The notes under the pieces: generated by a model
The model's input: only the letters and a program-made list of their open reading frames with translations
The model's database searches: none
What the model was told of the DNA's origin: nothing
Position numbers and translations under genes: made by a program
Shown here: one piece after another, positions 1-64,000 of the stretch
How positions within the stretch are numbered: position 1 is the first letter of the stretch
Layout: every line of letters starts with the position of its first letter
NCBI RefSeq assembly: GCF_003790525.1
Contig: NZ_CP033635.1
Direction: 5' to 3' (one strand)
Length of the DNA: 64,000 nucleotides
From: Escherichia coli
GTDB taxonomy: Bacteria > Pseudomonadota > Gammaproteobacteria > Enterobacterales > Enterobacteriaceae

Positions 1-181
1 CATCCCAGTCAAAAATCACGCCGCAAATTCGAGGGTTATGTTCGATAAATTTCAGCAAATCAACGCTGTTTTGTGGCCAGATAATCTGAAAGCCTTGCGC
101 CACCAGCGCCGACTCCAGTTCTTTGATGGGCTCATCTTTATAAAAGACGCCATGCGGTCCCATAATGGCAATGATGTTCAT
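1..181 (-). CDS. ldcC: Lysine decarboxylase LdcC, 5-prime end only (runs off window start)
   Basis: Reverse-complement of 1..181 translates from ATG at 181..179 as MNIIAIMGPHGVFYKDEPIKELESALVAQGFQIIWPQNSVDLLKFIEHNPRICGVIFDWD, recognised as the LdcC N-terminus; GGAGG Shine-Dalgarno at 186..190; expected position downstream of accA. Confidence 0.8.
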   Translation of the reverse strand, partial: MNIIAIMGPHGVFYKDEPIKELESALVAQGFQIIWPQNSVDLLKFIEHNPRICGVIFDWD

Positions 182-233
182 GTGTTCCTCCTGGAAAATC
201 CTTCCTTAATCATAGCCTGCTCAAACCGTGGCG

Positions 234-260
234 ATAAAAAAGGGCCACCGAAGTGACCCT
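234..260 (-). terminator. Intrinsic terminator downstream of accA
   Basis: On the minus strand, hairpin GGGUCACUUCGGUGGCCC (plus 241..260) followed by a U tract (plus A-run 235..240), just after the accA stop at 280. Confidence 0.5.
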
Positions 261-279
261 TTTTCAGAACTTTTGCGAA

Positions 280-1239
280 TTACGCGTAACCGTAGCTCAT
301 CAGGCGCTGATAACGACGATTTTTTAAATCTTCAGTGCTTAACACGTCGAGATCGGCCAGATCCGCCAGCAGTTGCGCTTTCAACGATGCCGCCATCGCT
401 TCCGGGTTACGATGAGCGCCGCCCAGCGGTTCCGGGATGATGGAGTCGATCAGTTTCAGCTCTTTCAGGCGCGGAGCGATGATACCCATCGCTTCAGCCG
501 CCAACGGCGCTTTGTCGGCGCTCTTCCACAGAATGGACGCGCAACCTTCCGGCGAGATAACGGAATAGGTGCTGTATTGCAGCATATTCACTTTATCGCC
601 CACGCCAATCGCCAGCGCACCACCAGAACCACCTTCACCGATAACGGTACAAATAGTCGGTACGCTAAGGCGAGACATTTCACGCAGGTTGCGTGCAATG
701 GCTTCAGACTGACCGCGCTCTTCTGCGCCCACGCCCGGATAAGCCCCCGGGGTGTCGATAAAGGTGATGATAGGCATTTTAAAACGTTCAGCCATTTGCA
801 TCAGACGCAGTGCTTTGCGGTAACCTTCTGGCGCTGGCATACCAAAGTTACGGCGAATTTTTTCTTTGGTTTCACGACCTTTTTGATGACCAATGATCAT
901 CACCGGACGACCATCGAGACGGGCGATACCACCGACGATAGCTTTATCGTCTGCATACGCGCGGTCGCCAGCCAGTTCGTCAAATTCATCAAATGCCAGG
1001 CGAACGTAATCCAGGGTATAAGGACGCTGTGGATGGCGTGCCAGTTGCGCAATCTGCCATGCACCGAGATCGGCGAAGATTTTACGCGTCAGTTCTACGC
1101 TTTTTTCACGCAGACGATGCACTTCTTCATCGATGTTAATATCCAGTTTCTCATCCTGGCGGCTAACCGCAGTCAGAGAATCGATTTTCGCTTCCAGCTC
1201 TGCAATCGGCTGTTCAAAATCAAGGAAATTCAGACTCAT
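280..1239 (-). CDS. accA: Acetyl-CoA carboxylase carboxyltransferase alpha subunit
   Basis: 319-aa [25 protein letters not shown]..., recognised as AccA; conserved position after dnaE. Confidence 0.95.
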
Positions 1240-1251
1240 AGTATTCCTGTA

Positions 1252-4200
1252 TTAGTCAAACTCCAGTTCCACCTGCTCCGAACCAATGAGGCCACGGAGA
1301 TCGTTTAATAAACGATCGCTCGGAGAGACACGCCACGTCGCGCCAAAACGCAACCGCGCGCGTGCATCCGCCCTCTGATAGTAGAGATGTACTGGAATTG
1401 TCCCAGAGCGGTGGGGTTCCAGAGACTGACGGAGTCGGTTTAAAAGCTGGTCATCAATTTGCCTGTCCGTCAGCGAGATAGCAAGCCCGCGAGCATATTT
1501 TTCCCGGGCTTCGTCAATATCCATCACTTCGCGAGCGGTCATTTTAAGCCCACCGCTGAAGTCATCAAAGCTGACCTGTCCGCTGACGATAAGTATGCGG
1601 TCTTTTTCCAGCAATTGCTGGTATTTATCCAGGGCGTCAGTAAACAACATCACTTCCAGCCGCCCGGAACGGTCATCCAGCGTGCAGATACCGATACGAT
1701 TGCCGCGCTTGGTGACCATAACCCGCGCAGCAACAACGAGCCCCGCAGCCGTGATGACTTTACCACGTTCTGTCGGGTGCATGTCTTTCAGCCTTATGCC
1801 TCCGACATAACGCTCAATCTCTTTTAAATACTGGTTGATAGGGTGTCCCGTCAGGTACAGACCTAACGTTTCACGTTCCCCATCTAATACCACCTGCTCC
1901 GGCCACGGTTGGCAGCTGGCGTAGGATTGTTCAATTTGTTCCGGCTCTTCTGCCAGCACGCCGAACATATCGGCCTGACCGATGGCTTCCGCTTTTGCGT
2001 GTTGATCAGCCGCTTTTAACGCATCGCCCAGCGAGTTCATCAACGCCGCGCGGTGTGGCCCAAGACGGTCAAACGCCCCGGACATGATCAATTTTTCCAG
2101 CACTCGCCGGTTTAACTTTTTGGTGTCGGTTCGGGCGCAGAGATCAAACAGTTCGCGGAAGTAGCCGCCTTTATTACGGGCTTCGATGATGGCCTCAATC
2201 GGACCTTCACCGACCCCTTTGATCGCGCCAATACCATACACGATTTCGCCGTCGTCGTTGACGTGGAAATGGTAAAGACCGGAGTTTATATCTGGTGGCA
2301 GGATTTTCAGCCCCATCCGCCAGCACTCATCCACCAGGCCCACCACCTTCTCGGTGTTGTCCATATCGGCGGTCATTACCGCCGCCATAAACTCCGCCGG
2401 ATAGTGCGCTTTCAGCCATAACGTTTGATATGACACCAAAGCATAGGCCGCAGAGTGCGATTTGTTAAATCCGTAACCCGCGAATTTCTCCACCAGGTCG
2501 AAGATTTTCATCGCCAGTTCGGCGTTAATTCCGTTCTTTTCTGCACCTTCAGCAAATACAGAACGCTGCTTAGCCATCTCTTCCGGCTTTTTCTTACCCA
2601 TCGCACGACGCAGCATATCCGCGCCACCGAGGGTATAACCAGAAAGCACCTGGGCAATCTGCATGACCTGTTCCTGATACAGGATGATGCCGTAGGTTGG
2701 CTCCAGTACCGGTTTCAGGCTTTCATGCTGCCACTGCACGTCCGGATAGGAGATCTCTTCGCGACCATGTTTACGGTCGATAAAGTTATCCACCATCCCT
2801 GACTGCAACGGACCAGGGCGGAACAGTGCCACCAGTGCGATCATATCTTCGAAGCAGTCAGGTTGCAGACGCTTGATCAGGTCCTTCATGCCGCGCGATT
2901 CAAGCTGGAATACCGCCGTGGTTTCCGAGCGTTGCAGCATGTCGAAGCTTTTCTTGTCATCCAGCGGGATCGCGGCGATATCCAGCGGCGGCTCGCCATT
3001 CTTCGCCCGCCGCTTGTTGATCATCTCCAGCGCCCAGTTGATGATGGTGAGCGTACGCAAACCGAGGAAGTCGAACTTCACCAGCCCGGCGTATTCAACG
3101 TCGCTTTTATCAAACTGGGTGACCGGATGTTTGCCCTCTTCATCGCAGTAAAGCGGCGCAAAATCGGTAATTTTGGTCGGTGCGATAACCACCCCACCGG
3201 CGTGCTTACCGGCGTTACGGGTGACCCCTTCCAGTTTGCGCGCCATGTCGATCAGCGCCTTAACTTCTTCATCCGCTTCGTAGATTTCCGGCAGCTGCGG
3301 CTCGGCTTCAAACGCTTTCGCCAGCGTCATCCCCGGATCGGGCGGGATCAGTTTCGAGATACGATCGACAAAGCCGTACGGATGGCCCAGCACGCGGCCT
3401 ACGTCGCGGATCACCGCTTTCGCCGCCATCGTACCGAAGGTGATAATCTGCGATACCGCATCGCGACCGTACATGTCCGCCACATGTTCGATAACCTGGT
3501 CGCGTTTCTCCATACAGAAGTCAACGTCGAAGTCAGGCATGGAGACACGTTCCGGGTTAAGGAAACGTTCGAACAGCAGGTCAAATTCCAGCGGATCGAG
3601 GTCGGTGATTTTCAGCGCGTAGGCCACCAGTGAACCCGCACCGGAGCCACGGCCTGGCCCTACCGGTACGCCGTTATCTTTCGACCACTGGATAAATTCC
3701 ATAACGATGAGGAAGTAACCCGGGAAGCCCATCTGGTTGATAACCTGAAGTTCAGTCTCCAGACGCTCGTCATATTCCGGGCGGCGCTTCAGACGTTCTT
3801 CCTCGTCAGGGAATAAAAAGGCCAGACGCTCTTCCAGGCCTTCTTTTGCACGCTTGACCAGATAATCTTCGGTGCTCATGTCCCCGGTCGGGAATTGCGG
3901 CAAGAAGTATTCACCCAGACGCACAGTTACGTTACAACGTTTGGCTATCTCAACGGTGTTGGCAAGGGCTTCGGGAATGTCGGCAAAAAGCTCGCACATC
4001 TCCTCTTCGCTACGCATATATTGCTGCGGCGAATAGTTACGCGGGCGTTTAGGATCGTCGAGGGTAAAGCCGTCGTGGATCGCGACGCGGATTTCGTGTG
4101 CGTCAAAGTCGCTGCTGTCGATAAAGCGCACGTCGTTGGTCGCCACAACGGGCAAACCGCGTGATTCCGCCAGTTCCACCGCAGCGTGCAGATAGCTTTC

Positions 4201-4734
4201 TTCGTCCGGCCTGCCGGTGCGGATCAGCTCGAGAAAATAGCGATCCGGGAAGTGTTCTTCATAAAACGCGACACACTCATCTACCAGCGCGCTGTTACCA
4301 CGCAAAAGACTGCGTCCAACGTCGCCCATGCGCCCGCCGGAAAGAAGGATCAACCCTTCATTTAATTCGATAAGCCAGTCGCGATCGATGATCGGCCCGG
4401 CGGCACCGTACCCGCGCTGATACGCTTTTGAGATCAGCAACGTCAGATTCTGATAGCCGGTATTGTTCGCCGCCAGCACCGTCAGGTGGGTTAACTCATC
4501 ACCCAGCAGGTCGCACTGGACGTTAAAATCCGCCCCGACGATGGGCTTAATCCCTGCGCCATGTCCCGCTCCGTAGAACTTCACCAGACCGCAAAGGTTG
4601 GTGAAATCGGTGATCGCCAGTGCTGGCATACCCAACGCCGCCGCCTTTTTTACCAGCGGTGCGGTTTTGGCCAGGCCATCGATCATCGAGTAGTCGCTGT
4701 GCACCCGCAGGTGTACGAAACGTGGTTCAGACAT
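1252..4734 (-). CDS. dnaE: DNA polymerase III alpha subunit
   Basis: 1160-aa ORF with PHP-domain N-terminus ([23 protein letters not shown]...), recognised as DnaE. Confidence 0.97.
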
Positions 4735-4770
4735 CTTCAGATTCCGGTTTACTTAATCTCGACACAAGAA

Positions 4771-5367
4771 TCAGGACGCAAGTCCCAGTGCGCGTTTGAC
4801 AGGCCCAAAGCTGCGCCGATGGTGTTCGGTCGCGCCGTGTTCAGCCAGTTTTTCCAGATGAAAAGCGGTTGGATACCCTTTGTGTTGGGCAAAACCATAT
4901 TGCGGGAAAACAATATCCAGCGCCGCCATTTCGGCGTCACGCGTCACTTTCGCCAGGATAGACGCGGCACTGATTTCCGGTACGCGGCTATCGCCTTTCA
5001 CCACAGCCATCGAAGGCATCGGTAATTTCGGGCAGCGGTTACCATCAATCAACACATATTCCGGCGCAATATGCAGTCCAGCGACGGCACGCTGCATCGC
5101 CAGCATGGTCGCATGTAAAATATTCAGTTCGTCGATTTCGTGAGGTTCCGCGCGGCCCAGACTCCAGCTCAACGCTTTCTCTTTGATCTCTTCACAGAGC
5201 GCCAGACGGCGTTTTTCGCTCAGCTTTTTGGAATCATTCAGCCCGGCAATTGGGCGCGCCGGGTCAAGGATTACAGCAGCGGTAACCACCGCGCCAACCA
5301 ACGGCCCGCGTCCAACTTCATCCACACCCGCAACCAGCTGCGTGTGTGGATAAACAAATTCGATCAT
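4771..5367 (-). CDS. rnhB: Ribonuclease HII
   Basis: 198-aa [31 protein letters not shown]..., RNase HII motif; overlaps lpxB stop by 4 nt. Confidence 0.95.
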
Positions 5368-6512
5368 TGTGCTAACTCCAGAACGGCTTGTGCCGCCTGC
5401 TCATCGGCATTGCAGCGGATCTGCTGATGCAGTTCACGGAAGGTATCGTGCATCGCGTGACTGGTTTTCCCGTTCGCCAACAGCGGTAACAGCGCCGCAG
5501 CCAGTTTTTGCGGCTCACACTCTTCCTGCAATAACTCTTTGACTAACTCTCTGCCCGCCAGCAAATTTGGCAGCGAGACATACTCGGTTTTCACCAGCCG
5601 CTTCGCCAGCCAGAAGGTAAAAGGCTTCATGCGATATCCCACCACCATCGGGCATTTCGCCAGCATGCACTCCAGGGCTGCCGTACCCGACGCCAGTAGC
5701 GCCGCATCACTGGCGACCATCGCCTCACGGCCCATTCCATCCAGCAGATGAACAGCAAGGTCCGGTGCGACTTCAGCTTTGATACGCTCAAACTGCTCGC
5801 GGCGTTTGGCATTCACCAGCGGCACCACGATCTCGAGATCGGGATATGTCTGACGCAAAAGCTGGGCCGTTTTCAGGAAATCGGCACTAAGCATTTCGAC
5901 TTCTGCACCACGGCTGCCCGGCAACAATGCCAGACAGTGGGCATCGTAAGGGATACCCAGCACATCACGGGCACCATTTTTATCTGGATCTAATGGCATG
6001 GCATCAGCCATGGTATGACCGATAAAGCGGCACGGTACGTTGTATTTGTCATAAAACGCCTTTTCGAAAGGCAGAAATGCGAGCACCAGATCGGTGGCTC
6101 TGCCTATTTTGAAAACGCGTTTCTGTCGCCACGCCCAGACGGACGGACTAACGTAATGAATGGTTTTGACACCCTGCTTTTTGAGGTTACCTTCAAGAGT
6201 AATATTGAAGTCTGGCGCATCAATACCGACAAAAACATCTGGCTTCAGTTCGCCAAAACGCTTTGTCAGATCGGCACGAATATGCAGTAAGCGACGCAGA
6301 CGCCCGAGCACTTCAACAATGCCCATCACCGCCAGCTCTTCCATTTCGTACCAGGCTTCGCAGCCTTCGGCTTGCATTCGTGGCCCGGCAACACCAACAA
6401 AGCGGGCATTGGGCACACGTTCTTTCAGAGCACGGATTAAACCGGCCCCCAGGATATCGCCGGAGGTTTCTCCGGCGACCAGGGCAATCGTTAATGGACG
6501 CTGTTCAGTCAT
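5364..6512 (-). CDS. lpxB: Lipid-A-disaccharide synthase
   Basis: 382-aa ORF recognised as LpxB; lies in the lpxD-fabZ-lpxA-lpxB cluster. Confidence 0.95.
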
Positions 6513-7300
6513 TAACGAATCAGACCGCGCGTTGAGCGTGCAAAGAAATCGGTAAAGGCTTTCACTTCCGGATATGTTTCCGCCAGTTCAGCAATTTCCG
6601 GTTTCACTTCATCGAGCGTTTTACCGCTACGATAAATCAGCTTATACGCATTGCGGATAGCGGTAATCGCCTCACGGCTGAATCCGCGGCGCTTCAGCCC
6701 TTCGATATTGACACCGAACGGCGTTGCGTGGTTACCCTGCGCAATGACATAAGGAGGGACGTCCTGCGCCACACCGGAGCAGCCGCCAACCATCACATGC
6801 GCACCAATGATGCAGAACTGATGGACTGCGGTCATGCCGCCGATGATCGCGAAGTCGTCAACCGATACGTGACCCGCCAGCGTTGCGTTGTTGGCGAGGA
6901 TGCAGCGGTTACCTACCGTACAATCGTGCGCAATGTGCGCATTGATCATCAGTAAGTTGTCGCTGCCCACCTTCGTCAATCCACCGCCCTGGACTGTGCC
7001 ACGATGAATGGTGACGCTTTCGCGAATGCGGTTACGATCGCCGATTTCCACGCGGGTCGGTTCGCCAGCATATTTCAGATCCTGGTTAACTTCGCCGATG
7101 GAGGCGAACTGATAAATCTCATTATCGCGGCCAATTTTAGTATGACCATTCACGACAACGTGAGATTTCAGTACGGTACCCTCACCAATTTCGACATGGG
7201 GTCCAACGATACAAAAAGGACCAATGTGAGCGTTCGCGCCAATCGACGCGCCCTCTTCCACAATGGCGGTTGGATGCACAAAGGCGGATTTATCAATCAC
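6512..7300 (-). CDS. lpxA: UDP-N-acetylglucosamine acyltransferase
   Basis: 262-aa ORF with left-handed beta-helix hexapeptide repeats, recognised as LpxA. Confidence 0.95.
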
Positions 7301-7303
7301 GTA

Positions 7304-7759
7304 TCAGGCCTCCCGGCTACGAGCACACATCATCGTTGCTTCGCAAACTACTTTACCGTCGACCAGAGCAACCCCTTTAAAACGGGTCAGGCCGCGGCGC
7401 GTTTTTTCGAAAGTGACTTCCATGATCATTTGATCGCCAGGCACGACCGGGCGCTTAAAGCGCGCTTCGTCAATACCGGCGAAGTAGTACAGCTCACCCG
7501 GTTCCAGTTTTCCTACGCTTTTAAACGCCAGAATACCTGTTGCCTGTGCCATTGCTTCCAGAATCAGCACACCCGGGAAAATCGGTTTTCCAGGGAAATG
7601 GCCCTGGAAGAATGGCTCATTGACAGAGACATTTTTTACTGCGCGCAGAAAACGACCTTCTTCAAAATCCAGCACGCGATCCACCAGTAAGAACGGGAAA
7701 CGGTGCGGCAGAAGTTCTAAAATCTCTTCAATCTGCAGAGTATGAGTGTTAGTAGTCAA
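7304..7759 (-). CDS. fabZ: 3-hydroxyacyl-ACP dehydratase FabZ
   Basis: ORF track gives 182 aa; known 151-aa FabZ begins at the internal TTG ([29 protein letters not shown]...), so the start is trimmed to 7759. Confidence 0.88.
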
Positions 7760-7863
7760 GATACTCTTCCTGTCAAAATATAAGAAACGACAATAATAAC
7801 ACGGCCTGCCGCAATCGTAAGAATGAGACAGGCCGTAAAGTTTGGCGAACAAAAGATGGAACG

Positions 7864-8889
7864 TTAGTCTTGTTGATTAACCTTGCGCTCAAGCGATTTC
7901 AGACGCTTGCTCATGTCATCAATGTTCATCACCAGTGCAGCGGTTTTGCGCCAGACTTTGTTGGGTTGCAGCGGAATGCCTGAGGAATAGACGCCTGGTT
8001 CAGTGATGGGACGCATCACCATACCCATGCCCGTAACCGTCACTTTGTCGCATATTTCCATATGCCCGTTGATTACGCTGGCTCCGCCGATCATGCAGTA
8101 ACGACCAATTTTCAGGCTGCCCGCCATAATGACGCCACCGGCAACTGCCGTATTGTCGCCAATCACGACGTTATGTGCAATCTGGCACTGGTTATCAATG
8201 ATCACACCATTGCCAATAACAGTGTCATCCAGCGCACCGCGATCGATGGTAGTACATGCGCCGATCTCCACGCGATCGCCAATAATTACGCGACCTATCT
8301 GCGGGATCTTCACCCAGTTACCACGATCGTTGGCATAACCAAAGCCGTCTGCGCCTACCACTGTTCCGGACTGGATCAGGCAATTCTGACCGATCTGGAT
8401 CTCATGGTAAATGGTTACGTTCGCCCAGAGACGCGAACCTGCACCGATTTTGCTGTTTTTACCTACGAAGCAACCGGCACCGATAATCACGTTATCGCCC
8501 AGTTCAACGCCGGACTCAATCACCGCGTTAGCGCCAATTGAGACGTTGTTACCCAGCTTCGCCGTCGCGTCAATCACTGCACTGGGTGCAATGTTCTGCG
8601 CGGGCTGCGGCGTGGTATCTAAAATTTGCGCCATGCGCGCGTAAGTCAGGTAGGGATTCTTCACTACCAGCGCGGCACTTTTCGCGAAAGGAAGATCGTC
8701 CTGGGTCATGACAACCGCGGACGCCTGGCACAAGCCTAAATGCTCACGGTATTTTGGGTTAACCATGAACGTAATGTGACCTGTTTGTGCAGATTGCATG
8801 GACGCAACGCCGGTGATGACGATATCGCCATCACCGTGTAGTTCTGCATCCAACTGCTGCGCTAAATCAGCCAGTCGAATTGAAGGCAT
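7864..8889 (-). CDS. lpxD: UDP-3-O-(3-hydroxymyristoyl)glucosamine N-acyltransferase
   Basis: 341-aa [34 protein letters not shown]..., recognised as LpxD. Confidence 0.95.
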
Positions 8890-8892
8890 TAC

Positions 8893-9378
8893 TTATTTAA
8901 CCTGTTTCAGTACGTCAGCAGTGATGTCTTTTACATCGCTGCTGTTGTAAGCAACGGCGTTTGCATCAACAACCAGATCGATATCCTGGCTGTTGGCAAC
9001 GGATTTCACAGCAGTCTGGATACGAGTAACCAGTTTGCCACGTTCTTCGTTGGAACGACGAGCGCGATCCTGCTCAAAAGCCTGCGCTTTCTGAGCAAAA
9101 GTCTGGCGCTGAGCCATCACGTCTTTTTCCAGCTTAGTGCGATCGCTGCCGGCTTTCATGGACTGCAGCTTTTTCATTTTAGCTTGCAGATCAGTTTCCA
9201 TACGCTGCAGTTCGCTGGCACGGCCTTTGAACTCATTTTCCAGCGTATTAGAAACACCGGTTTTCTGCGCTACCTGCTGAAACAGGCTGCCCATATTGAC
9301 GATTGCAATTTTGTCAGCCGCCTGAGCAGAAGTTGCCAGTGCTAAACCGAGACCTGCCGCTAATAACCACTTTTTCAC
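8893..9378 (-). CDS. skp: Periplasmic chaperone Skp (OmpH)
   Basis: 161-aa ORF with signal peptide ([20 protein letters not shown]), recognised as Skp. Confidence 0.95.
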
Positions 9379-9499
9379 AATAAACTCCTTACCATCCCAT
9401 TTGCACCGGAAGGTGCAGTTCTTTGCGTGGCCCGGCGATCTTATCGAGATCGCCTAAAGTCATCGCTACACTACCACTACATTCCTTTGTGGAGAACAC

Positions 9500-11950
<2,451 letters not shown>

Positions 11951-11961
11951 CTAACTAACTC

Positions 11962-13314
11962 TCATAACCGAGAGAAATCATTGAAAAGTGCAAGCCCCAT
12001 TAACAGCACCAGCAGAATCGAGCCAATGCGATAACAAAAGTCTTGAACCCGCTCGGATACCGGTCCGCCCTTGATCTTTTCGATCGCAAGGAACAGCAGA
12101 TGCCCCCCGTCAAGTACGGGCAACGGAAACAGGTTAATTATCCCTAAGTTCACGCTAATAAGCGCAAGAAACGGCAGGTAATAAACAACCCCGAGTTCCG
12201 CTGTCATCCCAGCCCCCTTGGCGATAGAGATCGGCCCACTGAGGTTGTTCAGTTTCACATCACCGGTGATCAATTTTCCCAGCATACTGACCGTCAGCTT
12301 CATCAGCTGCCACGTTTTGTCCGTGGCTTCGACAATGGCGTTGAACGGCCCATACTGGCGTACAACTTTATACTCATCTGGCAAAGGAATGACTTTCGGC
12401 TCAATACCGACAAAACCAATCGCTTTACCATTACCCGGTTTACTCTCCGGGATTAATGTCAAAGACAAAGGACTCCCCTGCCTTTCGATTTCTAACGCTA
12501 AGGATTTACCCGGGTTATCCCGGACAAGCATCACAAAGGTCACCCACTGCGTTAAGGGCTGACCATCGACTTTAACGATCCTGTCGCCTGCTTGCAAACC
12601 TGCCTTGCTTGCCGCCGAGTTTGGCTGCACATTTTCCAGTACAGGTTCAATTTGCGGCCCACGAGGACGAATCCCCAGCGAAGTTACCGGATCTTCTTTA
12701 TCAGGCTCAAACGCCCAGTGACGTAAATCGAGCTTTACATCCCGCCGTTGGTCGCTGCCAAATGGCGCTACCGTAATGGTGGTGCTTTCATCGCCAATTT
12801 TATCGACCAACTGCAAACGCACGGCATCCCAATCAGGCGTTTCGATACCATCTACGGCTTTTAGTTCCGTACCTGGTGCAATTTGTGCTTCCGCAGCTAT
12901 CGAATTGGCTGCTATTTCACCAACCACCGGACGTACGCCAGGCACACCAATAATAAAAACCAGCCAGTAGGCAAAGATAGCAAAAATGAAGTTTGCAACC
13001 GGACCTGCGGCAATAATCGCCGCTCGTTGGCCGACAGATTTATTATTGAAGGCATGGTGGCGGAGTTCCGGAACGACCGGTTCTGCGCGCTCATCCAGCA
13101 TTTTGACATAACCGCCCAACGGGATCAGGGCGATAACATATTCGGTGCCGAGCTTATCAGTTCGCCGCCAGAGCGCCTTACCAAACCCTATTGAGAAACG
13201 CTCAACGCGAACACCACAACGCCGGGCAACCCAGAAATGACCAAATTCATGCACGGTGATAAGTACACCCAGTGCAACGATGAACGAAGCCAAATCCCAG
13301 AGAAAACTCAGCAT
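11962..13314 (-). CDS. rseP: Regulator of sigma-E protease RseP (site-2 protease)
   Basis: ORF track gives 465 aa; known 450-aa RseP begins at internal Met ([28 protein letters not shown]...), HExxH motif present; start trimmed to 13314. Confidence 0.92.
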
Positions 13315-13325
13315 ATTACCTTCCG

Positions 13326-14183
13326 TTAAAGCGTCCTGAATACCAGTAACAACAAGCAAGCAAAGACCGGTACCGCAGCCGTCAGGCTATCAATACGATC
13401 TAAAATACCACCGTGTCCTGGAATTAAATGACCGCTGTCCTTAATTCCTGCTTCACGCTTAAACATACTTTCGGTCAGATCGCCGAGCACTGAGGCTAAC
13501 GCTGCGACAATAGAGCAAATGAGTAAGGTGACGGGAGCGACGTCGAGATTCACCCACATGCCATAACCCCATGAGATTACCGCTGCGGTCGCGAGTCCAC
13601 CGATAAAGCCTTGCCAGGTTTTACCCGGAGAAACCTTCGGTGCCAGTTTATGTTTACCAAACAATTTGCCAAACATATATGCGCCAGAGTCAGCGCCCCA
13701 TACCAGGATCATGACATAGAGCAGCCATATTGCGCCACTGTAATGATTCTCGTCGTAGTGCCAGGCCCGTAACGCCAGCATGCCCCAGAAGAAGGGAACA
13801 ATGGTTAGCACGCCAAAAATAATGCGCAATGTTTTAGAGTTACGCCAGATTGCTGCGGAACCTGGGTAAAACAGCACCAGCAATAGCGCGACAATCCACC
13901 AACCCAGCGAAGCCCAAAGTGAGATTTCAACCAGCGGTTGATGAATATTTCGGTGATATTCCGGCAACAGAAAAAGCATCAGCGCCAACAATAACCCGCA
14001 TAACACCGCCAACCATACTCGCTGCGAACGAGTGGTAAAACCGCTAAGCTGTCCCCATTCCCACGCTGCCAGCATACAGACCACCAGCGTTACAATGGCG
14101 AACCCCACCGGCGGCAACAGAAACAACGCCGCGATGACGACGGGTATTAACACAAAAGCAGATATCAGGCGATACTTCAGCAA
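13326..14183 (-). CDS. cdsA: CDP-diglyceride synthase
   Basis: 285-aa polytopic membrane protein recognised as CdsA. Confidence 0.93.
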
Positions 14184-14195
14184 AAGCGACCCCCA

Positions 14196-14957
14196 TCAGG
14201 CTGTTTCATCACCGGGCTCGGTGCCGCCGAAACGACGCTCTCGATTAGCAAAGGCATTTAACGCCCCTTCAAAGTCTTGTTCATCGAAATCGGGCCAGAG
14301 AACATCTGTAAAGTAAAGTTCGGCATAGGCAATTTGCCAAAGCAAAAAGTTACTAATGCGATGCTCCCCCCCAGTCCTAATTACTAAATCTACAGGGGCC
14401 AGTTCATGCATACAGACATGCTGGTTTAGCATCTCTTCATCTATCTGATCTGGTTGCAGGTTTCCTTGCTGCACCTTTTCAGCCAGTTGCCTGACTCCCT
14501 GGACTATATCCCAACGTCCACCGTAGTTCGCCGCAATATTCAGCGTCAGACCGGTATTCCCGGCTGTTAGCGCTTCAGATTTACGAATACGTTCTTGCAA
14601 ACGCGAGTTAAAGCGACTGGTATCGCCAATAATACGCAGACGCACGTTATGTCGGTGCAGACTCTTTACTTCGCTATCAAGCGCCCACACAAACAGTTCC
14701 ATTAACGCACTGACTTCCTGCGCTGGTCGGTTCCAGTTTTCACTACTAAAGGCATACAGAGTTAACGCCTCAATACCGTTGTTGGCCGCAAAAGAGACAG
14801 CCCGGCGGACGGATTTTGCCCCGGCTTTATGCCCAAAGGCACGAATCTTCCCTTGCTTTTTTGCCCAGCGACCATTGCCGTCCATAATGATCGCAACATG
14901 ACGACAGCCATGCGCTGGCAATTTTTCGCTAAGTGGTTGAGTAGCAGACAACATCAC
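14196..14957 (-). CDS. uppS: Undecaprenyl pyrophosphate synthase
   Basis: 253-aa ORF, ...HVAIIMDGNGRWAKKQG..., cis-prenyltransferase signature. Confidence 0.93.
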   Translation of the reverse strand: MMLSATQPLSEKLPAHGCRHVAIIMDGNGRWAKKQGKIRAFGHKAGAKSVRRAVSFAANNGIEALTLYAFSSENWNRPAQEVSALMELFVWALDSEVKSLHRHNVRLRIIGDTSRFNSRLQERIRKSEALTAGNTGLTLNIAANYGGRWDIVQGVRQLAEKVQQGNLQPDQIDEEMLNQHVCMHELAPVDLVIRTGGEHRISNFLLWQIAYAELYFTDVLWPDFDEQDFEGALNAFANRERRFGGTEPGDETA

Positions 14958-15010
14958 GCGTTTCTTATTCCCTGACAGGGTTTACGGTACTCAGGAATAC
15001 TGAAGCCTAT

Positions 15011-15038
15011 ACAAAAAAAAGCCGTGTAAAACCACGGC
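15011..15038 (-). terminator. Intrinsic terminator between dxr and uppS
   Basis: Plus strand reads AAAAAAAA-GCCGTG-TAAAAC-CACGGC; on the minus strand this is a GC stem followed by U8. Confidence 0.6.
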
Positions 15039-15142
15039 ATACCTGACCTTATAAAGCCAACTACTTACGATCAGATGGCGCAGACTATATCACTGAAGCC
15101 CTACGCTAACAAATAGCGCGACTCTCTGTAGCCGGATTATCC

Positions 15143-29693: not shown

Positions 29694-30392
29694 ATGAAAA
29701 TCGGCATCATTGGTGCAATGGAAGAAGAAGTTACGCTGCTGCGTGACAAAATCGAAAACCGTCAAACTATCAGTCTGGGCGGTTGCGAAATCTATACCGG
29801 CCAACTGAATGGAACCGAGGTTGCGCTTCTGAAATCGGGCATCGGTAAAGTCGCTGCGGCGCTGGGTGCCACTCTGCTGTTGGAACACTGCAAGCCAGAT
29901 GTGATTATTAACACCGGTTCTGCCGGTGGCCTGGCACCAACGCTGAAAGTGGGCGATATCGTTGTCTCGGACGAAGCGCGTTATCACGACGCGGATGTCA
30001 CGGCATTTGGTTATGAATACGGCCAGTTACCAGGCTGCCCGGCAGGCTTTAAAGCTGACGATAAACTGATCGCTGCCGCTGAGGCCTGCATTGCCGAACT
30101 GAATCTTAACGCTGTACGTGGCCTGATTGTTAGCGGCGACGCATTCATCAACGGTTCTGTTGGTCTGGCGAAAATCCGCCACAACTTCCCACAGGCCATT
30201 GCTGTAGAGATGGAAGCGACGGCAATCGCCCATGTCTGCCACAATTTCAACGTCCCGTTTGTCGTAGTACGCGCCATCTCCGACGTGGCCGATCAACAGT
30301 CTCATCTTAGCTTCGATGAGTTCCTGGCTGTTGCCGCTAAACAGTCCAGCCTGATGGTTGAGTCACTGGTGCAGAAACTGGCACATGGCTAA
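29694..30392 (+). CDS. mtn: 5-prime-methylthioadenosine / S-adenosylhomocysteine nucleosidase
   Basis: 232-aa [43 protein letters not shown]..., recognised as Mtn (Pfs). Confidence 0.95.
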
Positions 30393-31185
30393 GTCACTGT
30401 TCAGGGCGCTGGTCGCCCTGTCTTTTCTCGCGCCGCTGTGGCTCAATGCCGCGCCGCGCGTCATCACGCTTTCTCCCGCCAACACTGAACTTGCCTTTGC
30501 CGCCGGGATCACGCCGGTTGGGGTCAGCAGCTATTCCGACTATCCTCCACAAGCGCAAAAGATTGAGCAGGTTTCCACCTGGCAGGGGATGAATCTGGAA
30601 CGCATTGTCGCGCTGAAACCCGATCTGGTGATTGCCTGGCGTGGAGGTAATGCCGAGCGGCAGGTTGACCAGCTGGCTTCGCTGGGAATAAAAGTGATGT
30701 GGGTCGATGCGACAAGCATTGAACAAATTGCCAATGCGTTACGTCAACTGGCCCCCTGGAGTCCGCAACCGGATAAGGCCGAACAAGCCGCGCAATCCCT
30801 GCTGGATCAGTACGCGCAATTGAAAGCGCAATATGCTGATAAACCTAAAAAACGTGTTTTTCTGCAATTCGGCATTAATCCGCCATTTACCAGTGGAAAA
30901 GAGTCGATTCAAAACCAGGTACTCGAAGTTTGTGGCGGAGAAAACATCTTTAAAGACAGCCGGGTTCCCTGGCCGCAAGTTAGCCGTGAACAGGTGTTAG
31001 CACGCTCGCCACAGGCGATTGTCATTACAGGCGGACCGGACCAAATTCCTAAAATCAAACAATACTGGGGTGAACAGCTCAAAATTCCCGTTATTCCTCT
31101 CACGAGTGACTGGTTTGAACGTGCAAGCCCACGTATTATCCTCGCTGCACAACAGCTCTGTAATGCGCTTTCACAGGTAGATTAG
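30385..31185 (+). CDS. btuF: Vitamin B12 periplasmic binding protein BtuF
   Basis: ORF track starts at 30358; known 266-aa BtuF begins [22 protein letters not shown] (signal peptide), so start moved to 30385; overlaps mtn 3-prime end by 8 nt. Confidence 0.9.
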
Positions 31186-31222
31186 CGCCTGACCTTTTCA
31201 GGTGCTCAGTGGGGATTGAACA

Positions 31223-31846
31223 ATGCTCGTCTATTGGCTGGATATAGTCGGCACAGCGGTATTTGCCATCTCCGGCGTTTTGTTAGCCGGAAAATTGCGT
31301 ATGGACCCTTTTGGTGTTCTGGTACTGGGCGTGGTAACCGCAGTAGGCGGCGGAACAATTCGCGACATGGCGCTGGATCACGGCCCGGTATTTTGGGTGA
31401 AAGATCCCACCGATCTGGTCGTTGCAATGGTCACCAGCATGCTGACCATCGTGCTGGTGCGCCAGCCAAGACGCTTACCAAAATGGATGTTGCCGGTGCT
31501 GGACGCCGTTGGTCTGGCGGTGTTTGTCGGCATTGGCGTGAATAAAGCCTTTAATGCGGAAGCCGGTCCGTTAATCGCGGTTTGTATGGGCGTCATTACT
31601 GGCGTTGGCGGCGGGATCATTCGTGATGTACTGGCCCGCGAAATCCCCATGATTTTACGTACAGAAATCTACGCAACTGCCTGTATTATCGGCGGTATTG
31701 TCCACGCTACGGCTTATTACACATTTTCCGTACCACTGGAAACAGCCAGTATGATGGGCATGGTCGTGACGCTATTGATTCGGCTGGCGGCTATTCGTTG
31801 GCATCTTAAGCTACCGACGTTTGCGCTGGATGAGAATGGTCGTTGA
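31223..31846 (+). CDS. yadS: Inner membrane protein YadS (UPF0126 family)
   Basis: 207-aa hydrophobic ORF with duplicated glycine-rich membrane segments, recognised as YadS. Confidence 0.85.
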   Translation: MLVYWLDIVGTAVFAISGVLLAGKLRMDPFGVLVLGVVTAVGGGTIRDMALDHGPVFWVKDPTDLVVAMVTSMLTIVLVRQPRRLPKWMLPVLDAVGLAVFVGIGVNKAFNAEAGPLIAVCMGVITGVGGGIIRDVLAREIPMILRTEIYATACIIGGIVHATAYYTFSVPLETASMMGMVVTLLIRLAAIRWHLKLPTFALDENGR

Positions 31847-31857
31847 AGAGAGAAGAT

Positions 31858-31880
31858 GTGCCGGATAGTTTATCCGGCAC
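31858..31880. terminator. Perfect 10-bp hairpin between convergent yadS and erpA
   Basis: GTGCCGGATA-GTT-TATCCGGCAC; no clear U tract on either side. Confidence 0.35.
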
Positions 31881-31892
31881 ATGAACAGCAGA

Positions 31893-32237
31893 TTAGATAC
31901 TAAAGGAAGAACCGCAACCGCAGGTACTTTTCGCGTTCGGGTTGGTCACGATGAAACGAGAACCTTCCAAACCTTCGGTATAGTCAACGGAACCGCCGAC
32001 CAGATATTGCAGGCTCATCGGATCAACCACCAGGCCAACGCCCTGTTTTTCGATGGTCATATCGCCTTCGTTCACCTGATCATCAAAGGTGAAACCATAC
32101 TGGAAGCCGCTGCAACCGCCACCGGTGATATACACGCGTAATTTCAGATTCGGGTTATCTTCGTCAGCGATCAGGCTTTTAACTTTGTTGGCTGCTGCGT
32201 CGGTAAACTCCAGCGGCAGTGCTACGTCATCACTCAT
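31893..32237 (-). CDS. erpA: Iron-sulfur cluster insertion protein ErpA
   Basis: ORF track gives 125 aa; known 114-aa ErpA begins at internal Met ([20 protein letters not shown]...), A-type carrier with C-terminal CGCGSSF motif. Confidence 0.9.
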
Positions 32238-32318
32238 ATTTTGCTCCAAACGACATCGGCAATTGGGCAAATTCTAACCCAATAATAATCGCCATTATCT
32301 AATACCCTGGTATTTCGT

Positions 32319-33758
<1,440 letters not shown>

Positions 33759-33964
33759 TCATACAAATAAGATGACGGCATTTTACTCGCACGTTCCATG
33801 AAAATCCTTTGCAAAGCGTAATGTTTCAAATGCACAAAACTTTTATACTCTAAGAAATCAGGATTGCACCAGTACAAGCAGCCTGATGTTTGACGAGTAT
33901 TTAACTTGTTATGAATAACATAGAATAGCAGCCATTCACTTTTTCTACGAATCAGGAACCCTCC

Positions 33965-35245
33965 ATGAGTAAGTCTGAAAATCTTTACAGCGCAGCGCGC
34001 GAGCTGATCCCTGGCGGTGTGAACTCCCCTGTTCGCGCCTTTACTGGCGTGGGCGGCACTCCACTGTTTATCGAAAAAGCGGACGGCGCTTATCTGTACG
34101 ATGTTGATGGCAAAGCCTATATCGATTATGTCGGTTCCTGGGGGCCGATGGTGCTGGGCCATAACCATCCGGCGATCCGCAATGCCGTGATTGAAGCCGC
34201 CGAGCGTGGTTTAAGCTTTGGTGCACCAACCGAAATGGAAGTGAAAATGGCGCAACTGGTGACCGAACTGGTCCCGACCATGGATATGGTGCGCATGGTG
34301 AACTCCGGCACTGAAGCGACGATGAGCGCCATCCGCCTGGCCCGTGGTTTTACCGGTCGCGACAAAATTATTAAATTTGAAGGTTGTTACCACGGTCACG
34401 CTGACTGCCTGCTGGTGAAAGCCGGTTCTGGCGCACTCACGTTAGGCCAGCCAAATTCGCCGGGCGTTCCGGCAGATTTCGCCAAACATACCTTAACCTG
34501 TACTTATAACGATCTGGCCTCTGTACGCGCCGCGTTTGAGCAATACCCGCAAGAGATTGCCTGTATTATCGTCGAGCCGGTGGCAGGCAATATGAACTGC
34601 GTTCCACCGCTGCCAGAGTTCCTGCCAGGTCTGCGCGCGCTGTGCGACGAATTTGGCGCGTTGCTGATCATCGATGAAGTGATGACCGGTTTCCGCGTAG
34701 CGCTAGCTGGCGCACAGGATTATTACGGCGTAGTGCCAGATTTAACCTGCCTCGGCAAAATCATCGGCGGTGGAATGCCGGTAGGCGCATTCGGTGGTCG
34801 TCGTGATGTAATGGATGCGCTGGCCCCGACTGGTCCGGTATATCAGGCGGGTACGCTTTCCGGTAACCCGATTGCGATGGCAGCCGGTTTCGCCTGTCTG
34901 AATGAAGTCGCACAGCCGGGCGTTCACGAAACGCTGGATGAGCTGACAACACGTCTGGCAGAAGGTCTGCTGGAAGCGGCAGAAGAAGCCGGAATTCCGC
35001 TGGTGGTAAACCACGTTGGCGGCATGTTCGGTATTTTCTTTACCGACGCCGAGTCCGTGACGTGCTATCAGGATGTGATGGCCTGTGACGTGGAACGCTT
35101 TAAGCGTTTCTTCCATATGATGCTGGACGAAGGTGTTTACCTGGCACCGTCAGCGTTTGAAGCGGGCTTTATGTCCGTGGCGCATAGCATGGAAGATATC
35201 AATAACACCATCGATGCTGCACGTCGGGTGTTTGCGAAGTTGTAA
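33965..35245 (+). CDS. hemL: Glutamate-1-semialdehyde 2,1-aminomutase
   Basis: 426-aa [29 protein letters not shown]..., recognised as HemL. Confidence 0.95.
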
Positions 35246-35251
35246 TGATTT

Positions 35252-35274
35252 TGCCTCGCCCACCGGGCGAGGCA
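35252..35274. terminator. Hairpin between convergent hemL and fhuB
   Basis: TGCCTCGCC-CACCG-GGCGAGGCA immediately after the hemL stop, followed by ATTCTATT. Confidence 0.4.
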
Positions 35275-35279
35275 TTCTA

Positions 35280-37262
35280 TTAACGGCTCTGCTTTCTCAA
35301 CAAATAGATAAAATATGGCGCGCCGATAAAGGTCGACAGCAGCCCCGCCGGGATCTGGAATGGAAACAATACCATCCGCCCACACCAGTCAGCGAACACC
35401 AGCAGTAAACCACCCACCAGCGCCGAAATTACGATGTGTGGCATCGTCCGTCGAAAGCCCATCATCCGCGCAATATGCGGTGCCATTAAACCAACAAAAC
35501 TCAACGGTCCAATGGTCATTGTCGCAGTCGCTGTCAGGCAAGCCGCTAACAGCAGCAGCGCAATTCGCGTCGGCGTCAGCGCCATTCCTACGGCTCGTGC
35601 GGTATCACCGCCCAGCGGTAAAATGGTCAGCCAGCGGCGGCACAGCGGGGTAATCGCCAGCAAAATTACCATCACAATTCCCGTGCGCCAGACCTGCGCC
35701 TCGGTCGCGTTGTAGGTCGAACCGGAAATCCAGGTCAGAACTTGCGCCATTCGCGGGTCACCACTTGCCTGCAACATCATCAAAAGCATGGTGAACGCGG
35801 TACTTAACGCCATCCCCGCCAGTAACATGCGGTGTGGGGAAAATCCACCGCGTCCGGCGGCGATCATAATGATCAACAGCGTCACCGCCGCCCCGAGGCT
35901 GCCCGCGGGTAACAGCCAGCCAAAGGCATTACCCGGCACCAAAAACAGCATCAACACCACACCAAACGCCGCGCCGGAACTAATCCCCAGCACTTCCGGG
36001 CTTGCCATCGGGTTTCCGGTCAGCCGCTGAATAATACAGCCCGCCACTGCCAGCATGATGCCCGCAAACAGTGCCGCCATAATTCGCGGCCAGCGCCAGG
36101 GCATTAAATCATCGAGCAGCGCCCCGCTCGCCCACGTCCAGCCGTGCGCATCACGACCAAACGACAGCGCCACCACCACAGCCATCAACAGCAGCACGCC
36201 GCCCGCGAGGGCAAACGCCAGCACGTGTTGGCGTTCAGTCTCGACACGATCGTTGACCTTCATATCCGGCGCGCTAATGCTGCGTAAACGCGGCAGCAAC
36301 CACAGTAGCAGCGGCGCACCGATCAACGCAGTGACCGAACCGGTGGACACTTCCATCCACACGCGAGTCAGCCAGAGGATGATTTGATCGGAAAGCCAGA
36401 GGATCAGCGCACCAATCAGCGACGCCAGCATCAACCTTGGTAGCAGACGCCGCGCCCCCAGCATTTTCGCCAGCAGTGGCGCGAACAAACCGATAAAGCC
36501 GATAATCCCCACCGCGTTCACCAGCAGCGCACTGATGACAATCGCCAGCGACAACGCCGCCAGACGCGCCAGCGACAAGGCCAGCCCGAGATTGCGCGCC
36601 ACTCCATCATCAAGCCCCATCAGAGTTAACGGGCGAAGTAGCAATAACGTCAGCATCACGCCGCCCAGCAGCTGCGGCCATAAACGCTCAACGCCGCCCC
36701 AGTCGGTTTGCGTCAGCGTTCCGGTGCTCCACAGGAACATGCTTTGCAGTTGGTCATGATGGAAGATAACCAGTAACTGATTGATTGCGCCGCAATAAAG
36801 GCTCACTACCAGCCCCGCGAGGATCAGCGTTACCGGCGAAAGCCGTTTCCCCCACGCGACGCCAAAGACGATTAAGCCAACCACACAAGCCCCTGCCAAT
36901 GCAGCAAACTGGCTCGCCATAGCACCTGGGATCGCCCAGAGCGTGGTGACGGTAATCCCCAGTTGCGCGCCTGTTGCAACGCCCAACGTCGTCGGTTCCG
37001 CCAGCGGGTTACGCAGCACTTGCTGAAACAGCACGCCCACCAGCCCCAGGCCCGCGCCCACCAGCAGCGAAATCGCCAGACGCGGCAACAAGCTGTAGTG
37101 AAAAATCATCTGCTCGATGACGTCAATATCCGGCGACCAGGCGGCCTGCGCCCACTGGCTGCGCGGCAGCGCCTGCGAGAAGTTCATCCAGGTCAACGCC
37201 GCAGCAGCAACCACCAGCAGCACCAGCAATAACACCGGAAAAAGCGCAATTCGTTTACTCAC
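35280..37262 (-). CDS. fhuB: Ferric hydroxamate ABC transporter permease
   Basis: 660-aa duplicated-permease ORF recognised as FhuB; overlaps fhuD stop. Confidence 0.95.
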   Translation of the reverse strand: MSKRIALFPVLLLVLLVVAAAALTWMNFSQALPRSQWAQAAWSPDIDVIEQMIFHYSLLPRLAISLLVGAGLGLVGVLFQQVLRNPLAEPTTLGVATGAQLGITVTTLWAIPGAMASQFAALAGACVVGLIVFGVAWGKRLSPVTLILAGLVVSLYCGAINQLLVIFHHDQLQSMFLWSTGTLTQTDWGGVERLWPQLLGGVMLTLLLLRPLTLMGLDDGVARNLGLALSLARLAALSLAIVISALLVNAVGIIGFIGLFAPLLAKMLGARRLLPRLMLASLIGALILWLSDQIILWLTRVWMEVSTGSVTALIGAPLLLWLLPRLRSISAPDMKVNDRVETERQHVLAFALAGGVLLLMAVVVALSFGRDAHGWTWASGALLDDLMPWRWPRIMAALFAGIMLAVAGCIIQRLTGNPMASPEVLGISSGAAFGVVLMLFLVPGNAFGWLLPAGSLGAAVTLLIIMIAAGRGGFSPHRMLLAGMALSTAFTMLLMMLQASGDPRMAQVLTWISGSTYNATEAQVWRTGIVMVILLAITPLCRRWLTILPLGGDTARAVGMALTPTRIALLLLAACLTATATMTIGPLSFVGLMAPHIARMMGFRRTMPHIVISALVGGLLLVFADWCGRMVLFPFQIPAGLLSTFIGAPYFIYLLRKQSR

Positions 37263-38149
37263 GCTTTACCTCCGATGGCGTTATCCAGAATACGCACAAA
37301 GTGCATTGCAGAAAGCGTCGCACCATAGAACCAGACCGCCGGAACGCGCTGAAAGCGTCCGGCGCGGACAAACGGCATGGCCTGCCACAGCGGGGTTGCC
37401 ATTAGGGTGTCCATGTCTTTGCTGTTGTCGTGATCAAAACAGAGCACATCAACGTCTTTATACGCTGCCAGACGATCGATACTGACAGCGGTACTGCCCC
37501 AGAAGTTGGTTTCCCCTTGCCAGGCATTTGGGATGCCGTACTCATCAAGAATTTCCTGGAACAGGCTGTTTGGACCGAAGACCAACATATGGCGCGGATC
37601 GATAAGTGTCGTCAGCAATAACGGGCGTGCACCACGCTTCACAAAGCGGGGTTTCATGCTGCGGATAAAGTCTTCATAGTGCGCTAAATGCGTTTCTGCT
37701 GCGCTTTGCAGGTTAAGTAAATCTGCCATTTCCGTCAGTGATTTACGCGCCATCGCCAGCGGCTGTTTGCCATCGCTGAAGTTAAATCCGCGCCCCGGCG
37801 CAATGCGTGCCAGCATTTCTGGTGAAGGGCCATATCCTGCCGACCAGACCATAAACGATGGTTTCATTTCGGTCAGCAGTTCAAGGTTAGGTTCTGTGCG
37901 CAAACCGACGTCGATCACTGAGTCCGGCAATGGTGGTTCGCTGACCCACAGGCGATAGTTGATGGTATCCGCCACGCCGTAAGGCACGATGCCGAGCGCC
38001 AGCAGTAATTCCACCGGCAACCACTCCAGCGCCACAATACGATTGGGATCAATAGCCGCCGCGTGGGCGGTATTCATCTGCCATAACAACGGAGAAAGCG
38101 CCATCGCCGTTAACAGTCGACGGCGCGAAATAAGAGGTAAGCCGCTCAT
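37259..38149 (-). CDS. fhuD: Ferric hydroxamate periplasmic binding protein
   Basis: ORF track gives 297 aa (MMSGLPLISRRRLL...); the second Met gives the 296-aa FhuD; start overlaps fhuC stop. Confidence 0.9.
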   Translation of the reverse strand: MSGLPLISRRRLLTAMALSPLLWQMNTAHAAAIDPNRIVALEWLPVELLLALGIVPYGVADTINYRLWVSEPPLPDSVIDVGLRTEPNLELLTEMKPSFMVWSAGYGPSPEMLARIAPGRGFNFSDGKQPLAMARKSLTEMADLLNLQSAAETHLAHYEDFIRSMKPRFVKRGARPLLLTTLIDPRHMLVFGPNSLFQEILDEYGIPNAWQGETNFWGSTAVSIDRLAAYKDVDVLCFDHDNSKDMDTLMATPLWQAMPFVRAGRFQRVPAVWFYGATLSAMHFVRILDNAIGGKA

Positions 38150-38946
38150 CAATAAACAAAACTCACAGGTGCAGCACCCGCCGGATGCGGCAAAATACCC
38201 ATCGGGATGCCATAAATCATTTCAAGGGTTTCGCCGCGCATAATTTCCGCAGGCGTTCCCTGAGCAATCATTTCACCACCGCGCAGGGCGACCAGATAAT
38301 CACAGTAGCGTGCCGCCATATTGATATCGTGCAACACGGCAATGACCGTCAGGCCACGCTCCTGACTTAAACGGTGCACCAGCGCCAGCACATCAACCTG
38401 GTGGGCGATATCCAGCGCCGAGGTCGGTTCGTCGAGCAACAGACAACGGCTATCCTGTGCCACCAGCATAGCGATCCACGCCCGCTGACGTTCGCCGCCA
38501 GAGAGACTATCGACCAGCCGATGCGCCAGCGGTTTTAAGCCAACCAGCGAAATCGCCTCTTCGACCTTTTCGCGATCTGCCGCACCAAAGCGCCCCAGTG
38601 CGCCATGCCACGGGTAACGACCAATCGCCACCAGTTCACGCACGGTCATCCCTTCTGCCGGAGGAAGCTGCTGCGGCAAATAAGCCACTTTGCGGGCAAA
38701 CGCTTTGCTGCTCCAGCTTTCCAGCGGCTGGGCATCAAGGAGAATCTCCCCTTCCGACGGTGGCTGGTGACGACCAAGCATTTTGAGCAGAGTGGATTTA
38801 CCAGAACCGTTGTGACCAATCAGACCGGTCACTTTCCCGGCAGGAAAGGTTAACGACAGCGGATGCAAAAGCGTGCGCCCGGGCACACGAAAGGAGATAT
38901 TACGCAGTGCAAAAGTGGTATCGGAATGATTCGTGTATTCCTGCAT
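38149..38946 (-). CDS. fhuC: Ferric hydroxamate ABC transporter ATPase
   Basis: ORF track gives 279 aa; known 265-aa FhuC begins at internal Met (MQEYTNHSDTTFALRNISF...); Walker A GHNGSGKST present. Confidence 0.93.
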   Translation of the reverse strand: MQEYTNHSDTTFALRNISFRVPGRTLLHPLSLTFPAGKVTGLIGHNGSGKSTLLKMLGRHQPPSEGEILLDAQPLESWSSKAFARKVAYLPQQLPPAEGMTVRELVAIGRYPWHGALGRFGAADREKVEEAISLVGLKPLAHRLVDSLSGGERQRAWIAMLVAQDSRCLLLDEPTSALDIAHQVDVLALVHRLSQERGLTVIAVLHDINMAARYCDYLVALRGGEMIAQGTPAEIMRGETLEMIYGIPMGILPHPAGAAPVSFVY

Positions 38947-38996
38947 AACAGCCAACTTGTGAAACGGGCACGGAAATCCGTGCCCCAAAAGAGAAA

Positions 38997-41255
38997 TTAG
39001 AAACGGAAGGTTGCGGTTGCAACGACCTGACGTTCTGCGCCCCAGAAGCAGCCATAGGTGTTAAAGCAGCTGGCGACGTATTCACGATCGAACAGGTTGT
39101 TGACATGCAGCGCCACGTTGGAGCCAGCCATGCCGACTCGCGCCAGATCATAACGCACTAACGCATCCACGACCGTATAACTTCCCACTTTAAAGGAGTT
39201 AGCCGGATCACCATAGCTGGAGCCAGTATAACGACCACCGGTGCCCAGCGTCAGACCTGAAAGCGGACCGTCAAAGAAGGTATAGTCAGCCCACAGCGAA
39301 GCCATGTGTTTTGGCACCTGTGCAGGCGTATTGCCTTTATAGGTAGTGTCGGTGGTGTATTCCGCATCGGTGTAAGTATAAGAACCTACTACGTTAACAC
39401 TCGCCGACAGCGCCGCTTTTGCTTCCAGTTCTACACCACGAGCGCGAATCTCACCGCCTTCAATCGAGAAATTGGGATTATTCGGATCCGCCATCAGGTT
39501 GTTGGTTTTGGTAAGCTGATACAGTGCGCCCGTCAGCACAATTGGGCGATCTTCCGGCACATATTTCACACCAACTTCATACTGTTTGCCTTTCGAAGGT
39601 GCAAACAGATCACCGTTTGCATCTGTCAAAGATGCTGGCTCAAACGACTCACTGTAGCTGAAGTAAGGCGTTACCCCGTTGTCGAACAGGTAGTTTACGC
39701 CACCACGCCAGGTGAACTGTTTGTCATCACGATCGGATTTATTACCGTAATCACGGTTGAAAGATGACTGTTCCGCCCAGTCATAGCGACCACCCAGAGT
39801 CACCAGCACCTTATCCCACTGCGCCTGATCCTGAACATACAGACCGGTTTGTTTCTGTTTAAGCAAAACGCGGTATGGGCCAGACGGATCCGGGTGAGCA
39901 CCAAAATCAAAGTCACTACGGTCTAAATTATAGATATCAGACGGTGCAACGGAACCGGCGTAACCGAACCAGGAGTCAATATCATTACGCATACGCATAA
40001 AGTCAACGCCGGTCAGCAGAGTGTGTTCAACCGAGCCGGTTGCGAATTTACTTTGCAACTGAGTATCAACAGAGAAGTTTTCTAATTTCTCATTATCGAT
40101 AACGTACTGACGAGTCAGTGTATGATTCCATTCTGACTGCGGGATACTTAAACATGGACTCGCCTTGAGTGCATCGTCGTCTTTGGTATACAGCGGATCC
40201 GAGCACATGCCGTAGCCATATACGCTCTTTTGCGAGACTTTATTTTGCGCAAAGCGCAGGTTCTGACGCACAGTAAAGGTGTCGTTAAATTCGTGATCGA
40301 AGCTGTAGCCCACCATCTTCTCATTACGAGAATAGGTGTTGTTCTTCGCCCCTTCATTAAAGTCTGTCGGCAGACGCTTACCGTTCGGCAGCGGCTCAAC
40401 GGTTCCCTCTTTCGGCAACCAGCCGTAATAACCGGTTTCCGGTTCGTTCTGGAAGTAAGAAAGGAAAGTGAAATTGGTTTTATCATCCGGGCGCCAGGTG
40501 AACGCTGGAGCAATAGCATAACGCTGCTCTTCTGCCCCCTTCTGCTGAGCATTGGCTGAACGCGCAATACCAGTCAGACGATAAGAGTAAACGCCGTCAT
40601 CATCCAGCGCATCACTGAAGTCAAAACCAGTCTGGAACAGGCTGTCAGTACCGGCTTTAAACTGAATTTCTTTCAGCGGTTCTGTAGTCGGGCGCTTGCT
40701 GACCATGTTCAACAGGCCGCCAGGGCTGCTTTTCCCGTACAGCACGGATACCGGACCACGCATGATTTCAGCGCGCTCCAGCATATACGGATCGATAACT
40801 GCATCGTTATAGAAGTTGCCCTGCATCTTCAGGCCATTCAGATAGTTGTTCTGGCTTTGGCCGTCAGCGGCAAATCCGCGGATGATCAGGTAATCGTAAG
40901 TGTTGGATGCGCCACGAGTTCCCACGGCAACGCCAGGAGTGTAGCTAAGAGCTTCTTTTACCGACTTCGGCTGATGCAGCGCCATCTCTTCGGCGGTCAC
41001 AACAGAAATAGACTGTGGCACTTTTTGAATCGGCGTATCGGTTTTAGTGCCGGTAGCGGACTGTCGCGCCGCAATAGTTGCAGCTGGCCCCCATGCGCTT
41101 TCTTGCGGCGCAGGTGCAGCGGTAACGGTGATAGTGTCTTCTTTCGGTTCAACCGCTGCCTGTGCATAAACAGACATGCCGCTAACCGCTGTGGCTACTA
41201 CAACTGCGATTTTACGCAGTGAGTGTTTTGGCTGAGCAGTTTTGGAACGCGCCAT
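38997..41255 (-). CDS. fhuA: TonB-dependent ferrichrome outer membrane receptor FhuA (phage T1/T5/phi80 receptor)
   Basis: 752-aa ORF with signal peptide, TonB-box region, plug and beta-barrel ending in F; N- and C-terminal regions match FhuA while central predicted-loop segments differ from the K-12 allele as I recall it (see findings). Confidence 0.93.
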   Translation of the reverse strand: MARSKTAQPKHSLRKIAVVVATAVSGMSVYAQAAVEPKEDTITVTAAPAPQESAWGPAATIAARQSATGTKTDTPIQKVPQSISVVTAEEMALHQPKSVKEALSYTPGVAVGTRGASNTYDYLIIRGFAADGQSQNNYLNGLKMQGNFYNDAVIDPYMLERAEIMRGPVSVLYGKSSPGGLLNMVSKRPTTEPLKEIQFKAGTDSLFQTGFDFSDALDDDGVYSYRLTGIARSANAQQKGAEEQRYAIAPAFTWRPDDKTNFTFLSYFQNEPETGYYGWLPKEGTVEPLPNGKRLPTDFNEGAKNNTYSRNEKMVGYSFDHEFNDTFTVRQNLRFAQNKVSQKSVYGYGMCSDPLYTKDDDALKASPCLSIPQSEWNHTLTRQYVIDNEKLENFSVDTQLQSKFATGSVEHTLLTGVDFMRMRNDIDSWFGYAGSVAPSDIYNLDRSDFDFGAHPDPSGPYRVLLKQKQTGLYVQDQAQWDKVLVTLGGRYDWAEQSSFNRDYGNKSDRDDKQFTWRGGVNYLFDNGVTPYFSYSESFEPASLTDANGDLFAPSKGKQYEVGVKYVPEDRPIVLTGALYQLTKTNNLMADPNNPNFSIEGGEIRARGVELEAKAALSASVNVVGSYTYTDAEYTTDTTYKGNTPAQVPKHMASLWADYTFFDGPLSGLTLGTGGRYTGSSYGDPANSFKVGSYTVVDALVRYDLARVGMAGSNVALHVNNLFDREYVASCFNTYGCFWGAERQVVATATFRF

Positions 41256-41293
41256 TGGTATATCTCTGATGTAAAGTGAATGATAACGTAAAC

Positions 41294-41326
41294 GAGAATG
41301 ATTATTATAAAGATAAGATAATATTC
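41294..41326 (-). promoter_or_regulatory. Fur box-like sequence in the fhuA promoter region
   Basis: GAGAATGATTATTATAAAGATAAGATAATATT resembles the GATAATGATAATCATTATC Fur consensus, 40 to 70 nt upstream of the fhuA ATG. Confidence 0.5.
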
Positions 41327-41433
41327 GAAACGCTGGCGGGTTCGCAAGCGGTACGCAATCTGAGCGTTCCTGAAGGGTTAATAAACAACCAGATGAAAAG
41401 AAAGGGTTAATACTTTAGGTGGGATGTTATTTT

Positions 41434-41458
41434 ACCGGATGGCTACTCGCCATCCGGT
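41434..41458. repeat. Perfect 10-bp inverted repeat between the mrcB stop and the fhuA promoter
   Basis: ACCGGATGGC-TACTC-GCCATCCGGT; flanked by A/T runs in the wrong orientation for a minus-strand intrinsic terminator. Confidence 0.35.
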
Positions 41459-41474
41459 ATGTCACGCTTAGACG

Positions 41475-44009
41475 TTAATTACTACCAAACATATCCTTGA
41501 TCCAACCGGCTACACCGTCGCTGTCTTTCTGCTCTTGCTGAGCAGGTTGCTGTTGCGGCTGTTGCTGCGGCTGAGAAGACTGATCAAACGGATTGCCTGA
41601 CGGCTGCTGCTGCATCTCACTCTGCTGGCACAGCGATTGCGGATCGCTGGTCCAGACCGGCAAGACACGCATACCACCGCTGCAAACAAAGTTGCCGTCG
41701 TAGTCCACGCCCATATCTGCAATATCTTCCGGCGGAACAAGATTCAGCGGTGTTGGCGTCTGGTTAGCCAGATAACGCTGATAAATCGACATTGCCCCGC
41801 TGGCTCCATACAGTTTGGTCGGTTGGTTGTTATCACGGCCTACCCAGGTGATGGTCACCGTGCTGCCGTCAATGCCCGCAAACCAGGTATCTACGTTATT
41901 GTTGGTAGTTCCTGTTTTCCCTGCCAGATGCAGGTTCGGGTATTTCGCCCCAAGCTGACGCCCCGTACCACGTTGTACCACCTGCTGCATGGTCCATAGT
42001 GTCAGATACGCCGCCTGCGCCGGAACCGCGCGTTCCGCCTGCGGGAAGCTCTGATACAGCACTTTGCCATCTTCCGCAATTACCGAACGCAGCGCAGAAA
42101 GCGGTGCACGGTTACCGCCGCTGGCGATAGTCTGGAATGCCTGCGCCACTTCGATTGGCGTTAAGTTCAACGCCCCCAGCAGCATCGCCGGAACCGGATG
42201 CAGCTGATCTTTCGGCACGCCCAGTTTAATCCAGGTCTCCGTAACCGCAGGCAGCCCCAGCGCCATCCCCAGATTCACCGTCGGCACGTTCATCGAACGG
42301 GTCAACGCATCCACCAGCATCACTCTGCCACTTTCGCTATAACGACGGTCATCGTTCTGCGGTGACCAGACCTGGCCATTCGGCTGACGCAGCGCGATGG
42401 GCGCATCGGCAATCCACGTGTTCAGGCGATAGATTTTCGGCTGGCTTAAGGCAGTCAGATAAGTCGCTGGTTTTGCGAGGGAACCAATCGAACGACGCGC
42501 CTGCATCGCACGGTTGTAGCCCGCAAACTGCGGCTCAGAACCACCGACCATCGCACGAACTTCACCGCTAAAGCGGTCAACAACCACAATCGCGGTTTCA
42601 AGATCGCTCAACTTACGCTGTTTTTTCAGTGCCGGAATGCCTTCCACGGCGGCTTTTTCTGCCGCGTCCTGGGCCACCGAGTCAAAGGTAGTGAAGATCT
42701 TCACGCCGGAGAGATCTTTTACCTTATCGCCTAATTTAGCCTGAAGCTCCTGGCGCACCAGTTGCATAAAGGCTGGCTGAGGAGAGATCACCCCACCGCG
42801 CGGCTGAACACCCAGCGGACGTGCACTCAACATGTCATAGAGTTCTTGATCAATAATCTGTTGCTGTTGCAGCAGACGCAGTACCAGGTTACGTCGCTCC
42901 AGCGCCAGTTTCGGGTTACGCCACGGGTTGTAGATGGACGCCCCTTTCACCATACCCACCAACAGCGCCTGCTGATCGAGGCTCAATTCTTCTACCGGGC
43001 GACCAAAGTAATACAAGCTCGCCAGCGGGAAGCCGCGGATTTCGTTGTCGCCGCTCTGACCGAGATACACCTCGTTCATATACAGCTCAAGAATACGGTC
43101 TTTGCTGTAACGCGCGTCCATGATCAGCGCCATGTAGGCTTCGTTCGCTTTACGCCAGTAAGAACGCTCGCTGGAGAGGAACAGGTTTTTAACCAACTGT
43201 TGCGTCAGCGTACTCGCCCCCTGCACCGTGCGTCCGGCAGTCAGGTTTGCCAGCACCGCACGTCCGATTGAGTAGAGACTGATCCCATCATGCTCGTAGA
43301 AATGACGGTCTTCTGTCGCCAGCAAAGTATCCACCAGCAAATCCGGGAAACCACTGCGCGGCACAAACAGACGCTGCTCACCGTTTGGTGAAGAGATCAT
43401 AGTGATCAGGCGCGGATCAAGACGGAAGAAACCGAACTGACGGTTGTTCTCCATATTGACGATCGTCGCCAGATGATCGCCATCAAAGGTCAGACGTGCA
43501 CGCACCTGCCCTTCTTTACTGTCCGGGAAATCAAACGGACGGCGGATCATCTCAATGCTGTTGGCCTGCACGGTAAATTCGCCAGGACGGGTCATTTTCG
43601 ACACCTGACGATACTGGGTCGCCTCCAGCAGATTCACCATCTCGTTCTTGCTGATGGTCATGTCTGGCTCAAGGTTGACCATCCGGCCATAAACTGCCGC
43701 GGGCAGTTGCCAGACCTTGCCATCAATACGGCTGCGAATTTTTTGATCGAGATAAACGCCGTAAATGGCGATCAGCACGGCAAAAACGATAGCCAGTTTT
43801 AGCAGCAGCCATAGCCAGCCGCGTTTGCCACGAGGCTTACGCCCTTTGCCTTTGCCCTTACCTTTGCGCGGCATCGGTTCTTCATCCTCATAGTCATCAT
43901 AATCGTCGTAATCATCGTCATCTTCGTAACGACGACGGCTTACCTTTTGTTTGACCGGACGCGTCGGTTTCCCTTTGCGTCCAATTGGCTCGCGGTCATT
44001 CCCGGCCAT
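41475..44009 (-). CDS. mrcB: Penicillin-binding protein 1B (bifunctional glycosyltransferase/transpeptidase)
   Basis: ORF track gives 849 aa ([10 protein letters not shown]...); known 844-aa PBP1b begins [15 protein letters not shown]; acidic/basic N-terminal cytoplasmic tail and Q-rich C-terminus present. Confidence 0.93.
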
Positions 44010-44052
44010 GCTTTTTCTCCGCAATATTCAGGCGCAAAAGCCCGATTTTCTG

Positions 44053-44076
44053 TTCTTCTGTTGCAAGACAGAAGAA
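44053..44076. repeat. 9-bp inverted repeat in the hrpB / mrcB intergenic region
   Basis: TTCTTCTGT-TGCAAG-ACAGAAGAA between the hrpB stop (44103) and the mrcB start (44009). Confidence 0.3.
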
Positions 44077-44102
44077 GATATCTCTCAAATTTACTTTGAT
44101 CT

Positions 44103-46535
44103 TCACGAATACTTTTTCGTTCGTCGCGTTGGTGCGGTGTTTGCCGGGTCGTCCGGCCAGACATGTTTGGGATAACGCCCTTTCATCTCTTTTTGCACCT
44201 CACGGTACGCTCCTTTCCAGAAGGCGCTCAAATCACGCGTGATTTGCAGCGGCCTTTGGGCAGGGGAAAGTAACTCCAGCACCAGCGGCACGCGCCCCTG
44301 GGCGATCGTCGGATTGGTGGCCGCGCCAAACATCTCCTGCATTCTCACCGCCAGCGCGGGCGGGTTATCTTCATGATAACGAATGGCGATCCGGCTTCCC
44401 GTCGGCACAGTGTAATGCGCAGGCAATTCACTATCCAGACGTTGCTGCATTACCCAATCAAGTAATCCACGCAGTGCCTGATAAATATCGAGTGATTTCA
44501 AGCCGCGTAGCGAATGTACGCCTGTCATATGCGGCAGTAGCCACGTTTCCAGCGTCGCCAACAAACTCTCATCATCAACCGCTGGCCAGTCATATTCCGG
44601 CAACCACTTTGCGGCGCATAACAAACGCAAGCGTAGCTGTTCCGCTTCCGCCGTCCAGTTGAGCACGCTTAAACCTTTATCACGAATGCCGTTAAGCATC
44701 GCCTGATGCAACTCGTCTTCCGAGGGTTTCGCCAGTGGCTGCACTTTCACCATCAACTGACCGATTTGCAGCCGACGCCAGGCTTTCAGCGTACCTTGCG
44801 CGTCATCCCACTCCACGGTGTCCGATTGCTGTACCAGCTGCGGGCAGCGTTGTACTAACTCATCAATATCGACCGGTAGCGCCAGTAAAATCCGCGCATC
44901 CGGCGAGGCGCTGCCCTGCAATAATAACGGTGCGATCAACCATTCGTGGCGGCTTAGCGCATCGTCGGCATCGAGCATCGCCCCCATGCCGTTCGCCAGT
45001 TGATAGCGTTCATCTTGCCCACGGCGACGAGCAATGCGATCGGCATACGCTCTGGCAAGTAGCGGCGCGATAAGCGAACTGTCTGCCTCACCGCCGCGTA
45101 CGTTTAAGCGTTTTAACAGTTGCTGACTACGTTGCTGCCAGGCGGGTTGATTGCGCGAAAACGCCACGCCCAGGTCACTATTGCCCATCCGTGGCGGCTC
45201 TTCGAGAATGGCGGCAATTTTTGCCGCGGTAGCAGCTTCGTCGTCGCTCTTCGCGCTCACCAGCATTGCCGCTAAACGCGGATCGTTCCCCAGCGCTGCC
45301 ATTTTTTGCCCTTGCGCACTAAGCCGTTCACCGTCCAGCGCCCCCAGCATCCGTAACAGGCGTTTCGCGGCCAGTAGATTCACCGTTGGCGGTTGATCCA
45401 GCCAGCTCATCTGCGCCGGATCGCTGCATCCCCATTGCAGTAATTCCATCAGCAAACAGGAAAGATCGCTTTGTAATATTTCCGGTTCACTTTGCGCCGC
45501 GGCGCGTTCTGCTTGTTCTTTGGCGATTAAATGCAGGCAGATACCCGGATCCAGACGCCCGGCACGCCCGGCACGCTGCGTCATCGACGCCTGACTAACG
45601 CGTTGAGTAACCAGCCGCGTAAGCCCTGTACGCGGATCAAAACGCGCCACACGTTCCTGAGCACAATCCACCACCAGACGAATACCTTCGATGGTTAAAC
45701 TGGTTTCAGCAATATTGGTCGCCAGCACCACTTTGCGCATCCCTTGCGGTGCCGGGAGGATCGCTTTTCGCTGATCGTTCAGCGACAACGCGCCATACAG
45801 CGGGCAGAGCAACACATCACTGCCGATGCGCGAAGCCAGTTGTTCCTGCACACGCTGAATTTCTCCGACGCCAGGTAAAAATAACAGTAATGATCCGCTT
45901 TCCTGACGCAGCATTTCGGCGGTGGCTACCGCAACGGCTTCGTCAAAACGCTGATGCGCGGGCAGTGGTAAATAACGGCGTTCAACCGGAAACGAGCGCC
46001 CTTCTGAGATGATGACGGGCGCTTCTGGCAGCATTTGCTGCAAGCGGTCGTTGTCCAGCGTAGCCGACATAATCAGCAGTTTAAGGTCATCACGCAGACC
46101 TTGTTGCACATCGAGTAACAGCGCCAACGCCAAATCCGCCTGCAAACTGCGCTCATGAAACTCATCGAGGATCACCAATCCAACACCGCTCAGTTCCGGG
46201 TCACGCTGGATCATGCGCGTCAGCACGCCTTCGGTAACCACTTCCAGGCGGGTATTCGGCCCGACGCAGTTTTGCGCACGCATCCGGTAGCCAACGGTAT
46301 CGCCTGGCTTTTCGTTAAGCAGCTCCGCCAGCCGTTGCGCAACGTTACGCGCCGCCAGACGACGCGGCTCCAGCAGGATAACTTTCCCGTTAATGCCTGG
46401 ATGCGCCAGCAGTTGCAGCGGCAGCCAGGTTGATTTCCCGGCCCCGGTCGGCGCACTTAATAACACCTGCGATGCACCATCGAGGGCAGCAAGTAACTCA
46501 GGTAAGACGGCAGCAACGGGCAACGACGACACAAA
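44103..46535 (-). CDS. hrpB: ATP-dependent RNA helicase HrpB (DEAH box)
   Basis: 824-aa ORF from an upstream ATG; the recognised HrpB N-terminus (SSLPVAAVLPELL...) begins at an internal GTG at 46535. Walker A SAPTGAGKST and DEFH motif present. Start choice is uncertain. Confidence 0.85.
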   Translation of the reverse strand, partial: FVSSLPVAAVLPELLAALDGASQVLLSAPTGAGKSTWLPLQLLAHPGINGKVILLEPRRLAARNVAQRLAELLNEKPGDTVGYRMRAQNCVGPNTRLEVVTEGVLTRMIQRDPELSGVGLVILDEFHERSLQADLALALLLDVQQGLRDDLKLLIMSATLDNDRLQQMLPEAPVIISEGRSFPVERRYLPLPAHQRFDEAVAVATAEMLRQESGSLLLFLPGVGEIQRVQEQLASRIGSDVLLCPLYGALSLNDQRKAILPAPQGMRKVVLATNIAETSLTIEGIRLVVDCAQERVARFDPRTGLTRLVTQRVSQASMTQRAGRAGRLDPGICLHLIAKEQAERAAAQSEPEILQSDLSCLLMELLQWGCSDPAQMSWLDQPPTVNLLAAKRLLRMLGALDGERLSAQGQKMAALGNDPRLAAMLVSAKSDDEAATAAKIAAILEEPPRMGNSDLGVAFSRNQPAWQQRSQQLLKRLNVRGGEADSSLIAPLLARAYADRIARRRGQDERYQLANGMGAMLDADDALSRHEWLIAPLLLQGSASPDARILLALPVDIDELVQRCPQLVQQSDTVEWDDAQGTLKAWRRLQIGQLMVKVQPLAKPSEDELHQAMLNGIRDKGLSVLNWTAEAEQLRLRLLCAAKWLPEYDWPAVDDESLLATLETWLLPHMTGVHSLRGLKSLDIYQALRGLLDWVMQQRLDSELPAHYTVPTGSRIAIRYHEDNPPALAVRMQEMFGAATNPTIAQGRVPLVLELLSPAQRPLQITRDLSAFWKGAYREVQKEMKGRYPKHVWPDDPANTAPTRRTKKYS

Positions 46536-46605
46536 ACGCTCCAGAGGGTTAACATTCTTCGCGCCACATTGTAGCATCGCGGTAATTCATAACCGAGTGC
46601 CTCAC

Positions 46606-47855
<1,250 letters not shown>

Positions 47856-48032
47856 TAGAGTAAGTAACTGGTTAATTTACATTCTGGTCGCGTGCGCAAA
47901 TACGCTTTTCCTCACACAGTTGTCAAGTGTTACGTTTAGATAATTGCTATCCGGAAAAGCATCTGCTATTTATAGCGGCCTCATTTTTCCCCCGAACATG
48001 GGGATCGATAGTGCGTGTTAAGGAGAAGCAAC

Positions 48033-48488
48033 ATGCAAGAAGGGCAAAACCGTAAAACATCGTCCCTGAGTATTCTCGCCATCGCTGGGGTGGAGCCATA
48101 TCAGGAGAAGCCGGGCGAAGAGTATATGAATGAAGCCCAGCTGGCGCACTTCCGTCGTATTCTGGAAGCATGGCGTAATCAACTCAGGGATGAAGTCGAT
48201 CGCACCGTTACACATATGCAGGATGAAGCAGCCAACTTCCCGGACCCGGTAGACCGTGCAGCCCAGGAAGAAGAGTTCAGCCTCGAACTGCGTAACCGCG
48301 ATCGCGAGCGTAAGCTGATCAAAAAGATCGAGAAGACGCTGAAAAAAGTGGAAGACGAAGATTTCGGCTACTGCGAATCCTGCGGTGTTGAAATTGGTAT
48401 TCGCCGTCTGGAAGCGCGCCCGACAGCCGATCTGTGCATCGACTGCAAAACGCTGGCTGAAATTCGCGAAAAACAGATGGCTGGCTAA
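48033..48488 (+). CDS. dksA: RNA polymerase-binding transcription factor DksA
   Basis: Known 151-aa DksA begins [20 protein letters not shown] at ATG 48033 with AGGAG Shine-Dalgarno at 48021..48025; C4 zinc finger ([25 protein letters not shown]). Confidence 0.95.
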
Positions 48489-48516
48489 TTACAGCCGTTC
48501 CATCACGTTTACCACA

Positions 48517-48545
48517 GGCGGGAAATGCTCCCGCCTTATTTTTTG
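48517..48545 (+). terminator. Intrinsic terminator downstream of dksA, immediately upstream of gluQ
   Basis: GGCGGGA-AATGC-TCCCGCC followed by TTATTTTTTG, 29 nt after the dksA stop and 10 nt before the gluQ ATG. Confidence 0.65.
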
Positions 48546-48554
48546 TTCAAAGAG

Positions 48555-49451
48555 ATGACAGACACACACTATATTGGCCGCTTCGCCCCCTCTCCTTCCG
48601 GCGAGCTTCATTTTGGTTCTCTGATTGCCGCGCTTGGCAGCTATTTGCAGGCTCGCGCCCGGCAAGGTCGCTGGCTGGTACGCATAGAAGATATCGACCC
48701 GCCTCGTGAAGTTCCCGGTGCCGCAGAGACTATCCTGCGCCAGCTGGAACATTACGGCCTGCACTGGGACGGCGACGTTCTCTGGCAATCGCAACGTCAC
48801 CACGCCTATCGCGAAGCACTCGCCTGGTTATATGAGCAAGGACTAAGTTATTACTGCACCTGCACGCGTGCGCGTATTCAAAGCATTGGCGGTATTTACG
48901 ACGGTCATTGCCGGGATTTGCATCATGGACCAGACAACGCGGCTGTGCGAATTCGGCAGTTGCATCCGGTCACGCAGTTTACTGATCAACTACGCGGAAT
49001 TATTCACGCCGACGAAAAACTGGCGCAAGAAGATTTTATTATTCATCGTCGTGATGGTTTGTTTGCCTATAACCTGGCGGTGGTGGTCGATGATCACTTC
49101 CAGGGCGTCACAGAAATTGTTCGTGGGGCAGATTTGATTGAACCGACAGTGCGACAAATCTCGCTGTACCAGCTTTTTGGCTGGAAAGTGCCAGATTACA
49201 TTCATTTACCGCTGGCGCTTAACACACAAGGCGCTAAACTTTCCAAGCAGAATCATGCGCCTGCGTTGCCGAAAGGCGATCCGCGCCCGGTGTTAATCGC
49301 GGCACTTCATTTTCTGGGTCAGCAGGTAGAAACACACTGGCAGGATTTCAGCGTCGAGCAAATCCTTCAGTCAGCCGTCAAAAACTGGACGCTGACTGCC
49401 GTGCCTGAGTCGGCAATTGTAAATTCAACATTCTCAAATGCGTCATGCTGA
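48555..49451 (+). CDS. gluQ: Glutamyl-Q tRNA(Asp) synthetase (GluRS paralog YadB)
   Basis: ORF track starts at 48525, but that ATG lies in the loop of the dksA terminator hairpin; the recalled 298-aa GluQ-RS begins [30 protein letters not shown] at 48555. Confidence 0.85.
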
Positions 49452-49510
49452 GCTATGATTAGCCGCTATTTTTTTGTCCTGAATGATGTTTGACACTACC
49501 GAGGTGTACT

Positions 49511-50908
49511 ATTTTTACCCGAGTCGCTAATTTTTGCCGCAAGGTGCTAAGCCGCGAGGAAAGCGAGGCTGAACAGGCAGTCGCCCGTCCACAGGTGACG
49601 GTGATCCCGCGTGAGCAGCATGCTATTTCCCGCAAAGATATCAGTGAAAATGCCCTGAAGGTAATGTACAGGCTCAATAAAGCGGGATACGAAGCCTGGC
49701 TGGTTGGCGGCGGCGTGCGCGACCTGTTACTTGGCAAAAAGCCGAAAGATTTTGACGTGACCACCAACGCCACGCCAGAGCAGGTGCGCAAACTGTTCCG
49801 TAACTGCCGCCTGGTGGGTCGCCGTTTCCGTCTGGCTCATGTGATGTTTGGCCCGGAGATTATCGAAGTTGCGACCTTCCGTGGACATCACGAAGGTAAC
49901 GTCAGCGATCGCACGACCTCCCAACGCGGGCAAAACGGTATGTTGCTGCGCGACAACATTTTCGGCTCCATCGAAGAAGACGCCCAGCGCCGCGATTTCA
50001 CTATCAACAGCCTGTATTACAGCGTGGCAGATTTTACCGTCCGTGATTACGTTGGCGGCATGAAGGATCTGAAAGACGGCGTTATCCGTCTGATTGGTAA
50101 CCCGGAAACGCGCTACCGTGAAGATCCGGTACGGATGCTTCGCGCGGTTCGTTTTGCCGCCAAATTGGGCATGCGCATCAGCCCGGAAACTGCCGAGCCG
50201 ATCCCACGCCTGGCAACCTTACTGAACGATATCCCACCGGCACGTCTGTTTGAAGAATCGCTGAAACTGTTGCAAGCGGGCTACGGTTACGAAACTTATA
50301 AGCTGCTGTGTGAATATCATCTGTTCCAGCCGCTGTTTCCGACCATTACCCGCTACTTCACGGAAAATGGCGACAGCCCGATGGAGCGGATCATTGAACA
50401 GGTGCTGAAGAATACCGATACGCGTATCCATAACGATATGCGCGTGAACCCGGCGTTCCTGTTTGCCGCCATGTTCTGGTACCCATTGCTGGAGACGGCA
50501 CAGAAGATCGCCCAGGAAAGCGGCCTGACCTATCACGACGCTTTCGCACTGGCGATGAACGACGTGCTGGACGAAGCCTGCCGTTCACTGGCGATCCCGA
50601 AACGTCTGACTACGCTAACTCGCGATATCTGGCAGTTGCAGTTGCGTATGTCCCGTCGTCAGGGAAAACGCGCATGGAAACTGCTGGAGCATCCTAAGTT
50701 CCGTGCGGCATACGACCTGTTGGCCTTACGAGCCGAAGTTGAGCGTAACGCTGAACTGCAACGTCTGGTGAAATGGTGGGGTGAGTTCCAGGTTTCCGCG
50801 CCGCCAGACCAAAAAGGGATGCTTAACGAACTGGATGAAGAACCGTCACCGCGTCGTCGTACTCGTCGTCCACGCAAACGCGCACCGCGTCGTGAGGGTA
50901 CCGCATGA
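49511..50908 (+). CDS. pcnB: Poly(A) polymerase I
   Basis: ORF track begins at TTG 49490; the established PcnB N-terminus ([19 protein letters not shown]...) starts at an AUU codon, here ATT at 49511, giving 465 aa. Start assignment rests on published knowledge, not sequence alone. Confidence 0.85.
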
Positions 50909-51384
50909 CAGTGGCGTATATTGCCATAGGCAGCAATCTGGCCTCTCCGCTGGAGCAGGTCAATGCTGCTCTGAAAGCATTAGGCGATATTCCAGAAAGC
51001 CGCATTCTTGCTGTTTCTTCGTTTTACCGCACCCCACCGCTGGGGCCGCAAGATCAACCCGATTACTTAAATGCAGCCGTCGCGCTGGAAACCACTCTTG
51101 CCCCTGAAGAGCTACTCAATCACACACAACGTATCGAATTGCAGCAAGGTCGCGTCCGTAAAGCTGAACGCTGGGGACCGCGCACGCTGGATCTCGACAT
51201 CATGCTGTTTGGTAATGAAGTAATAAATACCGAACGTCTGACCGTTCCGCACTACGATATGAAAAATCGTGGCTTTATGCTGTGGCCACTGTTTGAAATT
51301 GCGCCGGAGTTAGTGTTTCCTGATGGGGAGACGTTGCGTCAAATCTTACATACAAGAGCATTTGAAAAATTAAGCAAATGGTAA
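50905..51384 (+). CDS. folK: 2-amino-4-hydroxy-6-hydroxymethyldihydropteridine pyrophosphokinase
   Basis: 159-aa [62 protein letters not shown]..., recognised as FolK; overlaps pcnB stop by 4 nt. Confidence 0.93.
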
Positions 51385-51544
51385 TTTATTTATATTACGA
51401 ATATAAATATTTTCTGAAAATCACACCGACTCTCTTTCCTTAATAACGATTTTAGTTTAAAAATTTTTTATAGAAACATAATATAAATTCCCGCTGAGAA
51501 ATATCAATCCCATCGCCATACCCTAACTAATTGCACTTGTGAAC

Positions 51545-51579
51545 TTAAATTTACTTAATCTTGAATTAAGTAAATTTAA
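51545..51579. repeat. Perfect 15-bp inverted repeat in the AT-rich folK / yadN intergenic region
   Basis: TTAAATTTACTTAAT-CTTGA-ATTAAGTAAATTTAA, about 175 nt upstream of the yadN start. Confidence 0.45.
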
Positions 51580-51754
51580 TTTGTTCAAAAGCTTCTAAAG
51601 TGCACAATAGGCAACCTAATGAACAATGGTTGTAAATTTTGGTAACAAACATCATTGCTCATTAATATCTAACATTTGTTTCTTATATTCGTGTCATGAA
51701 TAGTTACTCTTCAAACATGTAGTCTGACTAATGGAATTTTATTCAAGGATTTTT

Positions 51755-52339
51755 ATGTCTAAAAAATTAGGTTTTGCCCTGTCTGGTCTTATGCTGGCAA
51801 TGGTTGCAGGTAATGCTTCTGCTGCACTGGACGGTGGCCAATTAAATATCAGTGGTCTGGTAGTTGATAACACCTGTGAAACCCGTGTTGATGGTGGCAA
51901 CAAAGATGGCCTGGTGCTTCTGCAAACTGCAACTGTTGCTGAAATCAGTGCTGGCGTACTGAATGACACCGTAGGTGCTAAAGCTAAACCTTTCAGCATC
52001 ACCGTTGACTGCAGCAATGCAAACCCGAATCCTGGTAGCACCGCAAAAATGACCTTCGGTTCCGTGTTCTTTGGCAACAGCAAAGGGACTCTGAACAACG
52101 ATATGTCTATTAACACGCCTTCTGACGGCGTAAATATTGCCCTGCACAATATTGATGGTTCCACTATCAAACAGGTTCAAATTAACAACCCAGGCGATAT
52201 TTACACAAAAACGCTGGACGCTACGACTAAATCTGCAACCTATGATTTTAAAGCATCCTATGTCCGTGCTGAAGCAAGCCAGGCACCAACTGCTGGTTAT
52301 GTTAAAACCAACACTGCATATACCATTACTTACCAGTAA
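51755..52339 (+). CDS. yadN: Fimbrial major subunit (Yad fimbriae)
   Basis: Second ATG of the ORF ([23 protein letters not shown] signal peptide) preceded by AAGGA; fimbrin-like with conserved Cys and C-terminal Y-x-I-T-Y-Q. Confidence 0.8.
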
Positions 52340-52436
52340 TCCTTCGTTAGATTCATAAACTGAATATCTATGGGAGTAACTTTCTTAATAGTGGAATGTT
52401 ACTCCCTATTTTAATTAACTCTGTCGGGAATGGTTT

Positions 52437-53177
52437 ATGTTTTTAAACGCTAAACATACTGCAGCTGTATGCTTCGCCACTTGTATGAGCTTAAGCGCAT
52501 CGGCAATAGCAGATATCGTAATTTCAGGAACTCGCGTAATTTATAAAAGTAATGAAAAAAGCGTTAATGTTCGGCTGGAAAATAAGGGGAATAATCCGTT
52601 ACTCGTTCAGAGCTGGCTGGATACTGGCGACGATAGTGCTGAACCAGGGAGTATTACTGTCCCATTTACCGCCACCCCTCCTGTTTCGCGAATTGATGCC
52701 AAACGTGGTCAAACTATTAAATTGATGTACACGGCTTCCTCACCGCTGCCAAAAGACCGAGAAAGTGTTTTCTGGTTTAACGTACTCGAGGTTCCACCCA
52801 AACCTGACGCAGATAAAGTCGCCAACCAGAGTCTTCTGCAATTGGCATTCCGTACGCGTATCAAATTATTTTATCGCCCGGAAGGTTTAAACGGACTGCC
52901 ATCAGATGCACCCGCAGCACTGAAATGGTCATGGGCAACCTCTGCTGGAAAAACTGCATTGCGCGTCGCAAATCCGACACCGTATCACGTCTCATTCAGT
53001 AGTGGTGATTTAGTCGCCAATGGCAAAACCTACCCCCTGGATGTAAAAATGGTAGCCCCGCTGAGTGAAGAAACCTTCGATATAAAAGGCATGAGTGGTA
53101 AAGCAAGTTCTGCCAAAGTGCATTTCTTCGCCATAAATGACTTTGGTGGTGCAATTGAAGGCAATGCCAGCCTGTAA
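52437..53177 (+). CDS. yadV: Periplasmic fimbrial chaperone (PapD-like)
   Basis: 246-aa ORF with signal peptide and PapD-like chaperone N-terminal region (...GTRVIYKSNEKSVNVRLENKGNNPLLVQSW...); synonym ecpD. Confidence 0.85.
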   Translation: MFLNAKHTAAVCFATCMSLSASAIADIVISGTRVIYKSNEKSVNVRLENKGNNPLLVQSWLDTGDDSAEPGSITVPFTATPPVSRIDAKRGQTIKLMYTASSPLPKDRESVFWFNVLEVPPKPDADKVANQSLLQLAFRTRIKLFYRPEGLNGLPSDAPAALKWSWATSAGKTALRVANPTPYHVSFSSGDLVANGKTYPLDVKMVAPLSEETFDIKGMSGKASSAKVHFFAINDFGGAIEGNASL

Positions 53178-53211
53178 CTAAATCAGGAATAAACGCAGCA
53201 GGAAGCACAAC

Positions 53212-55812
53212 GTGTCCCGAAAAATCATAAAAACGCATAATAACAAACTTACATATATAGCCTCGTTTTGCGCATTGCTATTAAGCCCCTGTGCCATAAG
53301 CGCTGAACACGTTGAATATGATAATACCTTTTTGATGGGGCAAGATGCTTTTAACATCGACCTTAGTCGGTATACCGAAGGTAACCCTACCTTGCCCGGC
53401 GTGTATGACGTCAGTGTTTATATCAATGATCAACCGGTTATCAACCAAAGCATTTCCTTTATTACCCTCGAAGGTAAGAAGAATGCGCAGGCTTGTATCA
53501 CCCTGAAGAATTTATTGCAGTTTCACATTAATAAACCAGATATAAATGCCGAGAATTCCATCCTTCTACAGCGCGAAGGCGAACTCGGAGATTGTCTTGA
53601 TTTAGCAAATATCATTCCTCAGGCCTCGGTTCATTATGACGTCAACGATCAACGACTGGACATCAATGTTCCTCAAGCCTGGGTAATGAAGAATTACCAA
53701 AACTATGTTGACTCTTCACTGTGGGAAAACGGTATTAACGCCGCAATGCTAGCCTACAACGTCAACGCATATCACAGCGAAATTCCGGACAGAAAAAACG
53801 ACAGTGTTTACGCCGCATTTAACGGCGGTATAAATCTGGGGGCATGGCGACTTCGCGCAACCGGCAACTACAACTGGATGACCAATGTAGGCAGTGATTA
53901 CGATTTTCAGAATCGCTATTTGCAGCGCGACCTGGCCTCTTTGCGTTCACAGTTAATAGTGGGTGAGTCATACACAACTGGGGAAACCTTTGATGCTGTC
54001 AGTATTCGCGGTATTCGTTTATACAGCGACAGCCGAATGCTACCGCCTGCGTTAGCTAGTTTTGCGCCTATTATTCATGGTGTCGCTAACACCAACGCAA
54101 AAGTCACCATTACCCAGGGCGGGTATAAAATATATGAAACTACTGTACCGCCGGGAGCATTTGTTATTGATGATTTAAGCCCATCAGGCTACGGCAGCGA
54201 TCTCATTATCACAATCGAAGAATCTGATGGCATAAAACGAACTTTTTCCCAGCCATTTTCTTCGGTAATTCAGATGCAACGCCCTGGTGTTGGAAGATGG
54301 GACATCAGTGCTGGTCAGGTATTAAAAGACGATATTCAAAATGAGCCAAATTTGTTCCAGGCCAGCTACTACTATGGTCTGAACAACTATCTTACAGGTT
54401 ATACCGGTATTCAAATTACCGATAATAACTATACTGCCGGGCTGTTGGGCCTTGGCCTGAATACCGCGTACGGTGCGTTTTCAGTCGATGTAACCCACTC
54501 GGATGTGCAAATTCCGGACGATAAAACCTACCGCGGGCAAAGTTATCGCATCTCCTGGAATAAGTTATTTGAAGATACCAGAACCTCGCTCAATATCGCC
54601 GCTTACCGTTATTCAACCCAGAATTATCTGGGGCTTAACGATGCACTGACATTGATCGATGAAGTAAAACATCCGGAACAGGACCTGGAACCTAAAAATA
54701 TGCGTAACTATTCACGCATGAAAAATCAGGTTACGGTTAGTATTAACCAACCCCTCAAGTTTGAAAAGAAAGACTATGGCTCATTCTATCTTGCCGGAAG
54801 TTGGTCTGACTATTGGGCGGACGGACAAAATAATACTAACTACTCCATTGGTTATAGTAACAGCGCATCGTGGGGAAGCTACAGCATTAGTGCCCAACGG
54901 TCCTGGAGCCAGGACGGCGGTAATGAAGACAGCATCTATCTAAGCTTTAGCATTCCTATCGAAAAGTTACTGGGTTCAGAACATCGCGACTCTGGTTTTC
55001 AGAGCATTGATACTCAGTTAAATAGTGATTTCAACGGCAGCAATCAACTCAGTATCAGCAGTAGTGGTTATAGCACCGAAAACCATATCAGTTATAGCGT
55101 CAATACAGGCTATTCGATGATGAAATCCAGTGATGATTTGGGCTATATCGGCGGATATGCAAGCTATGAATCTCCCTGGGGAACTCTTTCCAGTTCAGTT
55201 TCCGCAAGCAGTGATAATAGCCGTCAAATCTCATTTAATACCGACGGCGGATTTGTTTTACATAGCGGCGGCCTGACCTTCAGTAATGACAGCTTTAGCG
55301 ACTCAGACACTCTGGCCGTTGTACAAGCGCCAGGAGCTAAAGGGGCGCGTATTAACTATGGTAATAGTACGATAGATCGTTGGGGATATGGTGTTACTAA
55401 CGCGCTCTCCCCTTATCATGAAAACCGAATTGCACTCGATATTAACGGTCTGGAAAATGACGTTGAATTGAAAAGTACCAGTGCTATTACTGTCCCCCGC
55501 CAAGGGTCTGTTGTCTTTGCTGGTTTTGAAACAGTTCAGGGACAATCAGCGATTATGAACATCAAGCGAACTGACGGTAAAAACATTCCGTTTGCCGCAG
55601 ATATTTATGACGAGAACGGAAATATTATTGGCAATGTAGGGCAAGGTGGTCAGGCCTTTGTTCGAGGTATAGAACAACAAGGTAACATACGTATCAACTG
55701 GCTTGACGACGGTAAACCTGTCACTTGCCTTGCTCATTACCAGCAGAGCACAGCACCAGAAAAAATAGCGCAAACTATTATTCTGAATGGAATTAGTTGT
55801 CAGATTCAGTAA
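53212..55812 (+). CDS. htrE: Fimbrial outer membrane usher
   Basis: 866-aa ORF from GTG with AGGAAG Shine-Dalgarno; usher family, sits between chaperone and minor subunit genes. Confidence 0.9.
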   Translation: MSRKIIKTHNNKLTYIASFCALLLSPCAISAEHVEYDNTFLMGQDAFNIDLSRYTEGNPTLPGVYDVSVYINDQPVINQSISFITLEGKKNAQACITLKNLLQFHINKPDINAENSILLQREGELGDCLDLANIIPQASVHYDVNDQRLDINVPQAWVMKNYQNYVDSSLWENGINAAMLAYNVNAYHSEIPDRKNDSVYAAFNGGINLGAWRLRATGNYNWMTNVGSDYDFQNRYLQRDLASLRSQLIVGESYTTGETFDAVSIRGIRLYSDSRMLPPALASFAPIIHGVANTNAKVTITQGGYKIYETTVPPGAFVIDDLSPSGYGSDLIITIEESDGIKRTFSQPFSSVIQMQRPGVGRWDISAGQVLKDDIQNEPNLFQASYYYGLNNYLTGYTGIQITDNNYTAGLLGLGLNTAYGAFSVDVTHSDVQIPDDKTYRGQSYRISWNKLFEDTRTSLNIAAYRYSTQNYLGLNDALTLIDEVKHPEQDLEPKNMRNYSRMKNQVTVSINQPLKFEKKDYGSFYLAGSWSDYWADGQNNTNYSIGYSNSASWGSYSISAQRSWSQDGGNEDSIYLSFSIPIEKLLGSEHRDSGFQSIDTQLNSDFNGSNQLSISSSGYSTENHISYSVNTGYSMMKSSDDLGYIGGYASYESPWGTLSSSVSASSDNSRQISFNTDGGFVLHSGGLTFSNDSFSDSDTLAVVQAPGAKGARINYGNSTIDRWGYGVTNALSPYHENRIALDINGLENDVELKSTSAITVPRQGSVVFAGFETVQGQSAIMNIKRTDGKNIPFAADIYDENGNIIGNVGQGGQAFVRGIEQQGNIRINWLDDGKPVTCLAHYQQSTAPEKIAQTIILNGISCQIQ

Positions 55813-55831
55813 CAACAGGGAATTTCACATA

Positions 55832-56398
55832 ATGAGAATAACACTGCATAAATTGGCAATACTGACTGGATTATTTTTATCATCCTCTGTACTTGCAACA
55901 GACATTAATGTTGATTTTACAGCAACCGTAAAAGCATCAACTTGTAACATTACGTTATCAGGCGACAATGTCACCCCTGATGGGAGTGACACCTACACAT
56001 TAACTTTCCCAGGAACTATTGGTCTGGACAAAATTGCAAATAAAACGACTCAAGCACAGGCGAATTTTAATCTGGTTGCCAGCGGTTGTACCACAGGCGT
56101 CAGCAAAATCAATACCAGGCTCAGTGGGAATGCTTCCGGAACTACTCCCGCATTAATTGTTCCACTCTCTTCTGACACTACATCAACAACTAATTATATT
56201 GGTATGGGTATAAAAGCACTTGGTGAAGATGATTCGACATTCTTAATCCCAAACAGTGCGCCGAGTTTTATTCCATGGGAAATTAGTGATACAGACAAAA
56301 CTCTTGAACTGACCGTTGCACTGCGCGAAACCACGGCTGGCAGTGGTGTTCCTGGCGATTTCCGCGCCCAGGCAACTTTCAATTTCATTTATGAATAA
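55832..56398 (+). CDS. yadM: Fimbrial minor subunit
   Basis: Internal ATG at 55832 (MRITLHKLAILTGLFLSSSVLA signal peptide) preceded by AGGGA; the upstream part of the tracked ORF overlaps the htrE 3-prime end. Confidence 0.75.
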   Translation: MRITLHKLAILTGLFLSSSVLATDINVDFTATVKASTCNITLSGDNVTPDGSDTYTLTFPGTIGLDKIANKTTQAQANFNLVASGCTTGVSKINTRLSGNASGTTPALIVPLSSDTTSTTNYIGMGIKALGEDDSTFLIPNSAPSFIPWEISDTDKTLELTVALRETTAGSGVPGDFRAQATFNFIYE

Positions 56399-56412
56399 CA
56401 GGGATGATAATA

Positions 56413-57018
56413 ATGAAATCTAAAACATTATGTTATGGACTGCCCGCTGGTGTTTTTTTTGCGGCATCCCTATTCACCAGCCAATTGTTTGCAGCTACCG
56501 ATAGCGTTAAGCTGAATGTTAAAGCAACCGTAGAGACGGGAACCTGTACCGCCAGCCTGGTGGATGACAATGATCAGCCTATTTCTGTTATTGCATTTGG
56601 GGATGCTTACATTCCTGAAATTGATGCCAAAACAAAAATTAAAATATTTAAGTTACAGTTTAAGGATTGTGCTGGTATTCCTAATAAAAAAGCACTCGTA
56701 AAATTAACTAAACGCGCAACTTGTGAAGGAGCAGCCAACGATGGGCCTGGTTTTGCAAACGGCTCCGCCGCTGCTGATAAAGCAAATGCTGTTGCGGTTG
56801 AAGTATGGAATACCACGACACCTGGTACAGACGGCAAGACTCAATTTAGCTGCGTAACACCAGTCGCTCAGGAAGTGAATATCTCCACTGCAACAGGAAC
56901 TACGTCAGTATATCATCCTATGAGTGCACGCCTGGTGGTAGAGAAAAATAAAAGCAAAACCGACATCACTGCCGGTCCGTTTTCCGCACCTGCAACATTT
57001 TCTATCACCTATAACTAA
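56413..57018 (+). CDS. yadL: Fimbrial minor subunit
   Basis: Fimbrin-like ORF with signal peptide (MKSKTLCYGLPAGVFFAASLFTSQLFA); start chosen at the second ATG, so the start is uncertain by 9 nt. Confidence 0.75.
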   Translation: MKSKTLCYGLPAGVFFAASLFTSQLFAATDSVKLNVKATVETGTCTASLVDDNDQPISVIAFGDAYIPEIDAKTKIKIFKLQFKDCAGIPNKKALVKLTKRATCEGAANDGPGFANGSAAADKANAVAVEVWNTTTPGTDGKTQFSCVTPVAQEVNISTATGTTSVYHPMSARLVVEKNKSKTDITAGPFSAPATFSITYN

Positions 57019-57044
57019 CAGGCCATTAAAGTCAGGGACCGATT

Positions 57045-57641
57045 ATGCTTTCCTCTCAACTAAAAATTAAGATAAAAACAAGTCTGTTCCTGGCATTATT
57101 GTTTGCCACATCCAGTCCTGTATATGCAGGGCTGGATGTGGATATGGTTGCCAATATCAAGAACAGTACATGTAAAAGTGGCCTCAGTAACCTTGGTAAT
57201 ATCGACCTTGGTGTGGTTGGTGTGGATTATTTTTCTGGTAACGTCGCACCTGAAGATGATTATCCGGGTGGGAGAGAGTTCACTATCACTGTGACTGACT
57301 GCGCCATCCAGGGTTCTGGAAATGTGTTAAATCAGTTACATATTAACTTTAAACCGCTTAATGGCGTGATGGCGACAGGCTCTCAGCAAATTTTTGCAAA
57401 TGAAAATGTCGCCGGCGCTCAAAACGTAGGTGTAGTAATATTTTCCACTCAGGACCCGGCTAATATATTTAATGTTCTTACCCCAGCGGGCAGTTCTCGT
57501 TCAATTTATCCGGTGATGACTGCTGATTTAAACAATTCATCCTGGAAATTCTATACACGGATGCAAAAAATCAACCCTGTATTAAATGTCATGCCCGGCC
57601 AAATCATAAGCCATGTATTAATTGATATTTACTACGAGTAA
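57045..57641 (+). CDS. yadK: Fimbrial minor subunit
   Basis: 198-aa fimbrin-like ORF with signal peptide, ending ...IDIYYE. Confidence 0.75.
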
Positions 57642-57694
57642 CATACCAAAAACAAATTACTGCGACTATTACAGCAGTGGATGGTGGAGTGAAA

Positions 57695-58966
57695 ATGAAG
57701 ACATTCTTCAGATATTTTCTTTTTTTAATTCTGTGCTTGAGTTGTTATACCGCGAGTGCTGGCACTGATGATTTCGTAGGATATGTTGTTGGGAATAACT
57801 ACGGCGTTGGTCCGTCAGATCAAAAATGGAGAGAAACCGGGCCAAATGGAGATGTGACAGTCGTGTTCAGGTATGGTACCAGTACAAATAATTTAGTATT
57901 TTATAAACCAACACAACTGGGTCCAACAGGGGTGAAATTACATTGGAGTCAGTTAGATACTGCTTCTGGCGGAGGCTTTCTTTATTGTAACAGAAGCAAT
58001 AACACCAGTGGCGGGGCAATGCGTATCGAAAATGCAATGGTTGACTCTGGAAAAAGATATGGTAACCATAAACTATTCAATACATCTGTTCCCGGTTTGT
58101 ATTATACAATATTAATTTCAAATATGTGGTCAGCTTACGGTACTGTAACTAACGTTAGTTCACCAGGAATATATATTGGTGATTCTGCAGAACAATATTT
58201 TTCATGGTACAATCCAAGCGAAAGCATATTATACCAAAGTTGTAACAATGCCAACACATCCAGCAAATATTGGGCTGTAGGCGGTATTTATCAAAATCTT
58301 ACCATCGAATTTTATACAGATACCAACTTTGATCCAACAGTAACTCAACAAGTTTCATTATCGCGCTCATCAAACTATTTATATTCATTTAAAGCTTATG
58401 GTGCTGGTATCGGCATTAACGAACACAGCTATTTTCTTCGAGTTGATTTTGACCTACTAAATATTAAATTAAGTAATCCCACTTGTTTTACAGCTATGTT
58501 AAGTGGAACATCTGTTACTGGTTCTACGGTAAAAATGGGCGAGTATAGTGAAGCACAAATAAGAAACGGTGCCACACCGGTTCCTTTTGATATTTCACTT
58601 CAAAACTGCGTTCGTGTGACTAATATCGAGACAAAATTAGTTTCAACAAAGGTTGGTACTGAAAACAGGCAACTCCTTGGTAACACTCTCACAGGAAATG
58701 GCGCAGCAAAAGGCGTTGGGGTATTGATTGAAGGATTAGCAAACAGTAAAAGTGCCCTCATGATACTGAAACCTAATGATTCAACTTCTGTTTATAAAGA
58801 TAATACGGGCCAGACGCAGAATAACGATTCAGATGCGATTTACCCGGAAGATGACGGTATAACGTATCCACTTCATTTCCAGGCTACATTAAAACAAGAC
58901 GGGAATATTGCTATTGAACCCGGCGAATTTAAAGCCACCAGCACTTTTCAGGTTACCTACCCCTGA
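57695..58966 (+). CDS. yadC: Fimbrial tip adhesin-like protein
   Basis: ATG at 57695 ([22 protein letters not shown] signal peptide) inside a GTG-initiated ORF; about 423 aa, two-domain adhesin-like protein with pilin-like C-terminus (...FQVTYP). Confidence 0.75.
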
Positions 58967-58972
58967 TAACAC

Positions 58973-59003
58973 TATCGCACCGCCAGACAACGGCGGTGCG
59001 ATA
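58973..59003. repeat. Perfect 12-bp GC-rich inverted repeat downstream of yadC
   Basis: TATCGCACCGCC-AGACAAC-GGCGGTGCGATA 7 nt after the yadC stop; no U tract on either strand. Confidence 0.4.
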
Positions 59004-59077
59004 CGGATAAATCATTGCCCCCACCAATGTGACTGATAAAATGCGAGACAGCACAACATTATTTATCAGGATACGCT

Positions 59078-59872
59078 ATGAAACCAACCACGATTGCTTC
59101 ATTGCAGAAATGCAAGCAGGACAAAAAACGTTTCGCAACCATCACCGCTTACGACTATAGCTTCGCAAAACTGTTTGCCGAAGAAGGACTTAACGTCATG
59201 CTGGTAGGCGATTCACTGGGCATGACGGTTCAGGGGCATGACTCCACGCTACCGGTTACCGTTGCCGATATCGCCTATCACACCGCCGCTGTGCGTCGCG
59301 GCGCGCCAAACTGCCTTCTGCTGGCTGACCTGCCATTTATGGCGTATGCCACGCCGGAACAAGCCTTTGAAAACGCCGCAACGGTAATGCGTGCCGGAGC
59401 CAACATGGTCAAAATTGAAGGCGGTGAGTGGCTGGTGGAAACCGTACAAATGCTGACCGAACGTGCCGTTCCAGTTTGTGGTCATTTAGGCCTAACCCCA
59501 CAGTCAGTAAATATTTTCGGTGGCTACAAAGTCCAGGGGCGCGGCGATGAAGCGGGAGATCAACTGCTCAGCGATGCATTGGCATTAGAAGCTGCTGGGG
59601 CACAGCTGCTGGTACTGGAGTGCGTGCCGGTTGAGCTGGCAAAACGCATTACCGAAGCACTGGCGATCCCGGTTATCGGTATTGGCGCAGGCAACGTCAC
59701 TGACGGGCAAATCCTCGTGATGCACGACGCGTTCGGCATTACCGGCGGTCATATTCCTAAATTCGCCAAAAATTTCCTCGCCGAAACGGGCGACATCCGC
59801 GCGGCTGTGCGGCAGTATATGGCTGAAGTGGAGTCCGGCGTTTACCCGGGCGAAGAACACAGTTTCCATTAA
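59078..59872 (+). CDS. panB: 3-methyl-2-oxobutanoate hydroxymethyltransferase
   Basis: 264-aa [36 protein letters not shown]..., recognised as PanB. Confidence 0.95.
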
Positions 59873-59883
59873 GGAGTGACGTT

Positions 59884-60735
59884 GTGTTAATTATCGAAAC
59901 CCTGCCGCTGCTGCGTCAGCAAATCCGCCGCCTGCGTATGGAAGGTAAGCGCGTGGCGCTGGTGCCCACCATGGGTAACCTGCACGACGGCCATATGAAG
60001 CTGGTTGACGAAGCCAAAGCCCGCGCCGATGTGGTCGTCGTCAGTATTTTCGTTAACCCGATGCAGTTTGACCGCCCGGAAGATCTGGCTCGCTACCCAC
60101 GCACCTTGCAGGAAGACTGCGAGAAGCTAAACAAACGTAAAGTGGATCTGGTTTTCGCTCCCTCGGTAAAAGAGATCTATCCGAACGGTACAGAAACCCA
60201 CACCTATGTCGATGTTCCAGGCCTTTCCACCATGCTGGAAGGTGCCAGCCGTCCAGGACATTTTCGCGGCGTTTCGACTATTGTCAGCAAGCTTTTCAAC
60301 CTGGTCCAGCCAGATATCGCTTGCTTCGGTGAAAAAGATTTTCAGCAACTGGCGCTGATCCGCAAAATGGTTGCTGATATGGGCTTTGATATTGAGATTG
60401 TCGGCGTACCGATTATGCGCGCCAAAGACGGTCTGGCGCTGAGTTCCCGTAACGGTTATCTGACGGCGGAACAACGCAAAATTGCGCCGGGTCTGTACAA
60501 GGTCTTAAGTTCAATTGCCGACAAATTGCAGGCTGGCGAACGGGATCTCGATGAAATTATTGCTATTGCCGGGCAAGAACTGAATGAAAAAGGTTTCCGT
60601 TCCGATGATATTCAGATTCGCGATGCCGACACCTTGCTGGAAATCTCTGAAAACAGCAAACGAGCGGTGATCCTGGTAGCCGCCTGGCTTGGCGATGCTC
60701 GCCTGATCGACAACAAAATCGTAGAACTGGCGTAA
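59884..60735 (+). CDS. panC: Pantothenate synthetase
   Basis: 283-aa ORF from [40 protein letters not shown]..., recognised as PanC. Confidence 0.95.
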
Positions 60736-60816
60736 TATTTAACTGGCGCTACGGCTGATGGCGCCAGTTATTCATTGCCACGTCATCTGTAAGCAATTAT
60801 TCATATCGTAGACAAC

Positions 60817-61032
60817 TTAGTTAGAGTTAATTAGCTTATCAATCTCTGCAAGAGATAAAGCTGTCACCTCTGCAACGTCTTCCCGAGACATTCCTTTACT
60901 CAGAAGACGCTGGGCCAGTCTTACCTTCTGGAGTCCCTCTTTATATCCCTTCTGAAATCCCTTCTGAAATCCCTTCTCTTCAAACCACTGCGCCAACGTC
61001 TGCCAGGTTTCTCTCCGTGTCTTTATTTCCAT
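60817..61032 (-). CDS. Small ORF (71 aa) paralogous to the C-terminal tail of YadD/RpnC; candidate free-standing RpnS-like protein
   Basis: ATG at 61032 preceded by AAGGGA; MEIKTRRETWQTLAQWFEEKG-(GFQK repeats)-LLSKGMSREDVAEVTALSLAEIDKLINSN parallels the yadD C-terminus ...TLAQWFEEKG-(RQEV repeats)-FLSKGMSREDVAEMANLPLAEVDKLIS; DNA of the two 3-prime ends is clearly homologous. Expression is unproven. Confidence 0.45.
   Translation of the reverse strand: MEIKTRRETWQTLAQWFEEKGFQKGFQKGYKEGLQKVRLAQRLLSKGMSREDVAEVTALSLAEIDKLINSN
60946..60978. repeat. Short tandem 12-nt repeat inside the 71-codon ORF
   Basis: CCCTTCTGAAAT repeated in tandem, encoding GFQKGFQKG on the minus strand. Confidence 0.5.
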
Positions 61033-61100
61033 ATGTTCCCTTAATTATCTGGTCAGTTAACAATAACAATTATCTGGCTATAACTGATAATGCAGATAAC

Positions 61101-62021
61101 TTAGCTAATCAGCTTATCAACCTCAGCAAGAGGTAAATTTGCCATCTCTGCAACGTCTTCCCGAGACATCCCTTTACTCAGAAAACGCAGGGCGAATTCC
61201 TGTCTTACTTCCTGTCTAACCTCTTGTATTACCTCCTGTCTTACCTCCTGCCTTTCCTCCTGTCTTCCCTTCTCTTCAAACCACTGCGCCAGCGTCATCA
61301 TAGACTCCCCTCCCGTTTCCCTGTCTCTCAGCACACCATAAAACAAATCCGCTTGTTCAGTATGACCGCGTTGCAGCATATAGTTTTGCATGGCAACTAA
61401 CTGACTTCCGCTAGTGTACCCTTCGTCTATCAGCGTGACCAGTTGCTCCAGCAATAACATTAAGTCGCGTTGGCGAATATGTTTTTGCAGCAGTTCGAGA
61501 ATCGCAATCCGCCGATGTTGCATGATTTCGTCATCCGGTGTGATAGTGATATCCACCAGCGGGAAAGGACTGTTATAGACGCGTCGCGCCAGCTCCGGCG
61601 AGTAAAACATATCAAACCAGCACATTGAGAGTGGATAAGGCGTGGCCTCGCCCTGATAAAACAAAATCGGCACCACCAGCGGCAGCTTATCGTGATCTGC
61701 CTCCAGATGCCGGTGCATGGCAGCAATAGAATAACGCATCATGCGAAAGGCCATTTTTTTGTCCGGCTTGCTTTGGTGTTCAATTACAACATGTAGATAG
61801 CCCGTATTACCCTGCATTTGCACGGAATAGAGCACGTCAGTGCTGTGCCCTTTCAGGCTTTCTTCAATAAAACTCCCCGACTCAAGATGCAGCGTGTCGA
61901 GGTCACACAGTTCGCGTAGTTCCGCTGGCAAATGGATATCCAGAAAGTCACGAGCCGTTTCCGCATGCATTAAAAATTGTTTAAACACCGCATCATGCGG
62001 TGTGGTACTCGGTGCATCCAT
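61101..62021 (-). CDS. yadD: Rpn-family (YhgA-like, PD-(D/E)xK) recombination-promoting nuclease
   Basis: 306-aa ORF, MDAPSTTPHDAVFKQFLMHAETARDFLDIHLPAELRELCDLDTLHLESGSFIEE..., recognised as YadD (RpnC); AGGGA Shine-Dalgarno before ATG at 62021; located between panC and panD. Confidence 0.85.
   Translation of the reverse strand: MDAPSTTPHDAVFKQFLMHAETARDFLDIHLPAELRELCDLDTLHLESGSFIEESLKGHSTDVLYSVQMQGNTGYLHVVIEHQSKPDKKMAFRMMRYSIAAMHRHLEADHDKLPLVVPILFYQGEATPYPLSMCWFDMFYSPELARRVYNSPFPLVDITITPDDEIMQHRRIAILELLQKHIRQRDLMLLLEQLVTLIDEGYTSGSQLVAMQNYMLQRGHTEQADLFYGVLRDRETGGESMMTLAQWFEEKGRQEERQEVRQEVIQEVRQEVRQEFALRFLSKGMSREDVAEMANLPLAEVDKLIS
61196..61272. repeat. Imperfect 12-nt tandem repeats inside the yadD 3-prime region
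   Basis: About six imperfect copies of CCTCCTGTCTTA-like units, encoding RQEERQEVRQEVIQEVRQEVRQE on the minus strand. Confidence 0.6.
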
Positions 62022-62294
62022 CTTCCCTGCCTTCTGTGTTGTCTTGCGTGAAGGCAGTATCCAGTCAAGGCGCGCCGTCGTCAGCCGCCTCTTTAGTGTT
62101 TACCGAGCAGCGTTCAGATAAATTTCAATTGGTTACAGGCATTACATGGCACGCTTCGGCACGGTTCGCAAACTGCTGATGCAAATGCCGTCAGATGAGT
62201 AGACACTAAACAAAAATCGGGCAATACTGCGTGAGAATTTCCTCAAAGCAGGCATCGCCTGCTTCGTTAACGACAGGGTAGAAAGGTAGAAGTT

Positions 62295-62675
62295 ATGATT
62301 CGCACGATGCTGCAGGGCAAACTCCACCGCGTGAAAGTGACTCATGCGGACCTGCACTATGAAGGTTCTTGCGCCATTGACCAGGATTTTCTTGACGCAG
62401 CTGGTATTCTCGAAAACGAAGCCATTGATATCTGGAATGTGACCAACGGCAAGCGTTTCTCCACCTATGCCATCGCGGCAGAACGCGGTTCGAGAATTAT
62501 TTCCGTTAACGGTGCGGCGGCCCACTGCGCCAGCGTCGGCGATATTGTCATCATCGCCAGCTTCGTTACCATGCCAGATGAAGAAGCTCGCACCTGGCGA
62601 CCCAACGTCGCCTATTTTGAAGGCGACAACGAAATGAAACGTACCGCGAAAGCGATTCCGGTACAGGTTGCCTGA
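62295..62675 (+). CDS. panD: Aspartate 1-decarboxylase
   Basis: 126-aa [41 protein letters not shown]..., recognised as PanD (pyruvoyl-dependent; G-S cleavage site present). Confidence 0.95.
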
Positions 62676-62678
62676 TTG

Positions 62679-63908
62679 TTATCCCTGCGGCTGGTTACTC
62701 ACCAGCCGCGACATCGTCTCCAGCGAATCCGTTCTTAAGATATAAAGTCGTTTTAGTAACAACGGATTATCCCCCGGTTTTACTTTGCCTTTCATGGTCG
62801 TCACCGCCAGGTGAAATCCGGCTTCTTTTGCTGCCTTCACGGCTTTGTCATTAAATCCGCCAAATGGATAAGAAAGATACAAAACATGTGGATTAAATTG
62901 CGCCAGAGCGCGGCGTGAACGTGCAAAATCAAACAGAATATTGTGCTCACTACGGCTCAGCAATATAGGCCGCCGATAACCATCTATCCGATGCAAAAAA
63001 TGAGTATGTGACTGGAAATCAAATACATCGCGAATTTCGTTAAGTTCAGAAACGCTCATAAATTGCAGCGATTTTGGGTTCCATTTCTGCGGGTGACGTT
63101 TGATGCGCGAGGTAACAATAAACGCCGTCGCCTTCATACCATATTGTTTCAACACAGGATACGCATAGCGGCTCACCGACTTGAGGCCATCATCAAAGGT
63201 AATTACCACCGCTCGCGCAGGGAGATTGATCTTATTCTTCACGTAACCTTCCAACTGCGCCATGCTCAGTGTCGCGTATCCCCTGTCGCGCAGCCAGGCC
63301 ATCTGGTTATTGAAAGCGCGTACCGAGGTGGTCGTCGAAGTATGGCGAAAACGGGTGTTTTCTTCGTCGCGCAAAATATGGTGATAGGTTAGCACCGGCA
63401 GGCCATTATCGGGTTGGGCATCCAGCGCGCTGATATAGGCCAGTCGATCGCCAATACGGATCTGATACCAGGTTTGATTTAACCTGTCTTTCAGTTTATG
63501 CAAAATCGGGTAGCGCAAATTGTCCGCCAGTACTCCAAATGGCGCACTGCCCACACTCGGTGCGTTATAAACCAGTGTATCTTTCCAGGTTATTAAGTTC
63601 TGATTACTCAGCGGCTTGTTGAGGTCACCCAAACCATCTTCAACTTTTTGTCGCCCCTGAACCGGCTCGAGATGGCCTTTATCGATAAACCCTTTACCAA
63701 AGCCAAAATTAAATGCGTAATAACTTGCGGCAGTGGGCTCCACGGCAATGATTTGCCCGGCCCGAATATTCCCTACCGTCACCATTTTGTCGCCAATTTG
63801 CGCCCAGACCGCGGCATTTTCGATGGTTTGCATATAACGGGCAGGTAATGCGGCACTGACGCTTGCGGTAAACAGCATCAGCAGGAGAATAACAGCTTGT
63901 TTGTACAT
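62679..63908 (-). CDS. yadE: Putative polysaccharide deacetylase lipoprotein
   Basis: 409-aa ORF with signal peptide ([19 protein letters not shown]), recognised as YadE. Confidence 0.85.
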
Positions 63909-64000
63909 GAAAAAATAACCGAGGGTGAAACAACGCTTTTATTGTAGCAAAAGCGTCATCAGGATCGCGGGTTAATACTCATACAAATTATGTTTGAGGA

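What the first reader, a model, noticed from the sequence alone, without database searches (positions are those of the whole stretch)
58973..59003. Strong U-tract-less hairpin between the fimbrial operon and panB
A perfect 12-bp GC-rich inverted repeat sits 7 nt after the yadC stop and about 75 nt before panB. It has no U tract on either strand, so it is not a canonical intrinsic terminator. It might act as an RNA stability element at the 3-prime end of the yad transcript, as an insulator between yad and panBC, or as a protein-binding palindrome.
Basis: seen in the sequence. Interest (0 to 1): 0.3.

Follow-up and report, generated by a model that had tools for sequence, protein, structure and literature searches.

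The report
Hairpin ending the yad fimbrial operon
This is a real RNA stem-loop that E. coli keeps right after the last gene of the yad fimbrial operon; it most likely marks and protects the end of that operon's mRNA just upstream of the panB promoter, which makes it an ordinary kind of element.

Summary
A perfect 12-bp, GC-rich inverted repeat with a 7-nt loop lies at 58973-59003. It starts on the 7th nucleotide after the yadC-type adhesin stop codon, ends 74 nt before panB, and has no U tract on either strand. The window is E. coli SMS-3-5.

The hairpin is not chance. Its fold z-score is -8, and about 0.03 such repeats are expected per 64 kb.

In 106 E. coli loci (27 haplotypes) the sequence differs a lot but the pairing is kept. 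Four stem pairs show changes on both sides, and one column pair has five pair types.

Non-Watson-Crick states are mostly G.U on the + strand (14, against 2 A.C). The consensus fold is -23.2 kcal/mol on the + strand and -15.3 on the - strand. Selection therefore acts on the RNA sense to yadC, not on a protein-binding DNA palindrome.

The element is single-copy, so it is not a REP element, and it has no Rfam match.

The best reading is an operon-end stem-loop of the known U-tract-less class. It would block 3'-to-5' exonucleases and may partly stop read-through into panBC. No 3'-end data exist because the operon is H-NS-silenced, so stabiliser and terminator roles cannot be separated here. It is a new member of a known kind and of low interest.

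The parts
57677..58966 (+). Last gene of the yad chaperone-usher operon, a yadC-type tip-adhesin allele. Its transcript carries the hairpin.
   Evidence: ORF of 429 aa. RefSeq annotates it as 'fimbrial-like adhesin' WP_223718407.1 in E. coli SMS-3-5. The K-12 orthologue is annotated yadC.
58964..58969 (+). Tandem in-frame stop codons TGA TAA of the adhesin gene.
   Evidence: Read directly from the sequence.
58973..58984 (+). 5' arm of the stem (TATCGCACCGCC).
   Evidence: The core GCACCGCC is the conserved part. The base ATC co-varies with the 3' arm.
58985..58991 (+). Loop (AGACAAC).
   Evidence: This is the most variable segment of the region, with haplotype diversity 0.50.
58992..59003 (+). 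3' arm of the stem (GGCGGTGCGATA).
59015..59042 (+). Predicted sigma-70 promoter of panBC: TTGCCC, 16-nt spacer, extended -10 TGaTAAAAT. It starts 11 nt after the hairpin. It is context, not part of the hairpin.
   Evidence: Consensus scan. The segment 59010-59077 is nearly invariant among 46 haplotypes, diversity 0.046. Divergent alleles keep a TTGCC / TAGAAT pair. The promoter is predicted, not shown.
59078..59872 (+). panB, the downstream co-oriented housekeeping gene.

Best explanation
The inverted repeat encodes an RNA stem-loop on the strand sense to yadC. It sits at the 3' end of the yadN-ecpD-htrE-yadMLKC fimbrial transcript.

I think it belongs to the U-tract-less operon-end stem-loops. 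Once transcribed it folds into a stem of 12-16 bp, at -19 to -30 kcal/mol depending on the allele. That stem would halt 3'-to-5' exonucleases (PNPase, RNase II) trimming back from a downstream end. That end could come from Rho-dependent termination, or from endonuclease cleavage of read-through yad-panBC RNA. The result would be a defined, stabilised 3' end for the yad mRNA, a few nucleotides after the stop codon and just upstream of the panB promoter. A pause or partial termination that limits read-through into panBC is possible but secondary.

Shown here:
- The hairpin exists.
- It is single-copy.
- Its structure is conserved with compensatory changes.
- The signal is sense-strand-specific.
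- No U tract is present.

Inferred:
- The exonuclease-barrier role.
- Where transcription actually ends.
For: (1) Thermodynamics. The minimum free energy is -22.3 kcal/mol, z = -8.1.

(2) Conservation of structure rather than sequence. I examined 106 E. coli genome and metagenome loci, giving 27 haplotypes of the 70 nt upstream of the promoter. All carry a hairpin at this place except one disrupted by IS1.
- On 17 distinct variants the 11 core pairs are almost always paired.
- Four core pairs show changes on both sides.
- Columns 22-46 carry CG, AU, GC, UA and UG.
- The covariation score is 0.288 against 0.162 +/- 0.016 in shuffles (0 of 500 reach it). It falls to 0.04-0.20 when the partners are slid by 1-3 columns.
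- One intermediate-to-compensated series is visible: ACCGCA/TGCGGT, then ACCGCA/TGCAGT (a C.A mismatch), then ACTGCA/TGCAGT.

(3) Strand.
- Non-Watson-Crick states are 14 G.U-type against 2 A.C-type at the variant level. I count these as roughly 8-9 against 2 independent events.
- The RNAalifold consensus is -23.2 kcal/mol on the + strand and -15.3 on the - strand.
- The + strand here has C>G, so replication-linked mutation bias would push the other way. That last step is inference.

(4) Position. The hairpin always lies between the adhesin stop codon (4-24 nt away) and the panB promoter. Its distance to the promoter varies between alleles.

(5) Divergent operon-end alleles.
- ATCC 8739 and strain 277 keep a homologous stem base, TCGCACC...GGTGCGA, with a different top.
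- Strain GF4-3 has an unrelated 8-bp hairpin flanked by an A tract and UUUU. This looks like a canonical terminator at the same place.

(6) Relaxed selection. Three strains with a yadC pseudogene carry the C.A mismatch (93_0495, 99_0288, 10159). Two strains with the same hairpin type and an intact gene have the perfect stem.

(7) The class is known. [quoted passage not shown] These stem-loops protect against PNPase and RNase II (Dar & Sorek 2018, PMC6061677).

(8) Such hairpins are common. Two other perfect gene-end hairpins in this window also lack a U tail.
Against: - No transcript 3' end has been mapped here. The E. coli K-12 Term-seq supplements I could search list no sense-strand end at yadC. 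The operon is H-NS-silenced in laboratory conditions (PMC13245861), so this absence is uninformative.
- Only 74 nt separate the hairpin from panB.
- The C-over-G enrichment downstream is mild: 1.3-1.5 against a window median of 1.1 and a 90th percentile of 1.6. A Rho loading site is therefore not evident.
- Read-through RNA would soon be covered by ribosomes translating panB.
- The wobble asymmetry rests on about 10 independent events, one-sided binomial p about 0.03-0.06 (my estimate).
- Part of the covariation signal could reflect arm-to-arm template switching at the DNA level.
- One common allele with an intact adhesin gene (M00057 type) carries a C.U mismatch.
Confidence: 0.55

Rival explanations
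1. It is a non-canonical or weak intrinsic terminator that acts as an insulator. The hairpin itself, possibly helped by NusA or NusG, releases RNA polymerase. This shields the housekeeping panBC promoter from read-through when the silenced yad operon is switched on.
For: - The stem is strong and GC-rich, and lies directly after the operon's last stop codon and 11 nt before a promoter.
- The tail is A/U-rich (GGAUAAAUCAUU).
- Divergent alleles carry partial U runs: ATCC 8739 has AAACUUUCUUC.
- GF4-3 has a canonical-looking hairpin with UUUU at the same place.
- The selection for sense-strand RNA structure fits this role as well as the stabiliser role.
Against: - The main alleles have no U tract: 0-3 U in the first 8 nt after the stem. 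The terminator scan does not call the site.
- From established knowledge (not tested here), E. coli RNA polymerase needs a U tract for efficient intrinsic release.
- The tail sequence differs between alleles, so there is no sign of selection on it.
Confidence: 0.25
2. The palindrome has no function. It persists through DNA-level arm-to-arm template switching (quasi-palindrome correction), which mimics compensatory evolution.
For: - Palindromes are known template-switch hotspots in E. coli (from my own knowledge, not tested here).
- The loops of two allele families look like reverse complements of each other. The reverse complement of ATCATCT is AGATGAT, which matches TGATAAT at 5 of 7 positions, against 1 of 7 in direct orientation (read). 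This hints at DNA-level flipping.
- The operon is usually silent, so selection on its RNA is intermittent.
Against: - Template switching produces perfect complementarity. Yet G.T states are frequent and persist, for example in the K-12 allele, the commonest type among the loci I sampled.
- The asymmetry between G.T and A.C states is not expected from a process acting on DNA.
- A hairpin is present even in alleles whose sequence is unrelated, such as GF4-3.
- The stem core is much less diverse (0.10-0.17) than the loop and linker (0.40-0.50).
Confidence: 0.08
3. It is a DNA palindrome bound by a dimeric regulator of the panB promoter, or by RcdA, which gave a SELEX-chip peak in yadC.
For: - It is a perfect palindrome ending about 11 nt upstream of the predicted -35 element.
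- An RcdA SELEX-chip peak was reported at panB<yadC<yadK (PMC3535384).
Against: - The sequence of the arms changes between lineages while the pairing is kept.
- Strand-asymmetric wobble states are not expected for a protein site.
- The distance to the promoter differs between alleles, 11 against about 28 nt.
- The RcdA box TTGTnnACA is absent from the hairpin.
Confidence: 0.04
4. It is a terminator or stabiliser for an antisense transcript on the - strand, reading from panB towards yadC.
For: - The hairpin also folds on the - strand, at -27.5 kcal/mol with flanks.
- The - strand tail GUGUUAUC has slightly more U.
- Rho-dependent antisense transcription inside yadC is recorded in K-12.
Against: - Most wobble states would be A.C mismatches on the - strand.
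- The consensus fold is 8 kcal/mol weaker on the - strand.
- No gene on the - strand ends here.
Confidence: 0.03

Closest known systems
U-tract-less stem-loops at the steady-state 3' ends of Rho-dependent E. coli transcripts (Dar & Sorek 2018, NAR; PMC6061677)
   Same: It is a stable GC-rich stem-loop with terminator-like stem and loop sizes and no U tract, placed just after the end of a coding region. The proposed role is the same: a barrier to PNPase and RNase II that defines the mRNA 3' end.
   Different: No mapped 3' end or bicyclomycin sensitivity is available for this site. The downstream C>G enrichment is weak. A co-oriented promoter and gene follow within 75 nt, so the downstream end may come from processing of read-through RNA rather than from Rho.
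Canonical intrinsic (Rho-independent) terminators
   Same: It has a GC-rich hairpin a few nucleotides after the last stop codon of an operon. One divergent E. coli lineage (GF4-3) has a hairpin plus UUUU at the same place.
   Different: The defining U tract is missing in all the main alleles.
REP/BIME elements acting as intercistronic mRNA stabilisers (for example malE-malF)
   Same: It is an extragenic palindrome between co-oriented genes that could protect upstream mRNA from 3' exonucleases.
   Different: It is single-copy per genome, is not a dispersed repeat family, and does not match the REP consensus as I recall it.
I-shaped (U-less) terminator hairpins described in Actinobacteria
   Same: It is a hairpin without a U tail at a gene end.
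   Different: The organism differs, and the autonomous termination activity of such hairpins is itself disputed. I did not test this here.

Membership tests
Canonical intrinsic terminator | GC-rich stem-loop shortly after the end of a transcription unit | tested here: met
   The stem is 12 bp with 8 G-C pairs, starts on the 7th nt after the stop codon, and folds at -22.3 kcal/mol.
Canonical intrinsic terminator | U tract directly after the stem | tested here: not met
   The tail is CGGAUAAAUC. The scan does not call the site on either strand. Other main alleles have 0-3 U in the first 8 nt.
Canonical intrinsic terminator | Releases RNA polymerase without protein factors | not testable with these tools
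   This needs in vitro transcription.
Protective stem-loop at the 3' end of a Rho-dependent transcript (Dar & Sorek class) | Stable stem-loop not followed by a U-rich sequence | tested here: met
.
Protective stem-loop at the 3' end of a Rho-dependent transcript (Dar & Sorek class) | Dominant RNA 3' end mapped just downstream of the stem | not testable with these tools
   The K-12 Term-seq supplements I searched give no sense-strand end at yadC. The operon is H-NS-silenced.
Protective stem-loop at the 3' end of a Rho-dependent transcript (Dar & Sorek class) | C-over-G enrichment (Rho loading site) downstream | tested here: inconclusive
   C/G is 1.3-1.5 in 78-nt windows after the stem. The window median is 1.1 and the 90th percentile is 1.6.
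Protective stem-loop at the 3' end of a Rho-dependent transcript (Dar & Sorek class) | Read-through on bicyclomycin, and longer tails in pnp or rnb mutants | not testable with these tools
   No data are held for an expressed yad operon.
REP / BIME element | Dispersed multi-copy family with a shared consensus | tested here: not met
   There is one match in the window at up to 3 mismatches. The SMS-3-5 type occurs in 687 genomes, median 1 place per genome.
Rfam RNA families | Match to a curated covariance model | tested here: not met
   The only hit is a chance-level miRNA match at E = 6.1, elsewhere in the region.
Structured RNA element under selection (general) | Pairs kept through compensatory changes, with strand-specific G.U states | tested here: met
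RcdA (TetR-type regulator) operator | RcdA box TTGTnnACA | tested here: not met
   The box is given and is absent from 58973-59003.

The most novel reading that the evidence does not exclude
The hairpin might be a true U-tract-independent terminator in E. coli. It would insulate a housekeeping promoter from a horizontally variable, H-NS-silenced fimbrial operon. Its palindrome might also flip its loop and convert its arms by template switching, so that it evolves together with the hypervariable yadC adhesin alleles. It might even mark the recombination boundary of those alleles.
Probability: 0.07. Interest if true: 0.45.

Novelty: new member of a known kind. Interest (0 to 1): 0.15.

Why it matters
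The practical value is small. The hairpin gives an annotated 3' boundary for the yad fimbrial transcript. yad is an ExPEC virulence-associated operon that is induced by serum and silenced by H-NS. The hairpin should be kept or deliberately removed when the operon is deleted or when reporters are built next to panBC. It is also a clean natural example of compensatory evolution and strand-specific wobble in an operon-end hairpin within a single species. It does not open a new question.

Tried and rejected
- Rfam scan of 58500-59500 at E up to 10 found nothing relevant.
- REP or mobile repeat is rejected because the element is single-copy in the window and per genome.
- A genome-contig scan with the panB-promoter 24-mer returned only one E. 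coli contig.
- Term-seq and 3'-end supplements gave nothing usable. Adams 2021 lists only an antisense Rho-dependent region inside yadC. TERMITe has no entry. The supplements of Dar & Sorek 2018 and of the 3'-UTR valves paper are not held.
- RNA-seq tables for hns mutants do not allow a test of insulation. yadC rises in delta-hns, but panB is not in the held part of the file, so read-through into panB could not be compared.
- RcdA binding is rejected because the box does not match.
- A search for a Rho loading site by C/G ratio and YC dimers was inconclusive.
- Jones et al. 1993 on the panB promoter is not held. A literature search for a mapped panB start site found nothing for E. coli. The promoter therefore remains a prediction.
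- The first megablast with a 201-nt query matched only 4147 of 5426 genomes. A longer query showed the promoter and panB in 5405 genomes. I attribute the shortfall to seeding, not to absence of the region.

Full report
**What is there**

The window is E. coli SMS-3-5 (NC_010498.1, 100% identity), read in reverse orientation relative to the record. The local gene order on the + strand is as follows:
- folK
- the seven-gene yad chaperone-usher fimbrial operon, ending in a yadC-type tip-adhesin gene at 57677-58966
- panB (59078-59872)
- panC

The adhesin gene ends in TGA (58964-58966) followed by an in-frame TAA. Six nucleotides later comes TATCGCACCGCC-AGACAAC-GGCGGTGCGATA at 58973-59003. This is a perfect 12-bp inverted repeat with a 7-nt loop and 8 G-C pairs. 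The panB ATG lies 74 nt after the stem.

**More than chance**

- As RNA the 31-mer folds at -22.3 kcal/mol, against -6.4 +/- 2.0 for shuffles, z = -8.1.
- Only 1 of 30 shuffles of the whole 64-kb window contained any perfect inverted repeat of at least 12 bp with a 3-10 nt loop.
- No U tract follows on either strand. The + tail is CGGAUAAAUC and the - tail is GUGUUAUCAG. The terminator scan does not call the site.
- There is no Rfam match.
- The sequence is single-copy in the window. The SMS-3-5 type occurs in 687 complete genomes, at a median of one place each. It is not a REP-like repeat.

**Surroundings**

A sigma-70-like promoter with an extended -10 starts 11 nt after the stem: TTGCCC, 16-nt spacer, TGaTAAAAT, at 59015-59042. 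The segment 59010-59077 is nearly invariant among 46 haplotypes, with diversity 0.046. By comparison, diversity is:
- 0.13-0.35 in the 3' part of the adhesin gene
- 0.40 in the linker between stop codon and stem
- 0.33-0.35 at the stem base
- 0.10-0.17 in the stem core
- 0.50 in the loop

The hairpin thus lies at the junction of the highly variable adhesin allele and the conserved panB promoter. Its own sequence is constrained only where pairing matters.

**Conservation of structure**

I gathered the junction from three sources:
- 21 complete genomes, most of them picked from the 'spread' hit lists, plus CFT073 fetched by accession
- one species-representative contig
- 91 metagenome contigs retrieved with a panB-promoter 24-mer

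The 106 loci that carry the main promoter type give 27 distinct haplotypes of the 70 nt upstream. Every one has a hairpin at this position, except strain VL40, where IS1 replaced the 5' arm. Predicted energies are -19 to -30 kcal/mol.

The arms differ between lineages but remain complementary. The stem-base variants seen are:

| 5' arm base | 3' arm base | Example |
|---|---|---|
| ATCGCA | TGCGAT | SMS-3-5, CFT073 |
| GCAGCA | TGCTGC | K-12, whose stem is 16 bp |
| ACCGCA | TGCGGT | L022 |
| ACAGCA | TGCTGT | L084 |
| ACTGCA | TGCAGT | L099 |
| GTGGCA | TGCCAC | L009 |
| GTTGCA | TGCAAC | L019 |

On an alignment of 17 distinct variants:
- The 11 core pairs are almost fully paired.
- Four of them show changes on both sides.
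- Columns 22-46 carry five standard pair types.
- The covariation score is 0.288, against 0.162 +/- 0.016 in column shuffles (0 of 500 reach it).
- The score is 0.04-0.20 when the 3' partners are slid by 1-3 columns.

These are related sequences from one species, so the shuffle control overstates significance. The slid-partner control and the several distinct pair types do not depend on that.

**Which strand**

Non-Watson-Crick states in the stem are 14 G.U-type against 2 A.C-type at the variant level, plus 3 other mismatches. By my count this corresponds to about 8-9 against 2 independent events, one-sided binomial p roughly 0.03-0.06. G.U states pair only in RNA of the + strand, which is sense to yadC.

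The RNAalifold consensus is -23.2 kcal/mol for the + strand and -15.3 for the reverse complement of the same alignment.

The + strand here has C>G, the composition of a lagging strand. Replication-linked mutation bias should therefore favour G-to-A changes, which give A.C states, rather than C-to-T. That step is inference from the established strand-skew pattern. A protein-binding DNA palindrome or a cruciform would not show this asymmetry.

**Further support**

- Three strains whose adhesin gene is a pseudogene with an internal stop carry a C.A mismatch in the stem (93_0495, 99_0288, 10159). Strains H5 and 2013C-4974, with the same hairpin type and an intact gene, have the perfect stem. One metagenome contig, L099, has the compensated ACTGCA/TGCAGT form.
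- In strains with a different, shorter tip-adhesin gene and a different intergenic sequence (ATCC 8739, strain 277), a hairpin with the same base (TCGCACC...GGTGCGA) but a different top lies 22-24 nt after the stop codon. It is about 28 nt from the promoter.
- In the still more divergent strain GF4-3, an unrelated 8-bp hairpin flanked by AAAA and UUUU occupies the same slot. It looks like a canonical terminator.

The position between the last stop codon and the panB promoter is what is conserved. This is what one expects of a transcript-end element.

**How it most likely works**

E. coli intrinsic termination needs a U tract, which the main alleles lack. [quoted passage not shown] Those stem-loops protect the transcripts from PNPase and RNase II (Dar & Sorek 2018). 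Extragenic palindromes between co-oriented genes can do the same for upstream mRNA segments (my own knowledge of the REP literature).

I therefore favour an exonuclease barrier that defines and stabilises the 3' end of the yad mRNA (confidence 0.55). The downstream end would be created by Rho or by cleavage of read-through yad-panBC RNA.

A non-canonical terminator or insulator role is the main rival (0.25), and the two roles are not mutually exclusive. The more general statement, that this is a sense-strand RNA hairpin kept by selection at the end of the yad operon, I hold at about 0.85.

**What could not be settled**

- The yad operon is H-NS-silenced in laboratory culture and is induced in delta-hns strains or by serum (PMC13245861; PMC12460168).
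- The K-12 3'-end data I could search contain no sense-strand end here.
- Downstream C/G enrichment is mild.
- Stabiliser, terminator and their combination therefore remain unseparated.
- Arm-to-arm template switching could contribute to the apparent compensation. The loops of two allele families look inverted relative to each other: the reverse complement of ATCATCT is AGATGAT, which matches TGATAAT at 5 of 7 positions. With 7-nt loops this is only a hint.

**Verdict**

The element is an ordinary operon-end stem-loop of a known kind that had not, as far as I could find, been described for this locus. It is of low interest.

Noticed in passing
window 51545-51579 and 51387-51409: A perfect 15-bp, almost pure A/T palindrome (TTAAATTTACTTAAT-CTTGA-ATTAAGTAAATTTAA) lies in the folK-yadN intergenic region, which holds the yad promoter. 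A 10-bp A/T-only palindrome followed by TTTT starts 3 nt after the folK stop codon. Either could be a regulatory or H-NS-related site, or the folK terminator.
   Followed up: no
window 59004-59400 (panB 5' part): panB of SMS-3-5 is only about 90.7% identical to K-12 panB over this stretch. Across 5405 genomes the identities fall mostly in the 90-95% band (4089), with smaller groups at 95-99% (421), at or above 99% (306) and 80-90% (603). By my own expectation that is unusually deep divergence for a housekeeping gene. It perhaps hitch-hikes with the diversifying yadC alleles. The promoter between the two genes is far more conserved.
   Followed up: partly
L007 (strain VL40) and L111 (strain DAX4), equivalent to window 58973-59077: Insertion sequences hit this short intergenic region. 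In VL40, IS1 replaces the 5' arm of the hairpin. In DAX4, an IS3-family element sits between the predicted -10 element and panB.
   Followed up: partly
L004, L006, L107 (strains 93_0495, 99_0288, 10159): The yadC-type adhesin gene is annotated as a pseudogene with an internal stop in these large-genome strains. The same strains carry a C.A mismatch in the hairpin.
   Followed up: partly
hairpin loop, window 58985-58991 and equivalents in other alleles: Loops fall into two families that look like reverse complements of each other. One is AGACAAC / TGGTAAT / TGATAAT. The other is ATCATCT / ACCTTCT / AGCTTCT. The reverse complement of ATCATCT matches TGATAAT at 5 of 7 positions. This suggests loop inversion between the inverted arms (sequences). 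The loops are too short for a firm test.
   Followed up: partly
window 26503-26530 and 41433-41459: Two other perfect 10-11-bp GC-rich hairpins lie 8-15 nt after the ends of - strand genes. They also lack a U-rich tail in the relevant orientation, so U-less gene-end hairpins are common in this window.
   Followed up: no
yadC-panB junction in the E. coli genome collection: 17 of the matching places are on records labelled plasmids, and a few genomes have up to 3 copies of the junction. I did not look at them.
   Followed up: no
CFT073 equivalent of window 58970-59019: The published lambda-Red primer used to delete the whole yad operon in CFT073 uses the hairpin and its downstream flank as its homology arm (GGCAATGATTTATCCGTATCGCACCGCCGTTGTCTGGCGGTGCGATAGTG...). 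Those delta-yad mutants therefore keep the hairpin in front of panB (PMC13245861 supplement).
   Followed up: no
K-12 yadC, antisense strand (MG1655 coordinate 150722, + strand): A Rho-dependent (bicyclomycin-sensitive) antisense region inside yadC, and another in yadL, are listed in the Adams et al. 2021 supplement.
   Followed up: no

Follow-up and report, generated by a model that had tools for sequence, protein, structure and literature searches.

rpnCSs of Escherichia coli is a maintained, free-standing paralogue of the RpnC tail with a probably different specificity

The 71-codon open reading frame (ORF) that follows the Rpn toxin gene rpnC (yadD) in Escherichia coli is rpnCSs, an already known gene that was described and named by Zhong et al., 2023 (PNAS 120:e2307382120; PMC10400941), and it shows no structural difference from the published gene. 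We analyzed it in a 64,000-nt stretch of E. coli DNA (contig NZ_CP033635.1 of assembly GCF_003790525.1), hereafter called the window. The explanation that we favor, with moderate confidence, is that rpnCSs is a duplicated and maintained paralogue of the RpnC antitoxin domain, which probably has another specificity and recombines with the rpnC 3′ end. Added here beyond the 2023 paper are the frequency of rpnCSs, a selection analysis, and a comparison of both linkers.

Rpn proteins are toxic nucleases, and translation from an internal start additionally yields their C-terminal domain as a separate antitoxin, RpnS; the RpnS antitoxins work through binding of the shared C-terminal domain (PMC10400941). 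The preliminary description of this DNA had named the toxic nucleases and the internally started RpnS, and had proposed that the small ORF is a separately encoded RpnS-like copy derived from a partial duplication. The former matches the published work, and the latter is what that work describes as rpnCSs (PMC10400941). According to Zhong et al., rpnCSs groups with RpnCS, its alleles differ in the number of 4-aa repeats, and it has been lost either by deletion or by fusion with the N-terminal region of rpnC (PMC10400941). In K-12, initiation inside rpnC was reported and RpnCS was detected (PMC10400941); K-12, which does not carry rpnCSs, was also the strain used for ribosome profiling and tagging.

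Results

Organization of the rpnC-rpnCSs locus

The 306-aa yadD/RpnC ORF and the 71-codon ORF were found one after the other on the minus strand, as had been described, and the Shine-Dalgarno (SD) sequence AAGGGA that had been assigned to the latter is present at 61042-61037, 4 nt before the ATG (Table 1). In E. coli SMS-3-5, which is 100% identical to the window, RefSeq names the two genes rpnC and "hypothetical protein" (WP_000404130.1, the 71-aa ORF). Being a separate ORF on the same strand, directly downstream of the rpn gene with the most similar tail, rpnCSs belongs to the rpnSs genes.

Table 1. Features of the panC-panD region in the window.
Feature	Position	Strand	Source or remark
rpnC (yadD), full-length RpnCL, 306 aa; PD-(D/E)XK YhgA-like nuclease domain (N-terminal) and C-terminal tail	61101..62021	-	ORF list; RefSeq annotation rpnC
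Putative internal ribosome-binding site GGAGGGGAG and ATGATG start (Met241/242) of nested RpnCS, predicted 66 aa	61296..61313	-	Sequence; internal initiation known from K-12
12-nt tandem repeats of rpnC (RQEV-type 4-aa repeats of the tail helix; linker, 27 aa)	61198..61270	-	TRF period 12, 6.1 copies
Spacer from rpnC stop to rpnCSs start, 68 nt; contains diverged 3′-flank copy, SD AAGGGA (61037-61042), and 25-nt tandem duplication	61033..61100	-	
25-nt tandem duplication AATTATCTGG	61043 and 61068 (+ strand coordinates)		Inside the rpnC-rpnCSs spacer
rpnCSs, 71 aa, free-standing paralogue of RpnC tail / RpnCS (HTH_Rpn_C)	60817..61032	-	ORF list, BLASTP
12-nt tandem repeats of rpnCSs (FQKG-type 4-aa repeats; linker, 21 aa)	60945..60977	-	TRF period 12, 2.8 copies, 100% matches
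GC-rich perfect 10-bp inverted repeat between the convergent panC and rpnCSs stops	60740..60770	.	Repeat search; also in centroid fold
panC, left boundary of the inserted segment	59884..60735	+	ORF list, RefSeq
panD, right boundary of the inserted segment	62295..62675	+	ORF list, RefSeq

A simple promoter and terminator scan of the spacer on the gene's strand found neither a sigma-70-like site nor a terminator, and the RNA fold of the spacer was unexceptional (z = -0.38). We infer that rpnCSs is transcribed by read-through from rpnC or rpnCS. The inverted repeat at 60740..60770 was not called as a terminator by the simple scan because its minus strand has no T run; this hairpin is probably the shared transcript end of panC and rpnCSs.

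The locus had also been regarded as an inserted selfish element that interrupts the panC and panD genes. The interruption was borne out by comparison of the junctions: roughly 65 other species of Enterobacteriaceae have 35-290 bp between panC and panD, and this interval is about 1.2-1.56 kb wherever it houses an rpn gene. Escherichia, Pseudocitrobacter, and S. enterica diarizonae share a distance of 274 nt between the rpn start and panD. By this comparison, the rpn segment is an insertion relative to most Enterobacteriaceae. Zhong et al., however, found no evidence of autonomous transposition for rpn genes (PMC10400941). A repeat search detected no inverted repeats bracketing the panC-panD insert, the sole perfect one being the 10-bp hairpin by panC, and the combination of terminal inverted repeats and target-site duplication that marks an insertion sequence or autonomous transposon was not found.

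Duplication of the rpnC 3′ end

The claim that the 71-codon ORF repeats the architecture of the YadD C-terminus was supported by BLASTP, in which the small ORF shared 40 identities over 72 positions with RpnC residues 235-306 (56% aa identity, E = 6e-20). Common to both tails are the TLAQWFEEKG helix start and the SKGMSREDVAE...DKLI helix-turn-helix (HTH)-like end. At the DNA level, the 3′ ends form a 91-nt direct repeat with 87% identity (60825-60915 versus 61103-61193), and the part encoding the linker and TLAQWFEEKG forms an 86-nt repeat with 73% identity. In local alignment, the homology was unbroken from GACGCTGGCGCAG (TLAQ) to the last codons of both copies, in agreement with the earlier interpretation of the 3′-end homology as a partial duplication, and about 50 nt past each stop codon were weakly homologous (shuffle p about 0.0125). 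Alignment with shuffles gave no significant homology between the rpnCSs leader and the rpnC region upstream of TLAQ.

These alignments show that rpnCSs arose via tandem duplication of the rpnC 3′ end. The duplicated unit starts with the TLAQWFEEKG codons, includes the stop codon, and reaches some 50 nt into the 3′ flank; rpnCSs acquired its own leader, ribosome-binding site, and ATG after the duplication.

Domain assignment and predicted fold

The 306-aa ORF matched Pfam Transposase_31 (PF04754; residues 7-207, E = 2.8e-87) and NCBIfam TIGR01784 (279.7 bits; cutoff, 52.1). The 71-aa ORF has no YhgA-like nuclease domain and thus is not an RpnL. It matched positions 212-273 of TIGR01784 with E = 5e-11, which is under the whole-protein cutoff, as expected of a fragment, and it has a precomputed match, marked weak, to Pfam HTH_Rpn_C (PF27070). 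A profile search of rpnCSs with a Pfam set that did not include the HTH_Rpn_C model gave no match at E ≤ 0.001 and only noise, and PADLOC models matched neither the RpnC nor the rpnCSs protein. Like an RpnS, rpnCSs combines homology to an Rpn tail with variable 4-aa (12-nt) repeats early in a predicted long first helix; the repeats begin 21 residues past Met1 in rpnCSs and 8-20 residues in for RpnS proteins (PMC10400941).

The AlphaFold model of rpnCSs (mean pLDDT, 72.5) has helices at residues 5-45, 50-57, and 61-70, with pLDDT of 79-91 over residues 31-70 and only 50-57 in the N-terminal half of the repeat helix. The predicted helices are consistent with the published crystal structure of RpnAS, which has three helices, the first one long (PMC10400941). 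A Foldseek search of the model against the PDB gave nothing at E < 0.5; it returned nonsignificant matches to TrpR, resolvase, and HTH proteins and did not retrieve RpnAS. Among PDB sequences, phmmer with rpnCSs found only a designed repeat protein of HTH-like units and not RpnAS, and no solved relative of RpnC was found by sequence. Taken at face value, the model suggests that RpnCSs has an RpnS-like shape, namely a long helix that carries the 4-aa repeats and, after it, two short HTH-like helices. It may oligomerize via the long helix, as published for RpnAS, and oligomerization of this kind would mean that RpnCSs binds an Rpn tail with a matching repeat helix.

Repeat linkers of rpnCSs and the adjacent RpnC tail

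In the window, the linker of rpnCSs is of the FQKG/YKEG type and 21 aa long, whereas that of the RpnC tail (tail 1) is of the RQEV type and 27 aa long. We compared the linkers of 19 distinct pairs of tail 1 and rpnCSs. The sequence differed in all 19, the lengths were equal in only one pair, where random pairing predicts 2.1, and in six pairs, this window included, the difference in length was not a multiple of 4. The same rpnCSs allele adjoins RpnC of either 306 or 310 aa, which differ in the number of tail repeats. One extra 4-aa repeat is known to abolish the inhibition of RpnCL by RpnCS (Zhong et al., Fig. 4D; PMC10400941), a specificity rule that was tested on RpnC of K-12 with just one +1 repeat change rather than on the linker types compared here. 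The linker mismatch, together with this repeat-number rule, argues that rpnCSs is probably not a second cognate antitoxin of the neighboring RpnC.

The opposite proposal, put forward earlier as a "modulator of RpnC", is that rpnCSs provides an extra dose of cognate antitoxin, which binds and neutralizes the RpnCL encoded just upstream. It would account for the helix start and HTH-like end that rpnCSs has in common with the RpnC tail, and it fits the binding of RpnS proteins to the shared C-terminal domain (PMC10400941); moreover, the two genes share a strand and the scan found no terminator in the spacer that separates them, which makes co-expression plausible. Nevertheless, this proposal is unlikely, given linkers that are unlike in sequence in every pair and in length in 18 of the 19, equal lengths that are no commoner than by random pairing, a single rpnCSs allele beside tails of differing repeat number, and the loss of inhibition upon addition of one repeat. 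Since the lengths of the 21- and 27-aa linkers are not a whole number of 4-aa repeats apart, RpnCL here would have as its cognate antitoxin the nested RpnCS from the internal start at 61301 rather than rpnCSs, and the role of rpnCSs here may be that of a second RpnS with a different specificity.

Exchange of segments between the tails

Two tails are present also in E. marmotae and in a further lineage carrying rpnCSs (L022/L040), and one tail is present in representatives of E. albertii and E. whittamii. The rpnCSs of ST131 has a last helix of the tail-1 type. In K-12, the single tail matched tail-1 alleles exactly up to GAGATTGAT, and past this point it has rpnCSs-type last codons and a flank as in E. 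marmotae, including a shared 12-nt deletion. In the protein database, both head types occur with all linker and C-terminus types. These mosaic alleles show that the tail copies exchange segments and that the single tail of K-12 is a tail-1/tail-2 chimera.

We also considered the single tail of K-12 as the ancestral state before duplication. This was disfavored relative to fusion because the match to tail 1 up to GAGATTGAT gives way to an end and flank like those of rpnCSs in E. marmotae, although the polarity is not proven because the representatives of E. albertii and E. whittamii are one-tailed. By sequence comparison, then, the rpnC 3′ end recombines with rpnCSs, and exchange between them generates mosaic tails; in the favored scheme, unequal crossover fuses both copies into a single tail, as in K-12.

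Variable C-terminal modules occur as orphans downstream of cdiA and rhs, where each begins with a conserved junction motif and can be transferred into the main gene by recombination. They are an analogy only: these modules carry toxin domains and their own immunity genes, whereas in rpnCSs the module is the antitoxin/oligomerization domain itself with its own translation start. Likened to such displaced modules or to silent cassettes, rpnCSs might matter mainly as DNA, that is, as a stored alternative tail cassette whose recombination with the rpnC 3′ end switches or reshuffles the toxin/antitoxin specificity helix, its protein being incidental. The mosaic alleles of ST131 and K-12, the rpnCSs heads joined to K-12-type linkers and RpnCS heads joined to rpnCSs-type linkers and ends in the protein database, and the start of the homology at the conserved TLAQWFEEKG junction all point in this direction, and Zhong et al. 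speculated that RpnL itself may promote recombination of tails (PMC10400941). However, ordinary homologous recombination between strains could yield mosaics without selected switching, the analogous YpaA/RpnESs is translated (PMC10400941), and a silent copy needs no conserved SD, ATG, or leader and no depletion of nonsynonymous changes, which makes the reading as a DNA cassette quite improbable.

Distribution and maintenance of rpnCSs

The rpnC-rpnCSs junction was found in 1555 of 5426 complete E. coli genomes (~29%), in every case on the chromosome, and rpnCSs is also present in E. marmotae. Across the loci of both species, the spacer is constant at 68 nt, and the SD TAAGGGAAC and the ATG are kept. 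Among 34 loci carrying the rpnCSs start in E. coli, E. marmotae, and related lineages, a small and partly hand-picked sample beside the 1555 carrier genomes in all, the ORF was intact in 33, the exception being an IS3 insertion. Alleles in the protein database are 57-77 aa long, with in-frame length steps of 4 or 2 aa. For the non-repeat codons of rpnCSs, the ratio of nonsynonymous to synonymous rates was 0.33 (binomial p = 7e-4), and pairwise pN/pS was 0.47 for rpnCSs and 0.27 for tail 1; on short, recombining segments such values are rough estimates. One exact rpnCSs protein sequence was listed in 2637 blocks of an assembly collection. Depending on the genome, PGAP labels the same ORF "hypothetical", "transposase", "RpnC/YadD family protein", or pseudogene, and the copies tagged as pseudogenes are in fact full-length with the same MEIKTRRET leader start.

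These results show that ~29% of the complete E. coli genomes, along with E. marmotae, maintain rpnCSs as a predicted protein-coding gene. That it is a functionless pseudogene, the "decaying remnant" of a partial duplication envisaged in the preliminary description, is largely refuted and very unlikely: the pseudo or partial tags of PGAP in several genomes (often "incomplete; missing N-terminus"), the absence of rpnCSs from ~71% of complete E. coli genomes, its destruction by IS insertion or removal by fusion in some lineages, and its higher pairwise pN/pS than that of tail 1 would fit decay, but they are set against the full-length tagged copies, the 33 intact loci, length changes that are all in frame, the conserved SD and ATG, the depletion of nonsynonymous changes, and the recurrence of one exact protein.

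Some matches to rpnCSs were in records labelled as plasmids. These records are 0.15-4.9 Mb long, all typed as non-mobilizable and most with a chromosomal rpnC, and we take them to be mislabelled chromosomal pieces. A tblastn search of 50,697 phage records with the rpnCSs protein gave no match and hence no sign of a phage-borne mimic at that sensitivity.

Discussion

The closest counterpart of rpnCSs is ypaA (rpnESs), which lies downstream of rpnE (yfaD) in K-12 and whose translation was shown by tagging (PMC10400941). Like rpnCSs, it is a free-standing, same-strand duplicate of the tail of its cis Rpn protein, and its repeat number differs from that of the cis tail, with one extra KLEG relative to RpnE. 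Unlike rpnCSs, it has an independent origin, according to Zhong et al. (Fig. S3C). Its junction is also tighter, with a 15-nt spacer and the internal SD and ATG copied along with the tail, whereas the rpnCSs spacer measures 68 nt and the gene has a distinct leader of 11 codons, MEIKTRRETWQ. The nested RpnAS, RpnBS, and RpnCS resemble rpnCSs in having HTH_Rpn_C, a length of ~60-70 aa, and, as predicted for rpnCSs, a long helix that bears the repeats, with an HTH-like end behind it; in contrast to them, rpnCSs is a separate gene, and its linker and the linker of the toxin beside it have diverged. As a separate gene, it is not forced to co-vary with the toxin tail.

A bolder proposal is a two-cassette specificity system, in which rpnCSs is deliberately mismatched with the adjacent tail so that there is no RpnS cross-talk, and recombination, possibly promoted by RpnC itself, swaps the pairing helix. 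We regard this proposal as doubtful. If true, such swapping could serve the escape from a phage countermeasure, and, as YpaA is one repeat out of register with RpnE, mismatch would be general for rpnSs genes.

As a discovery the locus is not new, and its practical value lies mainly in annotation, given the inconsistent PGAP labels. The Rpn systems are a recently recognized kind of toxin-antitoxin and antiphage defense, in which the antitoxin is nested in the toxin gene. Through this nesting, toxin and antitoxin are bound to "obligatory co-evolution", which a free-standing rpnCSs breaks, and for this reason the binding partner of RpnCSs is a real question after the 2023 paper. Our analysis narrows that question to a gene that is maintained, is unmatched to the tail of its neighbor, and exchanges sequence with that tail.

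Duplication of the rpnC tail

This region of the window is 100% identical to Escherichia coli SMS-3-5 (NC_010498.1). The rpnCSs protein aligned with residues 235-306 of RpnC with 40 identities in 72 positions (E=6e-20). At the DNA level, the 3' ends of the two genes form a 91-nt direct repeat of 87% identity, and the parts coding for the linker and TLAQWFEEKG form an 86-nt repeat of 73% identity. In local alignment, the homology was continuous between the TLAQ codons and the last codons. About 50 nt of the 3' flanks were weakly homologous (p about 0.0125), and the 11-codon rpnCSs leader had no significant match to the rpnC sequence upstream of TLAQ. The preliminary description, made from the sequence alone, had proposed that yadD is followed by an ORF duplicating its tail, a partial duplication giving an RpnS-like gene. 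The ORF positions and both alignments bear this out in every detail. The description was also right on the positions of the AAGGGA ribosome-binding site and of GGAGG-ATGATG within rpnC.

Features of the window, with positions in nt
Feature	Position	Strand	Description
rpnC/yadD	61101..62021	minus	306 aa; RefSeq name rpnC
rpnCSs	60817..61032	minus	71 codons; RefSeq 'hypothetical protein' WP_000404130.1
rpnC-rpnCSs spacer			68 nt, between the two minus-strand ORFs
25-nt tandem duplication in spacer	61043-61077	plus (as written)	AATTATCTGG twice
t44 RNA	19749-19835	minus	Rfam gathering-score match, 83.5 bits
HtrA 5' UTR thermometer	27958-28003	minus	Rfam gathering-score match, 77 bits

Both tails contain tandem repeats with a 12-nt period; the unit is of RQEV type in rpnC (6.1 copies) and of FQKG type in rpnCSs (2.8 perfect copies). 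In the lineage of loci L022 and L040, the 25-nt spacer unit is single-copy and the spacer is shorter to match. The 306-aa protein has a YhgA-like nuclease domain (PF04754, E=2.8e-87; TIGR01784, 280 bits), and the 71-aa protein matched TIGR01784 only over the C-terminal 62 positions (E=5e-11); its precomputed match to PF27070 (HTH_Rpn_C) is marked weak. An AlphaFold model of rpnCSs, based on 45 relatives, has a long helix (residues 5-45) and two short ones (50-57 and 61-70), with pLDDT of 79-91 over residues 31-70. These predicted helices appear to fit the published description of RpnAS, and the RpnAS structure was not retrieved with rpnCSs by Foldseek or by phmmer against PDB sequences.

The portions of Zhong et al. 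(2023, PNAS 120:e2307382120; PMC10400941) drawn on here present Rpn proteins as toxin-antitoxin and antiphage systems, in which RpnS, a small C-terminal domain translated from an internal start, inhibits the toxic full-length nuclease RpnL. The downstream copy is named rpnCSs there and clusters with RpnCS, so the locus is already described and named and is not new. Those portions contain no test of the expression or function of rpnCSs, and no later study of it turned up in a search of the literature from 2023 onwards.

Distribution and genomic context

A 126-nt junction probe (spacer plus the beginning of rpnCSs) matched 1555 of 5426 complete E. coli genomes, always on the chromosome. The remaining genomes with the locus, including K-12, have a single tail and are ~310 bp shorter. 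Two tails with the identical 68-nt spacer also occur in E. marmotae and other Escherichia assemblies, and one further lineage has two tails and a spacer minus one 25-nt duplication; in E. albertii and E. whittamii, the species representative has a single tail. No relative of the rpnCSs protein was encoded in 50,697 phage records (tblastn). Matches labelled 'plasmid' were very large records (0.15-4.9 Mb), most with a chromosomal rpnC, and are taken to be mislabelled chromosomal pieces.

That the locus splits panC and panD, as first described, holds: the panC-panD gap is 35-290 bp in ~65 species representatives of genera including Citrobacter, Klebsiella, Enterobacter, Kluyvera and Raoultella. 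The two genes flank an rpn gene in Escherichia species, Pseudocitrobacter, another Enterobacteriaceae genome and Salmonella enterica subsp. diarizonae, and in most such loci the rpn gene starts 274 nt from panD. In S. enterica subsp. arizonae (locus L049, about 3082-3501; gap 419 bp), the nuclease domain is absent, and a 47-codon frame (…SEERRNIARCMLECGMTREAAAQITTLTDDEIGQIIRWR) matches the Rpn tail at the same site in subsp. diarizonae (L044); it is a tail-only remnant after deletion of the nuclease part. Separately, a repeat-like insert of ~200 bp lies between panC and single-tail rpnC in O157:H7 (L115, 2217-2515), E. albertii and Escherichia sp. E1V33 (L035 and L039). We presume that it resembles an ERIC/IRU element. 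No inverted repeats bracketing the panC-panD insert were found, which agrees with the view of Zhong et al. (2023) that rpn genes do not transpose autonomously.

A simple scan of the rpnC-rpnCSs spacer found neither a sigma-70-like site on the gene's strand nor a terminator; on this basis, co-transcription of rpnCSs with rpnC or rpnCS would be the simplest reading. The RNA fold of the spacer was unremarkable. panC and rpnCSs are convergent, and the sequence between their stop codons contains a perfect GC-rich inverted repeat of 10 bp. An ARAGORN search of the window gave no tRNA genes.

rpnCSs appears to be maintained as a gene

The preliminary description had also raised the possibility of a decaying duplication remnant. 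PGAP often tags rpnCSs 'incomplete; missing N-terminus', and its naming of the same intact ORF is inconsistent ('hypothetical protein', 'transposase', 'RpnC/YadD family protein' or a pseudogene 'missing N-terminus' in many E. coli RefSeq records, e.g. loci L004-L008 and L033). The tagged ORFs are intact with the same MEIKTRRET leader, and the tag reflects not decay but their likeness to part of a longer family. Decay is largely refuted: rpnCSs was full-length in 33 of the 34 loci having its start; allele lengths (57 to 77 aa) change in in-frame steps; the TAAGGGAAC-ATG start region is conserved between species; and the nonsynonymous/synonymous rate ratio was 0.33 over 47 non-repeat codons (21 vs 18 changes; binomial p=7e-4). 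Pairwise pN/pS was 0.47 for rpnCSs vs 0.27 for the corresponding codons of tail 1, the rpnC tail itself, and 0.25 for the nuclease domain. In the assembly collection, 2637 blocks list the exact protein of the window. These results suggest that rpnCSs is maintained by selection, which adds to the published picture.

The sole disrupted copy among the examined loci (L009, E. coli AF10, NZ_OZ546911.1) has an IS3-family element after codon 12. A protein (P0022) whose MEIQGASLQ… start is produced by IS3 insertion was present on 8 contigs. In two loci, L020 (an E. marmotae-like Logan contig) and L025 (GCA_013422875.1), rpnC is split in two ORFs and rpnCSs is intact; the L025 split is likely a sequencing or assembly error, because the adjoining panC and panD are fragmented too.

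Linker mismatch with the neighbouring rpnC tail

Inhibition is lost when RpnCS or RpnCL alone gains a single 4-aa repeat (Zhong et al., 2023). We therefore compared the linkers of both copies locus by locus between the conserved WFEEKG and LSKGM anchors. Their sequences were identical in none of 19 distinct pairs, and their lengths were equal in one (2.1 expected from random pairing). The difference was not a multiple of four in six pairs, including that of the window (27 vs 21 aa), because many rpnCSs alleles have a 2-aa deletion (VRLAQR in place of VRQEFAQR). One allele was found next to both 306- and 310-aa RpnC proteins. The analogue downstream of rpnE in K-12, YpaA/RpnESs (L116, 10396-11493, rpnE-ypaA; MTIAERLRQEGHQIGWQEGKLEGLHEQ...), has one repeat (KLEG) more than the RpnE tail (...GWQEGMHEQ...). 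Like rpnCSs, it is out of register with its cis tail, and it is the sole rpnSs whose translation is demonstrated in the cited portions of Zhong et al. (2023); its spacer, however, is only 15 nt, and the SD and ATG of the internal start are part of its duplication. Should the repeat-number rule hold generally, the nested RpnCS (Met241, 66 aa) would be the cognate antitoxin of RpnCL, and rpnCSs would not be a second dose of it. The mismatch adds to the published picture.

Exchange between the two tails

In ST131, the last helix of the rpnCSs copy is of the tail-1 type, and a 6-nt rpnCSs-specific insertion is absent. The single tail of K-12 is identical to tail-1 alleles up to GAGATTGAT, followed by rpnCSs-type final codons and 3' flank, and has a 12-nt deletion in common with the E. 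marmotae rpnCSs copy. Unequal crossover between the copies would leave such a tail, in agreement with the 'fusion' noted by Zhong et al. (2023). The protein database also holds rpnCSs leaders joined to K-12-type linkers, and RpnCS-type starts joined to rpnCSs-type linkers and ends. Ordinary between-strain recombination could contribute to these mosaics. The mosaics themselves suggest that rpnCSs recombines with its neighbour's tail, a further addition to the published picture.

Selection, linker mismatch and recombination do not make the locus itself new, and they sharpen the question of what rpnCSs does.

Follow-up and report, generated by a model that had tools for sequence, protein, structure and literature searches.

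The window, by which we mean the whole 64-kb stretch of Escherichia coli DNA analyzed here, carries two minus-strand open reading frames between panC and panD (Table 1), and the 1,401 bases around the repeats that these frames contain match E. coli SMS-3-5 (NC_010498.1) at 100% identity, where the RefSeq annotation lists panC, rpnC and a hypothetical or 'RpnC/YadD family' protein. The larger frame, rpnC (yadD), encodes a member of the Rpn family, with a score of 279.7 bits against the NCBIfam model TIGR01784 (cut-off 52.1), and a Pfam search places the YhgA-like nuclease domain PF04754 in its N-terminal part at E = 1.7e-87. Its last 66 residues match the C-terminal end of TIGR01784 (E = 4e-10), and the smaller frame of 71 residues matches positions 212–273 of the same model (E = 5e-11). 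Within rpnC, and in the same reading frame, a Shine-Dalgarno-like GGGAGGGGAG stands three nucleotides upstream of an ATGATG, from which a protein of 66 residues beginning MMTLAQWFEEKG would be translated; site and start are identical in sequence in the window and in K-12. An internal start with its own ribosome-binding site, giving a small C-terminal protein, is the arrangement expected of an RpnL/RpnS gene, and by its sequence rpnC appears to be one. The GGGAGGGGAG element is probably functional, judging by the K-12 data of Zhong et al. (2023), and both predicted small proteins are presumably expressed in the window strain.

Table 1. Genes and sequence features of the panB–panD region, in window coordinates
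Feature	Position	Strand	Remark
panB	59078-59872	+	
panC	59884-60735	+	
Small ORF, 71 aa	60817-61032	-	Free-standing RpnS-like; corresponds to 'rpnCSs' of Zhong et al. 2023
Small-ORF array, KGFQ KGFQ KGYK EGLQ	60928-60975	-	Tandem Repeats Finder span 60945-60977
Two perfect AAGGGATTTCAG units of the small ORF	60952-60975	-	
Spacer, rpnC stop to small-ORF start, 68 nt	61033-61100	-	
rpnC (yadD), 306 aa	61101-62021	-	Full-length Rpn nuclease (RpnC-L); RefSeq name rpnC in SMS-3-5
Internal ORF rpnC-S, 66 aa, MMTLAQWFEEKG..., same frame as rpnC	61101-61301	-	Predicted intragenic antitoxin
rpnC array, six 12-nt / 4-aa units	61194-61265	-	Tandem Repeats Finder span 61198-61270
In-frame ATGATG	61296-61301	-	
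GGGAGGGGAG-N3-ATGATG	61296-61314	-	
Shine-Dalgarno-like GGGAGGGGAG, 3 nt upstream of internal ATGATG	61305-61314	-	Read from sequence; identical in K-12
YhgA-like PD-(D/E)XK nuclease domain of RpnC, N-terminal, aa 7-207	61401-62003	-	Pfam PF04754
panD	62295-62675	+	

The smaller frame follows rpnC directly, on the same strand, is homologous to the rpnC tail and occurs in some strains only: of 5426 complete E. coli genomes, 1552 cover at least 80% of its length and about 70% lack it; on these sequence features it would be the rpnCSs of Zhong et al. The spacer that separates it from rpnC holds an RBS-like AAGGGA site 6 nt before the ATG as well as two copies of the direct repeat CCAGATAATT, and a 51-nt core of the spacer is the same in every one of the 13 two-copy loci compared, of which the window is one. 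Scanning for promoters and terminators returned no minus-strand consensus promoter for the small ORF or for an internal rpnCS transcript, and no terminator.

Both C-terminal segments contain a tandem array with a period of 12 nt, as the original prediction had stated. Tandem Repeats Finder reports 2.8 copies at 100% match in the small ORF and 6.1 copies at 81% match, thus an imperfect array, in rpnC, both in frame. Tandem arrays scoring at least 50 number three in the whole window, namely these two and an acidic DDY repeat at the N-terminus of mrcB, and a perfect lag-12 run of 21 nt has an expectation of ~1e-8 in 64 kb of random sequence. Both arrays are real and lie far beyond chance. Read in the minus-strand frame, the rpnC array runs ...LAQWFEEKG RQEE RQEV RQEV IQEV RQEV RQEF ALRFLSKGMS..., and that of the small ORF runs ...LAQWFEEKG FQKG FQKG YKEG LQKV RLAQRLLSKGMS..., or, in the other phase, LAQWFEE-KGFQ-KGFQ-KGYK-EGLQ-KVRLAQRLLSKGMS. 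The segments on either side of the repeats are conserved between the two copies, again as predicted, with 30 of 33 nt alike on the 5' side and 79 of 93 nt on the 3' side. The repeats set in at residue 13 of RpnCS, or at residue 11 with the KG included, and in the small ORF at residue 20; both proteins have what is expected of an RpnS, that is, four-residue repeats beginning 8–20 residues past the initiating Met in a number that varies between strains of a species. The interval 60946-61272 of the original prediction takes in both arrays, the 68-nt spacer and the coding sequence between them.

Genes of this kind have been characterized by Zhong et al. (PNAS 2023, 120:e2307382120, PMC10400941), who found that translation from within rpn genes, K-12 rpnC included, yields small RpnS proteins, and who observed K-12 RpnCS both in ribosome profiling and after SPA tagging. 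The toxic nuclease RpnL is blocked by RpnS; the nuclease activity of Rpn proteins is known from the same work. The crystal structure of RpnAS is a dimeric three-helix bundle in which helix 1 is the dimerization and specificity element, and the four-residue ("dodecamer") repeats located in helix 1 vary widely in number within a species, as they do in every RpnS and RpnSs protein of E. coli (Zhong et al., 2023). RpnCS neutralizes RpnCL only at equal repeat number (their Fig. 4D, on K-12 RpnC): adding one KGIE unit to either RpnCS or RpnCLS alone abolishes neutralization, and matched numbers restore it. The second copy, rpnCSs, occurs downstream of rpnC in certain strains and can disappear through deletion or by becoming fused to the N-terminal domain of rpn, and phage protection was shown only for the plasmid-borne RpnP2 (Zhong et al., 2023, PMC10400941). 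For the window, antitoxin function, repeat matching and phage defense would apply by analogy with this published work. The repeat units, each combining one hydrophobic residue with charged, polar or glycine residues, would lengthen helix 1 of a small three-helix domain that would be present both at the end of RpnC-L and in the RpnC-S made from the internal start, and the helix length set by the repeats would, going by the published K-12 RpnC experiments, decide which RpnS binds and neutralizes which RpnL.

The original prediction took the repeats to form a linker, and here it parts from the structural models, in which the repeats lie inside the first helix of a three-helix domain. AlphaFold2 predicts for RpnCS helices at residues 4–11/14–42, 47–53 and 58–64 (mean pLDDT 84) and for the small ORF helices at residues 6–20/22–45, 50–57 and 61–69 (mean pLDDT 72), with the repeats in long helix 1 (14–42 in RpnCS, 22–45 in the small ORF) and two short helices after it. 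Both models thus show the C-terminal three-helix domain with a long first helix that is expected of RpnS, and the repeat segment is predicted to be helical and not a flexible linker. This arrangement agrees with the RpnAS crystal structure in the description given by Zhong et al. (2023). A sequence search of the PDB with full-length RpnC and with its 66-residue tail did not retrieve this RpnAS structure and returned only weak matches to sigma-factor, ArsR and designed-repeat entries, none of them relevant, and Foldseek, run with the small-ORF model against the PDB, gave nothing at E<0.9, the top hits being TrpR and other helix-turn-helix domains. Neither tail matches Pfam DUF4351 (PF14261), the name used by Zhong et al. 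(2023) for free-standing RpnS in some species, at E<=0.01, with DUF2802 appearing below threshold only; PF27070.1 is precomputed for homologues in the protein database and is absent from our Pfam scan of the tails. PADLOC gave no match at the locus, PADLOC-DB 2.0 holding no Rpn model.

Variation between strains was assessed in 20 complete-genome E. coli loci that were compared individually, in 55 metagenome contigs that share an exact 40-mer with the spacer separating rpnC from the small ORF, and, for the distribution of tail lengths, in a sample of 60 rows spread over the 5,424 matching records. Because metagenome assemblies could mis-size arrays, key cases were confirmed in complete genomes. 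The distance between the anchors on either side of the rpnC array is 77, 89, 101 (K-12), 125 (window), 137 or 149 nt across 18 complete genomes, and the variable segment, taking complete genomes and the 55 metagenome contigs together, measures 13, 17, 21, 25, 29, 33, 37, 41 or 49 residues, always in steps of 4. In the sample the rpnC tail is shorter than that of the window by 48 nt in 2 of the 60 rows, by 36 nt in 4 and by 24 nt (the K-12 type) in 37, is of the same length in 3, and is longer by 12 nt in 6 and by 24 nt in 2; the rows to which no length was assigned comprise 5 of the 60 with ambiguous joined matches and 1 that is truncated. All of the differences from the window found in this sample are multiples of 12. 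As for the small ORF, its variable segment spans 17–33 residues across the two-copy loci and 9–29 residues among database proteins beginning MEIKTRRET or MDIKTRRET. Its KGFQ unit is present in one copy in three loci (L004, L006 and L017) and in two copies in the window, and among protein variants KGFQ-type units number from zero (P0071) to three (P0072, KGFE KGFQ KGFQ).

The 58 two-copy loci yield 31 distinct combinations, and in strain 3150 rpnC is 12 nt longer and the small ORF 12 nt shorter than in the window, leaving the length of the locus unchanged: the two arrays change independently. The proposal that the length of the segment may vary among strains is thereby borne out, the length at each of the two sites differing between E. 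coli strains by multiples of 12 nt; an invariant repeat number, which would have spoken against it, was not seen.

Where units have been added, they are exact copies of a neighboring 12-mer. As can be seen in complete genomes, AAGGGAATTGAG occurs three times in the allele common to CFT073, Nissle 1917 and ABU 83972, four times in ATCC 25922 and six times in strain C25, with 0 mismatches over 743 nt of flanks between these alleles. An extra GAGGTAAGACAG relative to the window is found in strain HB42; strain B1.H1.39 contains three identical GAGGTAAGACAA units, and AAGGGATTTCAG in the small ORF is single or double depending on the strain. Replicate independent assemblies of Nissle 1917, of CFT073 and of ATCC 25922 agree in length, so that the lengths do not stem from assembly noise and the arrays hold steady under laboratory conditions. 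One and the same length is found in all 24 genomes that match the window locus at 99% identity or more, from which it follows that the imperfect RQEV allele of the window is not changing quickly. The repeat number shifts by gain or loss of exact 12-nt units, for which the likely route is slipped-strand mispairing or unequal exchange, mainly between perfect adjacent units. The original prediction had called the repeats prone to slippage, and the unit-exact expansions on identical flanks fit this; slippage or unequal exchange is, however, a mechanism that we infer from such patterns, and the window allele itself is of a single length throughout its near-identical loci. The alleles with exactly 3, 4 and 6 copies on identical flanks support slippage-like change, and constitute a modest addition to prior work.

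The type of unit varies along with the number. The original prediction assigned RQEV-type units to yadD and GFQK-type units to the small ORF, which is correct for the window strain but is reversed in strain 19KM1776 and in the loci of CFT073/Nissle type, with KGIE/KGME in rpnC and RQEV/RQAV in the small ORF. Judged from these sequences, repeat type is not tied to position, the types found in the rpnC tail and in the downstream copy being interchangeable. Whole tails recur in the same manner: in strain EC2202095, which has no small ORF, rpnC has a tail identical to the one that the small ORF carries in metagenome contig L042, and the rpnC tail allele of K-12 is found at the small-ORF position in contig L059 and also in protein P0031. 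K-12 RpnC (Zhong et al., 2023) shares with that of the window its place in the panC–panD locus, the nuclease domain, the internal start with its ribosome-binding site, the placing of its repeats within helix 1 and the 12-nt steps between strains, and differs from it in having the tail KGIE KGIQ QG RQEV SQEF in place of six RQEx units and in lacking the downstream small ORF. The expectation that the 306 residues of the window protein and the roughly 300 of the K-12 protein would reflect a difference in repeat number is right in so far as K-12 RpnC has 300 residues and two fewer four-residue units (−8 residues), but the K-12 tail is also a different allele and its C-terminus is 2 residues longer. 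Since the 3' flank of K-12 rpnC matches the small-ORF flank, and not the spacer, the K-12 tail looks like a recombinant or fusion. Tail segments would then be exchanged between the two paralogous copies in addition to changing by single units.

In 57 of the 58 two-copy loci (30 of the 31 distinct combinations) the repeat segment of the small ORF and that of the resident rpnC tail are of unequal length, and in 58 of 58 they differ in sequence. We considered whether equal lengths are actively avoided, and rejected this on a shuffle test, in which equal lengths in both copies were observed in 1 of the 31 combinations against 1.2 expected (P=0.64), so that the mismatch is no greater than the length distributions of the two copies would produce unaided. 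Taken with the published matching rule, the mismatch in length means that the small ORF should not neutralize the resident toxin. It is conceivable, though we would put it forward only tentatively and think it rather unlikely, that rpnCSs does not serve the resident RpnC as a redundant antitoxin and may be a stored alternative tail cassette, or an antitoxin for a different Rpn allele. Recombination of such a cassette with the 3' end of rpnC would switch the specificity of toxin and antitoxin in one step, and the mosaic tails, the fusion alleles (EC2202095, possibly K-12) and the K-12 tail occurring as a small ORF in L059 are what suggest it. The mismatch and the mosaic tails allow for a role of the downstream copy either as an alternative cassette or toward another allele. 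A close likeness is YpaA (RpnESs), which lies downstream of rpnE: like the window ORF it is small, on the same strand, directly downstream, homologous to the tail, equipped with four-residue repeats of its own and present in some strains only. Of the two, YpaA is the one shown to be expressed, and RpnCSs is mismatched in length to the resident RpnC at nearly every locus.

We consider it highly probable that the locus comprises the C-terminal RpnS module of the toxin–antitoxin/defense gene rpnC followed by a duplicated free-standing copy, rpnCSs, in both of which the repeats lengthen helix 1 and change by exact 12-nt units, and no observation made here speaks against it. Another way to account for the arrays is to regard them as a neutral, slippage-prone spacer of low complexity, joining the nuclease domain to a terminal helix-turn-helix-like motif, the length of which is tolerated and plays no part in specificity. 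The independence of the two arrays, the finding that equal lengths are no rarer than shuffling gives and the stability of the allele classes, both in the near-identical loci and in the replicate assemblies, are all compatible with this, but a single added KGIE unit abolishes neutralization and matching restores it (Zhong et al., 2023, PMC10400941), the segment is predicted by AlphaFold2 to be helical and not disordered, and Rpn proteins from distant phyla show comparable repeat variation (Zhong et al., 2023, PMC10400941). A spacer of this kind is accordingly most improbable. Less probable still, to the point that we give it practically no weight, is a phase-variable contingency locus in which slippage turns rpnC or the small ORF ON or OFF. 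Tandem repeats within coding sequence and a polymorphic copy number would be found in such a locus too, and the likely mutational mechanism, gain or loss of exact tandem units, is the same as in simple-sequence contingency loci; a 12-nt unit, however, preserves the frame at every change, all length classes differ by multiples of 12 and the loci compared include no frameshifted allele. Variation moreover lies between lineages and not between assemblies of one strain. Phase variation was rejected on account of the 12-nt unit, which as a multiple of three brings neither frame shift nor ON/OFF switching.

The remaining alternative concerns the 71-residue ORF alone, which might be a pseudogene fragment in decay, the remnant of a partial rpnC duplication, with the repeats as relics. 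In several genomes PGAP calls the homologous ORF a pseudogene ('missing N-terminus') or a 'transposase', most complete genomes do without it, the minus strand yielded no promoter for it, and its repeat length is unlike that of the resident RpnC in all but one of the two-copy loci. Set against this, the frame reads through from the AQWFEE motif to the normal C-terminal end in 58 of the 58 two-copy loci that reach the ORF; the ATG, the AAGGGA site and the 51-nt spacer stretch are intact and invariant in 13 of 13 window and complete-genome loci; the small-ORF array still expands and contracts in frame; and K-12 produces the analogous YpaA/RpnESs (Zhong et al., 2023, PMC10400941). Decay of the small ORF is therefore improbable in our view, though less so than the neutral spacer, and we retain the reading of a duplicated, free-standing RpnS copy.

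The variation of the arrays, while correctly anticipated, is already known, every element of it being described in Zhong et al. (2023), which is also the only work on RpnC repeats that we found in the literature from 2023 onward. In a widespread toxin–antitoxin/defense family these repeats have been published as the determinant of specificity, and the present locus is a good natural example of this that introduces no new principle. The independence of the two arrays and the interchangeable unit type are modest additions to the published picture, and so is the near-universal length mismatch, which raises the question of what role RpnCSs plays. The main text of Zhong et al. (2023) contains no discussion of the mismatch in length between RpnCSs and resident RpnC. 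The same authors cite as a parallel the TAEL repeats of HsdS. In the HsdS subunits of EcoR124I and EcoR124II, in-frame 12-nt repeats likewise encode four residues of a helical spacer, the copy number of which sets specificity; the proteins are unrelated, and the HsdS repeats set the spacing of the DNA target (N6 versus N7), whereas those of Rpn proteins reportedly act in protein–protein matching.

The rpnC genes of single-copy loci, judging from the sequences of the K-12 type (L001) and strain EC2202095 (L010), look like fusions of an rpnC body to a tail of the small-ORF type, the small ORF being the free-standing copy of the rpnC tail that lies downstream in two-copy loci (see the table for coordinates). 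The small-ORF tail of metagenome contig L042 is that found on rpnC in EC2202095, while in metagenome contig L059 the small-ORF position is occupied by the K-12 tail allele, and the 3' flank of K-12 rpnC matches the small-ORF flank.

Conservation is higher in the spacer separating the two genes than in the coding tails that flank it: one run of 51 nt within its 68 nt does not vary across the 13 two-copy loci compared, the window included, and an exact 40-mer from the spacer matches 55 metagenome contigs. It carries a direct repeat, CCAGATAATT, present twice. No consensus promoter was found on the minus strand.

Coordinates of the features discussed, as positions in the window
Feature	Position	Strand	Remarks
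mrcB	41475-44024	minus	encodes PBP1b
tandem array in mrcB	43882-43929		18-nt period x2.7, score 54
small ORF	60817-61032	minus	71 aa
spacer, rpnC stop to small-ORF start	61033-61100	minus	68 nt
rpnC (yadD)	61101-62021	minus	306 aa

RefSeq/PGAP labels for the small ORF, in the window and at homologous loci L008, L011, L013 and L074, disagree, ranging over 'hypothetical protein', 'RpnC/YadD family protein', 'transposase' and a pseudogene 'missing N-terminus'; an intact ORF of 65-77 aa with an ATG start is present in every complete-genome locus examined. For RpnC itself, a protein-family scan returned as its top NCBIfam match NF007418, 'ISNCY family transposase', at 333 bits, below the 583-bit cut-off, and rpnC bears this name in some genomes (for instance genome match H100). 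Zhong et al. 2023 (PMC10400941) argue against rpn genes being transposases, so the name looks like a legacy mis-annotation. In genome match H187 (NZ_OZ547117.1), whose locus is near-identical to that of the window, an IS1A-family element is inserted at rpnC, and the match falls into two pieces over 2,165 nt versus 1,401.

Besides the arrays of rpnC and the small ORF, the window holds a single tandem array scoring 50 or more, that in mrcB, which encodes an acidic stretch of 17 residues at the PBP1b N-terminus.
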